Shown: positions 1 through 40,988 of the stretch, in pieces | Layout: every line of letters starts with the position of its first letter | Numbering within the stretch: the first letter of the stretch is position 1 | Virus genome (UHGV): UHGV-0200626 | Strand: one strand, 5' to 3' | Source of the DNA: a virus | Length of the DNA: 40,988 nt | Notes under the pieces: model-generated | The model's input: only the letters and a program-made list of their open reading frames with translations | What the model was told of the DNA's origin: nothing | The model's database searches: none | Translations under genes and position numbers: made by a program

Positions 1-480
1 AAATGCGCTATCTTGCAATTTATCTGCGCTATCGAGCTTCGCTTCCAGTTCAGCGATTCGCTTCTCTGCGGCTTCCAGCTTCTCGCGCATATCGTCAACG
101 TACTCGACCAGAGATCCGCCAGCAGGAATTTCGCACTCCTCGACCAGTTGGAAGTAGATATCAGCTGCGGCCCGTGTGTTGCTATGCCTAGCGTTGCCCA
201 TCTCACCTTCACGAAGAGCATCGCGTTCGGCGGTAAGATTGGCTATTTTGCTGTCTTTGCCTTCCAGCTCAACGCGCAGCCTCCCAACCGTAAGCGCAAT
301 ATCCTCGTTCTCCTGGTCACGGCGTTTGATGTATTGCTGGTTTCTTTCCCGTTCATCCAGCAGTGCCAGCACAACCTGAGGTGTGACTTTCATACGAAAT
401 GCCAGCAATTTTTGAGGCGTTGCTACTGTTTCAATTGCTACTGCTGCCTCACGCAGTACCTGATAGTCAATCTTGCTCAC
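1..480 (-). CDS. Coiled-coil phage early protein, N-terminal part only (continues past window start)
   Basis: Open frame from GTG at 480 to position 1 with no stop; AAGGAGG Shine-Dalgarno 6 nt upstream; GTGA start/stop overlap with the upstream gene; in-frame ATG at 387 is an alternative start. Not in the ORF track because it runs off the edge. Confidence 0.5.
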   Translation of the reverse strand, partial: MSKIDYQVLREAAVAIETVATPQKLLAFRMKVTPQVVLALLDERERNQQYIKRRDQENEDIALTVGRLRVELEGKDSKIANLTAERDALREGEMGNARHSNTRAAADIYFQLVEECEIPAGGSLVEYVDDMREKLEAAEKRIAELEAKLDSADKLQDSAF

Positions 481-1127
481 TGGTTGCCTCCTTTGCGAAG
501 CTGGTCGGCGAACAAACGTACACTAGACGCTTCACTGTGTAGAAACTTAACGGCATAATCAAAACCACCTCGTTCTGCGTCGTCTGCTCCGTTGTCGAGG
601 TTATCTGCGTACATCTCTACCCCCTGCGCCCGTACTTCAGCCAGGAAAGCATCGGTGGCTGGGGTTTTGATTTCGTTAAGTGCATCACTGAATCCACCTC
701 TCTCCATACCTAGCTCTGCTTCGTAATCGGCATCGAATGCAGCGTCTTTGCAGAACTTCTTCAGCTTTGCATTCTCCGCTGCCAGCGCAGAAAACTTCTC
801 GTGCGCCAACTTAACGGCTGCATCTGCCTGCCTCATTGCCTCCATTGCTTTCTCGTTATCAGTTGCTAGCGCCGCGCACTTGGCTTCAAGTTCGGCAAAC
901 TTATCAGCCACTGATTTCGGCCCGTCTTCGCCGCAAGCCTGCATCATTGATGACTCCCATGCTCTTTCTGCTGCTTCCGATAGCTTTAATTGCACTTCAA
1001 GTAATGCAATCTTTGATTCAAGCTCACCAAATTTACGCACCAGATATTCAGCGTTTGTTTCGTTAACCTTTAAGTATCGCGGGATGCATTTTCCTTTCAG
1101 AAAACCATCCATCTCAATTAGTGACAT
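477..1127 (-). CDS. Ea22/Ead-like coiled-coil phage protein (family assignment tentative)
   Basis: 216 aa ORF in the leftward early operon; heptad-rich central segment ([33 protein letters not shown]). Family recalled from memory. Confidence 0.45.
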
Positions 1128-1313
1128 TTGTTTAATTTCTTCCCACTCCGCAACATCGCATTCAGATATTTGTTTTGATTCACTGATGGAAAAGAATTTC
1201 TCTTAAGCAATTCCTCTCTCGATGGCATTGGCTTTACGCGTTGGCGAATAATCATTTCTGCCGGAAGAATGCCTGGATTGTATGCAAGTCCTCTCATGGT
1301 AAATTCCTCTTTG

Positions 1314-1628
1314 TTAATTTATTCGTATGCCTGCTCTTTCTTCATCGAGTTTTTTTAGCTTGTATCGCATAGCTCTTACTGAATAAATTGAGCGGCAGGT
1401 TGCAATTGCTATTTCTTCTGCGGAGAACTTACCGAAAAGTGATACTTCGGCTCTTGTCCAGCGTCTTCCACGAAGTCGGCTAACAATGTCAGCGCCAATC
1501 CTTGTTGCTTTCGCCATTACTGCTTTTTCAGTCCCTTCCAGTTTTTCAGCGATAACTTCAACTGGCATTGTCGCCGCCACTTCGCGCAAGAAATCGACTT
1601 CCCATTTCTCCCATGGAGTCTTTTTCAT
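1314..1628 (-). CDS. Hypothetical phage protein
   Basis: 104 aa ORF co-oriented with the early-left operon, tightly packed between neighbours. Confidence 0.45.
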
Positions 1629-1639
1629 AGGCGATACCG

Positions 1640-2122
1640 TTATTTGATAAGAAGTGAAGGTTTCCCAACTTTGAGTTGAGCGCCGGGGATATTTATTCCT
1701 GCTTTTAGTTGGTGTTTGATTGCCAGTTTGTCGGCTTTAATTGTCGTTTCAAACTCAACGTATTCAGGAGGAAGGGCGCTTGAGTCGATGATTTCTACAG
1801 TTTCTGACGGTTTGCGGATTGTTACCTGGTGAATACCTGCTCTAATCTTTTTCTTGCCAACCATTTCAAGCGATGACGCTATATACGCCATAATGCTGCC
1901 AATCTTATTTTGAATTACTGCGGCTCGCTCATTCAGTGACTTTGCCTCTTCCTTGAGGCGTTCAGCATAACCAGATTCATTTTTAATAATGGCAAGAAGT
2001 TGCTCTATTTTATCGGTAAATTCTCCTTCCATGCCTTCTATTGTGTCAGCAATCATCTCTGGTTCTAAATCTGAATCCATCAATTTTGCGTATTCATTGG
2101 CAATTTCATACAGTTTGCTCAC
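1640..2122 (-). CDS. Gp157-like (Sipho_Gp157 family) protein
   Basis: About 160 aa acidic protein directly downstream of recT; likely GTG start at 2122 with GGAGG 6 nt upstream (the track's longer start at 2128 is TTG with no spacer). Family recalled from memory. Confidence 0.5.
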   Translation of the reverse strand: MSKLYEIANEYAKLMDSDLEPEMIADTIEGMEGEFTDKIEQLLAIIKNESGYAERLKEEAKSLNERAAVIQNKIGSIMAYIASSLEMVGKKKIRAGIHQVTIRKPSETVEIIDSSALPPEYVEFETTIKADKLAIKHQLKAGINIPGAQLKVGKPSLLIK

Positions 2123-3017
2123 TGGCAACCTCCAGTTTCGCTTTGCATTCTATGTAAATGGCTTGTACGTTCTGCTGCAATTTCATTCCAGATGTCAGGC
2201 GATATGCTTCTGCAAAATATCGCTTCAAATCATCCATGTTTTCTGCCTGAGCCATTTCATCGCAAAGAAGTTGTGCTTTATCCATTATTTCCTGCTGGCG
2301 TTTCCGTTCATCTTCGCGGATATCTTCCTCTGATTTGTGCGGCATAACTGGTTCGGTCCACACGCCTTCTTCTTCGTTTAGTACGTGAATAGCACTATCA
2401 AGGCGTGATGCCTTAGGCCAATACTTGCTTGCACGCTTTACGACCGTCTTTCGCGCCATCTCATTCCAGTGATTTACCCATGGTCCTTTATCGCTGAATG
2501 CTGCCTTGCTTGTTTTCCTTACAGCCTCAATTTCAGCCAGACTCATCTCTTCCGTTAGATAATCACCTGCTGGCGTCTTAACTGTGCAGTAAACGCCAAC
2601 GATATCACCACGGTCACCGAAGGCGTTGTATTTATGGGTTGGTGCTTTATCAAGCCCGTTTGACTCATAGGTATCGTTAGCATGAACAAGTTTTGCCTGA
2701 CCCCATGAGATAACACCAGACTCCATTGCAATATGGAGCAATCCCATATAGCTGATATCAAGGCACACCATGCCGTCGCGAGGAACCAGATAAGCCAGTT
2801 TGCTGGCCGGGTTTAAGGTGATGCCGATCGCCGCAACATTGATGATGGCGTTCTGTGCGCTGGTTGGATTTGCCAGTGCTGTTTTAGCCAGGTAATCGTT
2901 TTTCTGGAAATACTGAATTGCAAACTGGCTTTCCTTAGCCCATGTCACCGTCTGTTCAGTCAATGCTCCGCAGAATAACTGCTCCTGCTGTTTAACGAAT
3001 TTAACGATATTGCTCAT
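2106..3017 (-). CDS. recT: RecT-family single-strand annealing protein
   Basis: 303 aa; C-terminal block GPWVNHWNEMARKTVVKRASKYWP closely matches the conserved RecT motif (E. coli RecT GPWVTHWEEMAKKTAIRRLFKYLP). Confidence 0.8.
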   Translation of the reverse strand: MSNIVKFVKQQEQLFCGALTEQTVTWAKESQFAIQYFQKNDYLAKTALANPTSAQNAIINVAAIGITLNPASKLAYLVPRDGMVCLDISYMGLLHIAMESGVISWGQAKLVHANDTYESNGLDKAPTHKYNAFGDRGDIVGVYCTVKTPAGDYLTEEMSLAEIEAVRKTSKAAFSDKGPWVNHWNEMARKTVVKRASKYWPKASRLDSAIHVLNEEEGVWTEPVMPHKSEEDIREDERKRQQEIMDKAQLLCDEMAQAENMDDLKRYFAEAYRLTSGMKLQQNVQAIYIECKAKLEVASEQTV

Positions 3018-3325
3018 GCAGCTTCTCCAAAAATGTGTCTGCGTTTGAATATTGCGAAGGCATATTCAGCCTTAACTCTTTCGGTTATTGCATCCCAGAA
3101 CCATTCAGCGGCTTTTTCCTGATAGTTACAGTCATCATCTTCCAGCCAGTCGATAGCGTCCTTAGTGTGTTCATCTGGTTTATATGAGCGAAGCATTTCG
3201 CTTATTGGGTCGCAACGTTTGCAGAGGCGATCAACTTCACTGTTGATTCGTTCGTAATCTTCATCAGTAAAACTTGCGATTATTTGCGATATTTCACGCT
3301 TATCATTCAGAGTCAGAATCATCAT
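3014..3325 (-). CDS. Hypothetical phage protein
   Basis: 103 aa acidic ORF with ATGA overlap onto the recT start. It sits where an exonuclease partner would be expected but is too small to be one. Confidence 0.45.
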   Translation of the reverse strand: MMILTLNDKREISQIIASFTDEDYERINSEVDRLCKRCDPISEMLRSYKPDEHTKDAIDWLEDDDCNYQEKAAEWFWDAITERVKAEYAFAIFKRRHIFGEAA

Positions 3326-3543
3326 CTTTCTCCTGTTCTTTGTGCTGATTGAGCATTTCTTTCATCTGACGAATGAATTCTTCGTCTGACCAGTTATCTG
3401 TAAAACTCATTTCCTGCGATACCACGGAAGGTTGATAGCTGATTTCATCGCTTTATTTGCTTCAAGCCACATTTTTGAATCACCAATAAATCGGGCTATT
3501 ACTGCTTTGTTCTGTGCAGCACGAAGCATCTGGTGATTAATGG

Positions 3544-3678
3544 CTATTTCATTGCGCATAACGCCTCCAGTTGTTTCTTTGCTGCTCTGATTAATTGTTT
3601 AACTCGGCGTGATAATTCAGATTCGTGCGGGTAGAAAGCGGACATGACGCCGCTACCCGCGAGCTGAAAGTGCATCAT
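3544..3678 (-). CDS. cIII: cIII-like protein (putative FtsH inhibitor)
   Basis: 44 aa from ATGATG at 3678 with AAGGAG upstream: MMHFQLAGSGVMSAFYPHESELSRRVKQLIRAAKKQLEALCAMK; resembles lambda CIII (MQYAIAGWPVAGCPSESLLERITRKLRDGWKR). The track's 79 aa form is an upstream in-frame extension. Confidence 0.55.
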   Translation of the reverse strand: MMHFQLAGSGVMSAFYPHESELSRRVKQLIRAAKKQLEALCAMK

Positions 3679-3742
3679 GGGTAACTCCTTATATTTGATT
3701 GCATAACGAAAACGCCTCGAGTGAAGCGTTATTGGTATGCAT

Positions 3743-3768
3743 ATAAAAAAGCCCTCACACTGGAGGGC
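3743..3768 (-). terminator. Intrinsic terminator inside the leftward early operon (tL-like)
   Basis: Minus strand reads GCCCTC-cagtgt-GAGGGC followed by TTTTTTAT; lies between the kil-position ORF and cIII. Confidence 0.55.
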
Positions 3769-3863
3769 AAAGAAGATTTCCAATAATCAGAACAAGTCGG
3801 CTCCTGTTTAGTTACGAGCAACATTGCTCCGTGTATTCACTCGTTGGAATGAATACACAGTGC

Positions 3864-4052
3864 TTATTCGTCATGCATTTCAGGTAATTCTTCGTATTCG
3901 ACTCCCCATACGAGTTTACACCAAGTGACTCGCTCATATCTTTTACAAAAATCAGACCACATAACTTGTGTTCCATCATGGTTTGTTATTACTTCTGTAA
4001 TATCACCAACACTAACAAAACTGGTATTAGAAGCAGTTATTTTTACTTTCAT
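3864..4052 (-). CDS. Hypothetical small early protein (kil-equivalent position)
   Basis: 62 aa ORF; TAATG stop/start overlap with the upstream gene. Confidence 0.4.
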   Translation of the reverse strand: MKVKITASNTSFVSVGDITEVITNHDGTQVMWSDFCKRYERVTWCKLVWGVEYEELPEMHDE

Positions 4053-4339
4053 TACTTATCCCCAAGAGCTTTTCTGATTGCTGCGATACCTTTATTAACA
4101 GCTCCATACCATTCTGGATATGTTGTCGTTGTTCTATTTTTGGATTGCTTAAGTAATAACTGAAGTGCTTCGAGAAGGTCAGGTGCTGCCGCTATCAGTA
4201 GCGCATCCTCCCTTTCATTTCTTGTTGCTGCTTCAATGTATGTGTCACCAATCGTCACACCATGGAACGTAGTCATCATCTCGTTGACGTTTCTAACCGT
4301 GTACTTCCATTTACCAGGCGTACCCTTAAACTCTTTCAT
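4052..4339 (-). CDS. Hypothetical early protein
   Basis: ORF with ATG at 4339 and GAGG 5 nt upstream (the track's 4345 start is a GTG two codons further up). Confidence 0.45.
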   Translation of the reverse strand: MKEFKGTPGKWKYTVRNVNEMMTTFHGVTIGDTYIEAATRNEREDALLIAAAPDLLEALQLLLKQSKNRTTTTYPEWYGAVNKGIAAIRKALGDK

Positions 4340-4370
4340 ATCCACCTCTGTTGTTTATGCCAAAGCAAAT

Positions 4371-4613
4371 TTAACCATCAACAAACTCTTCTGGTAATTT
4401 ATCAACCAGTTGATGACTTATTATCAGCCATTTGCCATCCTTCGTTTCGTATGCATATTTCTGGTCTTTTATCATCATGTGTTCGGCTACTGCCCTAACT
4501 GCCTGATCGGTGACATCTTCTCTCTTTCCTACCCACATTCCTTTTTCAGTGTTTAATGTTCCTTGAAAAATACGACCACTTAATGGGCTTGCGCCCATAG
4601 TTTTTACTCTCAT
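4371..4613 (-). CDS. Hypothetical early protein
   Basis: 80 aa ORF co-oriented in the PL-like operon. Confidence 0.45.
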   Translation of the reverse strand: MRVKTMGASPLSGRIFQGTLNTEKGMWVGKREDVTDQAVRAVAEHMMIKDQKYAYETKDGKWLIISHQLVDKLPEEFVDG

Positions 4614-4676
4614 GTATCAGCTCTCAAATAAGTGGTTTGCTGCCAAAACAATGAACCATCCGGAAATTCAGATAGT

Positions 4677-4901
4677 TCATAATTCACTCTTCAATACTTC
4701 CAACTTACTAATCGCCGATAGATATCCGCGCTGATAGGGCATCATCATTCCTTCGAGCTTGCCACTTCTTAACTCCTTCCTGAGCAATTGTATTGCTTGA
4801 TCAATAACCTCTGCCTTAGCGTCCTTTATGGCTTGCTTGCGGGGCTTTGCTTTCTGCTTTGGCAGATTTCTCAAGCATGATGGAATGTATGTCTGATTCA
4901 T
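4677..4901 (-). CDS. Hypothetical basic protein, first gene of the leftward operon (N-equivalent position)
   Basis: ATG at 4901 with GAGGT upstream; Lys-rich N-terminus (PKQKAKPRKQAIKDAK). No arginine-rich motif recognised, so an N-like role is positional inference only. Confidence 0.4.
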   Translation of the reverse strand: MNQTYIPSCLRNLPKQKAKPRKQAIKDAKAEVIDQAIQLLRKELRSGKLEGMMMPYQRGYLSAISKLEVLKSEL

Positions 4902-5153
4902 CACTTACCTCGCTGTAACCTGCTTACTTGTACGATGACCAGCTGCGAAAAGCGCAACTTCTGGCAGGCAGACAGTACCACTCTTCAAATCAGCCTCCTT
5001 TTTCTTTTTCTATATCAAAAAGCTGCTTTGCTTTTGCGACTAAAAGCAAAAAAGCCTTCTCGCTAATGAGCAGCATTGCCGTTCATCCTGAACCCGCCGC
5101 ACTCCCGACGCATGGTTTAATGTCGCGCCGTTCGACATGGCTTAACTATATCC

Positions 5154-5180
5154 AAAGCTATTATTTCTGTAAATAGCTAT
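5154..5180. promoter_or_regulatory. OL-like operator palindrome
   Basis: AAAGCTATT-N9-AATAGCTAT, near-identical to the palindrome in the cI-cro intergenic region; sits upstream of the leftward operon and downstream of the cI terminator. Confidence 0.4.
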
Positions 5181-5269
5181 AGTTATAAAATAACTACTTT
5201 GGTTATTTAGTTGTTGATATCTAATATAATTTATTTTTCTTGAGTGTGATGTTTGGTGTGTTTTGGGCA

Positions 5270-5294
5270 ATAAAAAACCCGCAAAAAGCGGGTT
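5270..5294 (-). terminator. Intrinsic terminator downstream of cI
   Basis: AACCCGC-aaaaa-GCGGGTT hairpin with a T-run on the minus strand (plus-strand A-run at 5271..5277), about 20 bp beyond the cI stop. Confidence 0.6.
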
Positions 5295-5312
5295 TGTTGT
5301 GGTGTGATGAGG

Positions 5313-6044
5313 TTAGTAATCAACTACAGACCACCAGAAAATTCTTCCGATGATCTCAATGTCACTTAGATTCTTTTCTTCTTGTGGGTATTCCAGTGAG
5401 TTAAAGCTTCTAATGCTTACCTTGTCAGGCCCTGTTCGAAAGAGAATCTTAATGCGTTTCCAACCGTTCTCGTTAATGGCGTAAATCTTTCCGTCAACTA
5501 TTTTCTTATCGTTGGTGTTAACAGCAACTGTTGTTCCATCAGGAATGTTTGGCTCCATGCTGTTGCCACGAGCCGGAAAACAAACAACCCCGCTTCCATC
5601 ACTGTTCGCGCCAACTCTGCGAAGGGTTGATTTGGAAAAGCGCAACATAAAGCCGTTGTGATCTTCATCAATCACCCGACCATCCCCGCATGCAAACTCA
5701 ATATCTTTAAGGTAAGGAATTTCAACTTCATCACCTCTTAAAGGCGTTCCTCCATCCCATGGGTCCAAACATCCCCACGTGCTTTCATGAGGAATAGAAG
5801 ATTTTGGATCATAAGGTTCAACTCCCTCATCACGCATTGGCCCAGTTCCATCGGAAAGCCATTCCGTACGAACTCCAAGCACTTTTGATATTTCAAAAAG
5901 TTTGCGCGTATTGCGTGTTTTTCCAGACGTAAGTTTCCAGACGCTTGGCTGAGACATGCCAACAGCATTGCCAAGAGAAGCCTGAGTAAACCCAGCCTGA
6001 TCCATCGCGTATGTAAGCCTTTGAGAAAAAGTATCTAGTTTCAT
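5313..6044 (-). CDS. cI: CI-like repressor (N-terminal HTH, C-terminal S24 LexA-like peptidase domain)
   Basis: 243 aa; HTH-like segment (GFTQASLGNAVGMSQPSVWKL), C-terminal GNSMEP serine motif and a downstream Lys typical of S24 autopeptidases; divergent from a cro-like gene. Confidence 0.8.
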   Translation of the reverse strand: MKLDTFSQRLTYAMDQAGFTQASLGNAVGMSQPSVWKLTSGKTRNTRKLFEISKVLGVRTEWLSDGTGPMRDEGVEPYDPKSSIPHESTWGCLDPWDGGTPLRGDEVEIPYLKDIEFACGDGRVIDEDHNGFMLRFSKSTLRRVGANSDGSGVVCFPARGNSMEPNIPDGTTVAVNTNDKKIVDGKIYAINENGWKRIKILFRTGPDKVSIRSFNSLEYPQEEKNLSDIEIIGRIFWWSVVDY

Positions 6045-6055
6045 TCGGACAACCT

Positions 6056-6112
6056 ATAGCTACAGCTATTATTAGTCAAATATCTAAAGCTATTTACTTT
6101 CTGAATAGCTTT
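6056..6112. promoter_or_regulatory. OR-like operator region between cI and cro
   Basis: ATAGCT-AC-AGCTAT (6056..6069) and AAAGCTATT-N9-AATAGCTTT (6086..6112) inverted repeats in the 108 bp divergent intergenic region. Confidence 0.5.
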
Positions 6113-6152
6113 GGCTATTATTCTTGTTGTGAATTCAGCAGGAGTTATTTTT

Positions 6153-6383
6153 ATGGTCAACAAGGCTATTAAAGCGGCTATTGACTCAGTAGGAAGTCAG
6201 CAAAAGTTAGCTGATGCCTGCGGTGTTAAGCAGCCGTCTGTATGGGCTTGGTTGCATGGGAAGAAAAGGGTATCCGCTAAAAATGCCAAGCGCATTGAAA
6301 TGGCTACCAATGGAAGCATCCCTGCATACCTGATTCGCCCTGATTTATCCGATTTGTTCCCCAATCCGAACAAAGCAGCTTAA
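6153..6383 (+). CDS. cro: Cro-like HTH regulator
   Basis: 76 aa from ATG 6153 with AGGAG upstream; HTH-like segment QQKLADACGVKQPSVWAWLHGKK; divergent from cI. Confidence 0.6.
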   Translation: MVNKAIKAAIDSVGSQQKLADACGVKQPSVWAWLHGKKRVSAKNAKRIEMATNGSIPAYLIRPDLSDLFPNPNKAA

Positions 6384-6502
6384 TAAAGCAAATTTTTATA
6401 CCGAACGGCCCGGTATACGGTCGGGTGCCCGGCGTGGTCAAGGATGACTGTCAATGGTGCACGATAAAAACCCAAATTATTTACCTATGGAGATAGTAAG
6501 AA

Positions 6503-6799
6503 ATGACACAAACAAGTTACAGCAAGCCAACACAGCGAGAAATTGATCGCGCTGAAACTGATTTACTCATCAACCTGTCAACGCTTACCCAGCGCGGTTT
6601 GGCAAAGATGATTGGCTGTCATGAATCGAAGATAAGCAGAACGGACTGGAGATTTATTGCTTCGGTCTTGTGTGCTTTCGGAATGGCATCAGACATCAGT
6701 CCGATTAGCAGGGCTTTTAAGTATGCATTGGATGGAATCACAAAGAAAAAATCCCCGGCTGCCACCGAGGATTCTGAGCAAATTGATATGCAATTCTGA
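6503..6799 (+). CDS. cII: CII transcriptional activator
   Basis: 98 aa; C-terminus KKKSPAATEDSEQIDMQF matches lambda CII KKRPAATERSEQIQMEF; correct position after cro. Confidence 0.8.
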   Translation: MTQTSYSKPTQREIDRAETDLLINLSTLTQRGLAKMIGCHESKISRTDWRFIASVLCAFGMASDISPISRAFKYALDGITKKKSPAATEDSEQIDMQF

Positions 6800-6831
6800 G
6801 GGAATTACTGGATCAATCCACAGGAGTAATT

Positions 6832-7476
6832 ATGACATACGAAAATGACAAATTCCAGGTTCTGAAGAGCATGAAGGTGCCAGATGATTTTAAATCAAAT
6901 GGCTTTGTTTATGTGCTTTCTAATGAGTGCATGCCAGGAATTTATAAGATTGGGATGACTAAGCATTCACCAGAAGTTAGGGCTAAAGAAATTTCAGCCT
7001 CTACTGGCGTTCCTAAGCCATTTAAGGTGATAGCAGCCTTTCATTCAAATAATCCCGCATCAGATGAAAAACTCATTCATAAAGCCTTTGCAAAAGAGAG
7101 GCTTAGTGATAATCGAGAGTTTTTCAAGCTTGAAGATAATGAGCTTTCTGAATCTCTAAATGAAATAAGGGCGCTGGTTGGCCCTGAAAGAAATGGCGAG
7201 ACGGCAGAATACGCAATTTACGACTCATTCATTTCTTTTCGCCATGAAAATGAGCTTGATCTTAATGAGGAGCTTATAGAGCAAGGTCTGGGTAGTGTAG
7301 TTGGTCATCTTCCTGCGGTGAAAAATTTCCTTATTCGCGCCGGAATTGATTACGCGAAGCAACTGATAAGCAAATATAACTCATCGATAGTTATTAATAC
7401 AGATGGCAGTGTGGTGATGGTTAAGTCTCTTGAAGCCCAATGCTTTGATGCGGAGGTTGGAAATGAGCCTGGCTGA
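6832..7476 (+). CDS. T5orf172 (GIY-YIG-like) domain protein, accessory gene
   Basis: 214 aa; N-terminal GFVYVLSN...GIYKIGMTKHSPEVRAKEIS...PFKV...EKLIHKAFAKERL...REFFKL fits the T5orf172 pattern recalled from memory; AGGAG 5 nt upstream of ATG; inserted between cII and O. Confidence 0.55.
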   Translation: MTYENDKFQVLKSMKVPDDFKSNGFVYVLSNECMPGIYKIGMTKHSPEVRAKEISASTGVPKPFKVIAAFHSNNPASDEKLIHKAFAKERLSDNREFFKLEDNELSESLNEIRALVGPERNGETAEYAIYDSFISFRHENELDLNEELIEQGLGSVVGHLPAVKNFLIRAGIDYAKQLISKYNSSIVINTDGSVVMVKSLEAQCFDAEVGNEPG

Positions 7477-8305
7477 AGTATTTTACCTGTCGAAGAGTGA
7501 ACCTGTTGAACAGGAGCGAAGAGTGGCTGATATCGATGATGGTTACACCAGATTCGCTAACGAGCTGCTGGAAGCTATCGCAAGTGCTGATTTAACCGCT
7601 CGCCAGTTGAAAGTTATGCTGGCCTACGTCCGGAAAACATATGGATTCAATAAGAAAACAGATCGAATAGCCGATGAGCAAATTGCTCAGTTAACAGGAC
7701 TGTCAAGGCAGAATGTTAACAAGGCTAAAAAAGAACTGATTTCAATGAATTGCCTGTTTATGGATGGAAATCAAATCGGTGTAAACAGTGAGGTATCTGC
7801 GTGGCAATTCAGCAAGTGTCTCCAAGTTAGCAACTTTGTCTCGAAGTTAGAGACAAAAAATGTCTCCAAATTAGAGACACTCAATGTCTCGAAGTTAGAG
7901 ACACACAAAAGACATTCTTTAAAGACAAAAGAAAATATTAATAAACCCCCTATATCCCCCAAAAAAGTTTCTCAGAAGTTCGACCCGCTAGAAACAGAGT
8001 TGCCTGATTGGTTATCAGCAGAAACATGGTTGTCGTGGGTTACCTATCGCAAGGAGATAGGTAAGTCGATCAAGTCTAAGCAAAGTGTCACTCAGGCTAT
8101 CAACGTTCTAAGCAGAAGTCTGGAGAAGGGATATACACCTGAAGAAATTATAAACCAGAGCATCGCCAGTGGTTGGCAGGGGATTTTTGAACCCAAGACT
8201 CCAAAGGGGAAATCTCAACCGAGGCCGCAGCAGCGAGCTATGCAGGAAAACTTTGCCGCCAAAGATTACGGGCAAACTGAAATGCCTTCATGGGCGCAGG
8301 AGTGA
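7463..8305 (+). CDS. O: Replication initiator, lambda O-like
   Basis: N-terminal region (RRVADIDDGYTRFANELLEAIASADLTARQLKVMLAYVRKTYGFNKKTDRIAD) parallels lambda O; GGAGGT upstream of ATG 7463; contains iterons. Confidence 0.8.
   Translation: MSLAEVFYLSKSEPVEQERRVADIDDGYTRFANELLEAIASADLTARQLKVMLAYVRKTYGFNKKTDRIADEQIAQLTGLSRQNVNKAKKELISMNCLFMDGNQIGVNSEVSAWQFSKCLQVSNFVSKLETKNVSKLETLNVSKLETHKRHSLKTKENINKPPISPKKVSQKFDPLETELPDWLSAETWLSWVTYRKEIGKSIKSKQSVTQAINVLSRSLEKGYTPEEIINQSIASGWQGIFEPKTPKGKSQPRPQQRAMQENFAAKDYGQTEMPSWAQE
7817..7903. repeat. Origin iterons inside the O gene
   Basis: Three 19 bp inverted-repeat units (7837..7855, 7861..7879, 7885..7903) plus a degenerate copy at 7817..7835, followed by an AT-rich stretch to about 7975; they encode the repeated peptide VSKLET. 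Confidence 0.65.
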
Positions 8306-8307
8306 AT

Positions 8308-9201
8308 ATGAATACGACAAATGGTTACAATCTGGCACTGCAAAGGCAACTTGTAGACTCAAAAATCAATGACATTTCTGATCTGAAACAGAAACTTGAG
8401 TTTAGCAAAATTGGATCAGCATCAGATGGAATGTCAGTTACCAGCACAGTGGAAGAGTGCGAGAAACACGGTAAATATACTTCCTATGAGAAATATCTGA
8501 CCATCTCAGGAAAAAGAATTACTTCAAGTAAATCTGAGTGCCCACAGTGCCTTGAGGAGAAAATTCGTAAGAAAGAGATTGAACGTGAGCAGGCAGAACA
8601 AAGAGCAAGACAATCAAAAATTGAATATTTGTTGAATTCTCTCAATATTCCAGAGAGGTTCAAAAATTGCACTCTTCAGAATTATGAGCCTGTTAACGAT
8701 GATGCAAAGCGAGTTCTTAAGGTATGCCAGGCATATGCCAGTAAGTGGCCTGAACGCCTTCAGAAAGGTGGCGGACTGGTCATGTGTGGTAAGCCTGGAA
8801 CTGGAAAGAACCACCTTGCACTGGCTATCGCTAGGCACGCCATTATCGAGCATCAAAGCTCTGTGATATTTACCACTGCGTTGAAAATTGCCAGAGAGTA
8901 CAAATCAACATGGTCTAAGGCCGCAACCAGAACTGAAGAAGAAGTCATTAGGCAATTTACGCATCCTGACTTGTTAATAATCGATGAGGTTGGCGTGCAG
9001 TTCGGCAGTGATGCTGAAAAGCTAATCATGTTCGAAATTATCAACACCAGATATGAATACATGAAGCCAACAATCCTGATTAGTAATCAGAGCAAAGATG
9101 AACTTTCGGCATTCATTGGTGAGCGTGTTATTGACAGGATGAATGATGGCGGAGGGTGCACTCTTGCGTTTACATGGGATAGTTACAGGAGCAGATCGTG
9201 A
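8308..9201 (+). CDS. DnaC/IstB-like AAA+ helicase loader
   Basis: Walker A GKPGTGKNHLALAI and Walker B LLIIDEVG; ATG 8308 follows CAGGAG and overlaps the O stop. Confidence 0.8.
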   Translation: MNTTNGYNLALQRQLVDSKINDISDLKQKLEFSKIGSASDGMSVTSTVEECEKHGKYTSYEKYLTISGKRITSSKSECPQCLEEKIRKKEIEREQAEQRARQSKIEYLLNSLNIPERFKNCTLQNYEPVNDDAKRVLKVCQAYASKWPERLQKGGGLVMCGKPGTGKNHLALAIARHAIIEHQSSVIFTTALKIAREYKSTWSKAATRTEEEVIRQFTHPDLLIIDEVGVQFGSDAEKLIMFEIINTRYEYMKPTILISNQSKDELSAFIGERVIDRMNDGGGCTLAFTWDSYRSRS

Positions 9202-9488
9202 CTGGAAAAGAAATCATCCTGGAATATCTGAAAACTCATGAACAATTCTCCCCACATGAATTAGCACTGATTACCGGAATACCAAATAACAGAATCGCTC
9301 AAGCAGCAAGGCATATGGTGAAACAAGGGCATTTGAGTGTTGTTGAGCGTAAGTGGAAGACGGTTATTTATGCGAAACGCAAAGTGAAGAAGGAGCCAAT
9401 TAAAAGAAATCCAGATGGTACGGGGTGGGTATGTGCAAATCCAATGACGGCGTTTATTAATAGGGCGCTTATGGAGGTAAGGCAATGA
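9198..9488 (+). CDS. ren: Ren-like protein
   Basis: 96 aa; N-terminus MTGKEIILEYLKTHEQF...ITGIPNNRIAQAARHM resembles lambda Ren (MTGKEAIIHYLGTHNSF...) from memory; same position after the replication genes. Confidence 0.45.
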   Translation: MTGKEIILEYLKTHEQFSPHELALITGIPNNRIAQAARHMVKQGHLSVVERKWKTVIYAKRKVKKEPIKRNPDGTGWVCANPMTAFINRALMEVRQ

Positions 9489-9754
9489 ATAAAAAACAAT
9501 TAGCCATTCTCGAAAAGGCATGGGATGCACAAATATCATGCGCTTTGAAAGAACAGGCACTACCAATAATCCAGACCAAATCGAAAATAGCCAGGCAGTT
9601 ATGCGATGACGGATTCCTGAACGAAGTTGAGATTACGCGCCAGATGGTAACGTTCAAAGGGTATGAGATAAATCATCATGGTATAGCGGCGTATTGCTCC
9701 CACCTTCCTGATGACGTTGACATTGATGAAATGGAAAGGGAGATGAAGCAATGA
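9485..9754 (+). CDS. Hypothetical phage protein
   Basis: 89 aa ORF with ATGA overlap to the upstream gene. Confidence 0.45.
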   Translation: MNKKQLAILEKAWDAQISCALKEQALPIIQTKSKIARQLCDDGFLNEVEITRQMVTFKGYEINHHGIAAYCSHLPDDVDIDEMEREMKQ

Positions 9755-9778
9755 TCATCTACATCACTGAGCTAATAA

Positions 9779-9811
9779 CAGGCCTGCTGGTAATCGCAGG
9801 CCTTTTTATTT
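9779..9811 (+). terminator. Intrinsic terminator between replication module and nin region (tR2-like)
   Basis: AGGCCTGC-tggtaatc-GCAGGCCT perfect 8 bp stem followed by TTTTTATTT. Confidence 0.6.
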
Positions 9812-9839
9812 GGGGGAGAGTAATTGGAGGCTTTAAGAA

Positions 9840-10055
9840 ATGAGTTCGATGACTGAGCTTGTCCGCGCCGACTTTCAGGAGAACATTGGTCGTGCAAAGC
9901 GGTACTGGTCTGCTTCCAGACTTCCGACTGGCGAGAGACAGAAAAACGCCCCTAAGCCACGTATCTATCCGCGTGACCGTGTTCTTCGACGGTTGTCCAA
10001 ACTCAACAATGAGTTTCAGCGCAACAGAATTATTCGGAGTCTGGATTTAAAGTAA
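9840..10055 (+). CDS. Hypothetical phage protein
   Basis: 71 aa ORF in the nin region. Confidence 0.4.
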   Translation: MSSMTELVRADFQENIGRAKRYWSASRLPTGERQKNAPKPRIYPRDRVLRRLSKLNNEFQRNRIIRSLDLK

Positions 10056-10065
10056 AGGAGTGAGC

Positions 10066-10272
10066 ATGACAAATCAGCAGCAAATAGAGTTCATCCTTGA
10101 GCAGATTCGAAAAATGCGAGAAAAGAACCAGCCAGACATGATGGAAATATGGAGACGCCAGCAGGAAGAATACCGCAAGCATATTTTTGGTGAGAGAAAA
10201 CAGGATGACTGGAGCCTATATGGCTATGGCACCAGGACAAATAAAAACGGATATAGCCTTTACACATATTGA
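10066..10272 (+). CDS. Hypothetical phage protein
   Basis: ATG at 10066 with AAGGAG 5 nt upstream. Confidence 0.45.
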   Translation: MTNQQQIEFILEQIRKMREKNQPDMMEIWRRQQEEYRKHIFGERKQDDWSLYGYGTRTNKNGYSLYTY

Positions 10273-10280
10273 GGAATTCC

Positions 10281-10691
10281 ATGAAACAGACAATTTTCCT
10301 CAGGAGTAAGCAACAACAGCAAGCCGCAATCACCGCCATCCTCGCAACACCACTCGATAAAGACAAGCCAGTTACCATCCGCATTACTGACTACAAGCGC
10401 AACCTTGACCAGAACGCAAAATTTCACGCGATGCTGGCGGATATCGCAAGTCAGGTTCAATGGTGCGGCAAATGGTTAAAACCAGAACAATGGAAGGTTT
10501 TGTTGATAAGCGGTCATGCAGTGGCAACAAAGCAGGAAGCTGATGTTTTGCCCGGCCTTGAAGGTGAATACGTCAACATTCGCGAAAGCAGCGCACAGAT
10601 GAGCGTGAAGCGCATGGCAAGCCTGATTGAGTACACGACAGCATGGGCTATTGGTCAGGGTGTCAGATTTACCGACAGGAGGTACGAATGA
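10281..10691 (+). CDS. ninB: NinB recombination protein
   Basis: Matches lambda NinB pattern (RSLDQN.K.....L.D...QV.W.G.WL....WK); ATG 10281 with GAGGA upstream. Confidence 0.75.
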
Positions 10692-10864
10692 GACGACAGC
10701 GACGAAGTTTCACCGACATAATCTGTGAAAACTGCAAATACCTTCCAACGAAACGCTCCAGAAATAAACGCAAGCCAATCCCAAAAGAATCTGACGTAAA
10801 AACCTTCAACTACACGGCTCACCTGTGGTATATCCGGTGGCTAAGAGAACGTGCGAGGAAATGA
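10688..10864 (+). CDS. ninE: NinE
   Basis: [58 protein letters not shown], nearly identical to lambda NinE from memory; AGGAGG upstream. Confidence 0.8.
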
Positions 10865-10866
10865 CA

Positions 10867-11286
10867 ATGGATTATTCACAGTTAAGTGATTTTGAAATTA
10901 ACAGACGAGTATGTGAGGCTTTAGATATGGAGGAGCATTTCTTCATACCTGATGACGAAGCAGACTTCGATTCTGAGATCCCCACTGACGAAAGAGGTCC
11001 TATTTGGCAGACGCAAAAAAGGGATATTAATGGCTTCCGTTCTTCAAACGGAAATTGCTTCAATCCTTGCAATAATCCTGAATACGCGTGGCCAATTATC
11101 ACTGAAAGCAAAATCAGCACTATGTGGATGACAGCGGAAAAAGAATGGTGCGCATGGTCAGGAGGTGATTTAGAGGAAGGTTGTTGTGAATGGGAAAATA
11201 TTCCTGGCTACTACTTCTGCGGTGAATCTCCACTCCGCGCCGCCATGATTGTATTTCTCATGATGCAGGACGCCAATAATGCTTAG
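10867..11286 (+). CDS. Hypothetical nin-region protein (Cys-rich)
   Basis: About 140 aa ORF; ATG 10867 with GAGGAA upstream. Confidence 0.5.
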   Translation: MDYSQLSDFEINRRVCEALDMEEHFFIPDDEADFDSEIPTDERGPIWQTQKRDINGFRSSNGNCFNPCNNPEYAWPIITESKISTMWMTAEKEWCAWSGGDLEEGCCEWENIPGYYFCGESPLRAAMIVFLMMQDANNA

Positions 11287-11464
11287 CCCATCCCAATCTC
11301 TTCAATACCAGAAAGAAAGCGTCGAGCGGGCTTTAACGTGCGCTAATTGCGGTCAGAAGCTGCATGTGCTGGAAGTTCACGTGTGTGAGCGTTGTATATA
11401 TGAATGCTTAAATATGGTGGAACATAATGAGAAATATAAGCAACATAGACGAATTAAGAAATAA
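11279..11464 (+). pseudogene. ninF: ninF disrupted by an endonuclease gene insertion
   Basis: First 37 codons match lambda NinF (MLSPSQSLQYQKESVERALTCANCGQKLHVLEVHVCE); the frame then runs into unrelated sequence. The missing NinF C-terminus (CAELMSDPNSSMYEEEDDE) is encoded at 11935..11994 after the inserted gene. Confidence 0.6.
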
Positions 11465-11933
11465 ATTATCATATGATGATGTTTTAGGTGTACTTAGATG
11501 GAAAGTGTCTCCTTCTAATAATGTTAAGGTTGGCAGTGTTGCTGGTTACATTAGAAGTGATGGTTATAGGATGTTAACTATCGATGGTGTAATTACTTAT
11601 GCTCACCACGTTATATGGATGATAAATAATGGTGAGATTCCATTAGGGTATAAAATTGATCATATAAATGGATTAAGGTCAGATAATAGGCTGTCTAATC
11701 TTCGATTGGTTACACACCAACAGAATGCACAGAACCAAAAGAGAAAAATAACCAATTCGTCAGGAGTGACTGGAGTATATTTCAATAAAGAGAGATGTAA
11801 GTGGATTGCGAATATATGCGTAGATGGGCGCACCAAATATCTTGGAATATTTGCTAGCATCATTGACGCTATTGCAGAAAGGAAGAGGACAGAAAAAGAA
11901 CTGGGTTTTCATGAAAACCATGGCAGACCATAA
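11391..11933 (+). mobile_element. Free-standing homing endonuclease gene insertion within ninF
   Basis: About 543 bp lying between the two halves of ninF, almost entirely occupied by an HNH-AP2 ORF. Confidence 0.5.
11427..11933 (+). CDS. HNH endonuclease with AP2 DNA-binding domain
   Basis: 168 aa; HNH core YKIDHINGLRSDNRLSNLRLVTHQQN and AP2-like segment SGVTGVYFNKERCKWIANICVDGRTKYLGIF. Confidence 0.75.
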   Translation: MRNISNIDELRNKLSYDDVLGVLRWKVSPSNNVKVGSVAGYIRSDGYRMLTIDGVITYAHHVIWMINNGEIPLGYKIDHINGLRSDNRLSNLRLVTHQQNAQNQKRKITNSSGVTGVYFNKERCKWIANICVDGRTKYLGIFASIIDAIAERKRTEKELGFHENHGRP

Positions 11934-11986
11934 CTGCGCAGAACTGATGAGCGATCCGAATAGCTCAATGTACGAGGAAGAAGACG

Positions 11987-12199
11987 ATGAGTGATTACCT
12001 GAAATGGTATCTCTGTTACCGCTGGTTAATTAAGTTTGCTGTAAAAGACTGGATGACAGCGGATGCCAACAAACTTAAGCAAAGAAAGGACTATTACTAC
12101 GCCAGAATGAAGGAAAACTACTGCTCAATTCGCACTCGCATATTTATTAAAAAAGACCTTCAGTCAATTCTTCAATTGCGAGGGAAGGTAAATGGCTAA
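11987..12199 (+). CDS. Hypothetical nin-region protein
   Basis: 70 aa ORF whose ATG overlaps the stop of the ninF remnant. Confidence 0.4.
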   Translation: MSDYLKWYLCYRWLIKFAVKDWMTADANKLKQRKDYYYARMKENYCSIRTRIFIKKDLQSILQLRGKVNG

Positions 12200-12482
12200 T
12201 CTACGCAAAGAAGCGCGCGGCAGAGAATGCCAGGTACGTATTTACGGCGTATGCAATGGCAATCCTGAAACTACAGTTCTGGCACATTACCGGATGGCTG
12301 GAATTTGCGGAACGGGAATGAAACCTGACGACATGATCGGCGCATGGGCTTGTAGCGCGTGTCACGATGAAATCGACCGACGCACCCATAATCTCGACAA
12401 CAAAGACGCCAGACTTTACCACCTCGAAGGCGTGATCAGGACGCAGGCGATACTGCTGAAGGAGGGGAAGATTAAGTCATGA
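12192..12482 (+). CDS. ybcO: YbcO-like protein (DUF1364, Cys/His-rich)
   Basis: 96 aa; MANLRKEARGRECQVRIYGVCNGNPETTVLAHYR...CSACHDEIDRRTH matches E. coli DLP12 YbcO from memory. Confidence 0.65.
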   Translation: MANLRKEARGRECQVRIYGVCNGNPETTVLAHYRMAGICGTGMKPDDMIGAWACSACHDEIDRRTHNLDNKDARLYHLEGVIRTQAILLKEGKIKS

Positions 12483-12841
12483 ACGAATATCAGTTTGTGC
12501 TTCCGTACCCGCCGTCGGTGAACACCTACTGGCGAAGACGGGAAAGCCAATACTACATCAGCGATAAAGGCCAGAAATACCGAAAAGACGTTCAGCAAAT
12601 CATTCGCCAACTCAAGTTAGACATTTTCACCAAATCACGACTCCGCATCAAAGTCATCGCAGACGTTCCAGATTCCCGCCGCCGCGACCTCGACAACATC
12701 CTGAAAGGTTTACTCGACTCCCTTATCCACGCCGGATTTGCGGAAGACGACGAGCAATTCGATGACATTCGCGTAATTCGTGGCGTGAAAGTACCAGGCG
12801 GACGGCTTGGAATAAAAATCACCGAACTGGAGAACGTATGA
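12479..12841 (+). CDS. rusA: RusA Holliday junction resolvase
   Basis: 120 aa; PDSRRRDLDNILKGLLDSLIHAGF and GGRLGIKITE correspond to RusA catalytic motifs (E. coli RusA PDRRRRDLDN...GGRLELTITE). Confidence 0.8.
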   Translation: MNEYQFVLPYPPSVNTYWRRRESQYYISDKGQKYRKDVQQIIRQLKLDIFTKSRLRIKVIADVPDSRRRDLDNILKGLLDSLIHAGFAEDDEQFDDIRVIRGVKVPGGRLGIKITELENV

Positions 12842-13026
12842 ACGCCACAATTCAAACGATACCAGAGCTTCTTATCCAGACACGAGGCAATCAGACCGAA
12901 GTGGCGATGATGCTTTCCTGCGCAAGAGGAACAGTGCTCAAGTACAACCGAGACAGTAAAGGCGAGCGTCACGTAATAGTTAACGGCGTCCTGATGGTCA
13001 AACAGGGAAAAAGGGGAAGGCCATGA
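12838..13026 (+). CDS. ninH: NinH
   Basis: TIPELLIQTRGNQTEVAMMLSCARGTVLKY...HVIVNGVLMV parallels lambda NinH (TIPDMLVEAYGNQTEVARRLKCSRGTVRKY...) from memory. Confidence 0.65.
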   Translation: MNATIQTIPELLIQTRGNQTEVAMMLSCARGTVLKYNRDSKGERHVIVNGVLMVKQGKRGRP

Positions 13027-13646
13027 GACTCGAAAGCGTAGCTAAATTTCATTCGCCAAAAAGCCCGATGATGAGCGACTCACCACGGGCCACGGCTTCT
13101 GACTCTCTTTCCGGTACTGATGTGATGGCTGCTATGGGGATGGCGCAATCACAAGCCGGATTCGGTATGGCTGCATTCTGCGGTAAGCACGAACTCAGCC
13201 AGAACGACAAACAAAAGGCTATCAACTATCTGATGCAATTTGCACACAAGGTATCGGGGAAATACCGTGGTGTGGCAAAGCTCGAAGGAAATACTAAGGC
13301 AAAGGTACTGCAAGTGCTCGCAACATTCGCTTATGCGGATTATTGCCGTAGTGCCGCGACGCCGGGGGCAAGATGCAGAGATTGCCACGGTACAGGCCGT
13401 GCGGTTGATATATCAAAAACAGAGCTGTGGGGGAGAGTTGTTGAGAAAGAATGCGGAAGATGCAAAGGTGTCGGCTATTCAAGAATGCCAGCAAGCGCCG
13501 CATATCGCGCTGTGACGATGCTAATACCCAACCTTACCCAACCAACCTGGTCACGCACTGTTAAGCCGCTGTATGACGCTCTGGTGGTGCAATGCCACAA
13601 GGAAGAGTCAATCGCAGACAACATTTTGAATGCGGTCACACGTTAG
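13023..13646 (+). CDS. Q: Late-gene antiterminator Q (lambda-type)
   Basis: 207 aa beginning MRLESVAKFHSPKSPMMSDSPRATASDSLSGTDVMAAMGMAQSQAGFGMAAFCGKHE, which to my recollection is essentially lambda Q; followed by a lambda-type PR'. Confidence 0.85.
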   Translation: MRLESVAKFHSPKSPMMSDSPRATASDSLSGTDVMAAMGMAQSQAGFGMAAFCGKHELSQNDKQKAINYLMQFAHKVSGKYRGVAKLEGNTKAKVLQVLATFAYADYCRSAATPGARCRDCHGTGRAVDISKTELWGRVVEKECGRCKGVGYSRMPASAAYRAVTMLIPNLTQPTWSRTVKPLYDALVVQCHKEESIADNILNAVTR

Positions 13647-13688
13647 CAGCATGATTGCCACGGATGGCAACATATTAACGGCATGATA

Positions 13689-13717
13689 TTGACTTATTGA
13701 ATAAAATTGGGTAAATT
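13689..13717 (+). promoter_or_regulatory. Late promoter PR' with expected qut site
   Basis: TTGACT (13689..13694), 17 bp spacer, TAAATT (13712..13717); the string ttgacttattgaataaaattgggtaaatttgactcaacgatgggttaat matches lambda PR' from memory. Confidence 0.7.
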
Positions 13718-13749
13718 TGACTCAACGATGGGTTAATGCCTTCGTTTCA

Positions 13750-13785
13750 AGCCCCGCGGATAACACCGTGGGGCTTTTGCGTTTC
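13750..13785 (+). terminator. Hairpin with T-run in the PR' leader (tR'-like)
   Basis: GCCCCGCGG-ataacac-CGTGGGGC followed by TTTTGCGTTT, about 30 to 60 nt downstream of the predicted PR' start. Confidence 0.5.
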
Positions 13786-13821
13786 TGGAGGTAACGGCGA
13801 GGCGCTACCCTCGCCTTAACA

Positions 13822-14238
13822 TTAAGGGAGGGTTTTCATTACGCTATCAATCTCCCTTCCTTCAAATCTTGAAGTCCAGCCGCAGGAGCCGCAATGGTAA
13901 GGAAAGTCATCGAACCCGCTACCGACCTGTTTAAGACAGTTGGGGCAATAAACCGCGCTGATATACCCACCCGCGGGATTTTTTCTAAAGGCCGCACCCA
14001 TGTGCTCGACAAACTCATCCTTTGCCCGATAAGCCGCTATTTCCTTCTCAAGTTCTACGTTCTTGGCTTTCGCCTCGGCAAGTTCTGCTATGGTGGCAGC
14101 ATGGGCTTTTTGAAGTACGTCGATCTGCTCTCCAATGAAAGCGATGCGCTCGCGCAGGACCTCGTTACTTTGCACAGCAGAAAGCGCGCCGATCCCGTTT
14201 TTAAGGGACGCGATAAGTAATCCTACATCCATGGTCAT
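13822..14238 (-). CDS. Coiled-coil plus C-terminal zinc-ribbon protein, antisense accessory gene between PR' and holin
   Basis: 138 aa ORF on the strand opposite to late transcription; C-terminus CPNCLKQVG...YHCGSCGW (four Cys); AGGGA SD before the second ATG at 14232. Confidence 0.5.
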   Translation of the reverse strand: MTMDVGLLIASLKNGIGALSAVQSNEVLRERIAFIGEQIDVLQKAHAATIAELAEAKAKNVELEKEIAAYRAKDEFVEHMGAAFRKNPAGGYISAVYCPNCLKQVGSGFDDFPYHCGSCGWTSRFEGREIDSVMKTLP

Positions 14239-14573
14239 TCCCTAATTGTCTGTGGAATGACCAATTTAGCAATTTCCTTTGTCTGTGGAAAGCAGGGAAA
14301 CCACGCGCCGGGCGTGAATAAATATCCCGGTATTGAATCGACTGTTGGCTGCCGCTTGGCGGCCTTTTTCATTTCAGGCTCACGGGAATCATCCGCTACG
14401 TGCTTTGTTGATAAATCCAGCCCGTGAAGCCTGACACTTTTCAAACACACACACACAGCGCCATCCGAAAAATCGGAGGTGAGGCCTATGAAAATGCCAT
14501 ACAAACAAGATTTCATCGCTGCGCTACTTGCCGCCAAGGAGCAGGGTATTGGTGCAATGCTGGCTTTTATCAT
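14235..14573 (-). CDS. Possible upstream ORF of the antisense module (doubtful)
   Basis: ATGA stop/start overlap with the zinc-ribbon gene suggests coupling, but the longest form overlaps the holin start on the other strand, the only non-overlapping ATG is at 14372, and a plus-strand hairpin with T-run lies inside it. Confidence 0.25.
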
Positions 14574-14811
14574 GGCGTATCTGCGTGGTCGCTATAACGG
14601 CGGCGCGGTAACAAAAACGCTAATTGATGCGCTGATGTGCGCGATGATTGCCTGGTTCGTTCGTGACCTTCTGGACTTTATCGGCCTGAGCAGCAACCTC
14701 GCCTACATAGCCAGCGTCTTTATTGGATACATCGGCACCGATTCGATCGGCAATCTTATTAAAAAACTTGCAGCAAAAAAGGCGGGAGTTGACGATGCAA
14801 ACCAGTCCTGA
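14488..14811 (+). CDS. S: Holin, lambda S family, with dual-start MKM motif
   Basis: [40 protein letters not shown] closely matches lambda S; GGAGGTGAGG upstream. Confidence 0.85.
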
Positions 14812-15244
14812 CGGAATTGCTCTGATAAAAAAATTTGAAGGTTGTCGGCTGACTGCTTACCCCGACCCCGGAACGGGAGATGCGCCGTGGACCATCGGCT
14901 ATGGCTGGACCCATCCGGTTGACGGAAAGCCAGTAAAGCGCGGTATGACTATCGACCAGCAAACCGCTGACAGGCTTCTGAAAACAGGGCTTGTTGGTTA
15001 TGAGAATGACGTGCTGAAAGTTGTCAGGGTGAAGCTGACACAAGGCCAGTTCGACGCACTGGTGTCGTTCGCTTACAACGTTGGGTCGCGTGCTCTTTCC
15101 ACATCTACACTGCTGAAAAAGCTGAATGCTGGCGATATAAAAGGCGCGGCAGATGAATTTCTGCGCTGGAATAAATCAGGCGGAAAGGTGATGCCGGGGC
15201 TCACGAATCGCCGCAAGGCAGAGCGAGCTCTGTTCCTGTCATGA
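14795..15244 (+). CDS. Endolysin, P22 gp19-type lysozyme
   Basis: [40 protein letters not shown]...[11 protein letters not shown]; the C-terminus matches P22 lysozyme (RRRRERALFLS) from memory. Not the lambda R transglycosylase. Confidence 0.8.
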
Positions 15245-15708
15245 TTAGCGCACTGGTTAAGCGTTACTGGCTGCAGTTGCTGGTGCTGGCGTTAATCGGC
15301 GCACTGGCTTTCTTCGTGAACCACTACCGCGACAACGCCATCACTTACAGAGACCAGCGCGATAAGGCCACTGAGAAACTCCTCCTGGCGACCGCCACCA
15401 TTAAAGACATGCAGACCCGCCAGCGTGATGTCGCTGCACTGGATGCCAAATACACCGGAGAACTGGCTGATGCGAAAGAAACCATTGAGCGTCTGCATAG
15501 CGATGTCATTGCTGGCCGTAAGCGGCTGCAAGTCGCCGCCACCTGTGCAAAGTCAACGACCGGAGCCAGCAGCATGGGCGATGGAGAAAGCCCAAGACTT
15601 ACAGCAGATGCTGAACTCAATTATTACCGTCTACGAAGTGGAATCGACAGGATAACCGCGCAGGTTAACTACCTGCAGGAATACATCAGGACGCAATGCC
15701 TGAAATGA
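15241..15708 (+). CDS. Rz: Rz i-spanin
   Basis: N-terminal TM segment then [10 protein letters not shown]...[16 protein letters not shown]..., matching lambda Rz. Confidence 0.8.
15470..15655 (+). CDS. Rz1: Rz1 o-spanin lipoprotein, embedded in the +1 frame of Rz
   Basis: [20 protein letters not shown] lipobox followed by a Pro-rich segment; entirely nested in Rz. Confidence 0.7.
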
Positions 15709-15739
15709 TTTTTTTGCAAATCACAAAGTCAATTTAATG

Positions 15740-15763
15740 AGCCTCGCGATGCGGGGCTTTTTG
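15740..15763 (+). terminator. Intrinsic terminator after the lysis cassette (first of two)
   Basis: GCCTCGC-gat-GCGGGGC (one G-U pair) followed by TTTTT. Confidence 0.5.
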
Positions 15764-15769
15764 CAATAA

Positions 15770-15794
15770 ATGCGTACCGCAACGCATGTTTTTT
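15770..15794 (+). terminator. Intrinsic terminator after the lysis cassette (second of two)
   Basis: ATGCGT-accgca-ACGCAT followed by GTTTTTT. Confidence 0.5.
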
Positions 15795-15909
15795 ACACCG
15801 AACCTGCCCCTTTGGAATGGGCCTTTGAGGATACCAGTTAGTGCTGGCGAGCCTCGGTGGGCTGGTTTCCTGTGCGGCAAAGGTTCATTTCAAAGAGTAG
15901 GTACACGCT

Positions 15910-16407
15910 ATGAAATCATTAACCCTCTTCAATCAACCAATTCGTATCGGTGAAGATGGCATGATCTGCCTCACTGATATGTGGAAAGCCAGTGGTAAAA
16001 GTGAATCTGAATCGCCTTACCACTACCTGCGAAACAAGCAGACCAAAGAGTTCTTAGCCGAGCTGGAGAAAAACCACGAATCTGTGGTTTTTACTGAGCG
16101 CGGTGTACACGGTGGAACATATGGCGGGAAGTTTGTTGCTTACGATTATGCGGCTTGGTTAAACCCCGGGTTCAAGTACGCGGCCTATAAAGTCCTCGAT
16201 GACTACTTCACCGGAGAACTTCAGCATCGCAACAGCTTAAGTGCGCAGCTCAACATGAAATGTCATGAGTTTGACCAGAAGAAAGACATGGCGAGTTTCT
16301 GCGGACAAGGGCTGGCGGCATGGCGCTATACGAAGCCAGTGTTGGTCGCTGAGATTAACTCCCTGGCTAACCAGCTGCAGATTACGATCCCCGGGCTTCC
16401 GGGATGA
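15910..16407 (+). CDS. KilA-N domain protein
   Basis: N-terminal segment (ICLTDMWKASGKSESESPYHYLRNKQTKEFLAEL...GVHGGTYGGKFVAYDYAAWLNPGF) fits the KilA-N/APSES pattern. Confidence 0.55.
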   Translation: MKSLTLFNQPIRIGEDGMICLTDMWKASGKSESESPYHYLRNKQTKEFLAELEKNHESVVFTERGVHGGTYGGKFVAYDYAAWLNPGFKYAAYKVLDDYFTGELQHRNSLSAQLNMKCHEFDQKKDMASFCGQGLAAWRYTKPVLVAEINSLANQLQITIPGLPG

Positions 16408-16673
16408 GTGATCGTGTCATTGAATGCGCCTCCAGAGCGGGGCGCGACTTCTCAGAGTTCATGAAAGGCGAGAAGGGCATGATGGAAGCATTGGCCTCGG
16501 TGGATGAGTTTGGCGAGCAGCTGCGCCTCAACGGCTGTGTCAATCATCACTTTGTTAGCTACATGATGCGGAACTCGATCATGCAGGCATTCATGGACAT
16601 GGCAAAAGCCGAGAGGAAAGAAGAGCGCCGGCGTAAGCGAGCGGAAGCAAAAGCAAAAGCAAAAGTGAAGTAG
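16404..16673 (+). CDS. Hypothetical protein with Lys/Ala-rich C-terminal tail
   Basis: 89 aa; ATGA overlap with the KilA-N gene; C-terminus ERKEERRRKRAEAKAKAKVK. Confidence 0.4.
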   Translation: MSDRVIECASRAGRDFSEFMKGEKGMMEALASVDEFGEQLRLNGCVNHHFVSYMMRNSIMQAFMDMAKAERKEERRRKRAEAKAKAKVK

Positions 16674-16967
16674 CCATTACAAAGCCTATCTACGGATGGG
16701 CTTGATAATGAAACCAAAATTTATTCTGGGTAACCAGTTACGGCAGTACAGCGAAACAAACCAAGCCAGAAAGTGGGGAAATAACACTGGCAGCCACTGA
16801 AAGATGAACCTCCTGCCTTATGGCAAAAAAGATTCTTTGTGGTGGCGGACTGATGGAAAGACATCGGTTATTGCAGAGATCATTCAATGAGTGGTCTCGA
16901 CAATGGCTTATACCCTACACGGGATAACTTAACAGATATCCCTTTTAACGGATAAACGGAGCCAACA

Positions 16968-17210
16968 ATGGCAGGGATTATTCCCATGACTGAAGAACAG
17001 AAATTCCAGTTAGAGATTTACAAACTGGTCATGAACCAGAACGCAGCCGCAGAGGAAGCATTTCAGTTCATTGGCACTGACGAACTGAAGCTTGAGCTAT
17101 TCAAAATTCACTTCCAGTCAGGCGGCGCTAATTCAGATATCACGATCCGCACATTTGAAGCGGTGCGTAAATCGAAGGAAGCGTTAGACCTGTTCACTAC
17201 CGGAGCATAA
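16968..17210 (+). CDS. Hypothetical 80 aa protein upstream of terminase
   Basis: Size and position match the small ORF that precedes gene 3 in P22-like phages (from memory). Confidence 0.4.
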   Translation: MAGIIPMTEEQKFQLEIYKLVMNQNAAAEEAFQFIGTDELKLELFKIHFQSGGANSDITIRTFEAVRKSKEALDLFTTGA

Positions 17211-17289
17211 ACATGGCAACTCAAGGTTTCGACAACCCATCCAAATTCCGCGATGAATGGGATAAGCAAGCAGAAGGGAAATAATCAAT

Positions 17290-17778
17290 ATGGCAGCACC
17301 AAAGGGCAACCGATTTTGGGAGGCCCGCAGTAGTCATGGGCGAAACCCTAAATTCGAATCGCCTGAGGCGCTGTGGGCTGCTTGTTGTGAATACTTCGAG
17401 TGGGCTGATGATAACCCGCTATGGGAGGGTAAGGTATTTTCATATCAGGGAGAAATAATTAAGGCTAATGTCCCTAAGATGCGAGCCATGACTATTTCAG
17501 GATTGTGTACCTTCCTTGATATAACCAGGCAAACATGGGGAACCTTCCGGTCAATGGAAGGTTTTTCTGACGTCACATCACGAGCGGAAGACATCATCTA
17601 CGACCAGAAATTCTCTGGCGCAGCCGCTGACCTTCTCAACGCTAACATCATCGCCCGTGATTTGGGCCTCAAAGAGCAGTCGCAAGTTGAAGACGTGACA
17701 CCTGATAAGGGAGATCGCGATAAGCGACGCTCTCGTATCAAGGAGCTATTCAACCGTGGAACTGGACGCGATTCTTGA
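17290..17778 (+). CDS. Terminase small subunit (P22 gp3-like)
   Basis: 162 aa directly upstream of and overlapping the large terminase; recalled as near-identical to P22 gp3. Confidence 0.6.
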
Positions 17779-19252
17779 TAACCTGAGCGACGAAGAGCAA
17801 ATCGAATTGCTCGAGCTACTCGAAGAAGAAGAAAACTACCGGAACACACACCTGCTATATGAATTTACGCCATACAGCAAACAGCGTGAGTTCATCGACG
17901 CCGGGCATGACTATCCAGAGCGATGTTTTATGGCTGGTAACCAGCTTGGTAAGTCATTTACTGGTGCTGCTGAAGTCGCGTTTCACCTTACCGGGCGTTA
18001 TCCGGGCACAAAAGGCTATCCTGCTGATGGTAAATATGGCGGTGAGTGGAAAGGTAAGCGTTTCTATGAGCCTGTTGTCTTCTGGATTGGCGGCGAGACA
18101 AACGAGACGGTAACCAAAACGACTCAACGCATCCTGTGCGGTCGTATCGAAGAGAATGATGAACCTGGCTACGGTTCCATACCGAAAGAGGACATCATTA
18201 GCTGGAAGAAGTCTCCTTTCTTTCCGAACCTTGCTGATCACCTTCTGGTTAAGCATCACACGGCTGATGGCGTTGAAGATGGTATTTCAATCTGCTACTT
18301 CAAACCATACTCGCAAGGCCGTGCTCGCTGGCAGGGTGACACAATCCACGGTGTGTGGTTTGACGAAGAACCACCATACAGCATTTATGGCGAAGGGCTT
18401 ACCCGTACCAACAAATACGGGCAATTCTCAATTCTGACGTTTACCCCGCTGATGGGGATGTCTGACGTTGTTACCAAGTTCCTGAAGAATCCCAGCAAGT
18501 CGCAGAAAGTGGTCAACATGACCATCTATGACGCAGAGCACTACACCGACGAGCAGAAAGAGCAAATCATCGCATCCTATCCCGAGCATGAGAGAGAGGC
18601 GCGTGCTCGCGGTATTCCTACGATGGGTAGCGGTCGAATCTTCCAGATACCGGAAGAGACGATTAAGTGTCAGCCGTTCGAGTGTCCTGATCACTTCTAC
18701 GTCATCAATGCAATGGACTTCGGATGGGATCACCCACAGGCACATATCCAGCTTTGGTGGGATAAAGACGAGGACGTGATTTATCTTTCTCGCGTCTGGA
18801 AGGCCAAACAGAAGAAGGCGACAGAGGCATGGAGTGCTGTTAAAGCATGGAGCAAAAACACCCCTACGGCTTGGCCTCATGACGGGCATCAGCACGAAAA
18901 GGGAGGCGGCGCTCAGCTCAAGGAACAATACGCCGAAGCTGGGTTCGACATGTTGCCAGATCATGCAACATGGCCTGATGGAGGTAATGCGGTCGAACCC
19001 GGGATAGCAGAGATACGCGACATGATGCTCGACGGTCGTTTCAAGGTATTTAACACCTGCGAGCCATTCTTTGAAGAGTTTCGTCTGTATCACCGCGATG
19101 AGAACGGGAAGATCGTCAAGCTAAATGACGACATCCTTTCTGCTGTTCGCTATGGCTACATGATGAGGCGTTTTGCAATACAGATGCGAGACATCAAAGA
19201 TCCTAAAGAGATTGATTACTCAAGCTACAACATACCTTGCGGAGTTGGATGA
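17756..19252 (+). CDS. Terminase large subunit (P22 gp2-like)
   Basis: 498 aa; Walker A-like GNQLGKS near the N-terminus; position between small terminase and portal. Confidence 0.8.
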
Positions 19253-21453
19253 TGGCTGATGATAGAAAGATGACTGACTGGCATCGCAAGGTGCTGTGCA
19301 ACTTTGATAATGCCTGGTCAGCAACGCAGGATATGCGTGAGCAGATTATTGAGGCTCAACGTTTCGTCCGGGTATCCGGCGCACAGTGGGAAGGCAGCAC
19401 AAACGCTGGTTACTCATTTGATGAAGGCAGGTTTGAGCATTATCCGCGCTTTGAACTGAATAAGATTGCCCGTGAATGTGATCGCATCATTGGCGAGTAT
19501 CGACAGAATCGCATAAGCGTTAAATTCAGGCCGAAGGACGATAAGGCATCGGAAGCGTTAGCCGAAAAGATGAACGGCAAATTCCGCGCTGACTATCAGG
19601 AAACATCCGGTGGCGAAGCGTGTGATAACGCATTTGATGATGCTGTAACGGGCGGATTCGGTTGTTTCCGCATGTGTGCCGATTACGAAGATGAAATGGA
19701 CCCAAGTAACGAGCAGCGACGCATCAGCCTTCTTCCTGTTTACGACCCAGCGACATGCGTCTTCTTCGATCAGGACAGCAAGCAATATGACCGCTCTGAT
19801 GCTATGTGGGCTATGGAAATGTTCTCCATGACGCCTAAAGCGTTCGAGGCTGAATACCCTGATTCCATCGCGGCAAGCCTTTCTCGTGATGACACTGGCA
19901 CTCAATATGACTGGTCAACGCCAGATGCCATCTATGTTGGTCGCTACTACGAAGTTCGCATAGAGAAGGTGAAGCTCACGGCATGGCGTAACCCTGTTAG
20001 CGGAGAAACGGCAATCTATGATGAAGAGCAAATCAAAGATATTGTCGACGAGCTGACCGATGGCGCATTCGAACTGATTGGTGAGCGGACAGTGAAGAAA
20101 CGCAGAGTTTATTGCGGTCTTCTGTCTGGCGCTGAATGGCTGGAAGAACCGAAGCGTATTCCGGGCGAACATATTCCTCTCATCCCGGTATATGGGCGTC
20201 GCTCATTTGTTGATAATCAGGAGCGAATAGAAGGCCACGCAGCAAAAGCGATGGATGCACAGCGTCTTGAGAACCTGATGGTTTCCATGATTGCAGATAA
20301 CGCTACTCAGGCTGGCGGTGATGGCATTCCTGTAGTTGATGTTGACATGATTCCTGGTCCTCTTGCCACTCATTGGGCGGAGCGCAACAAAAAGCGCCCG
20401 GCGTTCCTGCCGATGGTCAGTCTGAAAAACAAAAACGGAGATATTACTGCGCAGGCTCAGGTCAGCAGTTATACACCTCCGACACAAATGCCGCCAGCTC
20501 TTGCCGGGCTATTGCAGTACACCGGAACGGCTATTCAGCAAATTACAGGTGCGTCGCAGCTTGAGAACATGCCGAGCAACGTCGCCACCGATACCGTTGA
20601 TAGCATTTTTAACCGGATGGACACGCAGTCCTATATCTACATGGACAACATGGCTAAATCCATGCGTCGCGCTGGCGTTGTGTGGCTTTCTATGGCGCGT
20701 GAGGTCTATGGCAGTGATACGCCGATGCGTATCGTTAATGAGGACGGCAGCGATGACGTGGCGCTGATGACTGGTGAAGTGGTTGACCGTCAGACAGGGC
20801 AGGTTATCGCGCTTAACGACCTTTCGCAGGGTAACTATGAAGTGACTGTCGATGTTGGTCAGTCGTTCGCTACTCGCCGTGATGCAACGGTTAAGTCGTT
20901 ACTTTCCATGCTGGCACTTATCCCACCAGGAACGCCGAAGCACGACCTTGTATCGTCGATGATTCTCGACAATATGGATGGCGAAGGGATGGACGACCTT
21001 AAAGAATACAACCGCAATCAGTTGCTTCTGTCTGGAGTTATCAAGCCGAGAACACCAGAAGAACAGCAGATGGTTGAGCAGGCGAAACAACAACAGGCCA
21101 GTCAGCCAGATCCGGCTATGGTTGCAGCGCAAGGTCAGCTTCTTGCTGGTCAGGCTGAATTGCAGAAAGCGCAGAACGAACAGGCAGCCATTCAGGTTAA
21201 AGCATTCCAGGCACAGACTGATGCTCAGGTTGCAGCGGCAAATGTTGTGAAAATCCTCGCATCTGCCGATAGCCAGCAAAAATCTGATATCCGTGAGGCG
21301 CTGAAACTGCTCGGACAGTTCCAGCAACAGCAAGGAGATAATGCCCGTGCTGATGCAGAGCTTGTCCTGAAAAGTCAGGCACAGGGCCATGCGCAGCGCA
21401 TGGACATCAGCAGCATCCTGCAAAAATCAACTCAGCAACAACCACAGCAGTAA
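19249..21453 (+). CDS. Portal protein (P22 gp1-like)
   Basis: About 735 aa; C-terminal Gln/Ala-rich helical barrel region (QAELQKAQNEQAAIQVKAFQAQTDAQVAAA) as in P22 portal; ATG overlaps the terminase stop. Confidence 0.75.
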   Translation: MMADDRKMTDWHRKVLCNFDNAWSATQDMREQIIEAQRFVRVSGAQWEGSTNAGYSFDEGRFEHYPRFELNKIARECDRIIGEYRQNRISVKFRPKDDKASEALAEKMNGKFRADYQETSGGEACDNAFDDAVTGGFGCFRMCADYEDEMDPSNEQRRISLLPVYDPATCVFFDQDSKQYDRSDAMWAMEMFSMTPKAFEAEYPDSIAASLSRDDTGTQYDWSTPDAIYVGRYYEVRIEKVKLTAWRNPVSGETAIYDEEQIKDIVDELTDGAFELIGERTVKKRRVYCGLLSGAEWLEEPKRIPGEHIPLIPVYGRRSFVDNQERIEGHAAKAMDAQRLENLMVSMIADNATQAGGDGIPVVDVDMIPGPLATHWAERNKKRPAFLPMVSLKNKNGDITAQAQVSSYTPPTQMPPALAGLLQYTGTAIQQITGASQLENMPSNVATDTVDSIFNRMDTQSYIYMDNMAKSMRRAGVVWLSMAREVYGSDTPMRIVNEDGSDDVALMTGEVVDRQTGQVIALNDLSQGNYEVTVDVGQSFATRRDATVKSLLSMLALIPPGTPKHDLVSSMILDNMDGEGMDDLKEYNRNQLLLSGVIKPRTPEEQQMVEQAKQQQASQPDPAMVAAQGQLLAGQAELQKAQNEQAAIQVKAFQAQTDAQVAAANVVKILASADSQQKSDIREALKLLGQFQQQQGDNARADAELVLKSQAQGHAQRMDISSILQKSTQQQPQQ

Positions 21454-21543
21454 TTAACCAATAACGTGCAATGGCTGTCTTTATGAGGCCTGGCACCCTA
21501 TTGCCTTCCGATGGGCTGAACATCGAGTAAACAGGGGTAACAA

Positions 21544-22440
21544 ATGGAACAGATGGCAGAAAACACACCAGAAGTTGAAATCGAAACCGACGCGTCAGAG
21601 CAGATTCATGATGATGTCGAACTGGCTGAAGAAGTCGAAACAGAAGATGGCAGTGAGTCCTCTGGCAATGATGCAGAGGAAGCTACTGAAACTGATGACG
21701 ACGAATCAGAACAGGAATTCTACTTTGGTGACGAAAAGCTGGATTCGCCAACCAGCGAAGATAGCGCAGAGCATGGACTGGTAAAACACCTGCGCAAGAC
21801 GATTAAAGAGAAAGACCGCGAGCTGAAAGAGCTGATGCGTCAGTCTCAGAAACCCGTCGAGCAGCAGCCGGTAATCACTCAACCACCGCGAATGCCAAAA
21901 CTGGATGATGAGGACATCGGTTTCGATGAAGAAATCTATCAGCAACGCATGACTAAGTGGGCAGAGGATAACGGCAAGTACCAGCAACAGGAGATGGCTC
22001 GCAAGCAGAAGGAGCAGGAGCTTCAGGCTGCCTATCAAGAGCGATTATCCAAATATCAGCAACGTGTTAAGGCTCTCAAAGTTCCTGGCTATCAGGAAGC
22101 TGAGCAGGCCGTACTCGAGGAAATCCCCATCGAGACACAAAACGCGATCCTGTTTGAGTCAGAGAAGCCGGAAATCGTTGTTCTGGCGCTCGGTCGCAAC
22201 GCTGAACTGCGCAAGCAACTGGCAGAAGCTACCAACCCCGTAGCAATTGGTCGTCTGCTGGAACGTATCGAATCGAAGGCCAGAATCATGCCAAAAGCCA
22301 AAACAACCGCCGCCACCACCCCGAAAGTGAAGGGAGGGAACGGCGCTGCAATTAATAACCTCGATAAATTGCGCGAAAAAGCAGAGCAATCTGGTGATTA
22401 CACCGCCTACCTTGCCGCAAAACGCAAAGCTAAAAAATAA
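21544..22440 (+). CDS. Scaffolding protein (P22 gp8-like)
   Basis: 298 aa, highly acidic N-terminus, basic C-terminal end (AYLAAKRKAKK); sits between portal and coat. Confidence 0.6.
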   Translation: MEQMAENTPEVEIETDASEQIHDDVELAEEVETEDGSESSGNDAEEATETDDDESEQEFYFGDEKLDSPTSEDSAEHGLVKHLRKTIKEKDRELKELMRQSQKPVEQQPVITQPPRMPKLDDEDIGFDEEIYQQRMTKWAEDNGKYQQQEMARKQKEQELQAAYQERLSKYQQRVKALKVPGYQEAEQAVLEEIPIETQNAILFESEKPEIVVLALGRNAELRKQLAEATNPVAIGRLLERIESKARIMPKAKTTAATTPKVKGGNGAAINNLDKLREKAEQSGDYTAYLAAKRKAKK

Positions 22441-22458
22441 TCCATCGGAGCATTAAGC

Positions 22459-23718
22459 ATGGCTAACCAGTTAACGAAAGACCTTGAAATCCTCTTTGAA
22501 AACGTCATTGACGGGTTTGAAGCATCAAATGTAGTGTCCCGTGAGTGCAGCAAGTTCCGCCCGGGTGACACTGAAATGCAGCGCGCAGGCGACGTTGTTT
22601 ATCGTCCTCAGGGCTACCACCTGAAAACCGTGAGCGGACTTGATCTGACTGCGGCGACTGCAAACTCACCCGTTCAGCGTCAGGTACCTGCGCGTTTCCG
22701 CGAGCCAGAGAACGTTATCTATGAGCTGGACGCAAAAGAAATGCGCGATCCGTGGCACAAAGAGCAGGCCGGCAAGGCGGCGGGTCGCCAGTTGTCGGCG
22801 TGGGTTGATAATCTGATCGTCGATGAGGTGGCCGCTCGCGCCACCAACATGGTCACCATTGGCTCAGCGTCCACCGGCAACACTCTCGGCGAAGATCTCT
22901 GGAACGCATCCGCAGGCATTGACGCTATGATGCTCTCCATTGGTGTGCCTCAGGGCGGTCAACGCAAGGCGTTCTACAACCCGTTCAACTATAAAGACCT
23001 GGCTAAGGAGCTTGGCTCTCGTGCATATGCGGTCGGTGCAACGCTGACAGCGTATGAGAAAGCTCAGATCCCACCAGTAGCATCCTTTGACAGTTTCCGC
23101 GTTGATTATGCTGGCGCGCTGAAAGCTGGTTCTGCCACTGCAGTAACTCTGGGCGGCGCAGTAGCGCACAAAGTTACCGCGATGGATTCCAACGGTGCGC
23201 CTACCGATAACCGCCAGGGTGATATCACCGTATCTACGGCTGGCGTACTGGCTGTCGGTGATGCATTCACTATCGCAGGCGTTAACAGTGTCCACATGAT
23301 TAAGAAAGTGGATACTGGTCAGTTGCAGGTATTCCGCGTTCTGGCGGTTTCCGGTACTACCGTGACAATCAGCCCGAAAATTCTGCCTCCGAACAACGCT
23401 GATGCACCTTCCATCCCTTACCAGAACGTTACCGCCAATCCGGCAAATAACGCGGCGATCACCATCCTCAACAAGAAGGCTGCGGCTTCCAACATCTTCT
23501 TCGCTGAGGGCTCTGTTGAGCTGATGTACGGCAAGCTGGCATTCCCGACCGGCCAAGGCCCGCAGGTAATGACTGCAACGACTGAGCAGGGCGCAACCAT
23601 CATCATGGCATACCAGTTCGATGCCAAAGCCGGTAAGACGTGGACGCGCTTTACCACTCTGGCGGGGGCAAGCGTACTGGTCCCGGAATTCACCGGCCTA
23701 GTACTGGCCAACCAGTAA
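22459..23718 (+). CDS. Major coat protein (P22 gp5-like)
   Basis: 419 aa, followed by a strong terminator; position and size match P22-like coat. Confidence 0.7.
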   Translation: MANQLTKDLEILFENVIDGFEASNVVSRECSKFRPGDTEMQRAGDVVYRPQGYHLKTVSGLDLTAATANSPVQRQVPARFREPENVIYELDAKEMRDPWHKEQAGKAAGRQLSAWVDNLIVDEVAARATNMVTIGSASTGNTLGEDLWNASAGIDAMMLSIGVPQGGQRKAFYNPFNYKDLAKELGSRAYAVGATLTAYEKAQIPPVASFDSFRVDYAGALKAGSATAVTLGGAVAHKVTAMDSNGAPTDNRQGDITVSTAGVLAVGDAFTIAGVNSVHMIKKVDTGQLQVFRVLAVSGTTVTISPKILPPNNADAPSIPYQNVTANPANNAAITILNKKAAASNIFFAEGSVELMYGKLAFPTGQGPQVMTATTEQGATIIMAYQFDAKAGKTWTRFTTLAGASVLVPEFTGLVLANQ

Positions 23719-23721
23719 TCA

Positions 23722-23746
23722 AAGGGGCTTCGGCCCCATTTTTATT
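23722..23746 (+). terminator. Intrinsic terminator after the coat gene
   Basis: GGGGC-ttcg-GCCCC (UUCG tetraloop) followed by ATTTTTATT. Confidence 0.7.
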
Positions 23747-23757
23747 GGGAGAAGACA

Positions 23758-23946
23758 ATGGCACGAACAATGCTCTATAAGCCGGGCAACATGATCACCT
23801 GTGGTCAGCTTGCTGTCGATTACATCATTGTTGATGACGAAGAAGTTAAATCTCACCTGAAAAAAGGCTGGGTAAAAACTCCTGAAGAAACCGCAACGAA
23901 GCAAAAAGTGGCTAAGGCGGAAGAAGATGGCGAAAACGAAGGGTGA
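23758..23946 (+). CDS. Hypothetical small protein
   Basis: 62 aa ORF between the coat terminator and the gp4-like gene. Confidence 0.4.
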   Translation: MARTMLYKPGNMITCGQLAVDYIIVDDEEVKSHLKKGWVKTPEETATKQKVAKAEEDGENEG

Positions 23947-24388
23947 TCTCGTTCTTAAGGCTTTACGAAAAGCCGGGCTGTATTCCAATGCCACGTTGAC
24001 AGATGCCGACCCTCAGGCAATTGAAGATGCCATTAATGACCTCGAAGACATGATGGCAGCATGGCAGGCGAAAGGTATCGAGCTTGGATATCAGTTTGCG
24101 GATACAGAAAACGGCATCATGCCGTTACCTGACGATGATTCAGGTATCCCTGCATGGGCAAATGATGGCGTCGCTTTGAAACTCGCTGTGCAAGTGTGCA
24201 TGGATAACGTCATTCAGCCGTCAGACGCTCTCCTTACCGCTGCTGACAGTGCATATCAGACAATCTGCATCGCTTTAACCAAAATACCACCACTTGAGCG
24301 GCGAAATGACATGCCTCGCGGTAGTGGTAACAAAAGCGCGTTTACGTGGAATCGGTTTTACATCGAGAAAGATGATCCGAGTACGTGA
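23927..24388 (+). CDS. Tail accessory / head completion protein (P22 gp4-like)
   Basis: N-terminus KTKGDLVLKALRKAGLYSNATLTDADPQAIEDAINDLEDMMAAWQ resembles P22 gp4 from memory. Confidence 0.6.
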   Translation: MAKTKGDLVLKALRKAGLYSNATLTDADPQAIEDAINDLEDMMAAWQAKGIELGYQFADTENGIMPLPDDDSGIPAWANDGVALKLAVQVCMDNVIQPSDALLTAADSAYQTICIALTKIPPLERRNDMPRGSGNKSAFTWNRFYIEKDDPST

Positions 24389-24397
24389 GGTGAATAA

Positions 24398-25816
24398 ATG
24401 CCGATTCAGCAACTTCCTCTTATGAAAGGTGTCGGCAAAGACTTCCGAAACGCCGACTATATCGACTATCTGCCAGTGAATATGCTGGCTACACCCAAAG
24501 AAATCCTGAACAGCAGCGGATATCTTCGCTCATTCCCTGGCATTGCCAAACGCTCTGATGTGAACGGCGTATCGCGGGGCGTCGAGTACAACATGGCGCA
24601 GAGTGCTGTTTATCGCGTGTGTGGTGGGAAGCTCTACAAAGGCGAAAGCGAAGTCGGTGACGTCGCCGGAAGTGGTCGTGTATCAATGGCGCATGGTCGA
24701 ACATCACAGGCGGTAGGCGTTAACGGGCAACTGGTCGAATACCGCTATGATGGCACGGTTAAAACCGTCTCAAACTGGCCTGCAGACAGCGGGTTTACGC
24801 AGTATGAGTTAGGTTCGGTTCGTGATATTACGCGCTTACGTGGGCGTTATGCGTGGTCAAAAGACGGAACTGATTCATGGTTCATCACTGACCTTGAAGA
24901 CGAATCGCATCCTGACCGTTACAGCGCACAATATCGCGCAGAATCGCAGCCTGACGGCATCATCGGCATAGGAACATGGCGAGACTTCATCGTCTGCTTT
25001 GGTTCATCGACGATTGAATATTTTTCCCTGACAGGTGCAACCACCGTTGGTGCCGCTTTGTATGTTGCACAACCATCGCTGATGGTGCAGAAAGGCATCG
25101 CCGGGACTTACTGCAAAACGCCATTCGCTGATTCTTATGCGTTCATCAGCAATCCGGCAACAGGTGCGCCGTCTGTGTATATCATCGGCTCCGGTCAGGT
25201 ATCACCAATCGCCAGCGCGAGCATTGAGAAAATACTACGCTCCTACACTGCTGATGAACTGGCTGATGGCGTGATGGAATCGTTGCGGTTTGATGCTCAT
25301 GAGTTGCTGATTATTCACCTGCCGCGCCATGTTCTTGTTTACGACGCATCTTCAAGCGCCAATGGTCCGCAATGGTGTGTGTTGAAAACAGGCCTGTATG
25401 ACGATGTGTACCGCGCTATCGACTTCATTTACGAAGGCAATCAGATAACGTGCGGCGATAAGCTGGAATCTGTTACCGGGAAACTGCAATTCGACATCAG
25501 CAGCCAGTACGACAAGCAACAGGAACACCTGTTGTTTACACCACTCTTCAAAGCTGAGAACGCCAGATGTTTTGATCTGGAAGTTGAATCATCGACGGGT
25601 GTCGCTCAGTACGCTGACCGCCTATTCCTCTCTGCAACCACTGACGGAATCAATTACGGGCGTGAGCAGATGATTGAGCAGAATGAACCGTTCGTTTACG
25701 ACAAACGCGTTTTGTGGAAGCGTGTCGGGCGAATCAGGAAAAATGTCGGCTTCAAATTGCGCGTTATCACGAAGTCACCTGTCACTCTGTCTGGTGCTCA
25801 GATAAGGATTGAGTAA
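24398..25816 (+). CDS. Tail accessory protein (P22 gp10-like)
   Basis: 472 aa, same length as P22 gp10, in the conserved position. Confidence 0.6.
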
Positions 25817-26517
25817 TGGCTGATTCGAATCTCAACACCCCTGTTATTGTGCAGGCTACGCGCCTTGATGCTTCAATTTTGCCACGCAATATCTTCTCGC
25901 AGTCGTATCTGCTGTACGTTCTCGCGCAAGGTACTGATGTTGGTAACGTGGCTAACAAGGCCAACGAGGCCGGACAGGGCGCTTATGATGCACAGGTCAG
26001 GAACGATGAGCAGGATGTTATTCTGGTCGATCACGAAGAAAGAATTCGTCAGCTCCGCATCGACGTAGACGACCATGAAATCCGTATTACTGCAAATACC
26101 AATGCAATCGCGTCGCTGGATGTCAGACTAACCACGGCTGAAGGAGAAATAGTCACCTTACAGGCTGACGTCAGCGCTCTTGATGGCCGGGTTACGACTG
26201 CTGAGAGCAACATTTCTGCATTACAGGACGACTATGTATCGAAAACAGCCACTGCAACACAATCGCTGGCATCTCCCCTCAATGTAACAACATCCTATTC
26301 GGTCGGCGGCACCAAGGTTATTGGTGCTCGTCAGACAGGGTGGACAGCGGCTACAGGTACGGCTCTTCTCGGCTCATTCAACGCTAACCAGACATACACG
26401 GTAAGTGCCACATACACACGGTCTGAGGTGTCGGCTATGGCTACAGGATTGCAGCAGGCGCGGCAGCGTATCAAAGCTCTGGAAGATGCATTACGGACTC
26501 ATGGGTTGATTGACTGA
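25816..26517 (+). CDS. Tail needle (P22 gp26-like)
   Basis: 233 aa; N-terminus [35 protein letters not shown] and C-terminus [11 protein letters not shown] match P22 gp26 from memory. Confidence 0.75.
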
Positions 26518-26972
26518 TGATTACATTCAAACCAACGCGAAACATCGACCTGATAGAAGCAGTAGGAAATCACCCTGACATTATCGCCGGGAGCAACAAC
26601 GGTGATGGATACGACTACAAACCTGAATGCCGTTACTTTGAGGTGAACGTGCACGGGCAGTTTGGCGGCATTGTTTACTATCAGGAGATTCAACCGCAGA
26701 CATTCGATTGCCACGCCATGTACCTGCCAGAGGTTCGTGGATTCAGCAAGGAAATCGGACTGGCGTTCTGGCGATACATTCTGACTAACACCACCGTTCA
26801 GTGCGTCACATCGTTCGCCGCACGCAAATTCCGCCACGGGCAGATGTACTGCGCAATGATTGGCCTTAAGCGTGTCGGAACCATCAAGAAATACTTTAAA
26901 GGCGTGGATGACGTGACTTTTTACAGCGCCACACGCGAAGAACTAATCGACTTCCTGAATCACGGGAGATAG
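26517..26972 (+). CDS. Ejection/assembly protein (P22 gp14-like position)
   Basis: 151 aa; assigned by synteny only. Confidence 0.4.
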   Translation: MITFKPTRNIDLIEAVGNHPDIIAGSNNGDGYDYKPECRYFEVNVHGQFGGIVYYQEIQPQTFDCHAMYLPEVRGFSKEIGLAFWRYILTNTTVQCVTSFAARKFRHGQMYCAMIGLKRVGTIKKYFKGVDDVTFYSATREELIDFLNHGR

Positions 26973-26974
26973 CC

Positions 26975-27667
26975 ATGTTATATGCATTTAAGCTGGGCAG
27001 AAAACTGCGCGGCGAGGAACCTTATTGCCCTGAAAAGGGTGGGAAAGGTGGCAGTTCTGATAAAAGCGCAAAGTATGCCGCAGAAGCTCAGAAGTATGCA
27101 GCAGACCTGCAAAATCAGCAGTTCAACACCATCATGAATAACCTGAAGCCGTTTACTCCTCTGGCTGATAAGTATGTCGGCAGCCTCGAGAACTTATCGT
27201 CTCTGGAGGGGCAAGGTCAGGCGCTAAACCAGTATTACAACTCTCAGCAGTACAAAGATCTTGCTGGTCAGGCTCGCTATCAGAGTCTGGCGGCAGCGGA
27301 AGCAACAGGTGGATTGGGTTCCACTGCAACCGGTAATCAGTTAGCAACAATCGCACCAACGCTTGGTCAGCAGTGGCTGTCTGGTCAGATGAACAACTAC
27401 CAGAATCTGGCAAACATAGGTCTTGGCGCACTGCAAGGTCAGGCAAACGCCGGGCAGACATATGCCAACAACATGAGTCAGATTTCGCAGCAAAGTGCGG
27501 CTCTTGCAGCGGCAAATGCCAACAGACCATCAGCAATGCAATCTGCTATTGGCGGAGGTGCGTCTGGTGCTATTGCTGGGGCCAGACTTGCGAAATTAAT
27601 TGGTTCATCAACTCCGTGGGGGGCTGCGATCGGCGGCGGTCTTGGTCTGCTTGGCTCGTTGTTTTAA
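26975..27667 (+). CDS. Ejection protein (P22 gp7-like)
   Basis: 230 aa, Gln/Ala/Gly-rich with a hydrophobic Gly-rich C-terminus; synteny. Confidence 0.5.
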   Translation: MLYAFKLGRKLRGEEPYCPEKGGKGGSSDKSAKYAAEAQKYAADLQNQQFNTIMNNLKPFTPLADKYVGSLENLSSLEGQGQALNQYYNSQQYKDLAGQARYQSLAAAEATGGLGSTATGNQLATIAPTLGQQWLSGQMNNYQNLANIGLGALQGQANAGQTYANNMSQISQQSAALAAANANRPSAMQSAIGGGASGAIAGARLAKLIGSSTPWGAAIGGGLGLLGSLF

Positions 27668-27677
27668 GGGGTAATCA

Positions 27678-29027
27678 ATGGCTACGTGGCAACAGGGTAT
27701 TAATTCTGGTGGTTTTCTGGCTGGCATCGGTACACAAAATGAGAATGCGCCAAAGGCAAGCGACATTAACGCAACGCTTGGTCTGATCCGCGAAAACAAT
27801 GAACTGGCTCGCTCAGGTGCAAATAACGTTGGTCTGACCGCGTTACGTGGTCTGGCTGGAGTTGCTGATATTTACAATCAGGAACAGCAACAGAAAGCTA
27901 TTAGTGCGTTCAATAAGGTTCACGCTGATGCATGGGCTTCTGGTGATCCATCGGGACTATTTAAGTTTGCCCAGGAAAATCCAGCGTTTGTTGCACAGGC
28001 ACAACAGGCGTTTTCCGGTCTTAATGATCAGCAACGCAACGATATGGGCGATTTAGCCATGAGGGCTAACGTCGCTCTTTCTCAGGGACCGGAAGCCTAC
28101 AGTAAATTCATTACTGACAACAAGGACAGGTTAAATCGCGTGGGGGCGAATGCTGACTGGATGATTCAGACAGGTATCCAGAATCCCGAGCAGCTATCAC
28201 ACATGCTGACTACTATGTCTCTCGGTGCGCTTGGACCAGAAAAGGCGTTTGCTGTTCAGGATAAGATGGCTGGTCGCCAACTTGAGAAAGGGCGATTGGA
28301 TGAAAGCATCCGTCAGGCTGATATGGAGAATGCGAGAGGATGGGCAAATATCCAGAACGCTCAACTAGACAGGGCTCAGCGGGCACAAATGCATAATGAT
28401 AACGTCGCCCTGAAGTTGCAGGAATTAGGTATGAAGCAACAGGAAAGCGGAAAGATTGACCCAAAACTTGTTCGAGATCTGAACAGTGATATTAATGGGT
28501 TCTCAAAGAATTATTCTGCAATGCGCAGTGCTTCTGACAACCTACAAGCCCTTGGGAAGCGCAACACTCCAGCCGCGCAGTTGGGAATGATTTTCAACTA
28601 TATGAAATCGCTGGATCCGCAATCTGTGGTACGCGAAGGTGAGCAAGTGCAGGTAAAACGCACTGATGGAATATTCGGCACACTTGGTAACTATGTTAGC
28701 CAATTATCTAACGGCAAGATGCTGAATAATGAGCAAGTCCAAGACTTAATCAACACCTCAAAACTGATGGCAAATACTGAAGGCGAAAAGTTTAACCAGC
28801 AAATGGATGATTATCTTTCAACTTATGGAGATTCTCTCCCCAGCGGACTAACTAAGCAATTGCAATCCAGAAAAGCCAAGCTGTATGAAGATATTCAGCA
28901 GCCTGCGCAACAACAGACACAACAAGCAACATCTGGCGGTCAAACATTTCGAGAAGGTATGACCGCGAAAAATCCTAAAACTGGTCAGAAAATTATTTAC
29001 AGGAACGGACAATGGCAACCAATGTAG
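27678..29027 (+). CDS. Ejection protein (P22 gp20-like)
   Basis: 449 aa; synteny with the P22 injection-protein cluster. Confidence 0.5.
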
Positions 29028-31180
29028 GTTTACCAGAGGGGTTTGTTCTGGATGAACAGCCTGATAACTCACAACTTCCTGATGGCTTTGTGCTTAATTC
29101 CCAACCAGAACAGCAGCAATCTCCTTTGGTTTCACCAGAGGAAAATTCCAGACAGGAAAATGTTGTTAATAATGCTAACGGTTTCGACCGTTTTATGTAT
29201 GGCGTTCTCAGTGGATTGATGGATGTTGGTAAAGGTGTTGGCCTGTTTCAGGATATGACACCAGAAGAGCAAGCCGCAATTCAGTCTCTACAGCAGAAGT
29301 TAGCGGCAAAACCATCAACCGCACAAGATGTTGGTGAGTTTGTTGGACAAGCAGCGCCATTTGTTAGTGGTGGTGGGATTATTTCTCAGGTTCCGAAAGG
29401 GGCGGCAAGGCTGGCTGCCGCCGCAGGGCTTGGTGCGGTTGAAGGTGGTGTTGTTGCTAACGGAACCGGTGGCAATGTAACTACAGGGGCGGCTATAGGT
29501 GCTGCCGCTGGTCCAATTGCTGAATTGGCATCTCCAGTGATTAGCAAAGCAGCCAGTGCGGTTACGAAGAGGTTTAGGCCTCCATCGGCAGAAATGTCTC
29601 AGGCATCTGAACTTAGTGGAATGGCGAGGGTTGCAACGAAAGCTACAGATGTGAATCCAATAACAGGAAACAGATCTGGTTTAAATGCTCTCGCGGAAGC
29701 TGTTTCACCAGATGATTCTGTGCTACAGGCCGCCCGCAATCTTGGGATGGAGGATGCCTTAACTCCCGGCATGTACTCCAGCAACCCTTCTTACCGCGCG
29801 TTTGAAAATGCTTTAGCTGCAACCCCAGGGAATAAACTGTTCCACGCACAGCGAGAGGCCATTAGTAGGCTTGGAGAGCAGGCAGATAAATTTATTAATG
29901 ATTTTGGTGGGAGCGTTGATAAGGACTTTATCAATCAAAAGGTCAAAAGCTCTTATGAGGAGTTAAGATCAAACCTGAAGCGCCAAGAAGACACTCTATA
30001 CAATCAAATTAGAGCAAAAATTCCAACAAGAGCTACCGTAGATACCACCCATACCACTAACGCCATTGAGGATATTGCAGATGATGTCGGTGGGCTAGAA
30101 AAACTAAAATCGCTATATCCTCAACTGTCAAAGACCTTGGAACAAATAGACCCAAACACCGCCCCGACTTATGGTCTTCTTGATGCAGTTCGACGGCAGG
30201 TTGGAAGGGCTCTTGGCAAAGAGATGGATAAAGGGCCATATAGCGGCATCGACGCTCGGCACCTTGGAATTATTGAAAGCGCACTGATACAAGATCAGGG
30301 AGCCGCTGCTGCCAAATATGGTGCAGAGGATACATGGAATTTAGCTAGAGAGATCGGGAGAAAGAGATTCGCAGTGCAGGCAGCCGCTGTTCAAAATCTT
30401 GGCAGAGACTTGGATAAAGGAATAGTGCCGCAATTACAGCAAGCTATCGTCGATATGTCTCAAGGAAAGGGCGGTGACTTCCGTCGCCTAGTTTCAAATC
30501 TTCCTGATGACATGGTGCAACCAGCTGTTGCCACCGCAATGAATAGGGCTTTCACTACGTTCGCTAAATCTCCCGGGCAGTCACTTGGTGTTCCTGGATT
30601 TGTTAAGTGGTATGGAGGGCTATCAAGAAACAAATCAAATATGCAGGCATTGAGCCGGGCAATTGGCTATCCGGCTACGCGTAGGTTGAGAAACATCTAT
30701 GAGGTGGCTTCTGGCATGCAAAGGGTGGGCAGCGAGAAGGTGTATTCCTCCTCTCAAATTGACCGGATGATGAATCAGTTCGCAGGAGAGAAGGGAATGC
30801 TTGGGCGTATATATGGAATAGGAAAAGACGTGGCTAAAGCAGAAGGGCTAACCACAGCCATCGGAGCGCCTGGAGCCGGTACGGCAGGGGTACTCTTTAG
30901 CCTCCTCCGTTCTGGTAAAAACTCAAGAATGGCTGCCGCTGATGAATTAATAGCATCTCCGGCTTTTAAAAATCTCTCAAAAAGGATTGCCGCAGGTCAC
31001 GCCAGCACCCCAGCATCTAGGAAATCGGTGGATGCTTCAATGCAGAAAGTGAAACCATATAGGGATTGGGTAAATACGCTATCAGCGGACGAGAAGAAAA
31101 ATCTAGCCCGCGTTGGTATTGTCGCTTTTCTCAGTAGTAACGATTCTTTGCCCACAGAGCAACAAGCAGGGCAACAATAA
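29012..31180 (+). CDS. Ejection protein (P22 gp16-like)
   Basis: 722 aa, last gene of the ejection cluster; synteny. Confidence 0.5.
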
Positions 31181-31225
31181 TCCAACCGACTGTTACCATA
31201 TTAACCTCCCGATAGCCATGGATGG

Positions 31226-31549
31226 CTATTCTGACATCCTTTTTAATTTATTGTATGACTCTATAGAATCTGTGCACAACTTCATGAACTCTTGAAGTGA
31301 CATTCCTAGGCGAGAAATTTCCGTATTCAAAAAACGTTCAATAAATTCATCTCCGCCGGGCATCTGTGTTGCTTCTTGAAAAGCAAACATTTGTTTAAAT
31401 GTTCCACACATACCAGCAACTTTAGCTGTAACTAACATGTCGTTAGCAAATTTCAGATCCTTATCTTGCGATTGTGCAAGACCACTAATTAGAAAACAGA
31501 ATGCACCTATAACCCATCGCTTCACACCAACCTCCTTAGTTTTGAGCAT
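31226..31549 (-). CDS. Secreted/periplasmic protein of unknown function (predicted signal peptide)
   Basis: 107 aa; N-terminus KRWVIGAFCFLISGLAQSQD looks like a Sec signal peptide; at the P22 sieA-equivalent position. Confidence 0.45.
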   Translation of the reverse strand: MLKTKEVGVKRWVIGAFCFLISGLAQSQDKDLKFANDMLVTAKVAGMCGTFKQMFAFQEATQMPGGDEFIERFLNTEISRLGMSLQEFMKLCTDSIESYNKLKRMSE

Positions 31550-31578
31550 GACGAAATTAACCAGCCATCAGGCTGGTA

Positions 31579-31761
31579 TTAGTCACATTCTATTTCTTTT
31601 GTCGAGGTCCATACATAAGGGTCTGAGCAAACAACCTCTCCATTTATCATGACGTCATAGCCCATTAGATATGAGTTACCACCAACAATCTGAGCGGCTA
31701 TGACGCTAATGCTGGCGGCGCAGGCTGCACCAAAAACGAAACCAATTAATATATTTTTCAT
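31579..31761 (-). CDS. Small secreted or membrane peptide (signal peptide, two Cys in the mature part)
   Basis: 60 aa; [24 protein letters not shown] hydrophobic leader, then about 36 residues with two Cys. Confidence 0.4.
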
Positions 31762-31792
31762 TTTAATTCCAAATAGTTATAGGATGAAAGTT

Positions 31793-31978
31793 ATGACCAT
31801 AGAAGAACGTCTGAACAACATTGAGTTGAACCAAACCCTGCTTGACCAGCGACTTTCAGATCTTGAGCTTAAAGATCTAGATGCGCAAATATCAGAAGCA
31901 GAAGCCAAGCTCTCCAGCCTAAACCACCGCAAGAAGCAAATCCGCAACAGAATTACTCAGGGACGCGGAAGCTGTTGA
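31793..31978 (+). CDS. Possible small coiled-coil protein
   Basis: ATG 31793 with AGGA about 7 nt upstream; heptad-like sequence; 3' end overlaps the convergent minus-strand ORF by 26 bp. Confidence 0.3.
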   Translation: MTIEERLNNIELNQTLLDQRLSDLELKDLDAQISEAEAKLSSLNHRKKQIRNRITQGRGSC

Positions 31979-32162
31979 GGTGGGATGCTAGGTCTCTATC
32001 GTTAAAATCAAGGCTGCTAATCATTTCATTGTAAATGGCGTTTTTATCTTCCATTGGCAGTCTTGAGTAAACCAGACACAGAGCATATTTCAGGGAGTTT
32101 AGCTCTTTCTCTAGCTCTTCCTTGCTTGACGTTGTTGACTTAATAAACTGTTTTTTATTCAT
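31953..32162 (-). CDS. Hypothetical protein downstream of mnt
   Basis: 69 aa; ATGA overlap with mnt. Confidence 0.4.
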   Translation of the reverse strand: MNKKQFIKSTTSSKEELEKELNSLKYALCLVYSRLPMEDKNAIYNEMISSLDFNDRDLASHLNSFRVPE

Positions 32163-32410
32163 TTTGCATCCTTACCATACATGGTCTTTAGCGTCTCAAC
32201 ATCGTGTTCAAGATCTATCAATCGTGATGCTATAGTTGCAAGGTCTAGTGCTTGAATGTGTTTATTTTTTTCGGTCCACGCTTCAAGTGCCGCGACCATC
32301 TCAGCATTTAATGAACGAGAATTAGCCTCAGCCAGTTCAATAAGACGTTCCTTTATCTCTACAGGAAGCCTCAGATTCACTTGAGGGTTTTTGTACTTAC
32401 GATCAGACAT
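32159..32410 (-). CDS. mnt: Mnt-like ribbon-helix-helix repressor
   Basis: 83 aa, same length as P22 Mnt; N-terminal NLRLPVEIKERLIELAEANSRSLNAEMVAAL fits the RHH pattern; divergent from arc-ant. Confidence 0.65.
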   Translation of the reverse strand: MSDRKYKNPQVNLRLPVEIKERLIELAEANSRSLNAEMVAALEAWTEKNKHIQALDLATIASRLIDLEHDVETLKTMYGKDAK

Positions 32411-32514
32411 CGGCGCATCCTGAATAATTATTTACCACAGGATATGTAGGTATCTATTGACTATCAATGCGTACCTAAATACTATGTATGCGTACCACAT
32501 ACAAAGGAGCAAAA
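32411..32514. promoter_or_regulatory. Divergent mnt / arc-ant promoter-operator region
   Basis: 104 bp AT-rich intergenic region containing two direct ATGCGTACC copies. Confidence 0.45.
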
Positions 32515-32661
32515 ATGAAAGTTAAGACATTAAGGATGCCAGAATGGCTAGAAAAGGCTTTGGAGCAGTCCGCGAAAAAGGATGATCGGTCGTTCAGTAA
32601 TGAGGTATTGAGGAGACTAAAGGAGTCAGTAGCTAAGGATGGAATTGTTTGTCCAGAATGA
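32515..32661 (+). CDS. arc: Arc-like ribbon-helix-helix repressor
   Basis: 48 aa ORF absent from the track (below its length cutoff): MKVKTLRMPEWLEKALEQSAKKDDRSFSNEVLRRLKESVAKDGIVCPE; AGGAG upstream; position between mnt and ant. Confidence 0.55.
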   Translation: MKVKTLRMPEWLEKALEQSAKKDDRSFSNEVLRRLKESVAKDGIVCPE

Positions 32662-32727
32662 GTAAAGCCCAAGCTATTGCGAGTAGCTCGGGCTTAAATC
32701 GCCAGTAAATTTTGAGGAAAAACTGAC

Positions 32728-33657
32728 ATGAAAAGTATAGCAACAGCAGTATCTACTATCAACGTGCCATTCCACGGCGCAGAGCTTTATGTCGTCAATC
32801 ACAACGGTGAACCGTACACCCCAATGAAACCTATCGTTGAAGGCATGGGTATGGATTGGGCTTCACAGTTTACGAAAATAAAGCAACGGTTTAAAACCTG
32901 CATTGTGAAAATCACAATGCAGCTTCCTGGCGATGAACAGTGCCGTGAGATTATTTGTTTGGCACTTCGCAAACTTGCTGGCTGGCTGCAAACCATCAGT
33001 CCTAACAAAGTTCGCCCTGAAATCCGCGACAAGGTAATCCAGTATCAGGAAGAGTGTGACGATGTCCTATACGAGTACTGGACTAAAGGCCATGTAGTTA
33101 ACCCACGCAAAGCTAAAAAGGCGTTGCCGGGTAAAATCACCACTGAACAGCAGGAAGCCATTAAACAACTCGTCATGAGTCGCGGTCAGTCTCTGCCAAA
33201 AGAAAAACAGGCGAAGGCGATGATCACCATGTGGTCGTCACTGAAATCCCATTTTGGATGTTCGTACAAAGAAATCAGTGAGGAGCAGTTTACCGAAGCA
33301 CTATCACTTGCAGCTCGAGTTCCACTTGAAGGTGAGTTCATTGGCAAACAAGAGAAGAAAACCAGCGAGCTTTCTGCAAAAGAAGCAAACAGCCTTGTAT
33401 GGTTATGGGATTATGCCAACCGTTCACAGGCATTATTCCGCGAACTGTATCCGGCGCTAAAACAAGTTCAATCGAACTATTCCGGCAGATGCTACGACTA
33501 CGGTCATGAATTCTCGTATGTTATCGGAATGGCGAGAGACGTTTTAATCAATCACACACGAGATGTTGATATCAATGAGCCAGACGGACCAGCGAATCTT
33601 TCCGCATGGATGAGACTTAAGAATAAAGAATTACCTCCTTCAGTACATAACTACTGA
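32728..33657 (+). CDS. ant: Antirepressor (Ant, AntA-type N-terminal domain)
   Basis: 309 aa; N-terminal VPFHGAELYVVNHNGEPYTPMKPIVEGMGMDW fits the antirepressor N-terminal pattern; downstream of arc as in P22 immI. Confidence 0.65.
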   Translation: MKSIATAVSTINVPFHGAELYVVNHNGEPYTPMKPIVEGMGMDWASQFTKIKQRFKTCIVKITMQLPGDEQCREIICLALRKLAGWLQTISPNKVRPEIRDKVIQYQEECDDVLYEYWTKGHVVNPRKAKKALPGKITTEQQEAIKQLVMSRGQSLPKEKQAKAMITMWSSLKSHFGCSYKEISEEQFTEALSLAARVPLEGEFIGKQEKKTSELSAKEANSLVWLWDYANRSQALFRELYPALKQVQSNYSGRCYDYGHEFSYVIGMARDVLINHTRDVDINEPDGPANLSAWMRLKNKELPPSVHNY

Positions 33658-33674
33658 CAGATAACCAACGCGAC

Positions 33675-33700
33675 AACCCAGCTTCGGCTGGGTTTTTTTA
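33675..33700 (+). terminator. Intrinsic terminator after ant
   Basis: CCCAGC-ttcg-GCTGGG followed by TTTTTTTA. Confidence 0.65.
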
Positions 33701-33767
33701 TGCCCAAAATTCACCGTAGCCATGCTGCGGCGATTCCTTGTATCTGGAGCAAATTAAATGACAGACA

Positions 33768-34262
33768 TTATCTAAAACAAGCAAACTCGCCATGATATTT
33801 TTCCCTGAATGCAATAGACATCAATTCGGCCAGCTCAATATCATCGGTATACCCAAGGCAAATAGACTTACCTTTTAGTTTGAACATAACTTTATATGTG
33901 TTTTTCCCTTTAAGAAGATGAACTCCTTTTATACCTGTATTGGATGATGAAACGCTGTTGGTTTTATTCTGACCTCTGGTTACTTCTCTTAGGTTTGAAA
34001 TTCTATTGTCATTTTTAACCCCGTTAATATGGTCAATTAACCCTTTAGGCCAGCATCCTTTCATATAAAACCAAGCAAGTCGGTGGCAAAGATACGATTT
34101 TCCATTAATCCGTATTGATAAGTAGTCGGCCTGTGAGTTCGTCTTAAATCCAGCAACCTTTCCGATACTGGAGCTACCAGAAGCTATCTTCCAAGTGAAG
34201 ACGCCTGTTTCTGGGTTGTAGTTGAGTGAAGAGGTTAATTCTTTATGAGTAATCATATTCAT
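33768..34262 (-). CDS. HNH endonuclease with AP2 domain (second copy)
   Basis: 164 aa; HNH core GLIDHINGVKNDNRISNLREVTRGQN and AP2-like TGIKGVHLLKGKNTYKVMFKLKGKSICLGY; paralogous at protein level to the ORF at 11427..11933. Confidence 0.7.
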   Translation of the reverse strand: MNMITHKELTSSLNYNPETGVFTWKIASGSSSIGKVAGFKTNSQADYLSIRINGKSYLCHRLAWFYMKGCWPKGLIDHINGVKNDNRISNLREVTRGQNKTNSVSSSNTGIKGVHLLKGKNTYKVMFKLKGKSICLGYTDDIELAELMSIAFREKYHGEFACFR

Positions 34263-34282
34263 TCCTTAAATAGAGATTTACT

Positions 34283-36118
34283 ATGTCAAATATTGTGCCA
34301 AATGTTATAATTTCAATGCCAAGTCAACTATTTACGTTAGCCAGAAAATTCCAGGCCGCAAGCAATGGCAAGATATTCATTGGTAAGATAGATTCCGATC
34401 CTACGCTCCCACAGAATCAAGTGCAGGTTTATGTGGAAAACGAAGACGGTTCTCACGTTCCTGTTTCGCAACCAATAATCATTAACGCTGCTGGTTACCC
34501 TGTATATAACGGACAGATTGCCAAATTCGTAACTGAGCAAGGCCATTCTATGGCTGTTTATGATGCGTATGGTGCACAGCAGTTCAAATTCCCAAATGTG
34601 CTGAAGTATGATCCTGACAGACTTGCTCAAAAACTGGAGAGTGAATTTGGAACTAAATATATAGGAGCTCCGTCAGGTGGCGGGACTCTTTATGATATGC
34701 TGTGGTTTGTAACTCCAGCACAATTTGGAGCCCCAGAAGATGGGAGCGATGCATCATCCTCATTACAGGAAATGCTTGATTACGCTACACTAAACGGTAA
34801 GGCAGTATTATTCGATAAAGCGATTACATATAACATAGAAAAGCCGTTAATATATAAGCAAAAAGGATTTCGTAACAGCCGTATTCTTTGCTATGGTGGA
34901 CGAACAGTAATAAATCTAAACTCTTCAACAGCGACTTCCGGATTGCCTAATGATGAAAGCGGAATTGTTATGGATGTTAATGCTGCAATTGTTGTGTCGT
35001 CAACAAACCCGGACACCGCGGTAGTAAACCAACCACAGGCTGTATATATAGAAGGGTTGCAATTCACTTCAACTGCTGGCGGCTCCTACGGAATTTACCT
35101 TGGGAAAACACAGAACACAAATATTAACGATTGTAAGTTTACAGGATTCACTGAAGCTGATATCTGCGATAACGGTTCATGGGTATTCCGAGTTCATGGC
35201 TGCCAAAATTTTAGCGCAGCCAACTACGGTATATGGAAAAAAGCAGGTACATCTGCATGGATTACAGAGTGTTATTTCCAGAACTCTAACTATGCAGTGC
35301 GAATGAAGAGTGGGTACTCTGTTATATCCAAGTGCGCTAATGATTTTACTAAAAATGCCGCATATTGGCTTGAGTCATCGGATTATAACAGTGTATATAC
35401 TATTGATGAGTGTGGTTTTGAGAACTCAGGTTCAGATGCTGTTGTTAAAGTTTCTGGGCGTATTGCACTCACATGGTCTAACTGTATGGCCGGTAACATT
35501 GAATCTCAACAGTCACCTGTTCCTACAAATTTACTCTGGGTTCAGGGCGACAGCAACGGTTCTCAGTTTACACTGAGCAATATTAGATTCCTCAATACTG
35601 GTCGTCGCATATGGGATTTAGGGACTAATAGCCGCTTCACCATTAACCGTGTCAACCATGCCTCAGGTGGCTTAGCGGATGTATGGGGGGATGGCGCGCT
35701 TGTCAATGAAAACACCTATAACACCACCAAGTATATGTCCGCCGCCTACCCCAATGGTTTTCAGATTGGACCAACAGGACTTAGCGACTGGTTCTCATCA
35801 GGCGGAAACACTGGCTCATTACCAAACGACCAAAGATTTTTGAGGTACTCCAAGACGATTACCAGAGCATCTGGTCAGAGTTTTGGAACAACAACAATAA
35901 CGTTACCATTTCAGTTGAGTGTCGATGGTGAGGGGTATCAGGTTATTGTCACTCCGAGAGAGTATCCAAATAACGTCCCTACGTATCAATGGCATTGCGC
36001 AAGTTATAATCATACATCCACTGATGTTCAGATTATAGCTGGTCGTGGTGATGGCAACACAGCATGGTCAACAGTTATTGTTGACATATTAATAATTGGA
36101 AAAGCGATAAACTTTTAA
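34283..36118 (+). CDS. Tailspike: P22 gp9-like N-terminal head-binding domain with a different receptor-binding domain
   Basis: Residues 1 to about 110 match P22 gp9 (GKIFIGKIDSDP...VYVENEDGSHV...VLKYDPD); the remainder is unrelated and rich in N/G/S/T as in beta-helix depolymerases. Confidence 0.8.
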   Translation: MSNIVPNVIISMPSQLFTLARKFQAASNGKIFIGKIDSDPTLPQNQVQVYVENEDGSHVPVSQPIIINAAGYPVYNGQIAKFVTEQGHSMAVYDAYGAQQFKFPNVLKYDPDRLAQKLESEFGTKYIGAPSGGGTLYDMLWFVTPAQFGAPEDGSDASSSLQEMLDYATLNGKAVLFDKAITYNIEKPLIYKQKGFRNSRILCYGGRTVINLNSSTATSGLPNDESGIVMDVNAAIVVSSTNPDTAVVNQPQAVYIEGLQFTSTAGGSYGIYLGKTQNTNINDCKFTGFTEADICDNGSWVFRVHGCQNFSAANYGIWKKAGTSAWITECYFQNSNYAVRMKSGYSVISKCANDFTKNAAYWLESSDYNSVYTIDECGFENSGSDAVVKVSGRIALTWSNCMAGNIESQQSPVPTNLLWVQGDSNGSQFTLSNIRFLNTGRRIWDLGTNSRFTINRVNHASGGLADVWGDGALVNENTYNTTKYMSAAYPNGFQIGPTGLSDWFSSGGNTGSLPNDQRFLRYSKTITRASGQSFGTTTITLPFQLSVDGEGYQVIVTPREYPNNVPTYQWHCASYNHTSTDVQIIAGRGDGNTAWSTVIVDILIIGKAINF

Positions 36119-36257
36119 TTGCTCAAAGGCATGAGGTCTGTCATCCAATCATCAATCTAACGATGGCTTGTTGTGGCTGATGAGATAAAAATGAGACACA
36201 CAACGATTTTGCATTGACTCGCAAAGCTTTGTGCTCTTCGATAGTGGTTAAGGTGGA

Positions 36258-37451
36258 TTACTCCACCTTTTCATCAAGCCAGTCCGCCCACCACTGCATC
36301 ATTTCTCTGCGCTTATCGAGATACTGAGCATGGTTGTAAATCCCGCGCACAGATCCGCCGTTGGCATGTGCCAGTTGCACTTCAATAGCATCAGCAGGCC
36401 ATTCGTGCTCGTTCATAATCGTGCTGAATTCATGCCTGAATCCGTGACCGCTTTCCAGACCCTCATAGCCAATTTGTTTGATCACAAGCAATACCGCGTT
36501 CTCGCAGATTGGCTTCTTCTTATCGTTGCGACCGGCAAAAACAAACTCTGATACTGGTTTAGTGATTGAGCTTAGCGTAGTGAGAAGTTCAACCACCTGG
36601 TCTGACATAGGAACCACATGAATTTTGCGTCCCTTCATCACACTGGCGTCGATGGTGATAATCCTGTTTTCAAAATCGACGTTCTTCCATAGCATGGAAC
36701 GAAGCTCTTTTGTTCTGAGGGCTGTGTAGCGTAAAACTTTGGTCGCAATGAGCGATACGATGCTTCCTGAAAATGTTGCCAGTGCTTTGTTAAATGCCGG
36801 GATCTGGTCTGCAGGAAGAAACGGGAAGTTTTTCTTGCGGTATCCCTTCATGGCGTCAGCAAGGTCAGGTGCCGGGTTATATTTAGCCCTACCAGTGACA
36901 ATAGCGTAACGGAAAACCTCGCCGCATCTTCTGCGGGCTTTGTTGGCTCGCTCCATTGCACCGCGATCTTCAAATCTGCGGATTACTTCCAGCAGTTGCA
37001 TCGGCTCAATATCCTGAATTTCAAGGCCGCCGATGATAGGTAAAATGTCGTCATCAAACATTTTTGCAAGTTCAGTCGCATACCCTACTGACCAGACTTG
37101 CTTCTTGTGCTCGTACCATTCCTTGTAAATCGCACTAAAGGAATTGTTGTTAGACGAAGCCTTTTTCGCCTTTACCGGATCGATGCCAACCGAGATGTCT
37201 TTCCTCGCAGTCCATGCCTTATCCCTTGCCTCCTGCAAAGTCATTAGCGGATATTTTCCTACGGTCAGGATTTTCTCCTTACCGTCAATCTTGTAGCGAA
37301 GCTGCCATACCTTTTTCCCGGATACAGGGACATAAAGGTACAGGCCATTACCATCGAGAAGGCGGTATGGTTTTTCTTTCGGCTTTGCTGCTTCAATCTG
37401 CTTAACAGTGAGCATGAGTAAAAATCCGGTGGGTAAAATTATTTTATCCAC
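36258..37451 (-). CDS. intS: Tyrosine integrase (CPS-53 IntS-like)
   Basis: 397 aa; C-terminal catalytic residues within HGFRHEF and RGIYNHAQY; immediately downstream of the tRNA 3' end. Confidence 0.85.
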   Translation of the reverse strand: MDKIILPTGFLLMLTVKQIEAAKPKEKPYRLLDGNGLYLYVPVSGKKVWQLRYKIDGKEKILTVGKYPLMTLQEARDKAWTARKDISVGIDPVKAKKASSNNNSFSAIYKEWYEHKKQVWSVGYATELAKMFDDDILPIIGGLEIQDIEPMQLLEVIRRFEDRGAMERANKARRRCGEVFRYAIVTGRAKYNPAPDLADAMKGYRKKNFPFLPADQIPAFNKALATFSGSIVSLIATKVLRYTALRTKELRSMLWKNVDFENRIITIDASVMKGRKIHVVPMSDQVVELLTTLSSITKPVSEFVFAGRNDKKKPICENAVLLVIKQIGYEGLESGHGFRHEFSTIMNEHEWPADAIEVQLAHANGGSVRGIYNHAQYLDKRREMMQWWADWLDEKVE

Positions 37452-37576
37452 TTTTTACCCGTCATGGAGTGCGGCTGTCAACGATCTGACGCGAACCATT
37501 ACGAACTGTGAATCTACGGAAGGCTTGATATTCAGGGGATTTTGCGGACTGGTACGGATGGGAGCGAACTGATAAA

Positions 37577-37651
37577 TGGTGTCCCCTGCAGGAATCGAAC
37601 CTGCAATTAGCCCTTAGGAGGGGCTCGTTATATCCATTTAACTAAGAGGAC
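37577..37651 (-). tRNA. argW: tRNA-Arg (anticodon CCU), argW-like
   Basis: Reverse complement reads GTCCTCTTAGTTAAATGGATATAACGAGCCCCTCCTAAGGGCTAATTGCAGGTTCGATTCCTGCAGGGGACACCA (75 nt) with acceptor stem, CCT anticodon in a CTCCTAA loop, GGTTCGATTCC T-arm and CCA end. Confidence 0.95.
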
Positions 37652-37662
37652 AATGCGGCATG

Positions 37663-37691
37663 AGTATACCCGCTAATGGAGTGCGGGGTAA
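37663..37691 (-). promoter_or_regulatory. Candidate promoter for the tRNA gene
   Basis: Minus-strand TATACT about 11 nt upstream of the tRNA 5' end, with TTACCC 17 bp further upstream; not a strong consensus match. Confidence 0.3.
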
Positions 37692-37726
37692 GTACGCTGC
37701 CGCTCGATTGCTTAAACCCTCGCCAT

Positions 37727-38659
37727 TTATGCCGGGTTTTTATCATTTTTCTTAATGTTTTCCGCACGTTCTGCTTTTTGGCGTGCTTCTGCTTTACGCT
37801 TGTTGCTCATGTCGTTACGAATCTGTGCATGACTCATTAACGCGAAGATAAAGGTGCCGCCGCAGATGTTCCCCGCTAAAGTAGGTAGTGCGAAGGGCCA
37901 GATGAAATCGCTCCAGTGCAGCGTACCGTTAAACACCAGATAGAGGATTTCAACAGAACCGACCACGATATGGGTGGTGTCACCCAGGGCAATAAGCCAG
38001 GTCATCAATATAATCACCACAATCTTTGCCGCACCTGCTGCAGGAAACATCCATACCATAGTGGCGATCAGCCAGCCGGAAATGATCGCGTTGGCAAACA
38101 TCTCGCTGGGGGTGTTCTTCATCACATCCATGCCGATTTTGACAAATGCATCGCGAGTTTCTTCATTGAAGATAGGCATATATTCAAATGCCCACGCAGC
38201 AATACCAGTCCCGAGAATATTACCCAGCAGCACGACTCCCCATAACCGCATAAGTAAGCCAACGTTGCTCATTGTCGGTTTTTGCATGACGGGTAGTACC
38301 GCAGTCACGGTGTTTTCGGTAAATAATTGCTGGCGGGCCATTATGACGATAATAAAACCAAAGGTATAACCGAGATTCTCCAGTAAGAAGCTGCCCGGCA
38401 CACCTTCCAGTTCGACATGAAATATCCCTTTTGCCAGTAACGAAGCGCCCATCGACAGACCCGCCGCAATGGCTGACCACAGTAGCGCCATTGCGTCGCG
38501 TTCCAGCTCTTTTTCACCATCCTGGCGGATATGCTCATGAATTGCCATCGCCCGGGAGGGGAGTCGGTCTTCATCTATTTCTATTTTTTTGCCGCGCTCT
38601 TTTTCTTCGCTCTCAACTTCAATTTCGTCGCTGTGTTGATCAATTTTGTCGTTGTCCAT
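37727..38659 (-). CDS. yfdC: Inner membrane protein, YfdC-like (formate/nitrite transporter family)
   Basis: 310 aa polytopic membrane protein; same position and length as E. coli yfdC next to argW. Confidence 0.65.
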   Translation of the reverse strand: MDNDKIDQHSDEIEVESEEKERGKKIEIDEDRLPSRAMAIHEHIRQDGEKELERDAMALLWSAIAAGLSMGASLLAKGIFHVELEGVPGSFLLENLGYTFGFIIVIMARQQLFTENTVTAVLPVMQKPTMSNVGLLMRLWGVVLLGNILGTGIAAWAFEYMPIFNEETRDAFVKIGMDVMKNTPSEMFANAIISGWLIATMVWMFPAAGAAKIVVIILMTWLIALGDTTHIVVGSVEILYLVFNGTLHWSDFIWPFALPTLAGNICGGTFIFALMSHAQIRNDMSNKRKAEARQKAERAENIKKNDKNPA

Positions 38660-38952
38660 GGTCTCTTCTCTTGAATTAGCACGTATAGCTAAAGCGTAGC
38701 GGCTTTTTTGCTCGCAACTGGCGGGAGTTACTCTGAAAATGTAGAAAAGGCTGCGTTTGCCTTTTTCTGTTTCTATAGAATCAAGTAGCCTACAGGGCGG
38801 CGATTACCAGGCTATGATCAAATCAGCAAATCAGGGCGTCTGGACATCAGTTGACGTGCTGTTACAATCGCCCACACCTAAACAGGCGGATACGGTATCG
38901 TTCCGTCATGGATGGCAAACTGCATAAGCCATAAAAAAACAGGGAGACATTT

Positions 38953-39708
38953 ATGAAGCTTCGCCTGTCGGCGCTTGCTCTGGGAACTACGCTTCTGGTG
39001 GGGTGTGCGAGTTCCGGCACAGATCAGCAAGGGCGTTCTGACCCGTTAGAAGGGTTCAACCGCACCATGTACAACTTCAACTTCAATGTATTAGACCCGT
39101 ATATTGTTCGACCGGTCGCTGTCGCCTGGCGTGATTATGTTCCGCAACCGGCGCGTAACGGTTTGAGCAACTTTACTGGCAACCTTGAAGAACCTGCGGT
39201 GATGGTTAACTACTTCTTGCAGGGCGACCCTTATCAGGGGATGGTCCACTTTACCCGCTTTTTCCTGAACACCATTTTGGGGATGGGCGGTTTTATTGAT
39301 GTTGCAGGGATGGCGAACCCGAAACTGCAACGGACTGAACCTCACCGCTTCGGTAGTACGCTTGGTCATTATGGCGTGGGTTATGGGCCTTACGTCCAGT
39401 TACCGTTCTACGGTAGCTTCACGCTGCGTGATGACGGTGGTGATATGGCGGATGGGCTTTACCCGGTTCTTTCCTGGCTGACCTGGCCGATGTCTGTGGG
39501 TAAATGGACGCTTGAAGGGATAGAAACTCGTGCGCAGTTGTTGGATTCCGATGGTCTGCTGCGTCAGTCGTCCGATCCTTATATTATGGTGCGCGAAGCG
39601 TACTTCCAGCGTCATGATTTCATCGCTAATGGCGGCGAACTCAAACCGCAGGAAAATCCGAACGCACAAGCGATTCAGGATGATTTAAAAGATATTGATT
39701 CTGAATAA
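38953..39708 (+). CDS. mlaA: MlaA (VacJ) outer-membrane lipoprotein
   Basis: 251 aa; lipobox LLVGC; sequence recognised as E. coli MlaA from memory. Confidence 0.8.
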   Translation: MKLRLSALALGTTLLVGCASSGTDQQGRSDPLEGFNRTMYNFNFNVLDPYIVRPVAVAWRDYVPQPARNGLSNFTGNLEEPAVMVNYFLQGDPYQGMVHFTRFFLNTILGMGGFIDVAGMANPKLQRTEPHRFGSTLGHYGVGYGPYVQLPFYGSFTLRDDGGDMADGLYPVLSWLTWPMSVGKWTLEGIETRAQLLDSDGLLRQSSDPYIMVREAYFQRHDFIANGGELKPQENPNAQAIQDDLKDIDSE

Positions 39709-39715
39709 GAAACAA

Positions 39716-39750
39716 ATAAAAAAGGTGAGTCGCAAAACTCACCTTTTTTG
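39716..39750 (+). terminator. Intrinsic terminator downstream of mlaA
   Basis: GGTGAGT-cgcaaa-ACTCACC followed by TTTTTTG, with an A-run on the 5' side. Confidence 0.65.
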
Positions 39751-39889
39751 TTGTTATCCCTCAATTACCACAAGTAAAAGGAGATAAACCGACAATGACC
39801 CGGACGTAATGATGTAAAAATACTGATGTTCGTCACTGACTATTTCCGATATTCAGGCGTTGAAAAATCAAAAAACTGGAAAAATAATT

Positions 39890-40948
39890 TTAAATATCAT
39901 CAAAATTAACACCTGGCGCAGATAGTTGATTAATTTCATTTTGATATTTCGCCTGGCGATTTTGAAGTCTTTTTTCAACGTTATCTTCGAGATCCTTAAA
40001 GTCTTTGTATTTATTTTCAGGATGGTCAACGTCAACTTTGTTAGCGAATAAATTAGAAATTATTTCTTTTACATTATCGCGTCTAAATTTTGCATCGTCC
40101 ACTTGAAAATTATATCTTATTGCTCGACCTAAACGTTTAAAAACTTCGTTAGGTTCTCTCAGTCTTTCCCCGTTGAGCTCGTTTATAACCTGATGATCGG
40201 AACCTGTTGCAAATGATTCTGCCATGATAGCTTTACTGCTTTCAAACCACGCTGAAGCACTCCTGGCGTTTTCACTACAATATTGGGTGAGACTATCACC
40301 ATTAATACGAATTCCTCTTTGAATGTGGTAGTCGTCCTGATCGTAGTAACCGAGAGATAAGTAATCATTTCCGTTTTTATTTTTAATTACAATAGCGAGA
40401 GAGTCGCCTTTTTTATCTTTACCGTACCAGGTAAATAAGTCCGTTGGTTCGCTTTTCCCGCTCTCATCAAATTCCGTTACCGTATGTCTGAGTTTGTGTG
40501 ATATCTTATCGAAGATAAAACCAGGATCTCCATCATATATTTCTTTTAATGCGCTGAAGATCATTTCCTTGTTATTGATATCATGAGTCTTCTCAACTAT
40601 GTTGTCATTAATGATAGTACGGACGAGTTCTTTGTCTTTATAGTTCGCAGGTAATTCTATTGGTTCTTGGTTGTCGATACCAATAGTAATATGGTCTGTA
40701 TCATTGGAGTCAATATCAATATAAGTAACTGAGGAATTATTAATATTAAATCTATAAGGATCGTCGTTTACTCGTATGGCGTTTTTTATAAGCTCAAGTA
40801 GATGTTTAATACAGGTGCTTATTCCTTCCTTACCATTAAAAAGGTTTTTGAACTCTTGTACTAATCCATTAACTTCATCATTGTTATTTTCATTGATGGA
40901 TTCTGGGTAAGCTGCGCTGGTATTGTTGATTGAAATAGATGGTAGCAT
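39890..40948 (-). CDS. yfdF: Uncharacterised protein, YfdF-like
   Basis: 352 aa, Asn/Lys/Asp-rich, in a visibly AT-rich segment; length and position match E. coli yfdF. Confidence 0.55.
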   Translation of the reverse strand: MLPSISINNTSAAYPESINENNNDEVNGLVQEFKNLFNGKEGISTCIKHLLELIKNAIRVNDDPYRFNINNSSVTYIDIDSNDTDHITIGIDNQEPIELPANYKDKELVRTIINDNIVEKTHDINNKEMIFSALKEIYDGDPGFIFDKISHKLRHTVTEFDESGKSEPTDLFTWYGKDKKGDSLAIVIKNKNGNDYLSLGYYDQDDYHIQRGIRINGDSLTQYCSENARSASAWFESSKAIMAESFATGSDHQVINELNGERLREPNEVFKRLGRAIRYNFQVDDAKFRRDNVKEIISNLFANKVDVDHPENKYKDFKDLEDNVEKRLQNRQAKYQNEINQLSAPGVNFDDI

Positions 40949-40988
40949 GATTTTATTCCATTTTGATTGATTTGTTACAAATATATAT

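Follow-up and report, generated by a model that had tools for sequence, protein, structure and literature searches.

The question raised by this locus is how transcription of a leftward early operon reaches its distal genes. It lies in the viral genome UHGV-0200626, a stretch of 40,988 nucleotides (the window). Leftward transcription is assigned to the promoter pL (5145..5173, minus strand; TTTACA, 17-nt spacer, TATAGT), which is the best sigma-70 match in 12 kb (10/12) and is overlapped by the operator repeats oL (5148..5186), whose motif is shared with oR (6054..6118). Four minus-strand ORFs are found between pL and a hairpin at 3768..3745: a Lys-rich ORF of 74 aa (4901..4677) and three small early ORFs taken from the ORF list, assigned to DUF7446 by a profile match (4613..4371) and by PHROGs to phrog_1273 (4345..4052) and phrog_10407 (4052..3864). 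Beyond the hairpin, on the same strand, Pfam and PHROGs identify cIII (PF08134, 3681..3544), kil (PF06301, 3559..3407) and recT (PF03837, 3017..2106). The ORF layout and the Pfam assignments of cIII, kil and recT thus bear out the placing, in an earlier sequence-only reading, of a terminator between four leftward ORFs and cIII/recT. As this terminator lies inside the pL operon and upstream of cIII, kil and recT, the distal early genes need readthrough, cIII and kil being the first of them. The same reading considered the 74-aa product an atypical N candidate and the identity of the antiterminator unclear; the analysis below replaces this puzzle with a concrete, testable mechanism for the window.

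The terminator itself was recovered by a consensus terminator scan as a minus-strand stem at 3768..3751, with arms GCCCTC and GAGGGC around CAGTGT (6 pairs, 5 of them G-C), followed by TTTTTTAT. Folded alone, the hairpin 3768..3745 reaches -11.1 kcal/mol (z = -3.4), a value equalled by 1 of 200 shuffles. The hairpin is conserved in HK97, HK75 and O276, whose records mark it as a terminator ('putative terminator' in HK97); the depositors of O276 name its counterpart tL2a. The clean minus-strand hairpin with a T-run described earlier holds in full. Because positions 3863..3745 are about 99% identical to the ral-ea10 spacer of lambda (NC_001416), with one substitution and 2 nt at the U-run as the differences over about 118 aligned nt, the hairpin is, by its sequence, the already known lambda terminator tL2a. 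Lambda and the window share the G+C hairpin, the U-run after it, the hairpins upstream and a position ahead of the cIII-kil block within the pL operon; however, tL2a lies between ral and ea10 in lambda but after an unrelated 62-aa ORF and directly before cIII in the window, where the GA between stem and U-run of lambda is missing. Unlike lambda, the window also has a second, tandem terminator-like hairpin behind tL2a, found by scan and fold just upstream of cIII (3705..3730, minus strand; AACGCTTCACTCGAGGCGTT followed by TTCGTT). Its stem-loop at 3730..3711 folds to -9.9 kcal/mol (z = -2.7), and its counterpart is annotated as a second terminator in the HK75 record; it does not appear in the sequence-only reading. 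Over 12 kb, the consensus scan listed 21 terminator-like sites in all, compared with 10.5 +/- 3.3 expected.

The hairpin has a second putative role. In lambda, tL2a forms the 3' end of LPR1/PreS, an Hfq-dependent sRNA reported to accumulate at about 88 and about 68 nt, to bind Hfq and to up-regulate dnaN (bioRxiv 10.1101/2024.10.31.621285). A homolog of about 88 nt is placed by homology to lambda at 3745..3832 (minus strand), its 5' end being set by the reported length alone, with a processed form of about 68 nt at roughly 3812..3745; the hairpin would thus double as the Hfq-type 3' module of this RNA. As for tL2a/LPR1, a G+C-rich hairpin with a poly-U 3' end is present within the pL operon, and the identity of the window spacer to lambda LPR1 is above the minimum of 92% applied in the preprint. 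Counted from the 3' end, the single substitution relative to lambda is at 76 nt and so falls beyond the processed form of about 68 nt. The region is strongly structured (z = -5.7), and a conserved 12-bp hairpin (3858..3831) stands just upstream of it. By analogy with the lambda experiments, a PreS-like sRNA is probably made from the window. Since tL2a is the 3' end of an sRNA, a sizeable fraction of transcripts must stop there even in N-proficient lambda.

An element that could carry polymerase past this terminator lies at the very start of the operon. The covariance model R1, built from known putL sequences, has only two matches in the window, and the stronger of them (101.9 bits, E about 1e-22) is a putL antiterminator RNA at 5065..5139 on the minus strand. 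It is 94.3% identical to the putL of HK022, HK75 and O276 in blastn (E = 2e-51 to HK022). Checked against PMC9378689, HK022 position n corresponds to 5140-n in the window, and pairing extends over 5137..5068; the pseudoknotted stem I consists of 3-7:15-19 and 10-14:30-34, and stem II comprises positions 36-72 with U68 bulged. The pL -10 hexamer occupies 5150..5145, and putL begins at 5139/5138, at the pL start as inferred from the promoter rather than mapped, its first two transcript positions differing from those of HK022. The -10-like AACCAT, at +23..+28 of the putL transcript (5112..5117, minus strand) and including the critical U28, was located by alignment and is identical in all aligned putL copies; it is absent from the putR of the window, as reported for HK022. 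In HK022 this element is proposed to cause a sigma70-dependent pause that aids put folding (PMC9378689). Just downstream of putL, a long A/U-rich hairpin ending in UUUUUG (5017..5060, minus strand; -17.4 kcal/mol, z = -2.55) is conserved in HK022, HK75, APC_JM3.2 and PDP110P2. The U-tract in its 5' arm (5053..5048) is the counterpart of the HK022 pause, which occurs 21 nt after stem II (PMC9378689). The hairpin has the form of a terminator and would presumably act as one.

The rightward operon is arranged in the same manner. The promoter pR (6093..6121, plus strand; TTTACT, 17-nt spacer, TATTAT, from the sigma-70 scan) precedes cro (6135..6383, plus strand; PHROGs and Pfam), and the second match of R1 (46 bits, E about 1e-8) is putR at 6397..6465 on the plus strand, between cro and a cII-like gene. 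This putR is 99.1% identical to those of HK022 and O276 (blastn, E = 2e-48 to HK022), being the same as HK022 putR from position 3 on. The pR -10 hexamer ends at 6121, which puts position 3 of putR, at 6399, about 271 nt beyond the pR start, likewise inferred and not mapped; HK022 putR lies about 270 nt downstream of its pR start (PMC9378689). Farther along, a strong intrinsic terminator (9780..9813, plus strand; -15.7 kcal/mol, z = -2.9) separates the replication genes from the nin region and a Q-like gene (13023..13646), the latter assigned solely by position and our own reading.

The sequence changes within putL speak for a maintained structure. Relative to HK022, A3-U19 has become U3-A19, A5-U17 has become U5-A17 and C39-G69 has become U39-G69; every pair is kept, the first two being compensatory swaps, and the 5' duplex of the window reads U3-A19, G4-C18, U5-A17, C6-G16 and G7-C15. 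Residues A8, A9, U21, C25, U28, U32, G35, G43-G47, A64 and U68 are unchanged. These are the residues found critical by mutation in the cryo-EM study of 2022 (PMC9378689), their alteration inactivating or reducing HK022 put; the 5' region (positions 3-7) of HK022 putL is also reported there as essential. A put-minus form of HK022 has AGAUC in place of G43-G47. Across 28 distinct sequences of the put family, 96.1% of cells are paired and 13 of 22 pairs are changed on both sides, including 9 of the 12 counted in stem II, although the counts are biased upward for stems I(b) and II, whose alignment had been fitted to the model. The covariation score was reached by none of 500 shuffles, and controls with slid partners fell to 26-52% paired. 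The pseudoknot helix 3-7:15-19, which is not part of the search model, covaries in 3 of its 5 pairs. An alignment of putL and putR by MAFFT (A1) put the length difference into the wrong stem, and a model-guided alignment (A5) was used instead. When putL, putR and the whole leader were folded as single sequences, the put fold did not emerge (z about 0), the 5' helix excepted. This is expected of an RNA that is pseudoknotted and protein-bound, so the structural support comes from covariation and homology. As the critical residues are kept and the changes are compensatory, comparison of the sequences indicates purifying selection on the put fold. The natural variants collected lend independent support, by covariation, to the 5' pseudoknot helix that the cryo-EM structure of 2022 first revealed.

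The window very probably belongs to a P22-like mosaic lambdoid prophage with RNA-based early antitermination of the HK022 type, operating without a phage protein. Transcription from pL would start at about 5138, and its first 75 or so nt, putL, would fold into two stems in a V shape, the first of them pseudoknotted. Polymerase modified by putL should then pass the hairpin and U-tract just after putL, the hairpin behind the 74-aa gene (4651..4680, minus strand; a 12-bp stem followed by UGUUUUGG, -16.2 kcal/mol, z = -4.6), which may be weakly terminator-like or stabilising, and the tandem terminators 3768..3745 and 3730..3711, so as to reach cIII, kil, recT and beyond. Transcription from pR would be modified likewise by putR, passing for example the terminator at 9780 before the Q-like gene. 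According to the put model, readthrough would need a cis-acting phage RNA and no phage protein; that putL and putR act on the terminators of the window is what the experiments on HK022 lead us to infer. Polymerases that are unmodified, or that escape modification, would stop at the tL2a homolog, a stop which in lambda makes the 3' end of LPR1/PreS. The link between terminator and PreS means that the barrier to readthrough would also yield a regulatory RNA.

There are other ways in which the terminators might be dealt with, two of which call on a protein. The idea that the 74-aa ORF encodes an atypical N-like antiterminator acting at a nut site in the leader is suggested by its being the first sizeable ORF after pL and by a basic product (10 Lys and 5 Arg) of no known function. 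The ORF is real (4677..4901, minus strand; phrog_5305, 1.6e-37 in PHROGs), Lys-rich and free of an arginine-rich motif, as had been noted; strictly, it is not the first ORF after the left operator, being preceded by one of 27 codons. No match to Pfam, NCBIfam or the N family was found for it. Its AlphaFold2 model consists of two long helices (pLDDT 85.9), and the best match of a PDB fold search had E = 0.79, the matches being generic and non-significant; the protein is thus predicted to be a small folded helical hairpin. Homologs that are 92-100% identical directly follow a genuine arginine-rich N in at least five phages, namely mEpX2, mEp213, mEp506, ECP1 and JEP4, so the ORF coexists with N rather than replacing it, and virulent phages of Salmonella, Escherichia and Pseudomonas have more distant homologs. 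In HK225 a 49%-identical homolog is the first gene, preceded by a leader of 300 nt in which the covariance model detects no put. The transcribed strand of 4905..5150 and that of 6383..6503 gave no boxA match (CGCTCTTTAA, up to 2 mismatches), total matches being below chance, although with a single consensus and 2 mismatches a very divergent nut site would escape. By this search, the leader that had been singled out for nut elements (4905..5150) has no boxA/boxB nut site, but it does hold an antitermination element, putL, and is already taken. The 74-aa ORF is not N but a small early gene, unrelated to it, whose usual place is behind N, and there is hardly any chance that it acts as the antiterminator here.

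The 27-codon ORF (4905..4988, minus strand) is the other candidate. Alignment and translation show it to be chimeric: 3 codons from a gene like that of PDP110P2 are joined to the 24 final codons of an mEpX2-type N (4979..4905), and a Shine-Dalgarno sequence AAGGAGG (5000..4994) lies 5 nt before its TTG start. It matches PF25694 (N_peptide) at profile positions 76-100 of 100 only (36.6 bits), and tblastn with four N proteins and Nun returned only this C-terminal N fragment (4997..4908; N residues 58-87); NCBIfam gave nothing for the 27-aa peptide, mEpX2 N or the other remnants. The C-terminus of lambda N contacts RNA polymerase. A translated product could hence act as a nut-independent mini-N, to which the consensus ribosome-binding sequence, the occurrence of the same ORF in APC_JM3.2 and three E. 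coli genomes, and the motif CLPxVAL(F/Y)AAG(H/Y)RxSKQxTAR, the only part common to the otherwise unrelated N of HK97, JEP4 and mEpX2, lend some weight. Against this, the peptide has neither an arginine-rich motif nor a nut RNA for loading, and HK022 and HK75 function without the ORF. The N 3' remnants of other put prophages differ in length, one having an in-frame TAG and one being fused behind an HNH endonuclease, which is the pattern of a decaying scar and not of a conserved gene. The alignments identify the ORF as an N-gene remnant left by recombination. We consider it very unlikely that the ORF is translated and either serves as a mini-N on RNA polymerase beside put or, as a leader, couples its translation to that of the 74-aa gene, and a contribution as mini-N in itself is slightly less likely still. 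Akin to this, though less far-reaching, is the idea that the proportion of PreS sRNA to cIII/kil/recT expression may depend on how efficiently put works at tL2a. In E. coli PEC122 the same ORF carries the PGAP name 'transcriptional antitermination N peptide'; a likely mis-annotation is thus corrected on two counts, the 74-aa ORF not being N and the 'N peptide' being a fragment.

Two further explanations accept the put elements as present and deny them a function. Dedicated antitermination might be lacking altogether, the hairpin being mainly the leaky 3' end of PreS, passed by basal readthrough or bypassed by internal promoters, and put being baggage. This agrees with the role of lambda tL2a in defining the 3' end of an abundant sRNA and with a stem of merely 6 pairs. 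It is nevertheless improbable, as several terminator-like sites stand in series in both operons, both put sites keep all critical residues with compensatory changes elsewhere, and no good minus-strand promoter is found in 3700-3400, weak 9/12 matches at 3404 and 3306 being the sole hits; early gene expression in HK022, moreover, requires put (PMC9378689). Alternatively, the substitutions in the 5' helix and C39U might have inactivated the elements, since putL differs from the studied HK022 putL at 5 paired positions and positions 3-7 are essential. However, standard pairing is restored at every one of the five; the UGUCG/CGACA helix is also found in PDP110P2 and UPF_BP1 and, at 4 of 5 pairs, in phiEt88; putR naturally uses UACCG/CGGUA, and the putR of the window has the HK022 sequence from position 3 on. 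Loss of function by these substitutions is accordingly given very little credence, and RNA-based antitermination through putL and putR is the reading retained.

Both put antitermination and tL2a/PreS are known systems, of which the window is an unannotated ordinary example. Its put elements agree with those of HK022 (and of HK75, O276, HK639, phiEt88 and others) in sequence, in position relative to pL and pR and in the pseudoknotted two-stem fold; with HK022 it shares the critical residues, AACCAT and the U-tract pause site downstream, as well as the lack of N and nut. The properties of HK022-type put, namely terminator readthrough in cis, independence of phage proteins and dependence on the beta' zinc-binding domain, would by analogy extend to the window. 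HK022 is blocked by rpoC mutations in this domain, such as Y75N, which leave N-type systems unaffected. The immunity region (cI and operators) differs from that of HK022, and the virion genes are P22-like, not HK97-like. A Nun gene lies downstream of putL in HK022, HK75 and O276 but not in the window, where its place is taken by what is left of the 3' part of N, together with the block of small genes found behind N in mEpX2-type phages. The logic is the same as for N/nut of lambda (and for the P22/mEpX2-type N, PF25694), each early operon opening with an antitermination element that allows internal terminators to be passed. In contrast to lambda N/nut, the arginine-rich motif, the middle of N and nut are absent in the window, and the modifier would be a cis RNA binding polymerase directly. 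In N-using phages the downstream gene block and the last 24 N codons are homologous to those of the window. As the N-gene remnants show, put modules took the place of N and nut in phages of the N type; in the window the module would have replaced N and nutL and spared the last 24 N codons.

No Rfam family fell on the leader or on either put site, whether the whole window was searched at the gathering threshold or 3300..6600 at E <= 1. The Rfam matches seen were a tRNA and sub-threshold chance matches near the cI terminator. There is no Rfam family for put RNAs, and none is annotated in the RefSeq E. coli genomes checked. Further put RNAs have reportedly been described. A loose pattern scan of viral contigs yielded mostly chance matches, the covariance model confirming put in only about 17 of 120 loci. 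The RNAs are rare, about a dozen distinct phages carrying them among 50,697 phage records and 38 of 5,426 complete E. coli genomes having them. Because put is rare, outside Rfam and unannotated, lambdoid prophages that lack N can seem free of any antiterminator. Close counterparts of the window are APC_JM3.2 (MG197996) and prophages of E. coli PEC122, S56 and ET729, which have cI, pL, putL, N remnant and 74-aa gene arranged as in the window and share its recombination junction; put is annotated in none of the four records. The putR of APC_JM3.2 is 100% identical to that of the window, and its 5' helix is of the HK022 type (AGACG/CGUCU).

The left end of the window is a lambdoid early region whose leftward operon lies on the minus strand. 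The cI-like repressor gene (6044..5313, -), with Peptidase_S24 and HTH domains, is followed by a terminator at 5295..5275 (-), a hairpin with a U-run (AAACCCGC-TTTTT-GCGGGTTT plus TTTATT). This hairpin sits between the cI-like gene and oL/pL, and its Rfam search returned only sub-threshold chance matches (Yfr1, Trp_leader, isrK). pL (5173..5145, -), the top sigma-70 promoter match within 12 kb, is overlapped by operator repeats common to oR, and its leader of about 235 nt precedes four small ORFs (4901..4677, 4613..4371, 4345..4052 and 4052..3864, all -). These ORFs are upstream of the terminator hairpin at 3768..3745 (-); cIII (PF08134), kil (PF06301) and recT (PF03837), assigned by Pfam, are downstream of it on the same strand. 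In its first 25 kb the window is a P22-like mosaic, and no single phage record accounts for more than roughly half of that stretch.

The sequence-only reading had supposed that distal early genes require antitermination and had proposed a search of the pL leader for nut elements. Antitermination elements are present, but no boxA-like sequence was found on the transcribed strand of the pL or pR leader; both contain instead put RNAs, the HK022-type antiterminators that act in cis on RNA polymerase without a phage protein. A DNA search of the leader matched phage HK75 at a site annotated "putL site" by its depositors. The segment 5145..4990 (-) shares 94.3% identity with putL of HK022, HK75 and O276, and 96-98% with the unannotated phages APC_JM3.2 and PDP110P2, and the spacer that follows cro (6385..6505) matches putR of HK022 and O276 at 99.1% identity. 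A covariance model built from eight known putL sequences detected exactly two sites in the window, at 5139..5065 (-) with 101.9 bits and at 6397..6465 (+) with 46 bits; Rfam has no family matching either. The inferred pL start coincides with the start of putL, as in HK022, and the distance from the inferred pR start to putR is about 271 nt, compared with about 270 nt in HK022 (PMC9378689).

HK022 numbering was taken from the O276 annotation and verified against each numbered residue in Hwang et al. 2022 (PMC9378689), so that putL position n corresponds to window coordinate 5140-n. The putL of the window differs from that of HK022 at positions 3, 5, 17, 19 and 39. At pairs 3-19 and 5-17, A-U in HK022 is replaced by U-A; both belong to the 5' duplex 3-7:15-19, which was seen by cryo-EM and whose deletion inactivates put (PMC9378689). 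With the change at 39, the C-G pair 39-69 becomes U-G. Every residue at which mutation abolishes or lowers put activity (A8, A9, U21, C25, U28, U32, G35, G43-G47, A64 and U68) is as in HK022, and so are the -10-like AACCAT at +23..+28 and the U-tract of the HK022 polymerase pause, 21 nt past stem II. The window putR equals that of HK022 from position 3 on. Covariation was scored on the cryo-EM-based structure, pseudoknot included, over 31 put sites (28 distinct) from phage records and model-confirmed viral contigs. Standard pairs occupy 96.1% of cells against 78.5% in shuffles, covariation scores 0.147 in shuffles and 0.475 in the alignment, a value that none of 500 shuffles reached, and pairing falls to 26-52% when the 3' partners are slid by 1-3 columns. 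Both sides have changed at 13 of the 22 pairs; the pseudoknot helix covaries at three of its five pairs though it lies outside the search model, and the two remaining helices were aligned to that model, so their counts are inflated. Natural compensatory variants support the 5' helix observed by cryo-EM. This helix reads UGUCG/CGACA in the window (5139..5120) and AGACG/CGUCU in APC_JM3.2 (3053..3033), with a 1-nt length difference; the two phages otherwise have the immunity region and downstream junction in common, and a short patch brought in by recombination would fit the difference better than stepwise mutation.

The Lys-rich 74-aa ORF (4901..4677, -), previously put forward as an atypical N, is not a substitute for N but a small early gene travelling with the N region. 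Its family, phrog_5305, is without known function, and the protein matches nothing in Pfam or NCBIfam. Homologs with 92-100% identity occur in mEpX2, mEp213, mEp506, ECP1, JEP4 and other phages, and in all five named phages the homolog lies directly downstream of an annotated N gene; the translated N of three of them (mEpX2, JEP4, ECP1) begins MTVVITYLADDNARNRRRARRQAQREQ, a typical arginine-rich motif. Virulent phages of Salmonella, Escherichia and Pseudomonas have remoter homologs. The protein is modelled by AlphaFold2 as a folded helical hairpin (pLDDT 85.9), for which a PDB fold search gave nothing significant (best E = 0.79). In HK225 (NC_019717), a homolog with 49% identity (1176..1501) comes first after a promoter and about 300 nt of leader; no N is annotated there and the covariance model detects no put. 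The start of this leader and the sequence just upstream of putL in phage CobraSix both have GCTGAGCGAAGTTAGCCAGCGGCG.

Nun is absent from the window, and of N only a remnant is left. Searches by tblastn with N of mEpX2, JEP4, HK97 and lambda, and with HK75 Nun, gave only one significant match, to the last 22-30 residues of N, ending at 4908 and extending to 63 residues in a low-identity JEP4 alignment. The fragment belongs to a 27-codon ORF (4988..4905, -) with a Shine-Dalgarno AAGGAGG 5 nt ahead of its TTG start, which matches only positions 76-100 of the 100 in the N_peptide profile (PF25694). By alignment, the sequence is HK022-like to about 5009, then PDP110P2-like to about 4981, a stretch supplying the Shine-Dalgarno and first three codons of another gene, and from that point matches the 3' end of mEpX2 N exactly, so that the chimera joins three foreign codons to the last 24 of N. 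Its stop codon directly adjoins the start (GTG/ATG) of the 74-aa gene, and it could still provide translational coupling to that gene. APC_JM3.2 shares this junction, as do three of 5,426 complete E. coli genomes; for one of the three, PGAP (NCBI) calls the ORF "transcriptional antitermination N peptide". N remnants of other kinds occur in further put prophages. In Salmonella phage UPF_BP1 (2138..2831) and E. coli A357 (1640..2303), putL is followed directly by an HNH endonuclease gene and then by the rear part of N, fused to that gene or placed after it; in A357 this part of N contains an in-frame TAG. This suggests that insertion of an HNH homing endonuclease destroyed N in these two. The N remnants have the pattern of decaying scars, which shows that in N-type phages the front of N, along with nutL, gave way to put modules. 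The remnants keep a record of which module displaced which. In the nin region of the window, a 168-aa ORF (11427..11933, +), probably a homing endonuclease, ends in ...GFHENHGRP, resembling the C-terminus of the UPF_BP1 enzyme.

The hairpin between the small ORFs and cIII, reported in the sequence-only reading, is real: its stem (3768..3751) has six pairs, five of them G-C, followed by TTTTTT (-11.1 kcal/mol, z = -3.4), and a second terminator-like hairpin (3730..3711, -) lies in tandem behind it. The O276 record names the first tL2a, the HK97 record labels its equivalent "putative terminator", and both hairpins are marked terminators in HK75. The segment 3863..3745 (-) is about 99% identical to the lambda ral-ea10 spacer, with one substitution and, apart from it, GCTTTTTT in the window in place of GCGATTTTTT in lambda. 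According to a 2024 preprint (bioRxiv 10.1101/2024.10.31.621285), the Hfq-dependent sRNA LPR1/PreS ends at tL2a; it measures about 88 nt, with a processed form of about 68 nt, and is a lytic-cycle product that raises host dnaN and aids phage replication, and that many lambdoid phages keep at 92% identity or higher. Given this identity and the role of tL2a, the window has a PreS homolog, intact in sequence, at about 3832..3745. Its one substitution is 76 nt away from the PreS 3' end, beyond the 68-nt form, and 3870..3690 as a whole is strongly structured (z = -5.7). A perfect 12-bp hairpin (3831..3858, -; GUGUAUUCAUUC-CAAC-GAGUGAAUACAC), kept in lambda, HK97 and HK75, lies directly after the stop codon that ends the 62-aa ORF, a short way 5' of the PreS homolog, and may be a processing or stabilising element.

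Put RNA docks on the beta' zinc-binding domain of the polymerase that made it and holds the enzyme in a non-swiveled, pause-resistant state (PMC9378689). Extrapolating from HK022 and lambda, nascent putL would fold on emergence and bind this domain of the transcribing polymerase, which would then pass the hairpin and U-run just past putL (5060..5017, -17.4 kcal/mol), the weak hairpin at 4680..4651 and the tandem terminators 3768..3745 and 3730..3711 to reach cIII, kil and recT. Unmodified polymerases would halt at tL2a and yield the PreS 3' end, and the efficiency of put may in this way tune the balance between PreS and the distal genes. PutR would serve pR transcription likewise, where the modified polymerase would have to pass the strong terminator 9780..9803, ahead of the nin region and a Q-like gene (13023..13646).

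Both halves of the finding are known systems, the put RNAs of HK022 and tL2a with PreS of lambda, and this phage is an unannotated new carrier of them. Put is rare: of 50,697 phage records, only those of about a dozen distinct phages contain it, and of the 5,426 complete E. coli genomes 38 do, none of them with put annotated. This rarity, the absence of Nun, the N remnants and the compensatory variants in the 5' helix are points of modest interest. Complete E. coli genomes contain 41 putL-like sites, two of which are on plasmids (e.g. NZ_CP158430, 179 kb) that may be phage-plasmids or carry prophage fragments. Near the right end of the window is a single tRNA-Arg(CCT) gene (37577..37651, -), which may stand at the attachment site of the prophage, with host DNA beginning there, so that the window may be a prophage with its flank rather than a packaged genome; argW is a known integration site of P22-like phages.

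Follow-up and report, generated by a model that had tools for sequence, protein, structure and literature searches.

The repressor of phage 434 binds as a dimer to 14-bp operators of the form ACAA-N6-TTGT, as crystallography in the Harrison and Ptashne laboratories established, and the cI and Cro proteins of that phage share QQSI at the recognition helix. Looping between the left and right operators, OL and OR, has been shown for the repressors of lambda, HK022 and phiKO2 (PMC8053113). The window analysed here (the whole 40,988-bp stretch of the virus genome UHGV-0200626) very probably holds the immunity switch of a temperate lambdoid phage, in which a 434-like cI dimer reads 14-bp operators of the pattern ATAGCY-NN-RGCTAT. 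The layout is that of a lambdoid switch: a cI gene with helix-turn-helix (HTH) and S24 domains diverges from cro, three OR sites lie over PR and PRM, and OL sites lie over PL. A homologous N-terminal repressor domain and partly symmetric 14-bp operators are the marks of the 434-type class, and the locus has both.

The cI gene (5313-6044, minus strand) encodes 243 amino acids with Pfam HTH_3 and Peptidase_S24 domains and a PHROG assignment as transcriptional repressor, that is, a 434-like HTH at the N-terminus and an S24 self-cleavage domain at the C-terminus. Residues 6-68 align without gaps to the DNA-binding domain of the 434 repressor (phmmer E = 4e-9 for 2r63 and 8.1e-9 for 1per). Across a gap of 108 bp, the divergent cro gene (6153-6383, plus strand) encodes 76 amino acids of the P22_Cro/YdaS type (Pfam YdaS_toxin and P22_Cro); its structure matches are 3bd1, the nearest solved one, and 1rzs, and 434 Cro is absent from among them. 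The cII gene follows cro, at 6503-6799. The recognition helix begins SQPSVW in cI and KQPSVW in Cro, and the QPSVW common to both fits the two proteins' reading one and the same half-site. Cro would be expected to bind the sites of cI and to act in the lytic direction.

The sequence-only reading had singled out palindromes on both sides of cI, and direct reading of 4800-6700 finds all of them where it placed them. On the left, 5154-5180 reads AAAGCTATT-ATTTCTGTA-AATAGCTAT; on the right, 6086-6112 reads AAAGCTATT-TACTTTCTG-AATAGCTTT, with perfect 9-bp arms; and a perfect palindrome, ATAGCT-AC-AGCTAT (ATAGCTACAGCTAT), occupies 6056-6069. With at most one mismatch allowed, AAAGCTATT-N9-AATAGCWT occurs in the window at the two 27-bp positions only, against a chance expectation of 0.00 from 100 dinucleotide-preserving shuffles. 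Both long palindromes grow outward into 39-bp modules, 5148-5186 and 6080-6118 (repeat families D1 and I1), each of which consists of two 14-bp sites 25 bp apart. The 27-bp palindrome is made up of the inner halves of these neighbouring sites and the 11 bp between them: on the left, the right half of OL1, the -35 element and spacer of PL, and the left half of OL2; on the right, the right half of OR2, the -35 element and spacer of PR, and the left half of OR1. The repeating unit, and by prediction the binding unit, is the 14-bp palindrome ATAGCY-NN-RGCTAT and not the 27-bp one.

Allowing at most two mismatches, ATAGCT-NN-AGCTAT has eight matches in the window, where 1.6 are expected, and five of the eight cluster around cI, three to its right and two to its left. 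A weight matrix trained solely on the OR sites of relatives, with the window sequence excluded, scores exactly five window sites at 18-21 bits (OR1, OR2, OR3, OL1 and OL2). The operator motif that the earlier reading saw on both sides of cI is retained, as three predicted 14-bp sites on the right and two strong ones on the left. The genome-wide look for further copies that it proposed finds the long palindrome at its two places only and the 14-bp sites five times, with nothing elsewhere in the 41-kb window above 12.3 bits. A far-right operator like OFR of HK022, sought downstream of cro, was not seen (best score 4.9 bits), and neither repeat finding nor the conservation profile turned up another repeated motif in the cI-cro gap.

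On the right, the candidate PR (6093-6121, plus strand) has a -35 hexamer TTTACT (6093-6098), a 17-bp spacer and a -10 hexamer TATTAT (6116-6121), both hexamers being nearly invariant in relatives. OR1 (6105-6118, ATAGCTTTGGCTAT), with 21.2 bits the highest-scoring site of the window, lies in the PR spacer and overlaps the -10 element. OR2 (6080-6093, ATATCTAAAGCTAT; 19.6 bits) reaches one base into the PR -35 element and abuts the -35 element of PRM; it reads ATATCT in the window and ATACCT in the phages APC_JM3.2 and PDP110P2. The candidate PRM (6051-6079, minus strand) has TTGACT (6079-6074) as its -35 element and, after 17 bp, TAGGTT (6056-6051) as its -10 element. A simple promoter scan does not call it (the -10 element matches at 3/6 positions). 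Across 12 relatives the TTGA of the -35 element and the T-A-x-x-x-T of the -10 element are invariant amid varying bases, which is the footprint expected of a sigma-70 promoter. OR3 (6056-6069; 19.1 bits), which is the perfect palindrome already mentioned, overlaps the PRM spacer and -10 element. The centres of OR3 and OR2 are 24 bp apart and those of OR2 and OR1 25 bp. With OR2 abutting the PRM -35 element and OR3 lying over PRM, the arrangement is the one that serves positive and negative autoregulation in lambda. The PRM -10 element ends 6 nt ahead of the cI ATG (6044), so placed that transcription from PRM would start on or beside this codon and yield a cI mRNA with little or no leader, as in lambda.

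On the left, the putative PL (5145-5173, minus strand) has TTTACA (5173-5168), a 17-bp spacer and TATAGT (5150-5145), and matches the consensus at 10/12 positions. It is a mirror image of PR, with OL1 and OL2 in equal register. TTTACA-17-TATAGT/TATATT stands within the OL sites of two relatives (L031 and L037) and is invariant in the alignment of relatives, which points to promoter function here too. OL1 (5148-5161, ATATCCAAAGCTAT; 18.5 bits) lies in the PL spacer and overlaps the -10 element; OL2 (5173-5186, ATAGCTATAGTTAT; 18.3 bits) abuts the -35 element, 25 bp from OL1. A degenerate OL3 is a weak candidate at 5190-5206: in its 14-bp frame (5193-5206, ACTACTTTGGTTAT) it scores 0.5 bits and has a single good half, GGTTAT, and it can alternatively be read as ATAACT-N5-GGTTAT. 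Its position, 20 bp from OL2, is kept (18-20 bp in L031, L037 and L038), and an ATARCYAAAG block at OL3 is conserved in alignment with relatives. From OL1 to OR1 the distance is 957 bp, and looping of OL to OR across these roughly 0.9 kb is plausible.

The relatives come from hundreds of cI homologues ranked by identity over the N-terminal domain, of which the subgroup keeping the recognition segment QPSVWKL(T/A/V)SG was chosen. Its loci are from Pseudocitrobacter, Citrobacter, Salmonella, Serratia, Pluralibacter, Sodalis, Pantoea and Shewanella. (A contig scan by protein alignment gave 27 loci, one of them close; the informative relatives came from exact-protein look-ups.) The cI-cro gap, 108 bp in the window, measures about 108 bp, in part exactly that, in the subgroup's nine closest loci (L004, L031-L039), and three 14-bp ATAGCY-NN-RGCTAT blocks stand at unchanged positions in all loci of the subgroup. 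Conservation in phages that share this cI, on which the sequence-only reading had staked its claim, holds for every relative with this helix. With the weight matrix, every relative shows an OL cluster of this motif, 130-1500 bp downstream of its cI; OL1 and OL2 are 25 bp apart in 11/11 relatives scanned and a third OL site, where one scores (L031, L033, L034, L037-L039), follows after another 18-20 bp. The 14-bp blocks and the promoter hexamers are kept, while the other spacer bases drift, in cI homologues from Citrobacter, Salmonella, Serratia, Pantoea and Shewanella. Twelve non-redundant relatives that have the QPSVWKL helix, ranging from E. coli to Shewanella, keep the length of the cI-cro gap, and information per column over their OR regions averages 1.73 bits for OR1, 1.51 bits for OR2 and 1.52 bits for OR3, which forms an isolated block. 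Part of the operator conservation stems from the overlapping promoter elements. The 25-bp spacing of OR2-OR1 and OL1-OL2 being fixed, the larger palindrome is conserved as well and, as far as comparison goes, may carry some further meaning.

Among more distant cI homologues the 14-bp frame and the switch layout stay constant and the half-site varies with the recognition helix. The window and its subgroup pair the helix QPSVWK with ATAGC. QPAIQK goes with ATAAC (L006, L009, L018), QAAIQK with ACAAC (L010, L012, L013, L015, L016, L026), and the 434-like QQAIQQLEDG with ACAAG or ACAAT (L019-L022); since ATAGC and ATAAC overlap at up to two mismatches, only the best-scoring class at each locus is informative in these pairings. 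QPSVWK of the window cI aligns with QQSIEQ of 434; the first Gln is retained, and A is the first operator base of both the 434 and the window sites, two facts that may be linked, given the contacts of the 434 repressor. The cI-cro gap contains no 14-mers of the ACAAC/ACAAG type, so that the predicted specificity is not that of 434. The earlier suggestion of a repressor specificity different from lambda's can be widened: helix, half-site and operator sequence indicate that it would be unlike those of 434 and HK022 as well, a new specificity in an otherwise ordinary lambdoid switch.

The sequence-only reading took each 27-bp palindrome for a single operator with a 9-9-9 geometry wider than the 17-bp lambda operators, which amounts to one operator per side, bound by one dimer with widely spaced heads, and leaves 6056-6069 only a related fragment. 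The statistical uniqueness of the long palindromes in the window speaks for this, as do the perfect 9-bp arms on the right and the recurrence of the large palindrome in relatives, the last being a consequence of the fixed 25-bp spacing of the sites. Yet the outer half-sites, which lie beyond the arms, are conserved on a par with the inner ones in the 12 OR regions (means of 1.32 bits per column for the outer half of OR2, 6080-6085, and 1.82 for that of OR1, 6113-6118, against 1.76 for each of the inner halves, 6088-6093 and 6105-6110), and OR3 is conserved as a complete 14-mer standing alone. The central N9 holds the -35 hexamer of PR or PL, and on the right its remaining bases are unconserved (6099-6104, outside the PR -35 element, mean 0.80 bits). 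In Shewanella loci the right arm has gone from AATAGC to TATACC and the left arm carries no matching change. With their centres 18 bp apart, the two half-sites would be turned to different sides of the helix. The DNA-binding domain of cI has a homologue in the 434 repressor, a dimer of which covers 14 bp, and the related repressor classes all keep the 14-bp frame. A 27-bp operator is on this evidence very improbable. The 9-9-9 geometry is not supported, on account of the stand-alone OR3, the conserved outer halves, the make-up of N9 and the 434 homology of cI; the unit is narrower than lambda's, at the 14 bp of 434. It is still less probable, to the point of being scarcely credible, that the palindromes are RNA or DNA hairpins (terminators, attenuators or cruciforms) and not protein-binding sites. 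A simple scan does mark 6084-6114 on the plus strand as terminator-like, with a stem of 13 pairs, but only three of these are G-C, the tail CTATTATTCT makes a poor U-tract, and the element is upstream of the PR and PRM starts and so outside both main transcripts. What relatives keep, moreover, is bases in 14-bp blocks and not base-pairing, the change in the Shewanella arm is one-sided, and the isolated OR3 would have a 'loop' of just 2 nt.

A further reading, also very improbable though slightly less so than the 27-bp operator, makes Cro or some other factor of the cassette the main or sole protein to read the 14-bp sites, with cI using different or additional sequences. Because cI, cro and the operators are inherited as one cassette, the covariation of helix and half-site does not show whether it is cI or Cro that reads the operators, and the Cro family (P22_Cro/YdaS) is not that of the cI N-terminal domain. 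Against this stand the QPSVW helix start that cI has in common with Cro, the placing of the sites over PL, PR and PRM, which is what a lambda-type repressor needs, and a gap that offers cI no other repeated motif. Two Pantoea loci (L029 and L030) bear on the question as well: their cI is only about 32% identical overall and has an unrelated C-terminal domain, and it keeps both the QPSVWKL helix and the ATAGC sites. The reading we prefer remains a 434-like cI dimer on 14-bp operators. Such a cI would bind each partly symmetric 14-bp operator as a dimer. On OR1 and OR2 it would cover PR and on OR3 it would cover PRM; from OR2, against the PRM -35 element, it would stand where a lambda-type repressor does when it activates its own promoter. 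On the left, the strong OL1 and OL2 and the degenerate OL3 would together cover PL. The 27-bp palindrome probably marks two adjacent sites filled cooperatively by a pair of dimers; that its perfect symmetry stems from a tetramer arranged symmetrically on OR1-OR2 and OL1-OL2 is a weaker possibility. Homology to described repressors and the layout of the locus are what we infer binding, cooperativity, looping and PRM activation from, and equally the leaderless cI mRNA and the role of the terminator that follows the gene.

The sequence-only reading also placed a terminator between cI and the left operator, and here it was right. An intrinsic terminator of the cI transcript lies at 5266-5295 on the minus strand, a hairpin (5295-5275) that starts 18 nt past the cI stop codon and is followed by the U-tract UUUUUUAUU. 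Its stem has eight pairs, five of them G-C, with a loop of 5 nt, and its folding energy of -12.9 kcal/mol corresponds to z = -3.9 against shuffles. In three relatives (L004, L035 and L036) the stem is conserved and the loop differs (UUCG); in a fourth (L031) an unrelated G+C hairpin with a T-run occupies the same position. Hairpins that are not identical at one place in relatives argue that function, and not just sequence, has been conserved. The terminator would stop transcripts from PRM and PRE before they reach PL, putL and the leftward early operon. PL points the same way as cI and is followed directly by putL, so that transcripts running on from PRM would enter the early-left operon, and preventing this is the most likely role of the terminator. 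A search of 4500-7000 against Rfam (E <= 0.1) gave only sub-threshold chance matches (Yfr1 and Trp_leader), on the terminator hairpin, and left the palindromes and the put elements without a match; inspection of the cI-OL gap by eye gave no convincing consensus match to a LexA box or an IHF site. The right palindrome was tried as a terminator and rejected: it is upstream of both starts, low in G+C and poor in its U-tract, and relatives carry no compensatory changes.

Homology to HK022 and HK75 stops at 5144, at the edge of the PL -10 element, and resumes at 6394, just past cro. These limits make the intervening 1.25 kb (5145-6393) an exchangeable immunity cassette of the classic sort, with its own operators at the borders. 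The flanks carry putL (5068-5130, minus strand; 95% identical to HK75) and putR (6402-6463, plus strand; 98% identical to HK75), and outside the cassette and the HK022/HK75-like flanks the window is that of a P22-like podovirus (a coliphage). The cassette is present in 33/5,426 complete E. coli genomes (about 0.6%) and in only 2/50,697 phage records, those of APC_JM3.2 and PDP110P2, for which there are genome reports only, with the repressor annotated generically. In the literature library searched by full text, no paper contains the three OR operator strings.

What follows from this is, in part, annotation: the switch is corrected to three OR sites, two or three OL sites, PR, PRM, PL and a cI terminator, and the immunity group that it defines is of use in forecasting which prophages make their hosts immune to one another. 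It would also add a further orthogonal repressor/operator pair to those available for synthetic circuits, and it adds a data point on how a 434-type helix reads DNA; the understanding of how such switches work is unchanged. We would give an even chance to the bolder proposition that QPSVWK/ATAGC is a new, uncharacterised 434-type specificity, forming with QPAIQK/ATAAC, QAAIQK/ACAAC and QQAIQQ/ACAAG a natural series for a residue-to-base recognition code, with a single 14-bp frame and a single switch layout from Escherichia to Shewanella. If that is true, the recognition code of 434-like repressors could be read from the series and used in the design of orthogonal switches.

Set beside the systems with which we began, the locus resembles 434 in its repressor and lambda in its layout. 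With 434 it shares the N-terminal domain of cI, alignable without gaps, 14-bp operators whose outer bases are conserved and whose centre varies (here among sites and among relatives), a tripartite OR between divergent cI and cro, and a recognition-helix start common to cI and Cro; relatives with QQAIQQLEDG and ACAAG fall within the protein family of the window cI. It differs from 434 in its half-site (ATAGC, not ACAA(G/T)) and in its helix (QPSVWK, not QQSIEQ), so that the window phage should be heteroimmune to 434, and in its Cro, which is of the P22_Cro/YdaS type (3bd1) and not a 434-Cro homologue. The likeness to lambda lies in OR1 and OR2 over PR, OR2 abutting the PRM -35 element and OR3 over PRM, in centre spacings of 24-25 bp (20 bp for OL2-OL3), in a probably leaderless cI mRNA, in a terminator that would insulate PL from the cI transcript, and in the C-terminal S24 domain. 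Unlike lambda, the window has operators of 14 and not 17 bp, no rexAB between cI and OL, about 0.9 kb and not 2.3 kb from OL to OR, and a 434-type cI N-terminal domain that lacks lambda's N-terminal arm. HK022 and HK75 resemble it in the flanks, which are 94-98% identical to HK75 and contain putL and putR, but the entire immunity cassette has been replaced: the repressor is not an HK022 cI, and operators of the TGAACC-N3-GTTCA type and the OFR site of HK022 are absent from the window. It is also like APC_JM3.2 and the Wanchaivirus PDP110P2, whose cI N-terminal domain is 100% identical and which have the same five sites.

The switch region is bounded by two sharp mosaic junctions, at window positions 5144/5145 and 6393/6394. 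Identity with phages HK022 and HK75, which is 94-98% in the flanks, breaks off at the PL -10 edge and restarts just past the cro stop codon. The two junctions delimit an exchangeable immunity cassette of 1.25 kb. Among the 35 places in E. coli genomes that match this cassette, two lie in plasmid-labelled records (NZ_CP063485.1 and NZ_CP158430.1). One of these records, 39 kb long, is probably the phage genome itself, and its strain has a further copy in the chromosome; the second record is a plasmid of 179 kb.

Across the compared loci of cI homologues (L004, L005 and L031-L039), from Escherichia to Shewanella, the cI-cro gap of ~108 bp and the spacing of the sites are constant. The interval between cI and OL, by contrast, is anywhere between roughly 130 bp and roughly 1.5 kb in these loci, and in the Shewanella prophages additional genes are inserted there.

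Two places may hold operator sites beyond the predicted set. The block GTTGATATCTAA (5210-5224), between the terminator and OL3, is kept in close relatives and contains an ATATCT half-site (5217-5222). A complete fourth site scoring 16.3 bits, with a weight matrix built only from the relatives' OR sites, occupies the equivalent position in three of the loci (L031, L033 and L034), and the block may be a decayed OL4. On the cro side, the 5' end of the cro coding sequence (6164-6181) contains two GGCTAT half-sites, 12 bp apart. This pair could reflect coding constraint, or it could be a weak extra site; in the Shewanella relatives, the corresponding stretch holds a site that scores 12.3 bits (in L037, for instance, at 2365-2378).

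Just outside its ends, the cassette is closely flanked by HK022-type antiterminator RNA elements, putL (5068-5130, minus strand) and putR (6402-6463, plus strand), with 95% and 98% identity, respectively, to the elements annotated in HK75. Neither has an Rfam match at E <= 0.1. The same phage combines these HK022-type elements with P22-like structural genes. Downstream of PL and putL, in the position of nun/N, lies a 75-aa ORF (4677-4904, minus strand) with no Pfam match; its sole match is PHROG 5305, of unknown function. The region of phage mEpX2 that is 98% identical is annotated as 'anti-termination protein N-like' in NC_019705.1 and as 'antitermination protein N' in PV340544.1.

The replication O-like protein (ORF 7430-8305, plus strand) has a tandem peptide repeat, VSKLET(K/L/H)N, present three times (window about 7880-7960), which suggests that origin iterons are embedded in the gene, as they are in lambda O.

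Follow-up and report, generated by a model that had tools for sequence, protein, structure and literature searches.

A probable lambda-type replication origin with its own iteron specificity inside the O-like gene of virus UHGV-0200626

Introduction

Comparative papers on phage ori regions were reportedly published between 1979 and 1984 by Grosschedl and Hobom, by Moore et al., and by Backhaus and Petri. Among the closest described systems is that of phage lambda, in which oriλ lies in the central part of gene O and comprises four 18-19-bp imperfect inverted repeats (iterons) together with a 38-bp AT-rich sequence; its minimal unwinding unit consists of a pair of iterons along with the AT-rich tract (PMC3349717; PMC7466680). 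The number of iterons is not fixed within one specificity type, as the Stx phages 933W and P27 carry six of them and the additional copies lengthen the O protein (PMC7466680). In phi80, four gp15-binding sites are annotated in gene 15 (JX871397).

Here, we analyze a stretch of viral DNA from the UHGV virus genome UHGV-0200626 (40,988 bases, hereafter the window), for which an initial annotation, made from the sequence alone, had proposed that iterons embedded in an O gene mark the replication origin. We describe the array, the adjacent AT-rich tract and the initiator gene that contains them, and compare them with relatives and with the described lambdoid systems.

Results

The O-like gene and its genomic context

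The O-like gene of the window is 100% identical to the gene annotated as 'O-like replisome organizer' in Escherichia phage CurroJimenez_Bas106 (Bas106) and ~99% identical to the O genes of phages mEpX1 and N7. Its start at 7463 was mapped from the annotated start in the identical Bas106 record, and Pfam was run on the open reading frame starting at 7430. The C-terminal half of O matched no Pfam family. The next gene downstream has a homologue in Bas106 that is annotated as 'DnaC-like helicase loader'.

7463-8305, + strand: O-like replication initiator gene, 280 aa, containing the putative origin (Pfam PF04492 Phage_rep_O, E = 3.7e-36)
7520-7804, + strand: N-terminal DNA-binding domain of O, Phage_rep_O, residues 20-114 (Pfam match to residues 31-125 of the 7430-start ORF)
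8308-9201, + strand: DnaC/IstB-like AAA+ helicase-loader gene, putative partner of the O C-terminal half (Pfam IstB_IS21, E = 1.3e-18; Bac_DnaA, E = 1.7e-7)

Upstream of O lie genes for an S24-type repressor, a Cro-like protein, CII and a GIY-YIG/T5orf172 protein, and this order fits a placement of O in the rightward early (pR) region; a promoter-like site at 6093-6121 comes from a scan that returned fewer sites in the window than in shuffled sequences. The GIY-YIG/T5orf172 (MUG113) domain gene (6832-7476, + strand) is located between cII and O and overlaps the start of O by 14 nt. Lambda has only pO/oop at this position, Pocitis76, phi80 and P22 carry no GIY-YIG gene, and the identical gene of an E. 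coli prophage is named 'GIY-YIG nuclease family protein' in RefSeq. Identity to mEpX1 and N7 starts at window position 7508 (query base 79, with reference to the 7430-7507 region), whereas Bas106 is identical from 7430; hence, the first ~15 codons of O and the GIY-YIG gene belong to a different mosaic segment.

Two further elements were observed away from the array. A strong leftward terminator-like hairpin (6775-6748, - strand; 12 pairs followed by a T-run) is located within cII, at its 3' end. Since its position is that at which the lambda oop RNA and the annotated M3 RNA of phi80 terminate, it may mark an oop-like antisense RNA; a simple scan found no leftward promoter matching this hairpin. 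Searched in full against Rfam at gathering thresholds, the window gave only a tRNA and no match at the putative origin. This tRNA-Arg (anticodon CCT; 37577-37651, - strand) is the sole Rfam or ARAGORN match in the window and, given that the Bas106 genome (39,042 bases) is shorter than the window (40,988 bases), it may be either cargo of the phage or flanking host DNA next to an attachment site.

The iteron array

The array spans 7817-7903 and consists of four 19-bp inverted-repeat units, with start-to-start distances of 20, 24 and 24 bp.

7817-7835, unstranded: iteron 1, decayed, TGTCTC-CAAGTTA-GCAACT (TGTCTCCAAGTTAGCAACT)
7837-7855, unstranded: iteron 2, TGTCTC-GAAGTTA-GAGACA, palindromic arms exact
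7861-7879, unstranded: iteron 3, TGTCTC-CAAATTA-GAGACA, palindromic arms exact
7885-7903, unstranded: iteron 4, TGTCTC-GAAGTTA-GAGACA, arms exact, adjoining the AT-rich tract

The initial annotation had described three near-perfect 19 bp units and a degenerate fourth, spaced about 24 bp apart. Three such units are present, but their 6-bp inverted arms (iterons 2-4) are perfect rather than near-perfect; the spacing of 24 bp holds between these good units, while the first step measures 20 bp; and the degenerate unit is the first, upstream one. In this iteron 1 the left arm is intact and three of the six positions of the right arm are mismatched. The decayed form is also kept among close relatives, and in a group of more distant relatives (L053-L056) the array is preceded by a unit that is fully palindromic, AGTCTC-N7-GAGACA, and slightly shifted in register.

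The array was rightly placed inside the O coding sequence: it occupies codons 119-147 of the Phage_rep_O gene, in the central part that codes for the linker, and thus begins just after the N-terminal domain, which ends at residue 114. The VSKLET repeat is likewise found in its translation, NFVSKLET-KNVSKLET-LNVSKLET, as part of ...NFVSKLETKNVSKLETLNVSKLETHKRH... within O.

The motif TGTCTC-N7-GAGACA has three exact matches in the 40,988-base window, all of them in the O array, and none in 100 dinucleotide-preserving shuffles. With two mismatches allowed, 1.4 matches are expected by chance alone; hence, it is the exactness and the clustering of the units that carry the significance. The 10-base core GTCTC-N7-GAGAC, searched with up to one mismatch, occurs nowhere else in the window, and no second iteron cluster was found there.

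DNA-level constraint on the iteron arms

The array was compared with those of 80 IMG/VR loci, whose O N-terminal domains are between 100% and 54% identical to that of the window, and of Hafnia phage Pocitis76. The window and Pocitis76 share 86% DNA identity through the ori region. In the 67-nt array the two differ by 11 substitutions, none of which falls in the 36 arm bases (hypergeometric P = 6.6e-5) and all of which lie in N7 centres or spacers. The same pattern is seen among the relatives: the 38 distinct arrays contain 114 units, of which 112-113 (~99%) retain the bases of GTCTC and GAGAC, while the central N7 and the spacers drift. Conservation in the arms extends to third-codon bases, including the 4-fold-degenerate one of the Val codon GTC and that of GAG. 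These wobble positions within the arms are conserved in 113/114 units, whereas wobble sites outside the arms (unit positions 7, 10, 13 and 22) vary almost freely across the 114 units. The encoded peptide is reduced to VS-x-x-ET among relatives, its middle residues being K/N/S/G/D and L/S/P/I/A/V, proline included. Given that the arm wobble sites stay invariant while peptide, N7 and spacers drift, the constraint lies at the DNA level and, as judged from these alignments, selection on arm symmetry and sequence acts on the DNA and not on the VSKLET peptide.

The outermost arm positions (1/19) behave differently, with the combinations T/A in 63, A/A in 28, T/T in 10 and A/T in 0 units, and without compensatory change. 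This argues against a requirement for a hairpin and agrees with a 5-bp core to which a protein binds.

The AT-rich tract and its conserved box

Directly 3' of unit 4, where the initial annotation had noted an AT-rich tract following the iterons, we delimited the following elements:

7904-7946, + strand: AT-rich, A-strand-biased tract, putative DNA-unwinding element (composition, stability, lambda alignment)
7904-7914, + strand: conserved box CACAAAAGACA with which the AT-rich tract begins (comparison of relatives)

The tract (43 nt) has 21% GC and 65% purine; its top strand carries 25 A and 9 T. When 40-mers are ranked by instability, the least stable one of the tract takes place 2/3300 in the early-right region (6001-9300) and belongs to the top 0.2% across the window; the stability minimum is strong locally, but not the lowest in the whole window. 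The box CACAAAAGA is present in 64/64 distinct ori regions of relatives, lambda included, and also in P22 gene 18, mEp043 and Salfasec13b, and it is degenerate in phi80. It recurs with at least five different iteron specificities and with three kinds of partner for helicase delivery, a retention that suggests it may be a sequence-specific element.

The tract is followed at 7946-7960 by CCCCCTATATCCCCC, in which C5 is directly repeated and which codes for the Pro-rich peptide PPISP. Many relatives (among L042, L053-L056, L065, L069-L083 and P22) carry a CCCCC-N-GGGGG palindrome at the equivalent place, e.g., TCCCCCAAGGGGGA. This is the position at which lambda carries a GAATTC-centred palindrome to the right of its AT-rich tract.

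Co-variation of the initiator with its iterons

We aligned 64 O N-terminal domains, 52 of which belong to proteins of the GTCTC type, and then added those of classical phages. One segment was found to be invariant in 52/52 GTCTC-type O proteins despite an overall divergence to about 59-64% identity:

7703-7738, + strand: codons for O residues 81-92 (SRQNVNKAKKEL), putative iteron-recognition segment (N-domain alignment)

The only positions that are fixed in the GTCTC type and different elsewhere are S81, N84, K90 and S94, all within residues 81-94. Moreover, in the seven iteron types compared, each O segment is paired with its own palindrome, and the segment differs in all six non-GTCTC types:

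Window, Pocitis76, Pm34: O segment LSRQNVNKAKKEL; iteron GTCTC-N7-GAGAC
mEp043, L067: O segment LPRQKVNKAKNEL; iteron GTCAC-N7-GTGAC
Lambda: O segment LPVKRCNEAKLEL; iteron TCCCTC-N6-GAGGGA
phi80, HK225: O segment LSDTHVSDALKSL; iteron TTCCCG-AAAA-CGGGAA
P22 gene 18: O segment MAPTKCSTAKNEL; iteron GGTAAA...TTTACC
Salfasec13b, L069-L083: O segment IHHTHVC(A/K)AK(R/N)(Q/E)(L/M); iteron TTAGCY-N6-GGCTAA
Gifsy-1: O segment LKVKHVSEAVLSL; iteron, yet another palindrome

This co-variation is the pattern expected if the segment 81-92 reads the iteron, a role that we infer for it from the alignment. The segment would presumably be the recognition helix of a winged-helix fold; a search of solved structures with O returned no significant relative, and the similarity to CRP/FNR winged-helix domains was weak and non-significant (E about 0.06).

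Modularity, copy number and distribution

Similarity among the relatives breaks just past the AT-rich and C-rich tract. The module made of the GTCTC ori and the N-terminal domain is joined to no fewer than five classes of O C-terminal half, as delimited by single-linkage clustering, in which the window-type class may be heterogeneous. The gene that follows a GTCTC-type O is DnaC/IstB-like (as in the window), lambda-P-like (PF06992) or a DnaB-like helicase (PF00772/PF03796). The fusions represent the classical two-domain organization of O, with the origin as the mosaic joint. The window-type C-terminal domain itself (7960-8305) stands before a DnaC-like gene in most loci and before a lambda-P-like gene in L042 and L053-L056; hence, C-terminal class and partner type are not strictly linked.

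The number of units also varies between near-identical prophages. Four perfect units, resulting from a 24-bp in-frame gain, are found in three loci (L006, L013 and L020) and a single one in L015, and in L018 the units have been homogenized. Among prophages with O N-terminal domains 89-99% identical to that of the window, the copy-number steps are whole multiples of 24 bp (8 codons). A different event is seen in L084 (E. coli O125ac C 236-04A, NZ_CP109924.1 1524336-1525304), where a 68-bp (20+24+24) duplication of the array at locus positions 420-575 comprises units 1-3 and a hybrid of unit 4 and unit 1. This duplication is out of frame, and RefSeq lists the O gene as a frameshifted pseudogene with an internal stop. 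Within this set of sequences, an intact O tolerates only 24-bp array steps, and not all database copies of this ori type need be functional (e.g., L015 with its single perfect unit, L084 with its frameshifted O).

The GTCTC ori type was found in Bas106, mEpX1, N7, Pocitis76, Morganella phage IME1369_01 and Proteus phage Pm34, and in 47/5426 complete E. coli genomes (~1%), always on the chromosome. In the records examined (those of the listed phages and of the E. coli genomes), no origin or iteron feature is annotated under the match. In the literature on mEpX1, CurroJimenez, BASEL and lambdoid mosaicism, we found no description of a GTCTC origin, and the word 'iteron' occurs 0 times in PMC11990801.

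Discussion

We consider it highly probable that the region 7817-7946 is the O-dependent theta-replication origin of this phage and that it is of the lambda type, a conclusion that we draw from homology with lambda and from the comparative evidence. The origin reading of the initial annotation is thereby supported at the sequence level by the position of the array, the number and spacing of its units, the adjacent tract, selection on the arms, co-variation with the initiator and the loader-type gene downstream. Against it, the right arm of unit 1 has been lost, so that only three full sites are left.

By analogy with lambda (PMC7466680; PMC3349717), dimers of the winged-helix-like N-terminal domain of O would each bind one palindromic iteron via the 81-92 segment, and the O-bound array would form a bent nucleoprotein complex, the O-some. 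On negatively supercoiled DNA, the O-some would be expected to melt the adjacent AT-rich tract (7904-7946), whereupon the C-terminal half of O may recruit the DnaC/IstB-like AAA+ loader, instead of lambda P, to deliver host DnaB onto the opened strands. Transcription running rightward from the cro-side promoter would provide O and probably also activate the origin in cis, as in lambda.

Three other explanations of the array were weighed. The iterons could be genuine O-binding sites that serve mainly for control (O titration, handcuffing, autoregulation or exclusion of related phages), with initiation taking place elsewhere. In lambda, plasmid-borne iterons without the AT-rich tract do inhibit repλ phages (PMC3349717), and a change in the number of perfect units (1, 3 or 4) between near-identical prophages would suit a control element. 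However, the array abuts a conserved, strand-biased AT-rich tract that is homologous to the unwinding region of lambda, and the window offers neither a second iteron cluster nor even a single further core site; we regard a mainly regulatory array, with initiation elsewhere, as improbable. It is more improbable still that the repeat has been selected as protein, i.e., as a tandem VSKLET peptide in the O linker in which the symmetry of the DNA is incidental. In line with this explanation, the good units, three in number, repeat every 24 bp (8 codons) and hence in frame, giving a perfect peptide repeat, and copy-number variants with an intact O differ by whole 24-bp units. Yet the synonymous third positions in the arms are invariant (113/114) next to synonymous sites that vary, the peptide is highly variable in its middle residues (K/N/S/G/D and L/S/P/I/A/V), other O lineages hold palindromes at the equivalent place with entirely different peptides, the spacing in lambda is not a multiple of 3, and nothing at the protein level would call for an inverted repeat.

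The palindromes might, on the other hand, act as nucleic-acid structures, namely mRNA hairpins, cruciforms or a leftward terminator-like element. In favour of this, folding of the single strand is far more stable than that of shuffled sequences (z = -6.8), and 7882-7858 on the minus strand was picked out as terminator-like by a simple scan. A low folding energy is, however, the trivial outcome of repeated palindromes; the centroid shows next to no structure, and the frequency of the minimum-energy structure is 0.017. The stems measure merely 6 bp, with loops of 7 nt, and the only variable arm pair (1/19) changes without compensation. Moreover, the arm sequence tracks the helix segment of the initiator, which a structural model does not predict. 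We have thus rejected the hairpin/terminator reading, treating the folding energy as a by-product of repeated palindromes that show no compensatory change, and assign a structural role a very slight probability, the smallest of the three.

With regard to the concept, the locus adds nothing new to the lambda paradigm, and a specialist would not be surprised by it. It does place the probable origin in a group of P22-like/lambdoid phages and prophages (Bas106, mEpX1, N7, Pocitis76 and ~1% of complete E. coli genomes) whose records annotate only the O coding sequence. Furthermore, it sets out the iteron of this incompatibility group by its core, GTCTC-N7-GAGAC, together with the O segment co-varying with it, from which one can predict the phages that would cross-activate each other's origins or titrate each other's initiators.

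Among the other specificity types, the origin of mEp043, Sf101 and SEN22 (GTCAC-N7-GTGAC in the O genes) shares both the architecture and the AT-rich box with the window. It differs by one base per half-site, the central arm base (T in the window, A in mEp043), and by three residues of the helix segment (S81P, N84K, K90N; PRQKVNKAKNEL versus SRQNVNKAKKEL), whose 12 residues are identical apart from these. The O N-terminal domain is only 54-60% identical to that of the window, and the downstream partner in mEp043 is a toprim-domain protein. GTCTC and GTCAC form a compact pair for the study of initiator specificity. We tentatively suggest, as one joint proposal that we consider less probable than not, that the two types are a natural minimal specificity switch which could directly read out the O-iteron recognition code, and that the CACAAAAGA box is a sequence-specific element of the unwinding/loading step, beyond mere AT-richness.

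The annotated gp15 sites of phi80 occupy a position homologous to that of the window array, and the phi80 partner is the P-like gp14. The O homologue of phi80 shares 38% N-domain identity with that of the window, and its helix segment is SDTHVSDALKSL. Unlike in the window, the arms of the phi80 sites (TTCCCG/CGGGAA) are separated by a shorter spacer, the sites are spaced about 21 bp apart and the AT-rich box is degenerate. A phi80 iteron type had been considered for the window, prompted by the label 'replication protein 15' on the homologue in Proteus phage Pm34, and was rejected because the arms of the annotated gp15 sites and the helix segment differ. Bas106, to which the window is most closely related, belongs to Lederbergvirus, the genus of P22. 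Gene 18 of P22 carries repeated palindromes at the place equivalent to the window array, followed by CACAAAAGACA; the arms of P22 (GGTAAA/TTTACC) and of the Salfasec13b-type origins of Lederbergvirus (TTAGCY/GGCTAA) are unlike those of the window, and the partner is a DnaB-like helicase. The iterons of the Stx phages are of lambda specificity, also unlike those of the window, but a variable copy number is common to both, the relatives of the window having 1-4 perfect units.

The comparison with lambda was based on the annotated lambda record. ITN1-4 start at 39034, 39054, 39078 and 39101, in O codons 117-145, and their spacing of 20/24/23 bp stands against 20/24/24 bp in the window; the gene order cI-cro-cII-...-O-partner is common to both. 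The lambda ori arrangement is therefore mirrored, as the initial annotation had stated, in position within O, unit number, spacing and AT-rich tract. An alignment with lambda ori, which had been proposed as a check, pairs the two AT-rich tracts, both of which start with the same CACAAAAGACA (the sequences after the last iteron are ACACAAAAGACACTATTACAAAAGAAAAAAGAAAAGATTATT in lambda and CACACAAAAGACATTCTTTAAAGACAAAAGAAAATATTAATAA in the window), and their composition is similar (23% GC and 70% purine in lambda versus 21% and 65%). The O proteins are 48% identical over residues 4-114 only and unrelated beyond, with the break exactly at the start of the iterons, so that the C-terminal half of the window protein bears no relation to that of lambda. 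The arms are TCCCTC/GAGGGA in lambda and TGTCTC/GAGACA in the window, and the O helix segments (LPVKRCNEAKLEL versus LSRQNVNKAKKEL) differ at 7/13 positions. The partner gene encodes a DnaC/IstB-like AAA+ protein in the window and P in lambda; unit 1 is decayed in the window, unlike in the lambda array; and lambda has a palindrome on the right side of its AT-rich tract that is absent from the window. By its arms and helix segment, the window is not a member of the repλ specificity group (lambda, 434 and the Stx phages; arms TCCCTC...GAGGGA). Since arms and helix segment are unlike those of lambda, phi80 and P22, and since the records examined and the papers on the closest phages are silent on this type, the comparison indicates that the window ori is a new sequence-specificity, distinct from those three, of a well-known kind of origin.

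Follow-up and report, generated by a model that had tools for sequence, protein, structure and literature searches.

The intrinsic terminator tR2, which lies between ren and ninB in phage lambda, is among the best-studied intrinsic terminators, and transcriptional read-through in lambda-like phages depends on N or put. Annotation of the ninA frame that overlaps the terminator goes back to early sequence studies of lambda's ninR region and of the genomes of P22 and HK97, and the lambda ribosome profiling of Liu et al. from 2013 is reportedly cited as evidence that NinA is translated. The nin region has been described as a tight chain of ATGA-interlinked genes of which ninA is the first (Kroger & Hobom, 1982, and Cheng et al., 1995, both as represented in a paper that cites them). 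The nin genes have been described as nonessential, the nin5 deletions removing the interval from ren-ninA through ninI.

The relationship between translation and termination at tR2 has been analysed in reporter constructs, in which the terminator reaches a maximal in vivo efficiency of ~0.9 (Li et al. 2016, PMC4824070). It was established in that work that lambda tR2 is nearly fully repressed if a translated gene ends a few base pairs upstream of it, and partly repressed if it is situated late within a coding sequence. When preceded by the natural lambda leader, tR2 has an efficiency of ~0.8 at 18 nt, ~0.8-0.9 at 18 nt or more, and maximal beyond ~27-30 nt; past a threshold of 27 nt, a ribosome positioned at the stop codon no longer suppresses termination. 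The same study showed that a newly initiating ribosome is unable to reach the polymerase over a distance of 30 nt. In a reporter, the initiation site of lambda NinA was found to be active ('not weak'), and mutation of the NinA ribosome-binding site or AUG shifted tR2 efficiency by only ~10%. Transcripts ending at tR2 represent non-stop mRNAs for the NinA ORF, and the output of the upstream reporter was approximately halved (Li et al. 2016, PMC4824070).

The stretch of DNA analysed here, referred to as the window, is the 40,988-nucleotide DNA of the UHGV virus genome UHGV-0200626. It contains a mini-ORF of 30 codons at 9751..9843 (+), which starts with ATG and whose 30-aa product is given as MIIYITELITGLLVIAGLFIWGRVIGGFKK in the ORF listing. 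This ORF is interlinked with its neighbors on both sides: its ATG (9751-9753) shares bases with the TGA stop of the upstream gene (9752-9754), forming an ATGA at 9751-9754, and its own TGA (9841-9843) shares bases with the next ATG (9840-9842), forming a second ATGA at 9840-9843. The upstream gene (9485..9754, +) encodes an 89-aa protein of PHROG 2239 and terminates ~25 nt before the hairpin described below, while the downstream gene (9840..10055, +), encoding a 71-aa protein assigned to DUF7301 / PHROG 1785, carries its own Shine-Dalgarno (SD) sequence, GGAGG, at 9826-9830. Within the end of the upstream gene, 8 nt 5′ of the mini-ORF start, an SD-like GGGAG (9738..9742, +) gives an anti-SD duplex of -8.4 kcal/mol. 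Residues 1-26 of the peptide match phrog_5907 on a 27-position profile (E=5.4e-15), 284 public contigs carry exactly this 30-aa peptide, and its lambda counterpart goes by the name 'NinA protein' (UniRef K7PHM1). In addition, the annotations of P22 and Nil2 both show a ninA CDS at the homologous position, and searches of Pfam and NCBIfam returned no family matching the peptide. Judged by these homologies, the 30-codon ORF is the ninA already known from lambda-like phages (lambda NinA, P22 ninA, PHROG 5907).

Inside ninA, a hairpin is located at 9780..9803 (+), with stem AGGCCTGC/GCAGGCCT and loop TGGTAATC (8 pairs, 6 of them G-C, around an 8-nt loop). It is followed by the U-run TTTTTATTT at 9803..9811 (+), which reads L-F-I in the ninA frame. 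A terminator scan returned this single site, and RNA folding places the 9780-9803 stem in both the MFE and the centroid structures, the isolated hairpin having a folding energy of -15.7 kcal/mol. The generic scan taken alone is not significant, as it found one site versus 2.7 expected in shuffled sequences, and it is consequently homology that identifies the terminator as real; the z-score of the whole-region fold (-0.96) is uninformative, since the flanks dilute the hairpin. Regarding that homology, the 'TR2-cut' oligonucleotide aacaggcctgctggtaatcgcaggcctttttatt has exactly the sequence of the hairpin plus U-run (Li et al. 2016, PMC4824070 supplement). Furthermore, the homologous place is annotated as 'tR2 terminator' in Nil2 and as 'terminator, similar to phage lambda' in P22. 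By this identity in sequence, the hairpin at 9780-9811 represents lambda's tR2 intrinsic terminator in this phage, and it is predicted to stop unmodified polymerase and to be passed by antiterminated polymerase. Rfam holds no family for the element and yielded only sub-threshold matches, to Trp_leader (24.1 bits, with a gathering score of 41) and DicF (19.6 bits); both identities were rejected on these scores.

The preliminary description of this locus had placed a hairpin with a T-run at 9779..9811, at the end of the replication module and inside a 30-codon ORF overlapping the upstream stop. The ORF listing gives identical coordinates and peptide, and the hairpin coordinates proved correct within 1 nt (stem 9780-9803, U-run to 9811). 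The assignment to the end of the replication module is likewise borne out, given that an O-like initiator gene (7430-8305, +), a DnaC-like loader gene (8290-9201), a Ren-like protein gene (9198-9488) and the PHROG 2239 gene precede the terminator. The terminator inside an ORF is therefore a real feature, and tR2 together with ninA in this phage is already known biology. The gene order along the region is cro, cII, O-like, DnaC-like, Ren-like, PHROG 2239, terminator, DUF7301 and ninB-like, which puts tR2/ninA where the replication genes give way to the nin region of the early-right operon. As an additional observation, the O-like gene contains three tandem repeats around 7830-7910 (+) of the window, with the protein-level reading VSKLET, which probably are origin iterons lying, as they do in lambda O, within the gene for the replication initiator.

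Between cro and cII, at 6394..6480 (+), the phage carries an HK022-type putR antiterminator RNA site with 98.9% identity to HK022 putR; the homologous site of phage O276 (98.9% identity) is annotated as 'putR: antiterminator RNA'. A related putL-like sequence is observed on the minus strand around 5065-5145, to the left of the cI gene. From the presence of such a site, antitermination in this phage would apparently be RNA-mediated rather than N-mediated, and putR is likely to be the route by which RNA polymerase could pass the terminator at 9780-9811.

The terminator and the beginning of ninA travel together as a 70-bp mosaic module at 9751..9820 (+), comprising the leader, the hairpin, the U-run and GGGGGAGA, which is common to lambdoid phages with unrelated flanking genes. 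A blastn search against 50,697 phage records detected the element in 405 of them, and in most of these the homology starts exactly at the ATG at 9751 and ends after GGGGGAGA at 9820, irrespective of the flanks. In lambda, the stretch 40567-40636, directly after ren and before ninB, is 97% identical to 9751-9820 of the window. The element is also widespread in complete genomes of E. coli (1978/5426, at 2897 places), where RefSeq (PGAP) annotates the flanking genes only and leaves the ninA ORF unannotated. Three pattern scans of IMG/VR yielded 263 contigs with the element; the comparative analyses covered 247 hairpin-anchored contigs and 206 leader-anchored sequences. In each of these 206, a T-run follows a hairpin whose folding energy is -11.6 kcal/mol or better. 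Exact copies of tR2 were also seen in 20 loci (L125-L144) of bacterial assemblies assigned to Pseudomonas, Oceanobacillus, Bradyrhizobium, Shewanella, Nocardioides and others; in these unrelated bacteria it often sits on contigs of ~48.4 kb or on low-coverage contigs, and most of these loci look like contamination of the assemblies with lambda DNA, so that they contributed no further diversity.

Behind one and the same 29-nt leader, two unrelated hairpin alleles are found. Type A corresponds to lambda tR2 (-15.7 kcal/mol), and type B to GGGGCTATTTACACAGTAGCCC followed by T6 (-12.6 kcal/mol). Of 5 distinct substitutions in the stem of type A, 4 preserve pairing as G-U (p=0.003). Type B matches HK97 gp56 and is present in 109 IMG/VR contigs and 15 phage records (e.g., L034 at 9165-9185 (-) and L100 at 5419-5439). 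Both alleles have an equal length from the ATG to the TGG codon, and the frame is open in each of them. Column-wise covariation between the two alleles was considered and rejected, because their loops differ and there is a half-base offset between their stems, which points to replacement of one hairpin by the other and not to gradual covariation; the one compensatory pair, a T-A to C-G double change, is seen only inside the type B lineage. In many NCBI records of E. coli, Salmonella and Shigella, the 32-aa peptide of type B, MTIYITELITGAIYTVALFYWIKNEGDPDGHR, bears the name 'histone H1', evidently a propagated misannotation.

The possibility that the frame is not conserved in related phages, raised in the preliminary description as the outcome that would speak against a coding role, is not what the relatives show, since the frame is intact from the ATG to the hairpin in 241 of the 247 hairpin-anchored contigs. 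This conservation constitutes weak evidence by itself, given that all 70 bp of the module are conserved as a terminator at the nucleotide level. The ninA ATG is present in all 247 contigs, and the ORF is broken in the remaining 6, five by a frameshift and one by a nonsense change, the hairpin being intact in every one. The five frameshifted contigs (e.g., L202) have in common a 1-nt deletion in ninA codon 2 (ATGACATCT...) that leads to a stop after 7 codons, and in the other contig (L172) codon 7 is changed from GAG to TAG.

The start and the end of the frame provide additional information. Seven unrelated genes are found upstream of ninA, namely two DnaB-type helicases whose C-termini differ, a 626-aa primase-helicase, lambda Ren, a Ren-like protein, PHROG 2239 and a 92-aa family, and an SD-like motif is found at the end of each, 6-8 nt ahead of the ninA ATG. 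The anti-SD duplex energies in these seven contexts range from -5.9 to -11.6 kcal/mol, with 6.0% of random positions reaching -6.0, and the joint chance probability of the seven motifs is ~5e-9 if the contexts are assumed to be independent. Moreover, the upstream gene's stop codon overlaps the ninA ATG (ATGA, TGATG) or abuts it (TAAATG) in 7/7 contexts. At the other end, for 14 of the 16 gene families that follow the module, the ninA stop falls between -9 and +11 nt from the start of the next gene, including six exact A/GTGA overlaps and four NTGNNTRA overlaps, compared with 5 of 16 for a control frame (Fisher p=0.003; both the grouping into 16 families and the control count are hand tallies). 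In one contig, ninA is fused in frame to the next gene. Since these phages are recombining mosaics, neither the junction families nor the upstream contexts are fully independent.

Taken together, the start signals, the stop placement, the variable tail of the peptide (see below) and the two hairpin alleles of equal length argue for a coupling bridge more clearly than the existing annotations do. It is therefore probable, as far as can be judged from the comparison of sequences, that ninA represents a translated bridging ORF in the ATGA-interlinked nin chain, laid over the antitermination-controlled tR2, and that it is the act of translating, and not the product, that would be under selection. 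The preliminary description had considered two options, a micro-membrane peptide encoded across a terminator or a fortuitous ORF. The second is probably incorrect given the start signals and the stop placement, the first finds no clear constraint at the protein level, and the bridging ORF is a third reading that had been missed.

The model that would interconnect these elements is the following. Unmodified RNA polymerase arriving from pR would stop at the U-run, leaving the nin and late-regulator genes off, while polymerase modified by put RNA (by N in lambda) would pass tR2. The 29-nt leader would set the upstream stop ~25 nt from the hairpin, close to the 27-nt threshold, and we infer that this spacing is what would keep the terminator efficient despite the tight packing of the genes. 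A fresh ribosome loaded at the ninA AUG, ~29 nt before the hairpin, would be unable to catch the polymerase, and therefore translation would barely affect termination. On read-through transcripts, ribosomes leaving the upstream gene would restart at the overlapping AUG, melt the hairpin and stop at or beside the next start, so that the nin chain would be translationally coupled with no untranslated gap. On terminated transcripts, the ninA frame would lack a stop and non-stop complexes would consequently arise. Three observations stand against the bridging ORF. The downstream gene has its own good SD (GGAGG, 9826-9830), and coupling may for that reason be unneeded; the broken ORFs in 6/247 relatives mean that the ORF is dispensable at least in some prophages; and the conservative changes in the leader would fit weak selection on a hydrophobic peptide equally well.

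The same six broken ORFs would also fit if the ORF were fortuitous, its frame persisting through the conservation of the terminator without meaningful translation, and if the 'ninA' annotations were historical artefacts. An open frame is in fact unsurprising here, because a G+C stem and a U-run rarely hold stop codons. The module is conserved alike at the three codon positions, with distinct changes in the leader in a proportion of ~9:4:8 by hand count, and the omission of the ORF by RefSeq PGAP in E. coli points in the same direction. We nevertheless find this explanation unlikely, as it would have to account for an SD-like motif and a stop/start overlap behind seven unrelated genes (~5e-9), for a stop placed non-randomly at the start of the next gene (p=0.003) and for the activity of the lambda NinA start site in a reporter (PMC4824070). 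It would not predict either that stops interrupt both of the module's remaining plus-strand frames, as a by-eye check of the sequence revealed.

Conserved start signals are also compatible with ninA being a functional single-pass membrane micro-protein, with a hydrophobic N-terminal helix and a basic C-terminus, which would act in trans while the terminator merely shares its DNA. Residues 1-21 are indeed hydrophobic and are followed by basic residues in most variants (GRGKS, GRVNRG, IKNEG), and type B keeps the length, the open frame, the hydrophobicity and the W codon (GAIYTVALFYW vs GLLVIAGLFIW). Nevertheless, the hydrophobic core is dictated by the codons of the stem and the U-run, GLLVIAGLFIW being the in-frame reading of GGCCUGCUGGUAAUCGCAGGCCUUUUUAUUUGG, and the transmembrane-like hydrophobicity is largely a by-product of these codons. 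Across leader codons 2-10, 8 synonymous and 13 nonsynonymous distinct changes were counted out of 21 and 60 possible ones; the resulting dN/dS of ~0.57 leans towards a constrained peptide but, with 21 distinct substitutions being too few for a decision, is not significantly below 1 (p=0.16). The common replacements in the leader are all conservative (I/V, L/I, I/M), which fits weak selection on a hydrophobic peptide and the structure of the genetic code equally, since first-position changes in NUN codons default to such replacements.

The C-terminal part of the peptide is variable in sequence, length and frame. Among the relatives, ninA encodes between 24 and 32 aa, there are at least 10 distinct tails and the frame changes between close relatives, so conservation of the full-length product (C-terminus and length) was not found among them. 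The closest relative of the phage, Bas106 (L004), has the same flanking genes and one extra base after GGGGGAGA, because of which its tail reads GNWRL-stop instead of the RVIGGFKK (VIGGFKK-stop) of the window. This single-base difference, situated at 9812-9830 of the window, moves the ninA stop out of the ATGA overlap and into a TAA located 6 nt ahead of the following ATG. The variable tail, a dN/dS not significantly below 1, the frameshift and nonsense alleles present in some relatives, the lack of any Pfam or NCBIfam family, and the description of the nin genes as nonessential, with no function or phenotype reported for this one, make a membrane micro-protein a rather improbable explanation.

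The terminator-in-ORF arrangement might also be viewed as a built-in non-stop device operating through tmRNA/SmpB or, alternatively, the peptide as a functional membrane micro-protein, a pair of proposals that we consider a long shot. Since the terminated ninA frame has no stop, ribosomes restarting on it would run off the 3′ end and call in tmRNA/SmpB. If this were the case, decay of the O-P-ren message would be triggered, ribosome-rescue capacity would be consumed, and a MIIYITELITGLLVIAGLF(I)-tag species would be expected. Some lambda-P22 hybrid phages depend on trans-translation, on a basis described as 'not yet understood' (PMC2862035), and a non-stop device could contribute to this dependence, although the link to ninA is speculation. 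Should the idea hold, a small regulatory twist would be added to a textbook operon.

Finally, it is very improbable that ninA functions as an attenuator-like switch, in which a ribosome on ninA close behind the polymerase would block the folding of tR2 and translation would set the efficiency of termination: the almost full repression of tR2 by a translated gene ending a few base pairs upstream (PMC4824070), a native ATGA that could permit restart without delay where the published reporter had a stop codon 48 nt upstream, and the weak Rfam likeness to Trp_leader (24.1 bits) would favor it, but that score is to be set against a gathering score of 41, silencing the NinA start shifted termination efficiency by only ~10% (PMC4824070), folding predicts the terminator stem as the sole stable element with no alternative antiterminator pairing, and read-through depends on N or put, putR being present in this phage.

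As regards the translated bridging ORF, the value of the analysis as a discovery is small, and its practical value resides in a confident tR2 and ninA label for this phage. When compared with the leader-peptide attenuators of trp and pyrBI, ninA likewise consists of a short ORF by an intrinsic terminator, where the distance between ribosome and polymerase can affect folding. In these attenuators, however, the ORF ends before the terminator, whereas ninA runs across tR2; unlike them, ninA has neither an alternative antiterminator hairpin nor regulatory codons, and the effect of NinA on tR2 amounts to only ~10%. The HK97 gp56-type allele is closer, as its leader ATGACCATCTACATCACTGAGCTAATAACA, its ATG-to-TGG distance and the presence of a hairpin and U-run within an open mini-ORF are as here; it differs in its hairpin GGGGCTATTTACACAGTAGCCC (-12.6 kcal/mol) and in its peptide core, GAIYTVALFYWIKNEG..., the window carrying the other allele. 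With respect to the ninA of lambda and P22 (K7PHM1, PHROG 5907), the first 23 residues are equal save for T2I, and the upstream ATGA overlap and the internal terminator are common to both. The proteins diverge in length, 30 aa in this phage, 26 aa for the lambda and P22 proteins and 25 aa for that of Nil2, and in their tails, RVIGGFKK here versus RGKS or RGKT. At the level of the whole locus, this phage and lambda differ in their flanking genes (PHROG 2239 and DUF7301 here, ren and ninB in lambda), in their antitermination systems (HK022-type putR here, N/nut in lambda) and in the peptide, which carries T2I and a different tail here. The two share the terminator itself, since the hairpin, loop and U-run are identical to those of lambda tR2 (between ren and ninB, ~40596-40630) and the leader agrees at 97% over 70 bp, as well as its position, where the replication genes end and the nin region starts, and the ORF in which it is embedded.

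Follow-up and report, generated by a model that had tools for sequence, protein, structure and literature searches.

A free-standing HNH endonuclease gene interrupts ninF in lambdoid prophages of E. coli and has probably spread by homing

In a P22-like E. coli prophage the ninF gene lies in pieces (11279-11994, + strand). The window, which is the whole stretch of DNA that was analyzed, is the 40,988-nucleotide virus genome UHGV-0200626. The locus raises the question of what divided the gene, how the interrupted form came to be shared among prophages and what is left of NinF. Our answer, based on comparison of insert-bearing and insert-free sequences, is that a free-standing, I-HmuI-like HNH_3 homing endonuclease gene with a C-terminal AP2-fold domain inserted in ninF and probably spread by homing.

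The 5′ segment of ninF (11279..11395, + strand) comprises codons 1-39 and contains both CxxC motifs of the four-cysteine core. The frame begins with ATG at 11279, reads MLSPSQSLQYQKESVERALTCANCGQKLHVLEVHVCERC and then continues into 22 unrelated, insert-derived residues (IYECLNMVEHNEKYKQHRRIKK) before the stop codon at 11462-11464, so that the complete ORF (11279..11464, + strand) encodes 61 amino acids. This product matches the Pfam NinF family (PF05810) over all of its positions (1-25 of 25, E 6.4e-12, 45.6 bits, cut-off 27.5). The original prediction counted 37 codons matching lambda NinF. We found 39 codons collinear with intact NinF, with one substitution (H38R), and the N-terminus belongs to the P22/Lederbergvirus-type allele, not to the lambda type (MIDQNRSYEQ). 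The 3′ remnant (11935..11994, + strand) contains the last 19 codons and the stop. As predicted, it encodes the NinF C-terminus in a separate frame: its translation, CAELMSDPNSSMYEEEDDE*, is the same as the final 19 residues in the intact NinF from phage vB_EcoP-683R2. Both flanking segments are thus ninF-derived, based on Pfam for the 5′ segment and on identity for the 3′ segment. The two ninF segments and the gene between them occupy three reading frames (start coordinates modulo 3: 2, 0, 1). Downstream is another nin-region gene (11987..12199, + strand) encoding a 70 amino acid protein that matches PHROG 3973. Its ATG overlaps the ninF stop (ATGAGTGA), and the insert alters translation just upstream of it.

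In phage vB_EcoP-683R2 the genes are in the same order and NinF is intact, with 58 amino acids; alignment shows that this phage lacks exactly one 539-bp block (11396..11934, + strand). We read the block as an insertion because the two sequences form an exact before-and-after pair. The alignment to intact ninF thus defines the junctions, although the placement of the insert is ambiguous by 1 nt. The insert had been estimated at about 543 bp and described as essentially only an ORF; the true size is slightly smaller and the description holds, with 507 of the 539 bp assigned to the ORF and 32 nucleotides outside it (31 before and 1 after). The GC content is 34.7% in the insert versus 49.7% in the ninF segments. 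The gene for the 168 amino acid endonuclease (11427..11933, + strand) is preceded by a 31-nt leader (11396..11426, + strand) with a Shine-Dalgarno-like GGTGGA at 11416-11421. A search for promoters and terminators in 11000-12300 found nothing exceeding the shuffled expectation.

The insertion point is directly 3′ of the second CxxC motif of NinF, and the junctions are identical in all 46 insert-bearing loci. All 46 also carry three substitutions next to the left junction (11391..11395, + strand; at 11391, 11392 and 11395), which change CACTGC to CGTTGT and result in His38Arg and a silent change in a Cys codon. Among the 121 intact loci sampled from IMG/VR, the insert-linked base was never found at 11391 or 11392, and it occurred in five at 11395. 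We considered an insert-free CGTTGT allele, either a product of precise loss or an ancestral donor. None was detected in complete E. coli genomes (47-nt synthetic junction query) or among the 121 intact loci. The substitutions are most simply explained as donor flank carried with the element, and they may protect the carrier allele from cleavage. A hairpin predicted at 11391-11444 (dG -11.6 kcal/mol, z -2.1) includes the linked GUUGU and base-pairs the start codon. The fold is weak to marginal, its loop contains the Shine-Dalgarno sequence, and the diverged copy on contig L009 (see below) lacks an equivalent, so we mention possible translational control only as a marginal lead.

The 168 amino acid protein matches Pfam HNH_3 over residues 58-102 (E 1.8e-18, 66.3 bits, cut-off 24.8) and PHROG 99, annotated as HNH endonuclease (E 2e-68), which bears out the central claim of the original prediction, that an HNH endonuclease gene splits ninF. 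In an alignment of 41 homologues, D78, N91 and N103 never vary and H79, N87 and N100 hardly do, and the catalytic motif aligns with the DHKDGN...N of I-HmuI, an HNH nicking homing endonuclease of Bacillus phage SPO1. I-HmuI is the sole PDB sequence match in the significant range, over the HNH motif, and its structure (1u3e) is the best Foldseek match of the AlphaFold2 model (pLDDT 90.5; E 1.4e-3, probability 1.00). The two proteins share an HNH_3-type catalytic core. They differ in that I-HmuI is intron-encoded, has another C-terminal DNA-binding module and is only about 21% identical; owing to a different arrangement of the domains, the overall TM-score reaches only 0.45.

The C-terminal part of the model has an AP2-like fold (strands 117-120, 125-132 and 135-142; helix 145-159), and Foldseek matches it to the AP2 domains in 7et5 (rmsd 1.2 A over 46 columns, probability 1.00) and 1gcc (probability 0.99). 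The HNH-AP2 label given to the protein at first therefore agrees with the fold and with 16 of the 41 homologues that match Pfam AP2 (PF00847; best E 3e-8), but this copy itself misses the Pfam threshold over residues 112-143 (14.6-16.7 bits versus a cut-off of 33.3, E 0.04 to 0.009). An I-HmuI-like HNH domain followed by a predicted AP2-fold domain is supported, the AP2 part through homologues and the modeled fold. In 2004 Magnani and colleagues reportedly proposed phage and cyanobacterial HNH-AP2 homing endonucleases as ancestors of plant AP2/ERF domains. The ninF protein resembles those enzymes in having an HNH domain and then an AP2-fold three-stranded sheet and helix, and its model matches the AP2 domains of TEM1 and ERF1; it differs in falling below the Pfam AP2 threshold.

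Outside ninF, the nearest homologues are HNH genes in unrelated phages of Klebsiella, Escherichia and Salmonella (about 50% identical). The endonuclease ORF is intact in 44 of 46 copies. Its polymorphisms comprise 12 synonymous and 10 nonsynonymous changes over 105 and 399 sites, respectively, giving a pN/pS of about 0.22, a value that rests on 22 sites and ignores transition bias. These patterns fit an active element that has homed repeatedly.

The insert was found in 44 of 5,426 complete E. coli genomes, in all 44 within ninF; this is about 2.6% of those with ninF, which number 1,695. The E. coli genomes contain roughly 2,100 ninF places in all. In INPHARED, none of 215 ninF-bearing records of isolated phages contained the insert, a point against the homing reading. 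Uninterrupted ninF is the norm (121/121 intact loci sampled from IMG/VR and every one of the 1,695 genomes except 44), which contradicts the idea that the split architecture is normal for the gene. The insert occurs in eight upstream and eight downstream context clusters, nearly all also found with intact ninF; eleven of the collected loci (L010-L020) were gathered as exact matches at the protein level and do not count as independent. The ninF exons around the insert represent 16 haplotypes on the left and 8 on the right, in 22 combinations, and 9 of the left and 5 of the right haplotypes are identical to insert-free alleles. Polymorphisms in the flanks, down to -49 and +33, have similar frequencies with and without the insert, and those in the 3′ remnant are the same as in intact alleles. 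Named carriers are all E. coli; six short peptide patterns from the query protein found no carrier beyond this species in GTDB species-representative genomes. RefSeq mislabels the locus: the intact endonuclease gene is called a pseudogene in some genomes, ninF fragments are called "protein NinF", and the 61 amino acid product is annotated under the same name in E. coli genomes (protein clusters P0082-P0088). The insert thereby flags an annotation problem.

The insertion had been described as recent. This appears correct for the lambdoid pool of E. coli, given that the copies differ by at most 1.6%, the frequency is low and the ninF remnant has not decayed. It may not hold for the lineage as a whole: an 83%-identical relative, known from one 909-bp contig of SRR25288770 (L009), lies at the corresponding position in a diverged ninF and has the same insert boundaries (ATATATG...AAC). 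The ybcO gene on this contig is only about 74% identical to that of any sequenced phage. Scans of IMG/VR and metagenome contigs (query P0002) detected no further copies of the 83% lineage and returned only the E. coli-type element. Because the relative occupies the homologous site, the association of this endonuclease lineage with ninF may be old.

Under the homing reading, the endonuclease gene would be transcribed with the delayed-early nin operon, and its translation would start from a Shine-Dalgarno site of its own that falls within the truncated ninF frame. When insert-bearing and insert-free lambdoid genomes share a cell, the enzyme would nick or cut the insert-free ninF near the insertion site, and repair off the insert-bearing copy would transfer the gene with very short flanking tracts. 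Repeated transfers would bring the element into numerous ninF alleles and a range of phage backgrounds. A more speculative extension, to which we give little credence, is that the endonuclease serves as an inter-phage weapon that cuts the insert-free ninF of competing lambdoid phages on induction or co-infection, comparable to marker exclusion by T-even endonucleases, with the junction substitutions recruited into the 11391-11444 hairpin. The two inner residues of the second CxxC, at the insertion site, are hypervariable (EH, SD, EA, EY and GH); if the weapon reading were true, these NinF variants would be resistance alleles in an arms race.

The homing reading has to be weighed against the possibility that the gene inserted once, long ago, and has since been an immobile passenger, carried into its contexts by ordinary homologous or Red-mediated recombination without a role for the endonuclease. 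The nin region is notoriously mosaic, and ninF, 95-99% conserved across phages with unrelated neighbors, would be a natural crossover point; neutral ninF polymorphisms are likewise shuffled among contexts. But this explanation needs repeated crossovers within 49 bp to the left and 33 bp to the right of the insert, and neither the intact ORFs and low pN/pS nor the conserved catalytic residues would be expected of a useless passenger, so we consider it unlikely. Far less credible still is a group I or group II intron or an intein that carries the endonuclease and restores NinF by splicing, even though many HNH endonucleases are intron-encoded, including I-HmuI and I-TevIII (PMC2988022). The few nucleotides on either side of the ORF leave no room for one, homology to free-standing enzymes spans residues 4-166 of the protein, and the endonuclease frame differs from both ninF frames, the 5′ one ending at the stop that begins at 11462. 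A cmscan search of 10800-12500 (E up to 10) found no convincing Rfam family, only two matches to unrelated families far below their gathering scores. Pfam at E up to 10 gave HNH_3 and a weak AP2 match in the ORF and no intein-type domain. The lack of a convincing Rfam match, the lack of room and the differing frames together rule out an intron or intein, as the original prediction had concluded.

A further possibility concerns the fate of NinF and is compatible with homing, not an alternative to it. Full-length NinF cannot be made from the interrupted allele, but the original claim that ninF was inactivated goes beyond this, since the entire four-cysteine core survives in the truncated product: the insertion lies just past the last zinc-binding cysteine, the 61 amino acid product has each of the four cysteines along with the whole of the Pfam NinF core, and only the acidic tail is lost, with a new basic tail in its place. 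NinF function could then survive in pieces, either through this product alone or with the tail translated from an ATG at 11911 or 11920 and acting in trans, although we regard this as doubtful. The remnant is undecayed in all copies and PGAP calls ORFs of 27-50 amino acids annotated as "protein NinF" over it, but we recognized no Shine-Dalgarno sequence before either ATG when reading the sequence, and recent spread with ongoing exchange with intact alleles would explain the preservation of the remnant equally well. Under laboratory conditions the phage can do without the nin region, as in lambda nin5, and there may be nothing to preserve. Split genes of this kind have precedents, including, by the account in PMC2988022, the mobE-split nrdA of phage Aeh1.

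The closest known systems are mobE in nrdA of Aeromonas phage Aeh1 (Friedrich et al. 2007, as cited in PMC2988022), mobA in T4 gene 39/60 and the endonuclease gene that splits nrdD in FelixO1-like phages (PMC4837284). In each, as in ninF, a free-standing HNH-family gene without an intron or intein divides a phage coding gene into separate frames, and some related phages have the endonuclease gene while others lack it. The phages in those cases are large and lytic, and the divided genes encode essential enzymes whose pieces reassemble. In the ninF case a temperate lambdoid prophage is the host, the divided gene is an accessory one for a 58 amino acid protein, and the 3′ piece has only 19 codons and no evident translation start. 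Nearer at hand, HNH genes lie in the nin regions of other lambdoid genomes; examples are one between ybcO and rusA (E. coli Ecol_276, L002:4201-4725) and one between ninF and ninG (strain 14EC007, L005:2648-3214). They belong to the same protein family (37-38% identity), occupy the same operon and show the same presence/absence behavior, but they sit between genes and the ninF insert sits inside coding sequence. The literature searched contained no paper linking ninF to a homing endonuclease.

The ninF insertion is an ordinary kind of event and an unusually clean case of it, with clear traces that suggest repeated spread among related phages and no new mechanism. Most of what is known about homing by free-standing endonucleases comes from T-even phages. 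The ninF insert belongs to lambdoid phages of E. coli, the most tractable system of phage genetics, and offers a small, dispensable target and partners with and without the insert that occur naturally in one gene context. The apparent transfers, which number in the dozens and look independent of one another, seem to have involved very short co-conversion tracts. The ninF insert would be a convenient model for endonuclease-driven mosaicism in temperate phages, for target-site immunity and for the way selfish genes shape prophage pools.

The window contains a prophage of the P22-like (Lederbergvirus) type, whose nin region is typical: NinB (10269-10691), NinX (10825-11286), an interrupted ninF (11279-11994), a 70-aa ORF (11987-12199), YbcO (12192-12482), RusA (12479-12841), NinH (12838-13026), and Q (13023-13646). 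Between Q and the holin gene, and antisense to them, is a 138-aa ORF (13822-14238, - strand) without a Pfam match, also called as a gene in contig annotations (L010:10396-10812) and resembling a moron-type insert. Positions 36258-40948 cover the prophage's right end and integration site, with an integrase (36258-37451), a tRNA-Arg(CCT) (37577-37651), and a formate/nitrite-transporter family gene (37727-38659), all on the - strand, followed by MlaA (38953-39708, + strand). To judge from the K-12 gene order, this looks like integration at argW, beside yfdC and mlaA of E. coli.

The ninF frame opens at 11279 and encodes 39 residues collinear with NinF (the original prediction counted 37 codons), then 22 unrelated residues, with a stop at 11464. 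The 61-aa product matches the full 25-position Pfam NinF model (E 6.4e-12). Directly 3′ of the stop of a 168-aa endonuclease ORF (11427-11933), positions 11935-11994 encode CAELMSDPNSSMYEEEDDE and a stop codon. Phage vB_EcoP-683R2 has the same order (NinX-NinF-70aa-YbcO-RusA-NinH-Q), flanks ~97% identical to the window, and an intact NinF of 58 aa. On alignment, a single block separates the window from this ninF: the intact junction is ...GTGTGTGAGCACTGC/TGCGCAGAACTG... and the window reads ...GTGTGTGAGCGTTGT/ATATATG...CCATAAC/TGCGCAGAACTG..., with slashes at the junctions. The discrete insert that had been predicted is thus defined as 11396-11934, 539 bp rather than about 543 bp, with placement ambiguous by 1 nt. 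It comprises a 31-nt leader that bears a Shine-Dalgarno-like GGTGGA, then the 507-nt ORF and 1 extra base, and its GC content is 34.7%, compared to 49.7% in the ninF segments and 47.6% in the remaining nin region.

An intron or intein was considered. The ninF 5′ segment, the endonuclease ORF, and the ninF 3′ segment are in three different reading frames, and a permissive Rfam search of 10800-12500 gave only two matches, both to unrelated families and far below gathering scores (FAM13A-AS1_2, E 0.076; sucC, E 6.9). The element is therefore neither, and is almost certainly a free-standing HNH endonuclease gene inserted in ninF. The predicted splitting of ninF is confirmed with small corrections, and the interpretation put on it is supported, subject to limits on "recent" and "inactivated" given below.

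The 168-aa protein matches Pfam HNH_3 (E 1.8e-18) and PHROG 99, "HNH endonuclease" (E 2e-68). Its nearest relatives outside ninF (~50% identical) are HNH genes carried by Klebsiella, Escherichia, and Salmonella phages, where they bear homing endonuclease annotations. D78, N91, and N103 are invariant and H79, N87, and N100 nearly so in a 41-sequence alignment. The AlphaFold2 model is confident (pLDDT 90.5), and in the PDB it matches best to I-HmuI, an HNH homing endonuclease (1u3e; E 1.4e-3, probability 1.00). The modeled C-terminus (three strands and a helix) matches the AP2 domains 7et5 (rmsd 1.2 Å over 46 columns) and 1gcc (probability 0.99). Pfam AP2 is matched by 16 of the 41 homologues and is sub-threshold in this copy (14.6 bits, cut-off 33.3). 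Given the predicted fold and the homologues, the proposed label "HNH-AP2" is fair for the architecture, though this copy misses the formal profile threshold.

An uninterrupted ninF is the normal state: ninF-like DNA occurs in 1,695 of 5,426 E. coli complete genomes, and only 44 (~2.6% of those with ninF), including E2348/69 and B7A, carry the insert, at ≥97.6% identity. In a 45th the element is additionally broken by IS3. IMG/VR contains 30 loci with the insert. None of the 215 INPHARED phage records with ninF has it, in contrast to ~2.6% of the E. coli genomes; this may be sampling, as many records are Salmonella phages. No carriers were found among GTDB species representatives in a scan seeded with six short query peptide patterns, and all named carriers are E. 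coli. RefSeq already labels the pieces NinF / HNH / NinF, and our literature search found no paper describing the arrangement. In E308, 14EC007, and E2348/69 (L004-L006), RefSeq/PGAP calls the endonuclease an incomplete pseudogene despite an intact 168-codon ORF, and a 50-aa "protein NinF" is called in an alternative frame over its 3′ end; these calls look like an annotation artefact.

Across the 46 insert-bearing loci examined, the 539-bp insert and its junctions are the same; the loci fall into eight upstream and eight downstream sequence contexts. The upstream neighbor is NinX, NinE, or another ORF; downstream are the 70-aa ORF, NinG, a KilAC antirepressor, another HNH gene, or others. Nearly all of these contexts also occur with intact ninF. 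The ninF exons around the insert make up 22 combinations of 16 left and 8 right haplotypes; insert-free alleles share nine of the left ones and five of the right ones exactly, and common polymorphisms at -87, -67, -49, +33, and +37 are about as frequent in insert-bearing as in insert-free alleles. Crossovers have thus recurred within a few tens of bp of the insert. Break-induced gene conversion with short co-conversion tracts would give this pattern, but the pattern does not prove it, since the conserved ninF segment lies in a highly mosaic region. There is also evidence that the gene is being maintained: 44 of 46 copies retain an intact endonuclease ORF; one decayed copy has an IS3-family transposase inside (L008:763-1991, E. 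coli Eco_70239) and the other a 1-nt frameshift (L048). The 17 distinct intact-ORF sequences have 22 polymorphic sites, 12 synonymous over ~105 sites and 10 nonsynonymous over ~399 (pN/pS ~0.22). We consider it likely that the element is actively homing or was very recently. "Recent" holds for the invasion within the E. coli lambdoid pool, but a diverged relative, described next, means that this endonuclease lineage may have an old association with ninF.

Immediately left of the insert, all 46 carriers read CGTTGT. The same six positions in 121 intact IMG/VR alleles read CACTGC (111), CACTGT (5), TACTGC (4), or CTCTGC (1), and no insert-free CGTTGT allele was found in the E. coli complete genomes. 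"CERC" in NinF proteins is found solely with the insert-derived tail. On one 909-bp contig (L009), a diverged copy of the endonuclease, 83% identical, occupies the homologous point in a diverged ninF (...IHVCEKC/ATATATG...AAC/GQMLEKDDG and stop, then a ybcO only ~74% identical to any sequenced phage); the pre-insert codon there is likewise TGT, preceded by a basic residue. Most simply read, the substitutions are donor flank carried with the element; they may also prevent self-cleavage of the carrier allele. They also lengthen a marginal predicted RNA hairpin (11391-11444; dG -11.6 kcal/mol, z ~-2.1), with a bottom stem from the insert-linked GUUGU, part of the start codon paired, and the Shine-Dalgarno in the loop. 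With ACUGC, the ancestral sequence, restored, the fold is weaker (-9.1 kcal/mol). The hairpin has no equivalent in the diverged copy.

The interrupted allele cannot produce full-length NinF. Because the interruption comes immediately after the fourth cysteine, the CxxC-x11-CxxC core is wholly retained and only the acidic tail is lost, replaced by the basic 22-residue extension. Inactivation of ninF, as originally proposed, thus remains an assumption. The 3′ remnant shows no decay, and no convincing translation start lies upstream of it. In intact NinF (P0091-P0178), two residues within the second CxxC are hypervariable (EH, SD, EA, EY, GH, SC) and the remaining core is nearly invariant. This variable spot (window 11385-11395) sits directly at the insertion site, and either relaxed constraint or selection favoring resistant target sites could explain its variability.

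Other nuclease genes were observed. In other E. coli prophages, same-family HNH genes (37-38% identity) lie between ybcO and rusA in Ecol_276 (L002:4201-4725) and between ninF and ninG in 14EC007 (L005:2648-3214), where the ninF 3′ remnant is flanked on both sides by endonuclease genes; the nin region looks like a hotspot for HNH endonuclease genes. The window contains a second HNH_3 ORF (33768-34262, - strand, 164 aa, Pfam E 4e-15) between the antirepressor (32728-33657) and tailspike (34283-36118) genes. It shares 32% identity and the domain layout with the ninF-borne enzyme, and so is probably a free-standing homing endonuclease gene as well. A 214-aa ORF (6832-7476, + strand) between the cII-like and O-like replication genes has T5orf172/MUG113 domains (E ~1e-15), which belong to the GIY-YIG-like nuclease superfamily; on that assignment it would be a third candidate mobile nuclease gene of this prophage.

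Phage genes split by free-standing endonuclease genes are already on record: mobE in Aeh1 nrdA, mobA in T4 gene 39/60, and a seg gene at gene 43 of phage 25 (PMC2988022), as well as an endonuclease splitting nrdD of FelixO1-like phages (PMC4837284). The ninF insert is one more case of the same kind, in a temperate, lambdoid setting and with an unusually clean population-genetic record.

Follow-up and report, generated by a model that had tools for sequence, protein, structure and literature searches.

What do the small genes encode that a P22-like prophage carries where P22 carries sieA, and do their products work together or separately in the lysogen? The window, which is the whole 40,988-nucleotide stretch of viral DNA analysed here (UHGV-0200626), is a P22-like (Lederbergvirus) prophage. 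Over bases 31100-32200 it shares 97.5% identity with Escherichia phage Kapi1 (MT813197), and its gene order is that of Kapi1. A 722-aa gene on the plus strand (29012..31180) is assigned to the gp16 position because a gene annotated 'DNA transfer protein' precedes it, as in Kapi1. Its product is 98% identical to Kapi1_058 and only about 25% identical to gp16-type proteins elsewhere, and a Pfam search finds neither an SLT nor any other domain in it. On the opposite strand, an 83-aa mnt-type repressor of the Arc family (32159..32410, minus strand; Pfam Arc E=3e-10) would be the first gene of a minus-strand operon. This mnt-like gene has 96% identity to the CUS-3 gene annotated mnt, and past it come arc and then ant in the classic immI layout. 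A sar RNA-like element (Rfam RF00262) lies between arc and ant at 32661..32727 on the minus strand. Its score of 29.3 bits (E=0.004) is below the gathering score of 43, and the match is consistent with an antisense regulator of ant of the P22 immI type.

The two genes at the centre of this question, A and B, are found between the gene 16 and gene 9 homologues, where SieA is located in P22. Both the ORF list and the Kapi1 annotation agree with the initial annotation in placing them between the last ejection gene and mnt, in the sieA slot of P22. The sieA gene is present in only 22 of 66 P22-like phages (PMC10883804). Between mnt and the gp16-type gene, other P22-like prophages carry further exported or membrane ORFs that belong to PHROGs without known function (6067, 6823, 2651, 9924 and 32536, plus a YobH-like ORF), among them a lipoprotein and a 129-aa signal-peptide protein. 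Such exported, lipoprotein or membrane ORFs occur at L017 3600..3989, L062 3499..3735, L024 4308..4793, L032 4498..4929 and L015 3385..3618. The mnt-to-gp16 slot is a hotspot of envelope-directed accessory genes. The phrog_6067 protein, a 161-aa neighbour at other loci, was considered as a possible SieA and set aside after tblastn returned no P22-named record and no sieA-annotated match.

Four small ORFs lie between the 722-aa gene and mnt, and all are genuine genes under purifying selection. Related loci were compared from IMG/VR, E. coli genomes and other assemblies, and each of the four ORFs has a pN/pS well below 1. The ratio is 0-0.22 for A among close alleles, 0-0.14 for B among close alleles (0.17-0.54 at saturating distances) and about 0.1 for D. 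The part of B that is not overlapped has five synonymous variable sites and one non-synonymous. For C, 25 distinct alleles differ by 0-4 non-synonymous versus 2-9 synonymous changes, with about 15 synonymous and 4 non-synonymous variable sites. The two co-oriented minus-strand ORFs and the plus-strand ORF that were first picked out are thus all present in the ORF listing and all under selection as coding sequence.

Gene C (31793..31978, plus strand) encodes a 61-aa helical coiled-coil protein with a basic tail, and it sits on the late-gene strand inside what would be a minus-strand operon. The suggestion that this convergent coiled-coil ORF is a gene is upheld by the purifying selection on it, and its overlap with a neighbour is also correct, the neighbour being the 3' end of D (31953..31978). 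Gene D (31953..32162, minus strand; phrog_16466, E=5e-51) encodes a cytoplasmic-looking protein of 69 aa and meets C tail to tail. C keeps 93-100% amino-acid identity in all mosaic arrangements, while the flanking genes on both sides vary. A longer form of C with a start at 31700 would have 92 aa and carries the RefSeq label 'XhlA family'. This form is probably an over-extension, and three results speak against it and its label. The Pfam XhlA model scores 12.3 bits against C (E=0.19; cut-off 34.7), phrog_7586 covers only residues 32-92 of the long form, which is the 61-aa part, and the ORF is 61 aa at loci where B is missing. C has in common with XhlA (PF10779) a short coiled-coil region; it differs in having no C-terminal membrane helix and in that its conserved unit is the 61-aa form. 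Only the unlikely long form overlaps B. In RefSeq/PGAP annotations, an ORF of 89-92 aa named 'hemolysin XhlA family protein' is often placed antisense across the 5' part of B, which then goes unannotated.

Gene A was initially described as encoding 107 aa, a length that corresponds to the longest ORF (31226..31549, minus strand, ATG at 31549) and is a mechanical maximum. The true start is most likely the GTG at 31525, because the Shine-Dalgarno sequence TAAGGAGGT is located 5 nt upstream of it and the A homologues begin with MKRW in the family alignment. Gene A (31226..31525, minus strand) would therefore encode a 99-aa precursor, and the length of 107 aa is to be corrected accordingly. The precursor has a predicted Sec-type signal peptide with cleavage at AQS|QDK, which would leave a mature protein of 80 aa. 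A heuristic scan of 86 diverse relatives finds a basic n-region in 82, a hydrophobic core in 83 and a -3/-1 site in all 86. The n-region, h-region and cleavage site are kept while the sequence varies, as would be predicted for export by Sec and signal peptidase I.

The mature part of A has exactly two cysteines in 80 of the 86 family members. Invariant or near-invariant positions in the alignment are K35, G38, C40, G41, F49, Q50, T53, G58, F61, R64, F65, E69, R72, C84 and Y91. An AF2 model (mean pLDDT 81; 84-96 in the mature part) is a three-helix bundle with helices at 5-53, 58-73 and 77-98, in which the conserved Cys40 is on helix 1 and Cys84 on helix 3. In the model and alignments together, the almost invariant T-x-M-P-G-G-D-E-F forms the loop that links helix 1 to helix 2 and extends into the beginning of the latter. 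Mature A is accordingly modelled as a periplasmic three-helix protein. A Foldseek search of this model against BFVD and PDB returns nothing at E<=0.001.

The initial annotation recognised no homologue of either protein, and yet both belong to large catalogued families, A to phrog_19844 and B to phrog_37095. A matches the full-length phrog_19844 HMM with E=3e-27, and all 86 of its sampled relatives match the same family. An exhaustive profile search places 275 clusters at 50% identity in the A family, which is Proteobacteria-wide and includes relatives from Limnobaculum, Yersinia, Pseudomonas, Methylophaga, Nitrosomonas, Burkholderiales and others. Beyond the P22-like phages, A usually occurs as a single cargo gene in Gamma- and Betaproteobacteria, beside integrases, AlpA, a Bro-N protein, a satellite-type primase (Toprim/DUF927) or phage tail genes. 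Some of these loci are small integrative elements that look satellite- or PICI-like (L069 5322..9538; L077 1298..6231). Both PHROGs are annotated 'unknown function', so that membership gives no mechanism, and the source names of the family relatives are all 'hypothetical protein'.

Gene B (31579..31761, minus strand; phrog_37095, E=2e-46) encodes a 60-aa precursor. A profile search for B yields 562 clusters (90% identity), the majority with a length of exactly 60 aa, and 90 aligned members of this length contain zero indels. Conservation is highest at G7 (88/90), G11 (89/90), A22 (89/90), and C45 and C59 (89/90). The predicted cleavage site, A/V20-x-A22|A23, is kept at its first position in 80 members, at A22 in 89 and at A23 in 80. 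Cleavage here would release an acidic peptide of 38 aa that contains Cys45 and Cys59 and ends in EIECD, and two cysteines are present in the mature part of all 90 members. The earlier picture of a mature peptide with two cysteines is retained, and its length of about 36 aa is close to the 38 aa given by the cleavage-site alignment. The n-, h- and c-regions and the conserved A-x-A site again predict Sec export with cleavage by signal peptidase I. The hydrophobic segment is long (about 22 aa) and has a G7xxxG11xxxG/A15xxxS/T19 stripe. Because conservation of this stripe is odd for a segment that is merely cleaved off, an uncleaved, membrane-anchored form of B may possibly exist. The AF2 model of B, a helix at 2-27 and a hairpin at 35-47, has low confidence (pLDDT 64) and is too poor for a fold search; the models of A and B each have only one hydrophobic segment.

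The proposal that both proteins have signal peptides is borne out by two lines of evidence that agree. The Kapi1 GenBank record has the DeepTMHMM note 'signal residues 1-22' on Kapi1_059 and on Kapi1_060, the orthologues of A and B, and the heuristics above hold family-wide. Other kinds of leader were considered. A lipobox ([LVI][ASTVI][GAS]C) at the end of the signal peptide is found in one of 86 A members and in none of 90 B members, which rules out a lipoprotein (SPase II) reading of either protein. A double-glycine bacteriocin leader for B (…VGG|N) is also rejected, since the GG varies to GS, GN or GD and the leader is hydrophobic.

In the window, A and B are adjacent, co-oriented and 53 nt apart, as might be expected if they formed a two-component unit of a secreted peptide plus a partner, carrier or immunity protein, and seven IMG/VR contigs carry members of both families. 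These are, however, only 7 of the 54 distinct contigs that carry either family; B is present at 7 of 40 A loci and A at 7 of 21 B loci. In 5426 complete E. coli genomes, the A allele occurs in 7 and the B allele in 36. The order also changes. Read in the direction of mnt, the arrangement is mnt-D-(C)-B-A in the window, mnt-D-(C)-A at other loci, and mnt-A'-(C)-B where A' is 47% identical to A. Further arrangements are mnt-A'' alone, mnt-B alone (Citrobacter, Serratia) and tailspike/B/157-aa ORF (Klebsiella). A and B assort independently and are not a pair, because co-carriage is low, order varies, and each can follow mnt directly without the other. The secreted peptide with a partner protein that the initial annotation had in mind does not survive this comparison, and we regard a two-component unit as highly improbable. 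Since both families are widespread and move independently among mobile elements, A and B are ordinary accessory genes rather than a toxin and its partner: real, unrelated, independently mobile prophage ('moron') genes. Around distant homologues of A and B, no conserved neighbours were found beyond hallmarks of mobile elements.

How these genes are transcribed bears on when their products could act. A- and B-family genes are on the mnt strand at every P22-like locus examined. The mnt stop and the D start overlap as ATGA at 32159..32162. An A-family start sits on the mnt stop in the same way at two loci (L033, L021) and a B-family start does so at another (L006), and L017 has the order mnt-ATGA-129-aa exported protein-A. 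Two overlapping sigma-70-like matches at 32427..32467 (minus strand; 9/12) are candidates for Pmnt and the only such minus-strand matches upstream of A and B. Between 31526 and 32420 there is no better minus-strand promoter than these candidates, and the internal matches for B and A reach 8/12. From the ATGA couplings, the common strand and the promoter matches that occur only upstream of mnt, we infer a single mnt-D-B-A transcript that would run antisense across C. B and A are here 400-900 nt downstream of mnt, beyond this antisense gene. An RNA hairpin is predicted at 31553..31575 (minus strand), between the B stop and the A start, and is followed by UUAAUUU. It has a folding energy of -15.7 kcal/mol (z = -3.87), which 1 of 200 shuffles equals, and it could possibly be a leaky terminator, an attenuator or a transcript-stabilising element.

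Transcription from Pmnt is doubtful in the Kapi1 lysogen. By RNA-seq of this lysogen, mnt is below the detection threshold, and Kapi1_059-062 are absent from the list of undetected genes (PMC12922286). With mnt undetected and these genes not listed as undetected, transcription of A and B may be independent of Pmnt.

What could two unrelated exported proteins do at this position? Our preferred reading is that A and B are independent accessory genes of the mnt operon whose products, exported to the envelope, each exclude incoming phages as SieA and Spackle do. We consider this quite possible, if short of probable, and propose it because of the SieA slot, the operon structure, and analogy with SieA and T4 Spackle. 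Superinfection exclusion was already a candidate role in the initial annotation. Transcription of both genes would run on the prophage-maintenance strand, most likely with Pmnt as the promoter and mnt-D-B-A as the transcript, and their products would be exported through Sec. A would be cut after AQS to give an 80-aa periplasmic three-helix bundle, probably clamped by a Cys40-Cys84 disulfide, that displays the almost invariant loop T-x-M-P-G-G-D-E-F. B would be cut after A22, or possibly anchored by its glycine-zipper helix, and would present a 38-aa acidic hairpin with a Cys45-Cys59 disulfide. In the lysogen envelope, each protein could then act alone against incoming phages by binding a conserved component that DNA entry requires in the periplasm or inner membrane. 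Candidate targets are a cell-wall-cutting or conduit-forming ejection protein, or a host factor that such a protein uses.

The two model systems resemble A and B in different respects. T4 Spackle (Sp) is a periplasmic inhibitor of the gp5 tail lysozyme whose precursor is small (about 100 aa) and has a Sec signal peptide, and whose mature protein is helical and periplasmic. A is predicted to share the precursor length, the Sec signal and the helical periplasmic mature form, and it shows no sequence or fold similarity to the solved Spackle structures. P22 SieA, an inner-membrane protein of about 19 kDa, is polytopic and carries the motif FxRYPxEAxxFNK (PMC10883804). A and B have in common with SieA the same slot (gene 16 to the mnt/gene 9 region), the strand logic, the status of prophage accessory genes and a product predicted to be directed to the envelope. 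Unlike the polytopic SieA, A is a predicted helical protein that is soluble in the periplasm, B is predicted to be either a single-helix or a secreted protein of 60 aa, and the SieA motif is absent from both.

No similarity of A or B to SieA, Spackle or any PADLOC model was found. When the five small proteins are scanned against Pfam, NCBIfam and PADLOC, the sole significant match is Arc for mnt. The best PADLOC-DB matches, E=0.0012 for the plus-strand ORF and E=0.0047 for A over 26 residues, are marginal coiled-coil or short matches. Pfam scans of the 86 A and 90 B relatives yield scattered weak matches only and no Pfam family for A, and PDB sequence searches with four family profiles return nothing below E=0.4.

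A may instead be an orphan periplasmic immunity protein or enzyme inhibitor, Ivy/PliC-like or Spackle-like, that neutralises a conserved muramidase or lytic transglycosylase active in the periplasm, whether this enzyme comes from competitors, from the host as lysozyme or from phage virions. A small, periplasmic protein with a predicted disulfide and one extremely conserved loop in many hosts would suit such a function, as would its occurrence as lone cargo on many kinds of mobile element, and in several P22-like prophages the gp16-type gene beside A carries an SLT domain. The adjacent 722-aa ejection protein of the window, however, has no such domain, neither in fold nor in sequence does A resemble Ivy, PliC/MliC, PliG, Spackle or T6SS immunity proteins, and none of the A neighbourhoods examined contains a linked toxin gene. 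We consider this role for A unlikely.

B raises a different alternative. Like the MgrB-type regulators, it is very short and has a single hydrophobic helix at the N-terminus, followed by a short tail in the periplasm with two conserved cysteines. It differs from them in being unrelated in sequence and in its conserved signal-peptidase-type A-x-A site, because of which it is probably released. A and B could be envelope fitness or lysogenic-conversion factors unrelated to exclusion, acting together or separately. A would bind a host periplasmic component and B would modulate a membrane sensor or transporter, with effects on envelope physiology, stress signalling or host colonisation. An MgrB-like architecture of B, with its single N-terminal helix, small-residue stripe and short periplasmic part with a Cys pair, agrees with this possibility. 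So do the B homologues in apparently ordinary chromosomal surroundings, which are found in a Betaproteobacterium and a metagenomic contig (L083, L089) and fit a host small-protein family that phages have borrowed for another purpose. Kapi1 is also reported to change host competitiveness and O-antigen through unidentified genes, although its authors ascribe the O-antigen change to the tailspike (PMC8787464). B nevertheless has no homology to MgrB or another characterised small protein, and the conserved A/V-x-A|A site speaks for cleavage, not anchoring. This role in envelope fitness seems to us somewhat unlikely.

Several observations count against exclusion. With Kapi1 as its only prophage, a lysogen is reported to be incompletely protected from superinfection by Kapi1 (PMC11773190). 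Neither A nor B resembles an exclusion or defence protein in the searches above, mnt is undetected in the Kapi1 lysogen, B homologues also sit in apparently non-phage chromosomal surroundings, and the glycine-zipper stripe of B is unusual for a signal peptide that is cut off and discarded. Another observation on Kapi1 bears on function. A deletion of 'hyp19' in Kapi1 failed, and plasmids with the flanks of hyp19 were toxic in non-lysogens (PMC8787464). We infer that hyp19 is probably Kapi1_058, the gene at the gp16 position, because hyp24 and hyp25 flank the integrase and because of the reported 2% query coverage. The downstream flank would therefore hold the A orthologue and perhaps the B orthologue, so that the toxicity provides a circumstantial lead on these genes.

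In its strongest form, the exclusion reading would make A and B each the founder of a new family of single-gene exclusion or defence proteins that act in the periplasm, are carried by prophages, satellites and islands across Proteobacteria, and block a conserved envelope step of phage DNA entry. This is a speculative extension that we hold to be doubtful. In the case of A, ejected virion proteins might be stopped from cutting the cell wall or forming a conduit, and B would be an unusually small secreted effector of 38 aa.

Both PHROG families were already catalogued, and the signal peptides are in the Kapi1 GenBank record. What is new is the size and breadth of both families, their mutual independence, their coupling to mnt and the conflict with the 'XhlA' annotation, as over-long 'XhlA' ORF calls in RefSeq have caused B to be under-reported. 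In P22-like phages without sieA, uncharacterised exported proteins take its place in the slot. Of these proteins, A and B rank among the most widespread, and the range of each extends well outside P22-like phages. Should either of them exclude phages, it would represent an exclusion mechanism that works in the periplasm through a single gene and a very small effector, and a recurrent cargo gene of satellites and islands would be explained.

Follow-up and report, generated by a model that had tools for sequence, protein, structure and literature searches.

Among described systems, the closest relative of the locus studied here is the immI region of phage P22 (NC_002371, 14519-16035), which is located between the ejection-protein and tailspike genes and comprises mnt, the Pmnt/Pant promoters, the operators Oarc and Omnt, arc, sar and ant. 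In P22-like phages, the corresponding segment has been described as the 'ant moron', for which work on epsilon34 immI distinguished ten types in sixteen genomes, often with unrelated cargo genes next to mnt, arc, sar and ant (Villafane et al., 2008; PMC2629481). The interval from the ejection genes to the tailspike is highly variable, degraded immI versions being documented (PMC2629481, PMC8022706), and the CUS-3-type morons were treated as being without arc, for which a different mode of control was suggested (PMC2629481). The immI module described below occupies the same variable region as the ant moron. A survey of the literature recovered no experimental work on this particular immI allele.

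We analyzed a viral sequence of 40,988 nucleotides (UHGV-0200626; 'the window' refers to this entire stretch), which represents a Lederbergvirus (P22-like) prophage integrated at argW. Its closest phages belong to Lederbergvirus, and the integrase gene, argW and host genes follow the tailspike gene. A sequence-only reading had proposed that one segment reproduces the P22 immI architecture and that cI/cro control exists beside it. The latter was indeed recovered as a cI/cro/cII region, in which the cI repressor is of the S24 peptidase type. The module itself consists of an mnt-like gene diverging from an arc-like gene across a short control region, followed by ant and a terminator (Table 1), and sits between the DNA-transfer and tailspike genes within the late operon, matching the position of immI in P22. 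The proposed architecture thus holds for gene order, orientation, genomic position and logic, but not for the control DNA, which lacks homology to that of P22, contains no P22 Oarc or Omnt sequence and has a different predicted promoter layout. Likewise, the parts list of mnt, arc and ant was right but missed a fourth immI component, the sar antisense RNA. We conclude that the region is very probably a functional immI (second immunity) module that follows the P22 logic with an operator set of its own. Viewed as a whole, it is the intact but ordinary immI region of a P22-like E. coli prophage.

Table 1. Features of the immI module and landmarks of the surrounding prophage, in coordinates of the window.
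Feature	Position	Strand	Remarks
cI (S24 peptidase type)/cro/cII region	5313-6799		
DNA-transfer protein homologue, 722 aa	29012-31180		
69-aa ORF	31953..32162	-	ATG overlaps mnt stop codon (ATGA); function unknown
mnt-like maintenance repressor, 83 aa	32159..32410	-	N-terminal RHH (beta-strand PQVNLRLP) and predicted C-terminal helix
mnt-arc intergenic region	32411..32514		exactly 104 bp
Predicted Pmnt	32439..32467	-	-35 TTGATA (32467..32462), 17-bp spacer, -10 TATCCT (32444..32439)
Box O1 (GTAGGTATC)	32446..32454		inside Pmnt spacer; column counts over 54 sequences
Predicted Pant	32457..32485	+	-35 TTGACT, 17-bp spacer, -10 TACTAT; consensus scan
Box O2 (ATGCGTACC)	32467..32475		between Pant -35 and -10; exact repeat
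Box O3 (ATGCGTACC, 32488-96)	32485..32503		within dyad TGTATG-N7-CATACA; exact repeat; conserved, 54 sequences
arc-like RHH repressor, 48 aa	32515..32661	+	beta-strand KVKTLRM
sar-like antisense RNA, ~67 nt	32661..32727	-	complementary to ant ribosome-binding site; ends at arc stop codon
ant ribosome-binding site	32714-18		GAGGA
ant antirepressor, 309 aa	32728..33657	+	
Predicted Psar	32734..32762	-	TTGATA, 17-bp spacer, TG-extended -10 TATACT; within first ant codons
Intrinsic terminator after ant	33675..33701	+	hairpin 33675..33694, 8-bp stem (5 GC pairs), 4-nt loop, T7 run
Tailspike	34283-36118		

Scanning the control region for promoters yielded a Pant predicted to drive arc-ant and, back-to-back with it, a predicted Pmnt with 9/12 consensus matches, the -35 hexamers of the two sharing 1 bp. 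Predicted transcript starts are ~32492 (+) and ~32432 (-), with ~32727 (-) for sar. Their hexamers are conserved among 54 distinct related intergenic sequences. For Pant, TTGACT is present in 52 of these and a -10 of the form TAnTAT in 48, and for Pmnt the pattern TTGATA-17-TAnnnT is kept in all 54, the -10 reading TACTAT in 12 of them. By comparison, the alternative Pmnt TAGATA-18-AATAAT was discarded, as its -10 lacks conservation among close relatives, and for a P22-style Pmnt overlapping Pant, the best minus-strand candidate found by eye, TACATA-17-GATAGT, was poor. Given the predicted back-to-back arrangement, stimulation of Pmnt by Mnt as in P22, through removal of competition from Pant, may not apply here.

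Superimposed on these promoters are three GTAC-centred boxes with a spacing of 21 bp. The repeated motif that had been noticed in a 104-bp region, the length of which proved exact, is ATGCGTACC, occurring as O2 and O3 and as a third exact copy in the window only at 15770. Box O1 is also part of an inverted repeat with 18-nt arms (centre 32462) and reads GTGCGTACC and similar in diverged relatives, O2 is ATGCGTACC or ATACGTACC in 47 of the 54 related sequences, and O3 overlaps the start site predicted for Pant, where the P22 annotation places Omnt. The box repeat is more than a chance occurrence. When formulated as the degenerate box TRSRTAYC, a triple at exact 21-bp spacing is found nowhere else in the window, and 200 first-order Markov simulations of the window produced zero pairs at this spacing. 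The box positions are conserved across the 54 related sequences, which stem from Escherichia and Salmonella, and a wider scan of genome contigs with Arc added three further loci of the same layout, in Yersinia, Chimaeribacter and Pantoea. In 21 diverged loci, the 58-bp core (32446-32503) showed 81-100% identity to the window, with the adjoining mnt 5'UTR at 18-45% identity and the synonymous sites of both flanking genes being saturated. The P22 operators Oarc and Omnt found no match within three mismatches anywhere in the window. LexA control of ant, known from some other phages, was also considered and discarded, as the CTG-N15-CAG at 32420-32440, read by eye, misfits the LexA box CTG-N10-CAG.

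All three boxes share one core, though the β-strand residues of the two repressors differ (Mnt, Q-N-R; Arc, V-T-R). The same boxes are retained in loci with another Arc N-terminus (SSVRFP or VSVRMP), and this variation of Arc over unchanged boxes indicates that the boxes track Mnt, the β-strand of which is near-invariant (PQVNLR-L/M-P or -S in all related loci examined). A natural swap pairing the present Arc with a different Mnt was not encountered among the related loci examined. We tentatively propose, as a possibility about which we remain doubtful, that the locus belongs to an immI lineage found widely among the prophages of Escherichia, Salmonella, Yersinia, Pantoea and their relatives, with a control design distinct from that of P22: a single GTAC-centred box, present three times, would be repeated exactly two helical turns apart across back-to-back promoters, where tetrameric Mnt may bridge the copies and Arc may share them. 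If this is true, the natural Arc N-terminus swaps over unchanged boxes would amount to a ready-made test case of how operator specificity is divided or shared between paralogous RHH repressors. With regard to the immI reading of the locus itself, a rather unlikely variant retains its genes and logic but assumes a simpler wiring, in which an Mnt tetramer, assembled via its C-terminal helices, would bridge all three boxes, while Arc would use them less cooperatively or rely on another element, such as the 13-bp palindrome ATTGA-CTA-TCAAT between the -35 hexamers. The single core and 21-bp phase of the boxes, the constancy of the Mnt β-strand beside three types of Arc N-terminus and the C-terminal helix predicted for Mnt are consistent with this wiring. 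However, the DNA-facing changes among the Arc variants are conservative (T to S, with R kept), such that they may have one common specificity, and in P22, Arc and Mnt own separate operators.

The product of ant was identified as an antirepressor, as had been claimed, and is of the P22 type, containing the domains P22_AR_N (151.8 bits, E=1e-44, cut-off 30.7) and P22_AR_C (100.7 bits, E=4.7e-29, cut-off 22.4). It matches phrog_245 (anti-repressor Ant, E=5.9e-97) and shares 57% identity with P22 Ant. The AntA domain, which the sequence-only reading had expected, gave no match at E≤1, and two other domain matches were weak and unrelated. The sar-like RNA aligns to the full length of Rfam RF00262 (model positions 1-68) with 29.3 bits and E=0.0055, a score below the gathering threshold of 43. 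Its fold has a minimum free energy of -25.9 kcal/mol (z=-5.5), and the consensus structure of 14 sequences including P22 comprises two hairpins with 21 pairs, 9 of which exhibit compensatory double changes. The predicted Psar is the best promoter match in the region (10/12 plus TG) and coincides in position with the annotated Psar of P22, TGCTATACT being common to both. The terminator reported after ant was found just beyond the end of the segment as first delimited, its hairpin having a folding energy of -13.7 kcal/mol (z=-2.15).

The regulatory scheme that we propose is drawn from analogy with P22 immI, and it is likewise by inference that repressors are paired with boxes, transcription start sites placed and a target given to Ant. 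In the lysogen, Mnt expressed from Pmnt would bind the GTAC-centred boxes at Pant, most likely O3 at the start site, alone or jointly with the spacer box O2, thereby keeping arc-ant switched off and the S24-type cI repressor active. Upon infection, Mnt would be absent and Pant should fire. Accumulating Arc would then shut down Pant, and probably also Pmnt, via O1 and O2 in the two promoter spacers. The sar RNA, transcribed from Psar on the opposite strand, would pair with the ant ribosome-binding site and, together with Arc, limit Ant to a short pulse. Once Mnt control is lost, Ant would bind and inactivate the cI-type repressor, encoded at 5313-6044, without cleavage, leading to prophage induction, and the terminator after ant would insulate the module within the late operon. 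In this manner, the prophage would gain an induction or anti-immunity route that is independent of cI cleavage. It is also conceivable, albeit improbable, that the main role of the intact module lies elsewhere, with the Ant pulse at infection inactivating the repressors of resident heteroimmune lambdoid prophages and thus permitting cross-induction or immunity escape, while resident Mnt would block incoming relatives. P22 Ant is known to inactivate several lambdoid repressors. The C-terminal 110 residues of the present Ant are ~90% identical to those of P22 Ant, and this part recurs at 90-95% DNA identity in many Stx and lambdoid phages, as would fit a broad effector. Such a role is, however, compatible with the lysogeny-control scheme outlined above, and the sequence favours neither.

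We also characterized the two small repressors. As had been suggested, they were searched against RHH profiles, and both exceeded the gathering score of Pfam Arc PF03869 (20.4 bits), the Mnt-like protein reaching 40.1 bits (E=3.2e-10) and the Arc-like protein 25.1 bits. The Mnt-like protein, encoded exactly where it had been predicted, aligns along its entire length with P22 Mnt, at 32% identity over residues 8-80 (E=6e-12), and has 1mnt as its best solved-structure match in the PDB. Its single-sequence monomer model, of modest confidence (pLDDT 70), comprises an N-terminal coil, merged helices and a helix at 55-77 following the RHH helices. The Arc-like protein, the gene of which was unannotated, is 31% identical to P22 Arc (E=6e-6) and was modelled, likewise from its single sequence and with modest confidence (pLDDT 76), with a strand at 3-6 (E3-6) and helices at 10-23 and 25-42 (H10-23, H25-42). 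Foldseek comparison of both monomer models with the PDB returned no match at E≤0.001; the two proteins are obligate dimers, and their models are of too small a size. The arc ATG is preceded by AGGAG at a distance of 6 nt. A longer arc ORF of 57 aa, starting at 32488, was rejected, as its ATG falls ahead of the start site predicted for Pant, its N-terminal extension is not kept in NRG857C or CUS-3 and the AGGAG spacing is right for the ATG at 32515 instead. Translation of the 48-aa ORF, on which the original proposal hinged, is supported by strong purifying selection, with a dN/dS of ~0.02 and with 17 synonymous and 2 nonsynonymous differences from SEN22. Of 80 related loci, 79 keep the ORF intact; judged by these observations, arc is a real gene. 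Strong purifying selection also acts on mnt.

These data bear on whether the region might instead be a decaying immI remnant devoid of regulatory function, as in phage L, ST64T or HK620. The variability of this genomic interval and its documented degraded versions (PMC2629481, PMC8022706) speak for decay, but the three ORFs have kept their full length, strong purifying selection acts on arc and mnt, the control core is near-invariant and the sar structure and Psar are conserved, which makes a remnant highly improbable. Harder still to credit is that both RHH proteins are antitoxin- or partition-type regulators (CopG/ParG/FitA-like) unrelated to ant control, as suggested by the description of phrog_795 as 'partition protein ATPase', a label that PHROG and RefSeq attach to the Mnt family, and by weak, sub-threshold Pfam matches to FitA-like, RHH_1, HicB and TraY, since FitA-like (20.6 vs 27), RHH_1 (15.1 vs 20.5) and HicB (14.4 vs 21) all stay under their gathering scores, with Arc PF03869 above its own, and neither a toxin nor a ParA gene adjoins the two RHH genes. 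The label is wrong for this family and is a propagated misnomer, because P22 mnt itself is so labelled in NC_002371.

Related immI regions are distributed across phages and prophages. Among 5,426 complete E. coli genomes, 184 contain part of the region, with at least 80% of it being present in 31. The same allele, with an identical or nearly identical control core, is present in Salmonella phage SEN22 (NC_028696), E. coli phage CUS-3 (CP000711) and many E. coli prophages. SEN22, annotated with an 'Arc-like repressor' and 'anti-repressor Ant', is 82.6% identical at the DNA level from mnt through the operators and arc into the start of ant, but its ant is truncated by a transposon. In CUS-3 and NRG857C, the C-terminal half of Arc is a different one (46 aa; joint ~32555) and ant is preceded by an additional 230-300 bp, and CUS-3 also possesses two tandem mnt genes. 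CUS-3 carries an intact, unannotated arc of this family, though it was reported to be without arc. Escherichia phage Kapi1 (MT813197) is likewise integrated at argW and has the same gene order, including a downstream HNH endonuclease, with flanks ~98% identical to the window (29407-32199 and 33325-33774). In contrast, the core from 32200 to 33324 is replaced, comprising most of mnt, the operators, arc, sar and the N-terminal two thirds of ant, and the β-strands read EPQINIRIS in Kapi1 Mnt and KYPLRIP in Kapi1 Arc. The exchange of this piece as a whole, from the N-terminus of Mnt to that of Ant (joints ~32200 and ~33325), is the behaviour expected of a self-contained specificity unit. The 69-aa ORF, which matches phrog_16466 (unknown function, E=5.5e-51), also follows mnt in Kapi1 (Kapi1_062) and NRG857C and is probably co-transcribed with mnt.

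For annotation, these findings imply that a full mnt-arc-sar-ant set is present in P22-like E. coli prophages of this type, in which the arc gene of 46-48 aa and the sar RNA readily escape notice. In addition to CUS-3, which is without an arc annotation, one RefSeq genome labels arc 'hypothetical' and begins it at a start codon by which the DNA-binding strand is cut off. The conserved, phased boxes are specific candidates for the operators of an Mnt/Arc specificity class that is so far uncharacterised. These results leave the established view of immI as it was.

Compared to P22, the module occupies the same site and has the same gene order and orientation, with mnt divergent from arc-ant. Mnt has 83 aa in both phages and an RHH domain followed by a C-terminal helix, the latter being a model prediction in the window. 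Arc is in both an RHH protein of minimal size, the sar RNA runs antisense to the ribosome-binding site of ant, Psar lies in the first ant codons with the same TGCTATACT -10 and a terminator follows ant at the same place. The intergenic distances are 104 vs 90 bp between mnt and arc and 66 vs 68 bp between arc and ant. The differences concern specificity and control: Mnt and Arc are each only ~32% identical to their P22 counterparts, and the Mnt β-strand is of the Arc-type Q-N-R rather than the H-N-R of P22 Mnt. Furthermore, the two unrelated palindromic operators Oarc and Omnt of P22 are replaced by three GTAC-centred boxes 21 bp apart, and the 69-aa ORF is translationally coupled to mnt. Finally, whereas Pant and Pmnt overlap almost fully in P22 (14793-14821 and 14826-14798), they are predicted to stand back-to-back in the window.

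Between the gene for the 722-aa DNA-transfer protein and that for the tailspike, where immI lies in P22, there is a complete, apparently functional P22-type immI module. The sequence-only reading had proposed such a module from divergent mnt and arc genes, a 104-bp region with repeats, ant and a terminator; each is present in the sequence and the ORF list, with 66 bp between arc and ant, and the P22-type interpretation is supported.

Features of the immI module and the surrounding prophage (window positions)
Feature	Position	Strand	Remarks
S24-peptidase cI-type repressor	5313-6044
Cro-type gene	6111-6383
cII	6503-6799
Cargo gene, 107 aa	31226-31549	-	between DNA-transfer gene and mnt
Cargo gene, 60 aa	31579-31761	-	between DNA-transfer gene and mnt
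Cargo gene, 92 aa	31700-31978	+	Kapi1 homologue noted XhlA-like
ORF, 69 aa	31953-32162	-	phrog_16466, unknown function; ATGA overlap with mnt
mnt-like ORF, 83 aa	32159-32410	-	ORF list
mnt-arc intergenic region, 104 bp	32411-32514		sequence
Pmnt (best prediction)	TTGATA 32467-62, TATCCT 32444-39	-	17 bp between
Candidate box O1	32446-54		GTAGGTATC in window, GTGCGTACC and similar in diverged loci; in Pmnt spacer
Pant (predicted)	TTGACT 32457-62, TACTAT 32480-85	+	17 bp between
Candidate box O2	32467-75		in Pant spacer
Candidate box O3	32488-96		at predicted Pant start
arc-like ORF, 48 aa	32515-32661	+	ORF list; AGGAG precedes start
ant ORF, 309 aa	32728-33657	+	ORF list
Terminator	33675-33701		GC-rich hairpin and T-run, -13.7 kcal/mol, z=-2.15
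Integrase	36258-37451		after tailspike
tRNA-Arg(CCT), argW	37577-37651
Host genes (FNT-family transporter, MlaA)	within 37727-39708

The window is an E. coli prophage of P22-like type (Lederbergvirus), and the phages closest to it are Kapi1, E212 and CUS-3. Because the integrase, tRNA-Arg(CCT) and host genes follow the tailspike, the prophage is integrated at argW; its right end is visible (36258-37651, 37727-39708) and its left end lies outside the window. Among the neighbours of immI, the 69-aa ORF appears translationally coupled to mnt, so that it would be co-expressed with Mnt in the lysogen. The small cargo genes (31226-31978) may provide prophage-expressed exclusion or conversion functions, and Kapi1 homologues of the 107-aa and 60-aa genes are annotated with signal peptides. 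An HNH endonuclease gene (164 aa, PF13392, phrog_99; 33768-34262), encoded on the opposite (minus) strand, separates the ant terminator from the tailspike gene, an arrangement also seen in Kapi1 and NRG857C. This gene may have entered the late operon as a homing-type insertion.

Both small proteins exceeded the gathering score of 20.4 for Pfam Arc (PF03869), with 40.1 bits for the Mnt-like and 25.1 bits for the Arc-like protein, in line with their proposed RHH classification. P22 Mnt (PDB entry 1mnt), the closest solved relative of the 83-aa protein, aligned to its residues 8-80 with 32% identity (E=6e-12), and P22 Arc aligned to the 48-aa protein with 31% identity (E=6e-6). Single-sequence models yielded a strand-helix-helix arrangement for the Arc-like protein (pLDDT 76) and, for the Mnt-like protein (pLDDT 70), helices with a further, separate helix (55-77) at the C-terminus; these small monomer models gave nothing informative in fold searches. 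For Ant, the antirepressor assignment stood (P22_AR_N, E=1e-44; P22_AR_C, E=5e-29), but the Pfam search returned no AntA-type domain in the 309-aa protein, so that the AntA check proposed in the sequence-only reading finds its answer in the P22_AR families. Identity to P22 Ant is 57% overall and ~90% in the last ~110 residues. RefSeq labels P22 mnt (NC_002371, L003:14519-14770) 'partition protein ATPase', as PHROGs does for the Mnt families phrog_795 and phrog_2685; on the 83-aa RHH repressor this label is a propagated misannotation.

The 48-aa ORF, proposed as an unannotated arc, was intact in 79 of 80 related viral loci, at a length of 48 or 46 aa. Compared to Salmonella phage SEN22, it carries 17 synonymous and 2 nonsynonymous differences (dN/dS ~0.02), and more distant loci show saturation at synonymous sites, with a dN of 0.06-0.30. 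Judged by this conservation, the ORF is a real gene. A start at 32488, which would give 57 aa, is unlikely, since its ATG precedes the predicted transcription start, its N-terminal extension is unconserved and the Shine-Dalgarno is spaced to serve the ATG at 32515 instead. In E. coli AVS0578 (L005:1878-2003, WP_223196799.1), the PGAP annotation gives the homologue 41 aa and the name 'hypothetical protein'; its start is placed at the internal Met8, by which the DNA-binding beta-strand is lost, whereas other genomes carry an annotated full-length Arc family protein.

The module further contains a component absent from the sequence-only reading. A full-length Rfam match to sar RNA (RF00262) spans 32661-32727 on the minus strand, scoring 29.3 bits (E=0.0055) against a family threshold of 43. 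The RNA folds into two hairpins (-25.9 kcal/mol, z=-5.5), and complementarity to the ribosome-binding site of ant lies in the first loop, UUUUUCCUC. When 14 distinct versions were aligned, that of P22 among them, 21 consensus pairs emerged, 9 of them with compensatory double changes. Just upstream, the best promoter-like site of the region (TTGATA-17-TATACT with TG extension, 32762-32734, minus strand) matches the annotated P22 Psar in position. Despite the sub-threshold score, we accept this RNA as a sar homologue.

Within the control region, the repeated 9-mer noted earlier, ATGCGTACC, occurs exactly at O2 and O3 and belongs to a larger pattern of three boxes at exact 21-bp spacing (consensus T-R-S-R-T-A-Y-C, centre GTAC or GTAT). 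The triple occurs nowhere else in the window, and pairs at that spacing arose in 0 of 200 simulations. A third exact ATGCGTACC copy, far from immI (15770-15778, plus strand), is probably coincidental, as ~0.3 copies are expected by chance on both strands of the window. O3 lies inside the dyad TGTATG-N7-CATACA, and O1 and O2 are within an inverted repeat with 18-nt arms, centred between the -35 hexamers of the two predicted promoters, which share one base pair. The Pmnt -10 fits TAnnnT in all 54 distinct related intergenic sequences, and TACTAT in 12 of them. In 21 diverged loci, a 58-bp core (32446-32503) retained 81-100% identity to the window, compared to only 18-45% for the adjoining mnt 5'UTR, with synonymous sites of both genes saturated; the core is a clear phylogenetic footprint. 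Neither of the P22 operator sequences, Oarc and Omnt, was found in the window.

As to which repressor occupies which box, PQVNLRLP, the beta-strand of Mnt, hardly varies in any of the related loci examined, while the Arc N-terminus falls into three types (KVKTLRMP; KKVKTIRMP; SSVRFP/VSVRMP) over essentially unchanged boxes, and the boxes therefore track Mnt. The DNA-facing pattern of the Mnt-like protein is Q-N-R as in P22 Arc, whereas P22 Mnt has H-N-R. A rival model has the candidate boxes shared, with a Mnt tetramer bridging them. As the DNA-facing changes in Arc are conservative, a single specificity may be retained by Arc across all N-terminal types. The most likely assignment is P22-like: Mnt would bind O3, which occupies the position of Omnt in P22, alone or together with O2, and Arc would bind O1/O2.

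The N-terminus of Mnt, the operators and the N-terminus of Arc move as a single unit in every case. Kapi1 is ~98% identical to the window up to 32199 and across 33325-33774, whereas the stretch between is replaced; it takes in the greater part of mnt, the N-terminal two thirds of ant, and the operators, arc and sar between them. In CUS-3 and NRG857C a joint falls inside arc (~32555). Of 5,426 complete E. coli genomes, 184 contained part of the region and 31 contained at least 80% of it. The allele also occurs in SEN22 (82.6% identity), in 110 tblastn-confirmed IMG/VR loci and in genomes of Yersinia, Chimaeribacter and Pantoea. Some relatives carry tandem mnt pairs, namely CUS-3 (L002:2207-2736) and two IMG/VR loci (L026, L037). 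In both IMG/VR loci, a TTACCA repeat marks a direct junction between the DNA upstream of the matched mnt copy and the 3' end of a second mnt-like gene.

Our literature search found no experimental work on this immI allele. The variable region was named the 'ant moron' in the epsilon34 paper, in which the P22 immI region comprises mnt, arc, sar and ant, and CUS-3 and HS-1 apparently have no arc, for which reason their control of ant may be of another kind (Villafane et al., 2008; PMC2629481). Contrary to that statement, CUS-3 (CP000711) contains an intact, unannotated 46-aa arc of the window's family (L002:2842-2982, beginning MKVKTLRMPEKLEK) within an annotated 'boundary sequence' (misc_feature 'bsq2'). 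In phage L, both arc and ant are missing (PMC8022706). The genes and logic of the module were known before, and homology-based annotation of relatives already exists. Only the control DNA, with its predicted back-to-back promoters and three phased boxes centred on GTAC, appears novel, and mildly so; it is conserved over a wide lineage and hitherto uncharacterised. In P22, Pant and Pmnt overlap almost completely on opposite strands, whereas those of the window are predicted back-to-back, and the predicted layout therefore differs from that of P22.

Follow-up and report, generated by a model that had tools for sequence, protein, structure and literature searches.

In T4-like phages, different nuclease genes can be found at one and the same locus, as in the SegH/Hef replacement, and in the Aeromonas phage Aeh1 the gene nrdA is split by mobE, an arrangement referred to as “genes in pieces”. 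Plant AP2/ERF domains have been proposed to derive from the HNH-AP2 endonucleases of phages and cyanobacteria. This HNH-AP2 class has been mentioned for T4-related and for Xanthomonas phages (PMC2993671; PMC2248197), homing of the free-standing HNH genes of T4 is accompanied by co-conversion of flanking sequence (PMC2790892; PMC2988022), and the homing endonuclease genes (HEGs) of phages often lie beside or within essential genes, at recombination boundaries (Barth, Dunham and Seed, 2023, PMC10448857).

A gene that can be placed among these systems is found in the virus genome UHGV-0200626, the whole sequence of which, 40,988 nucleotides, is referred to here as the window. The gene at 33768-34262 is interpreted by us, with a probability of roughly 60%, as a free-standing HNH(-AP2) homing endonuclease gene whose fixed site in Escherichia P22-like phages is the very beginning of the tailspike gene. 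It resembles the MobE and Seg genes of T4-like phages, which are likewise stand-alone nuclease genes next to essential genes, are present in some genomes and absent from others, and spread with their flanks (PMC2790892; PMC2988022). However, the T4-like genes sit between genes, whereas the insertion described here lies inside the target ORF, after codon 4-5, and comes with a replacement start and replacement N-terminal codons; moreover, the hosts are temperate P22-like phages and prophages, unlike the T4-like phages, and homing is read from the sequence. With the HEG islands it shares the position of the nuclease at the point where near-identical sequence abruptly gives way to divergent sequence, by or within an essential structural gene, but the conserved block is about 680 bp long, comprising the nuclease gene and 141 nt of its neighbour, instead of several kilobases, and does not include the receptor-binding domain (PMC10448857). 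The uncommon detail is the insertion inside the start of an essential gene together with a replacement start; otherwise, this is a known kind of selfish phage gene. In the literature on P22-like phages, the tailspike, HNH proteins, Kapi1 and ninF, no account of the tailspike-start site was found.

The window is a P22-like (Lederbergvirus-type) prophage integrated at tRNA-Arg(CCT) (37577-37651), with the integrase at 36258-37451. The region under study begins with an Arc/Mnt-like gene on the minus strand (32159-32410), followed on the plus strand by arc (32488-32661) and ant (32728-33657), the latter with P22_AR_N and P22_AR_C domains. An intrinsic terminator 3′ of ant (33675-33701, plus strand), consisting of a stem-loop at 33675-33694 and a T run, belongs to the conserved left flank, which is present in the window, Kapi1, CUS-3 and HNH-less phages. 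The HNH ORF occupies the minus strand between this terminator and the tailspike ATG at 34283, and the two divergent genes are separated by a spacer of 20 nt (34263-34282). The tailspike gene (34283-36118, plus strand) encodes a Head_binding domain in residues 1-113, followed by a beta-helix. Two small minus-strand ORFs with signal-peptide-like N-termini (31226-31549 and 31579-31761) are located between the ejection-protein genes and the immI region; the corresponding Kapi1 genes, Kapi1_059 and Kapi1_060, carry signal-peptide annotations, and the two ORFs are possibly prophage “moron” genes.

The minus-strand ORF of 164 aa that a first-pass annotation of the window had described was found exactly at 33768-34262. 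In other genomes, the same gene is annotated by PGAP from the second ATG (34256 in the window), which results in a protein of 162 aa. This ATG has the better-placed Shine-Dalgarno (SD) sequence, AAGGA, six nt upstream (the complement of 34263-34267), and judging from the sequence it is likely the true start. The Pfam domain HNH_3 (PF13392) was identified in residues 57-99 with 55.5 bits against a cutoff of 24.8 (E = 4e-15), and the entire protein is matched by phrog_99, “HNH endonuclease” (E = 1e-60); none of the four HNH proteins compared is covered by an NCBIfam model. With the Pfam AP2 model (PF00847), no match was obtained at E ≤ 1, and a second HNH gene of the window, located in ninF and discussed below, reached 14.6 bits, under the cutoff of 33.3. 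A profile of 54 family members, however, matched plant AP2/ERF domains at positions 106-158 (WRI1 7wq5, E = 1.6e-8; TEM1 7et4, E = 7e-4), and the AlphaFold model of the protein (pLDDT 94.6) shows C-terminal strands at 114-117, 122-129 and 132-139 and a helix at 142-156, that is, a three-stranded sheet packed on a helix. A Foldseek search with this model returned I-HmuI as the top match with a probability of 1.0, followed by the AP2 domains 1gcc (TM 0.72, rmsd 1.7 Å) and 7et4/7et5, and many homologues from the protein search are annotated with both Pfam AP2 and HNH_3 (precomputed for PF00847). The label “HNH-AP2” is therefore correct, because profile and fold support an AP2 domain although the Pfam model falls short. 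The domain order, HNH followed by AP2, is that of the HNH-AP2 endonucleases of phages and cyanobacteria, from which the protein differs in that its AP2 domain lies below the Pfam cutoff and is apparent only from the profile and the structural model.

The closest solved structure, by sequence and by fold, is I-HmuI of the Bacillus phage SPO1 (PDB 1U3E), which is matched by the profile of 54 members at positions 30-114 with E = 2.5e-7 and by the single protein with E = 8e-4. Both have an N-terminal beta-hairpin DNA-binding region and an HNH_3-type core with the D-H...N residues. D77-H78 and N102 align with D74-H75 and N96 of I-HmuI, which we take to be catalytic and metal-binding residues, and D77, H78, N86, N90 and N102 are invariant across the 54 homologues, so that, as far as sequence and model can indicate, the nuclease looks intact. 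In contrast to I-HmuI, which resides in a group I intron, carries a helix-turn-helix C-terminal domain and nicks one strand, the protein described here is free-standing, antisense to its target gene and equipped with an AP2 C-terminal domain, without an intron. An intron-encoded (group I) homing endonuclease was considered and rejected, since an Rfam search of 33500-34600 returned neither an intron nor any further RNA family at E ≤ 1, the HNH gene runs antisense to the tailspike gene, and the latter is provided with an SD and ATG of its own. The GC content of the HNH gene is 37%, compared with 46.5% for the window. Its nearest relatives, with about 50% identity, are found in unrelated places in unrelated phages, a distribution that a mobile family would be expected to show, and none of those examined adjoins a tailspike; in a search of 5.8 billion proteins, one 90% cluster with 74 members and a fragment were obtained, the next best hits having at most 51% identity.

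The anatomy of the insertion becomes apparent from a comparison of the window with CUS-3, which has no HNH gene, and with Kapi1, which carries another HNH gene, 42% identical, in the same place. Across the ant terminator, the SD GGAG and the 13 nt ATGACAGACATTA, the three sequences do not differ; they diverge thereafter. In CUS-3, the ATG of ATGACAGACATTA is the tailspike start (MTDIT...). In the window, the same stretch remains as a relic of the ancestral tailspike start (33746-33770, plus strand), with the SD at 33746-33749 and ATGACAGACATTA at 33758-33770, corresponding to the first four codons (MTDI) of the P22/CUS-3-type tailspike. Here the relic ATG opens a dead-end ORF of five codons, and the relic's TTA serves as the stop codon of the HNH gene. 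In about 1,100 E. coli genomes, the match to the window ends precisely at 33770. The gene had been placed between ant and the tailspike in the first-pass annotation, which holds in so far as it is flanked by the ant terminator and the ATG at 34283, but not with regard to its origin, as it was inserted after nt 13-15 of the ancestral tailspike ORF.

On the other side of the insertion, the spacer contains a weak SD for the tailspike (AGAGA, 34272-34276), followed by 47 substitute first codons, MSNIVPNVIISMPSQLFTLARKFQAASNGKIFIGKIDSDPTLPQNQV (34283-34423, plus strand), which are linked to the window-type HNH gene in every carrier and are only about 65% identical at the nucleotide level to the HNH-less E. 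coli alleles. Because the insertion brings its own SD and ATG together with replacement N-terminal codons, the tailspike stays intact. The 3′ part of the head-binding domain, codons 48-113 (34424-34621, plus strand), is the common one, shared with about 950 E. coli genomes, and the receptor-binding beta-helix part (34622-36118, plus strand) is 98.8% identical to that of the HNH-less prophage B4103-1. This prophage of E. coli O27:H7 represents an empty site, in which ant is directly followed by the standard tailspike start without an HNH gene. In total, filled sites were found in the window, nine other carriers and the Kapi1 and L108 types, and empty sites in CUS-3, B4103-1 and 93 alleles from IMG/VR. 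The N-terminus closest to the substitute codons is that of Proteus P22-like phages, with 85% amino acid identity over the first 60 residues; these phages have no HNH gene. Neither a donor arrangement nor an intermediate HNH gene was detected in the search of 5.8 billion proteins or among the Proteus N-terminus matches.

IMG/VR was scanned for the tailspike start and then for the junction itself, which yielded 24 junction-bearing contigs with three HNH types only, namely the window type (164 aa), the Kapi1 type (166 aa) and the L108 type (179 aa). In the 5,426 complete E. coli genomes, these types occur 7, 15 and 15 times, respectively, so that 37 of the about 1,100 genomes with a P22-type ant/tailspike junction carry an HNH gene (~3%). 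Identity among the three proteins is 34-42%, and they are not one another's closest relatives; even so, the three genes all terminate at one nucleotide of the relic, with an Arg codon followed by the stop (ATTACC|TA...). In the 93 HNH-less alleles, the SD and the first five codons are conserved to at least 90%. The extent to which the HNH-bearing alleles depart from the HNH-less sequence varies: up to codon 48 in the window type, up to about codon 27 in the Kapi1 type, and only in the start region and codons 1-6 in the L108 type (MTDSINANV vs MTDITANV), which contains a diverged duplicate of the SD/ATG region. All three have altered codons 2-6, precisely at the point where the ancestral sequence is interrupted by the insertion. 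A scan of 185,579 species-representative genomes for the junction resulted in a single hit, a decayed L108-type copy in Escherichia whittamii (L167) with multiple stops and frameshifts and without a recognisable tailspike start after the HNH remnant.

The three alleles may go back either to a single ancient insertion, the flanks of which were later homogenised up to the edge of heterology, or to repeated invasions of one site. The 8-nt junction ATTACCTA, shared by the three alleles, is in favour of the former, while the latter is supported by the fact that they are not monophyletic within the sample and that the copy in ninF likewise ends exactly at its junction; a 3′ tail of zero length may thus be characteristic of the family. 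At the left junction (33771), the window has a T (ATTATCTA), while a window-type contig from IMG/VR (L038) has ATTACCTA like the other alleles. A fourth type of insert was observed at the tailspike-start site in four IMG/VR contigs (L017, L047, L052 and L077), where the relic ATGACAGATATTA is followed by about 280 nt of 27% GC without an HNH gene and then by the tailspike restart MPDITPNVVIGMPSQLF. In frame upstream of MPDITPNVVIGMPSQLF, a stretch resembling a twin-arginine signal, MNRRLFFKTIASLSAVIPFSS, is present. The possibility that this insert is a decayed HNH gene found no support, as neither blastx nor blastn gave a significant similarity.

The window-type gene, found in 7/5,426 complete E. 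coli genomes and in several IMG/VR contigs, belongs to a cassette of about 680 bp, from 33746 to about 34423-34428, that is at least 99% identical in ten carriers, with 2-6 nt differences. Among the same ten carriers, the next 198 nt of the tailspike show 17-34 differences (9-17%), and after about 34620 their tailspikes differ completely, with at least six receptor-binding domains and tailspike lengths. On the right, the cassette ends at the same point in all ten, with no gradation of co-conversion tracts. The upstream neighbours are diverse and include ant variants, a gene-16-like gene without the immI region, a P63C gene and another ORF. In carriers without ant, the upstream sequence is unrelated and the shared stretch begins at the relic SD, which indicates that the relic travels with the HNH gene. 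Eight codon sites of the HNH gene vary among the carriers, five of them with synonymous, two with missense and one with nonsense changes; the last is a GAG to TAG change at codon 143 that shortens the window-type gene of E. coli 1916D6 (L004). The spacer is the same in all carriers except for position 34279, before the tailspike ATG, which is T in the window (GATTTACT) and C in the nine other carriers (GATTCACT). In E. coli ET734 (L137, 3513-4816), an IS1 element cuts the tailspike after about 118 codons, the HNH cassette upstream being intact.

The second HNH_3 and AP2 gene of the window (11427-11933, plus strand, 168 aa) lies in sense orientation within ninF, and the claim that ninF is interrupted by such a copy could be confirmed. 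The N-terminal part of ninF extends from 11279 to about 11385, the insert from 11386 to 11933, and the ninF sequence resumes at 11934, so that the stop codon of the HNH gene directly abuts the junction. The 19 C-terminal codons of ninF (11935-11994) are in a frame that differs from that of the N-terminal part, and nine nt of the intact gene (CTCCGATTG) were replaced at the insertion. The nrdA/mobE arrangement of Aeh1 is a direct parallel for this copy and a partial one for the tailspike copy, because the tailspike, unlike nrdA, is not present in two working pieces; instead, all that remains of the original start is 4-5 codons, and the insertion brings a full replacement for the 5′ end. The ninF insert occurs in 18 of the 5,426 complete E. 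coli genomes, and an uninterrupted ninF in about 1,700. With 7 and 18 carriers, respectively, both HNH genes show presence and absence in E. coli and are optional rather than core genes. In one carrier of the tailspike-site gene, E. coli WP4-S18-ESBL-08 (L132), an HNH gene with a NUMOD4 motif and a cytosine methyltransferase gene are found beside ninF; since a different nuclease gene is present there, the nin region appears to be another recurrent landing place for nucleases.

The two HNH proteins of the window align over 158 residues with 32% identity (E = 3e-20). Both possess all three domains and are homologous over their full length, in agreement with the shared domain order described previously. 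They had also been regarded as paralogues, and this can be maintained in the sense that they belong to a common family over these 158 residues, but not in the sense of a recent duplication, given the 32% identity and the closer relatives elsewhere. Within a set of 120 homologues and the four HNH proteins compared, the mutual ranks of the two copies are only 135th and 121st. Each has relatives of 42-51% identity in unrelated phages, which rules out that the two are mutual closest relatives and argues for two separate acquisitions from one large mobile family.

The possibility had further been raised that the insertion of the HNH gene coincides with an exchange of the receptor-binding domain of the tailspike. 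This was not borne out, as the edge of the cassette (about 34423) and the domain junction (about 34620) are separate. The related HNH-less prophage B4103-1 has the same domain, with 98.8% identity over 34424-36130, and conversely the same cassette is combined with at least six receptor-binding domains. Since the intervening 198 nt vary and the same HNH gene occurs with many domains, the receptor-binding domain is not carried along with it. A receptor-binding part with 98.8% identity to that of the window occurs only once in the 5,426 complete E. coli genomes, namely in O27:H7 B4103-1 (L003), whose prophage sits at the same argW/yfdC site, and none of these genomes combines the window-type HNH cassette with this domain. 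About 950 genomes share only 34424-34620 with the window, and their receptor-binding domains differ after about 34620. To judge from these alignments, recombination around the head-binding domain of the tailspike is clearly frequent with or without an HNH gene. Breaks made by the enzyme may raise recombination nearby.

The homing reading is based on the combination of an optional gene at a precise site, an intact nuclease with sequence-reading domains, a candidate target that is conserved in non-carriers and disrupted in carriers, a nearly invariant element in varied backgrounds, and decayed alleles. Homing would take place in cells that contain both a genome with the HNH gene and one without it, for example after superinfection of a lysogen by a relative of its prophage, or after co-infection. 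The enzyme would recognise the conserved tailspike start of the HNH-less genome through its AP2 and N-terminal DNA-binding modules; this start is a plausible recognition site, as it is conserved in non-carriers and split or altered in carriers. A nick or cut would then be introduced at this start, with the region within or beside GGAGCAAATTAAATGACAGACATTAC(A/C)GC as a candidate, and upon repair by recombination, with the carrier as the template, the damaged genome would acquire the HNH gene along with the substitute 5′ tract linked to it. The carrier's own allele would escape the enzyme, since its site is interrupted by the insertion and changed at codons 2-6. Such a cut-and-repair mechanism is suggested by analogy with the homing of MobE and Seg in T4-like phages, and a double-strand break is not assured, because the closest solved relative, I-HmuI, nicks. 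The carrier frequency of about 3% is lower than would be expected of a strong gene drive, which counts against homing, as do the ungraded right edge of the cassette and the unclear expression signals described below.

Flanks that differ by 9-17% or are unrelated around a cassette of at least 99% identity fit conversion, but ordinary recombination could look the same. P22-like phages are very mosaic, and with conserved flanks ordinary homologous recombination could spread any module among them, with the ant terminator and SD recombining on the left and tailspike codons 48-113 on the right. The gene may then be a passive passenger of a mosaic module that no longer drives, or never drove, its own spread, an explanation that is in line with the frequent recombination near the head-binding domain irrespective of the HNH gene, the fixed right edge of the cassette, the low carrier frequency and the occurrence of one truncated and one decayed allele. 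Nevertheless, we consider it rather unlikely, as most copies have kept an intact ORF and the conserved catalytic residues, with 5/8 variable codon sites being synonymous, and three alleles of one nuclease family are found at the same nucleotide in the start of an essential gene. The change of codons 2-6 in all three alleles is not predicted by chance modular shuffling either, and no other function of the module is apparent.

A different explanation is that the nuclease is expressed by the prophage as an exclusion weapon that cuts the tailspike start of superinfecting HNH-less phages, gene conversion being a by-product, which overlaps mechanistically with the homing reading. The orientation opposite to the late operon, as in many prophage “moron” genes, the low GC content of the gene, weak matches to the PADLOC “HEase” models, and the conservation of the candidate target in at least 90% of the HNH-less relatives would be compatible with such a role. 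However, promoter scans gave no convincing promoter: the sole sigma-70-like match upstream of the HNH gene (34316 to 34289, 9/12) is at chance level (6 sites found vs 3.7 expected), and the scan of the Kapi1 cassette gave no sigma-70-like match. Taken together with the presence of the gene in only about 3% of such prophages and its occurrence in virulent-like and free phage isolates such as Kapi1, this makes an exclusion weapon improbable. Least plausible, and hardly to be expected, is a domesticated AP2-type regulator of tailspike or immI expression, or an accessory packaging nuclease like the terminase-adjacent HNH proteins of cos phages. The predicted AP2 DNA-binding fold and the position next to the tailspike start could point in this direction, but the catalytic HNH residues are kept, and a needed regulator or packaging factor is impossible because the gene is absent from about 97% of similar prophages. 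P22-like phages package by a headful mechanism, and terminase-associated HNH proteins are of a different HNH type; in addition, the gene described here is far from the terminase genes, and no examined phrog_99 relative lies beside a terminase as its partner.

As a homing endonuclease gene, the locus is a clean, well-delimited natural example of a free-standing HEG in temperate enterobacterial phages, and homing is directly testable, because empty and filled sites, three alleles and decayed copies are available in sequenced E. coli and in the isolated phage Kapi1. For annotation, the anatomy of the insertion accounts for two peculiarities of these prophages, the orphan 5-codon start “MTDII” and the atypical tailspike N-terminus. 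The tempting conclusion that the nuclease gene marks a swap of the receptor-binding domain is corrected. A more far-reaching view, which we regard as doubtful, is that the three allelic HNH-AP2 genes form a site-specific system on the tailspike translation start that is expressed from the prophage and excludes or converts HNH-less genomes, its breaks being a major cause of the exceptionally frequent recombination around the junction of the head-binding and receptor-binding parts. If this were true, a selfish nuclease would help to drive the shuffling of host range (O-antigen specificity) in the P22-like group. The locus shows how an essential structural gene can survive a nuclease gene inserted within its start, provided that the insertion comes with a replacement start.
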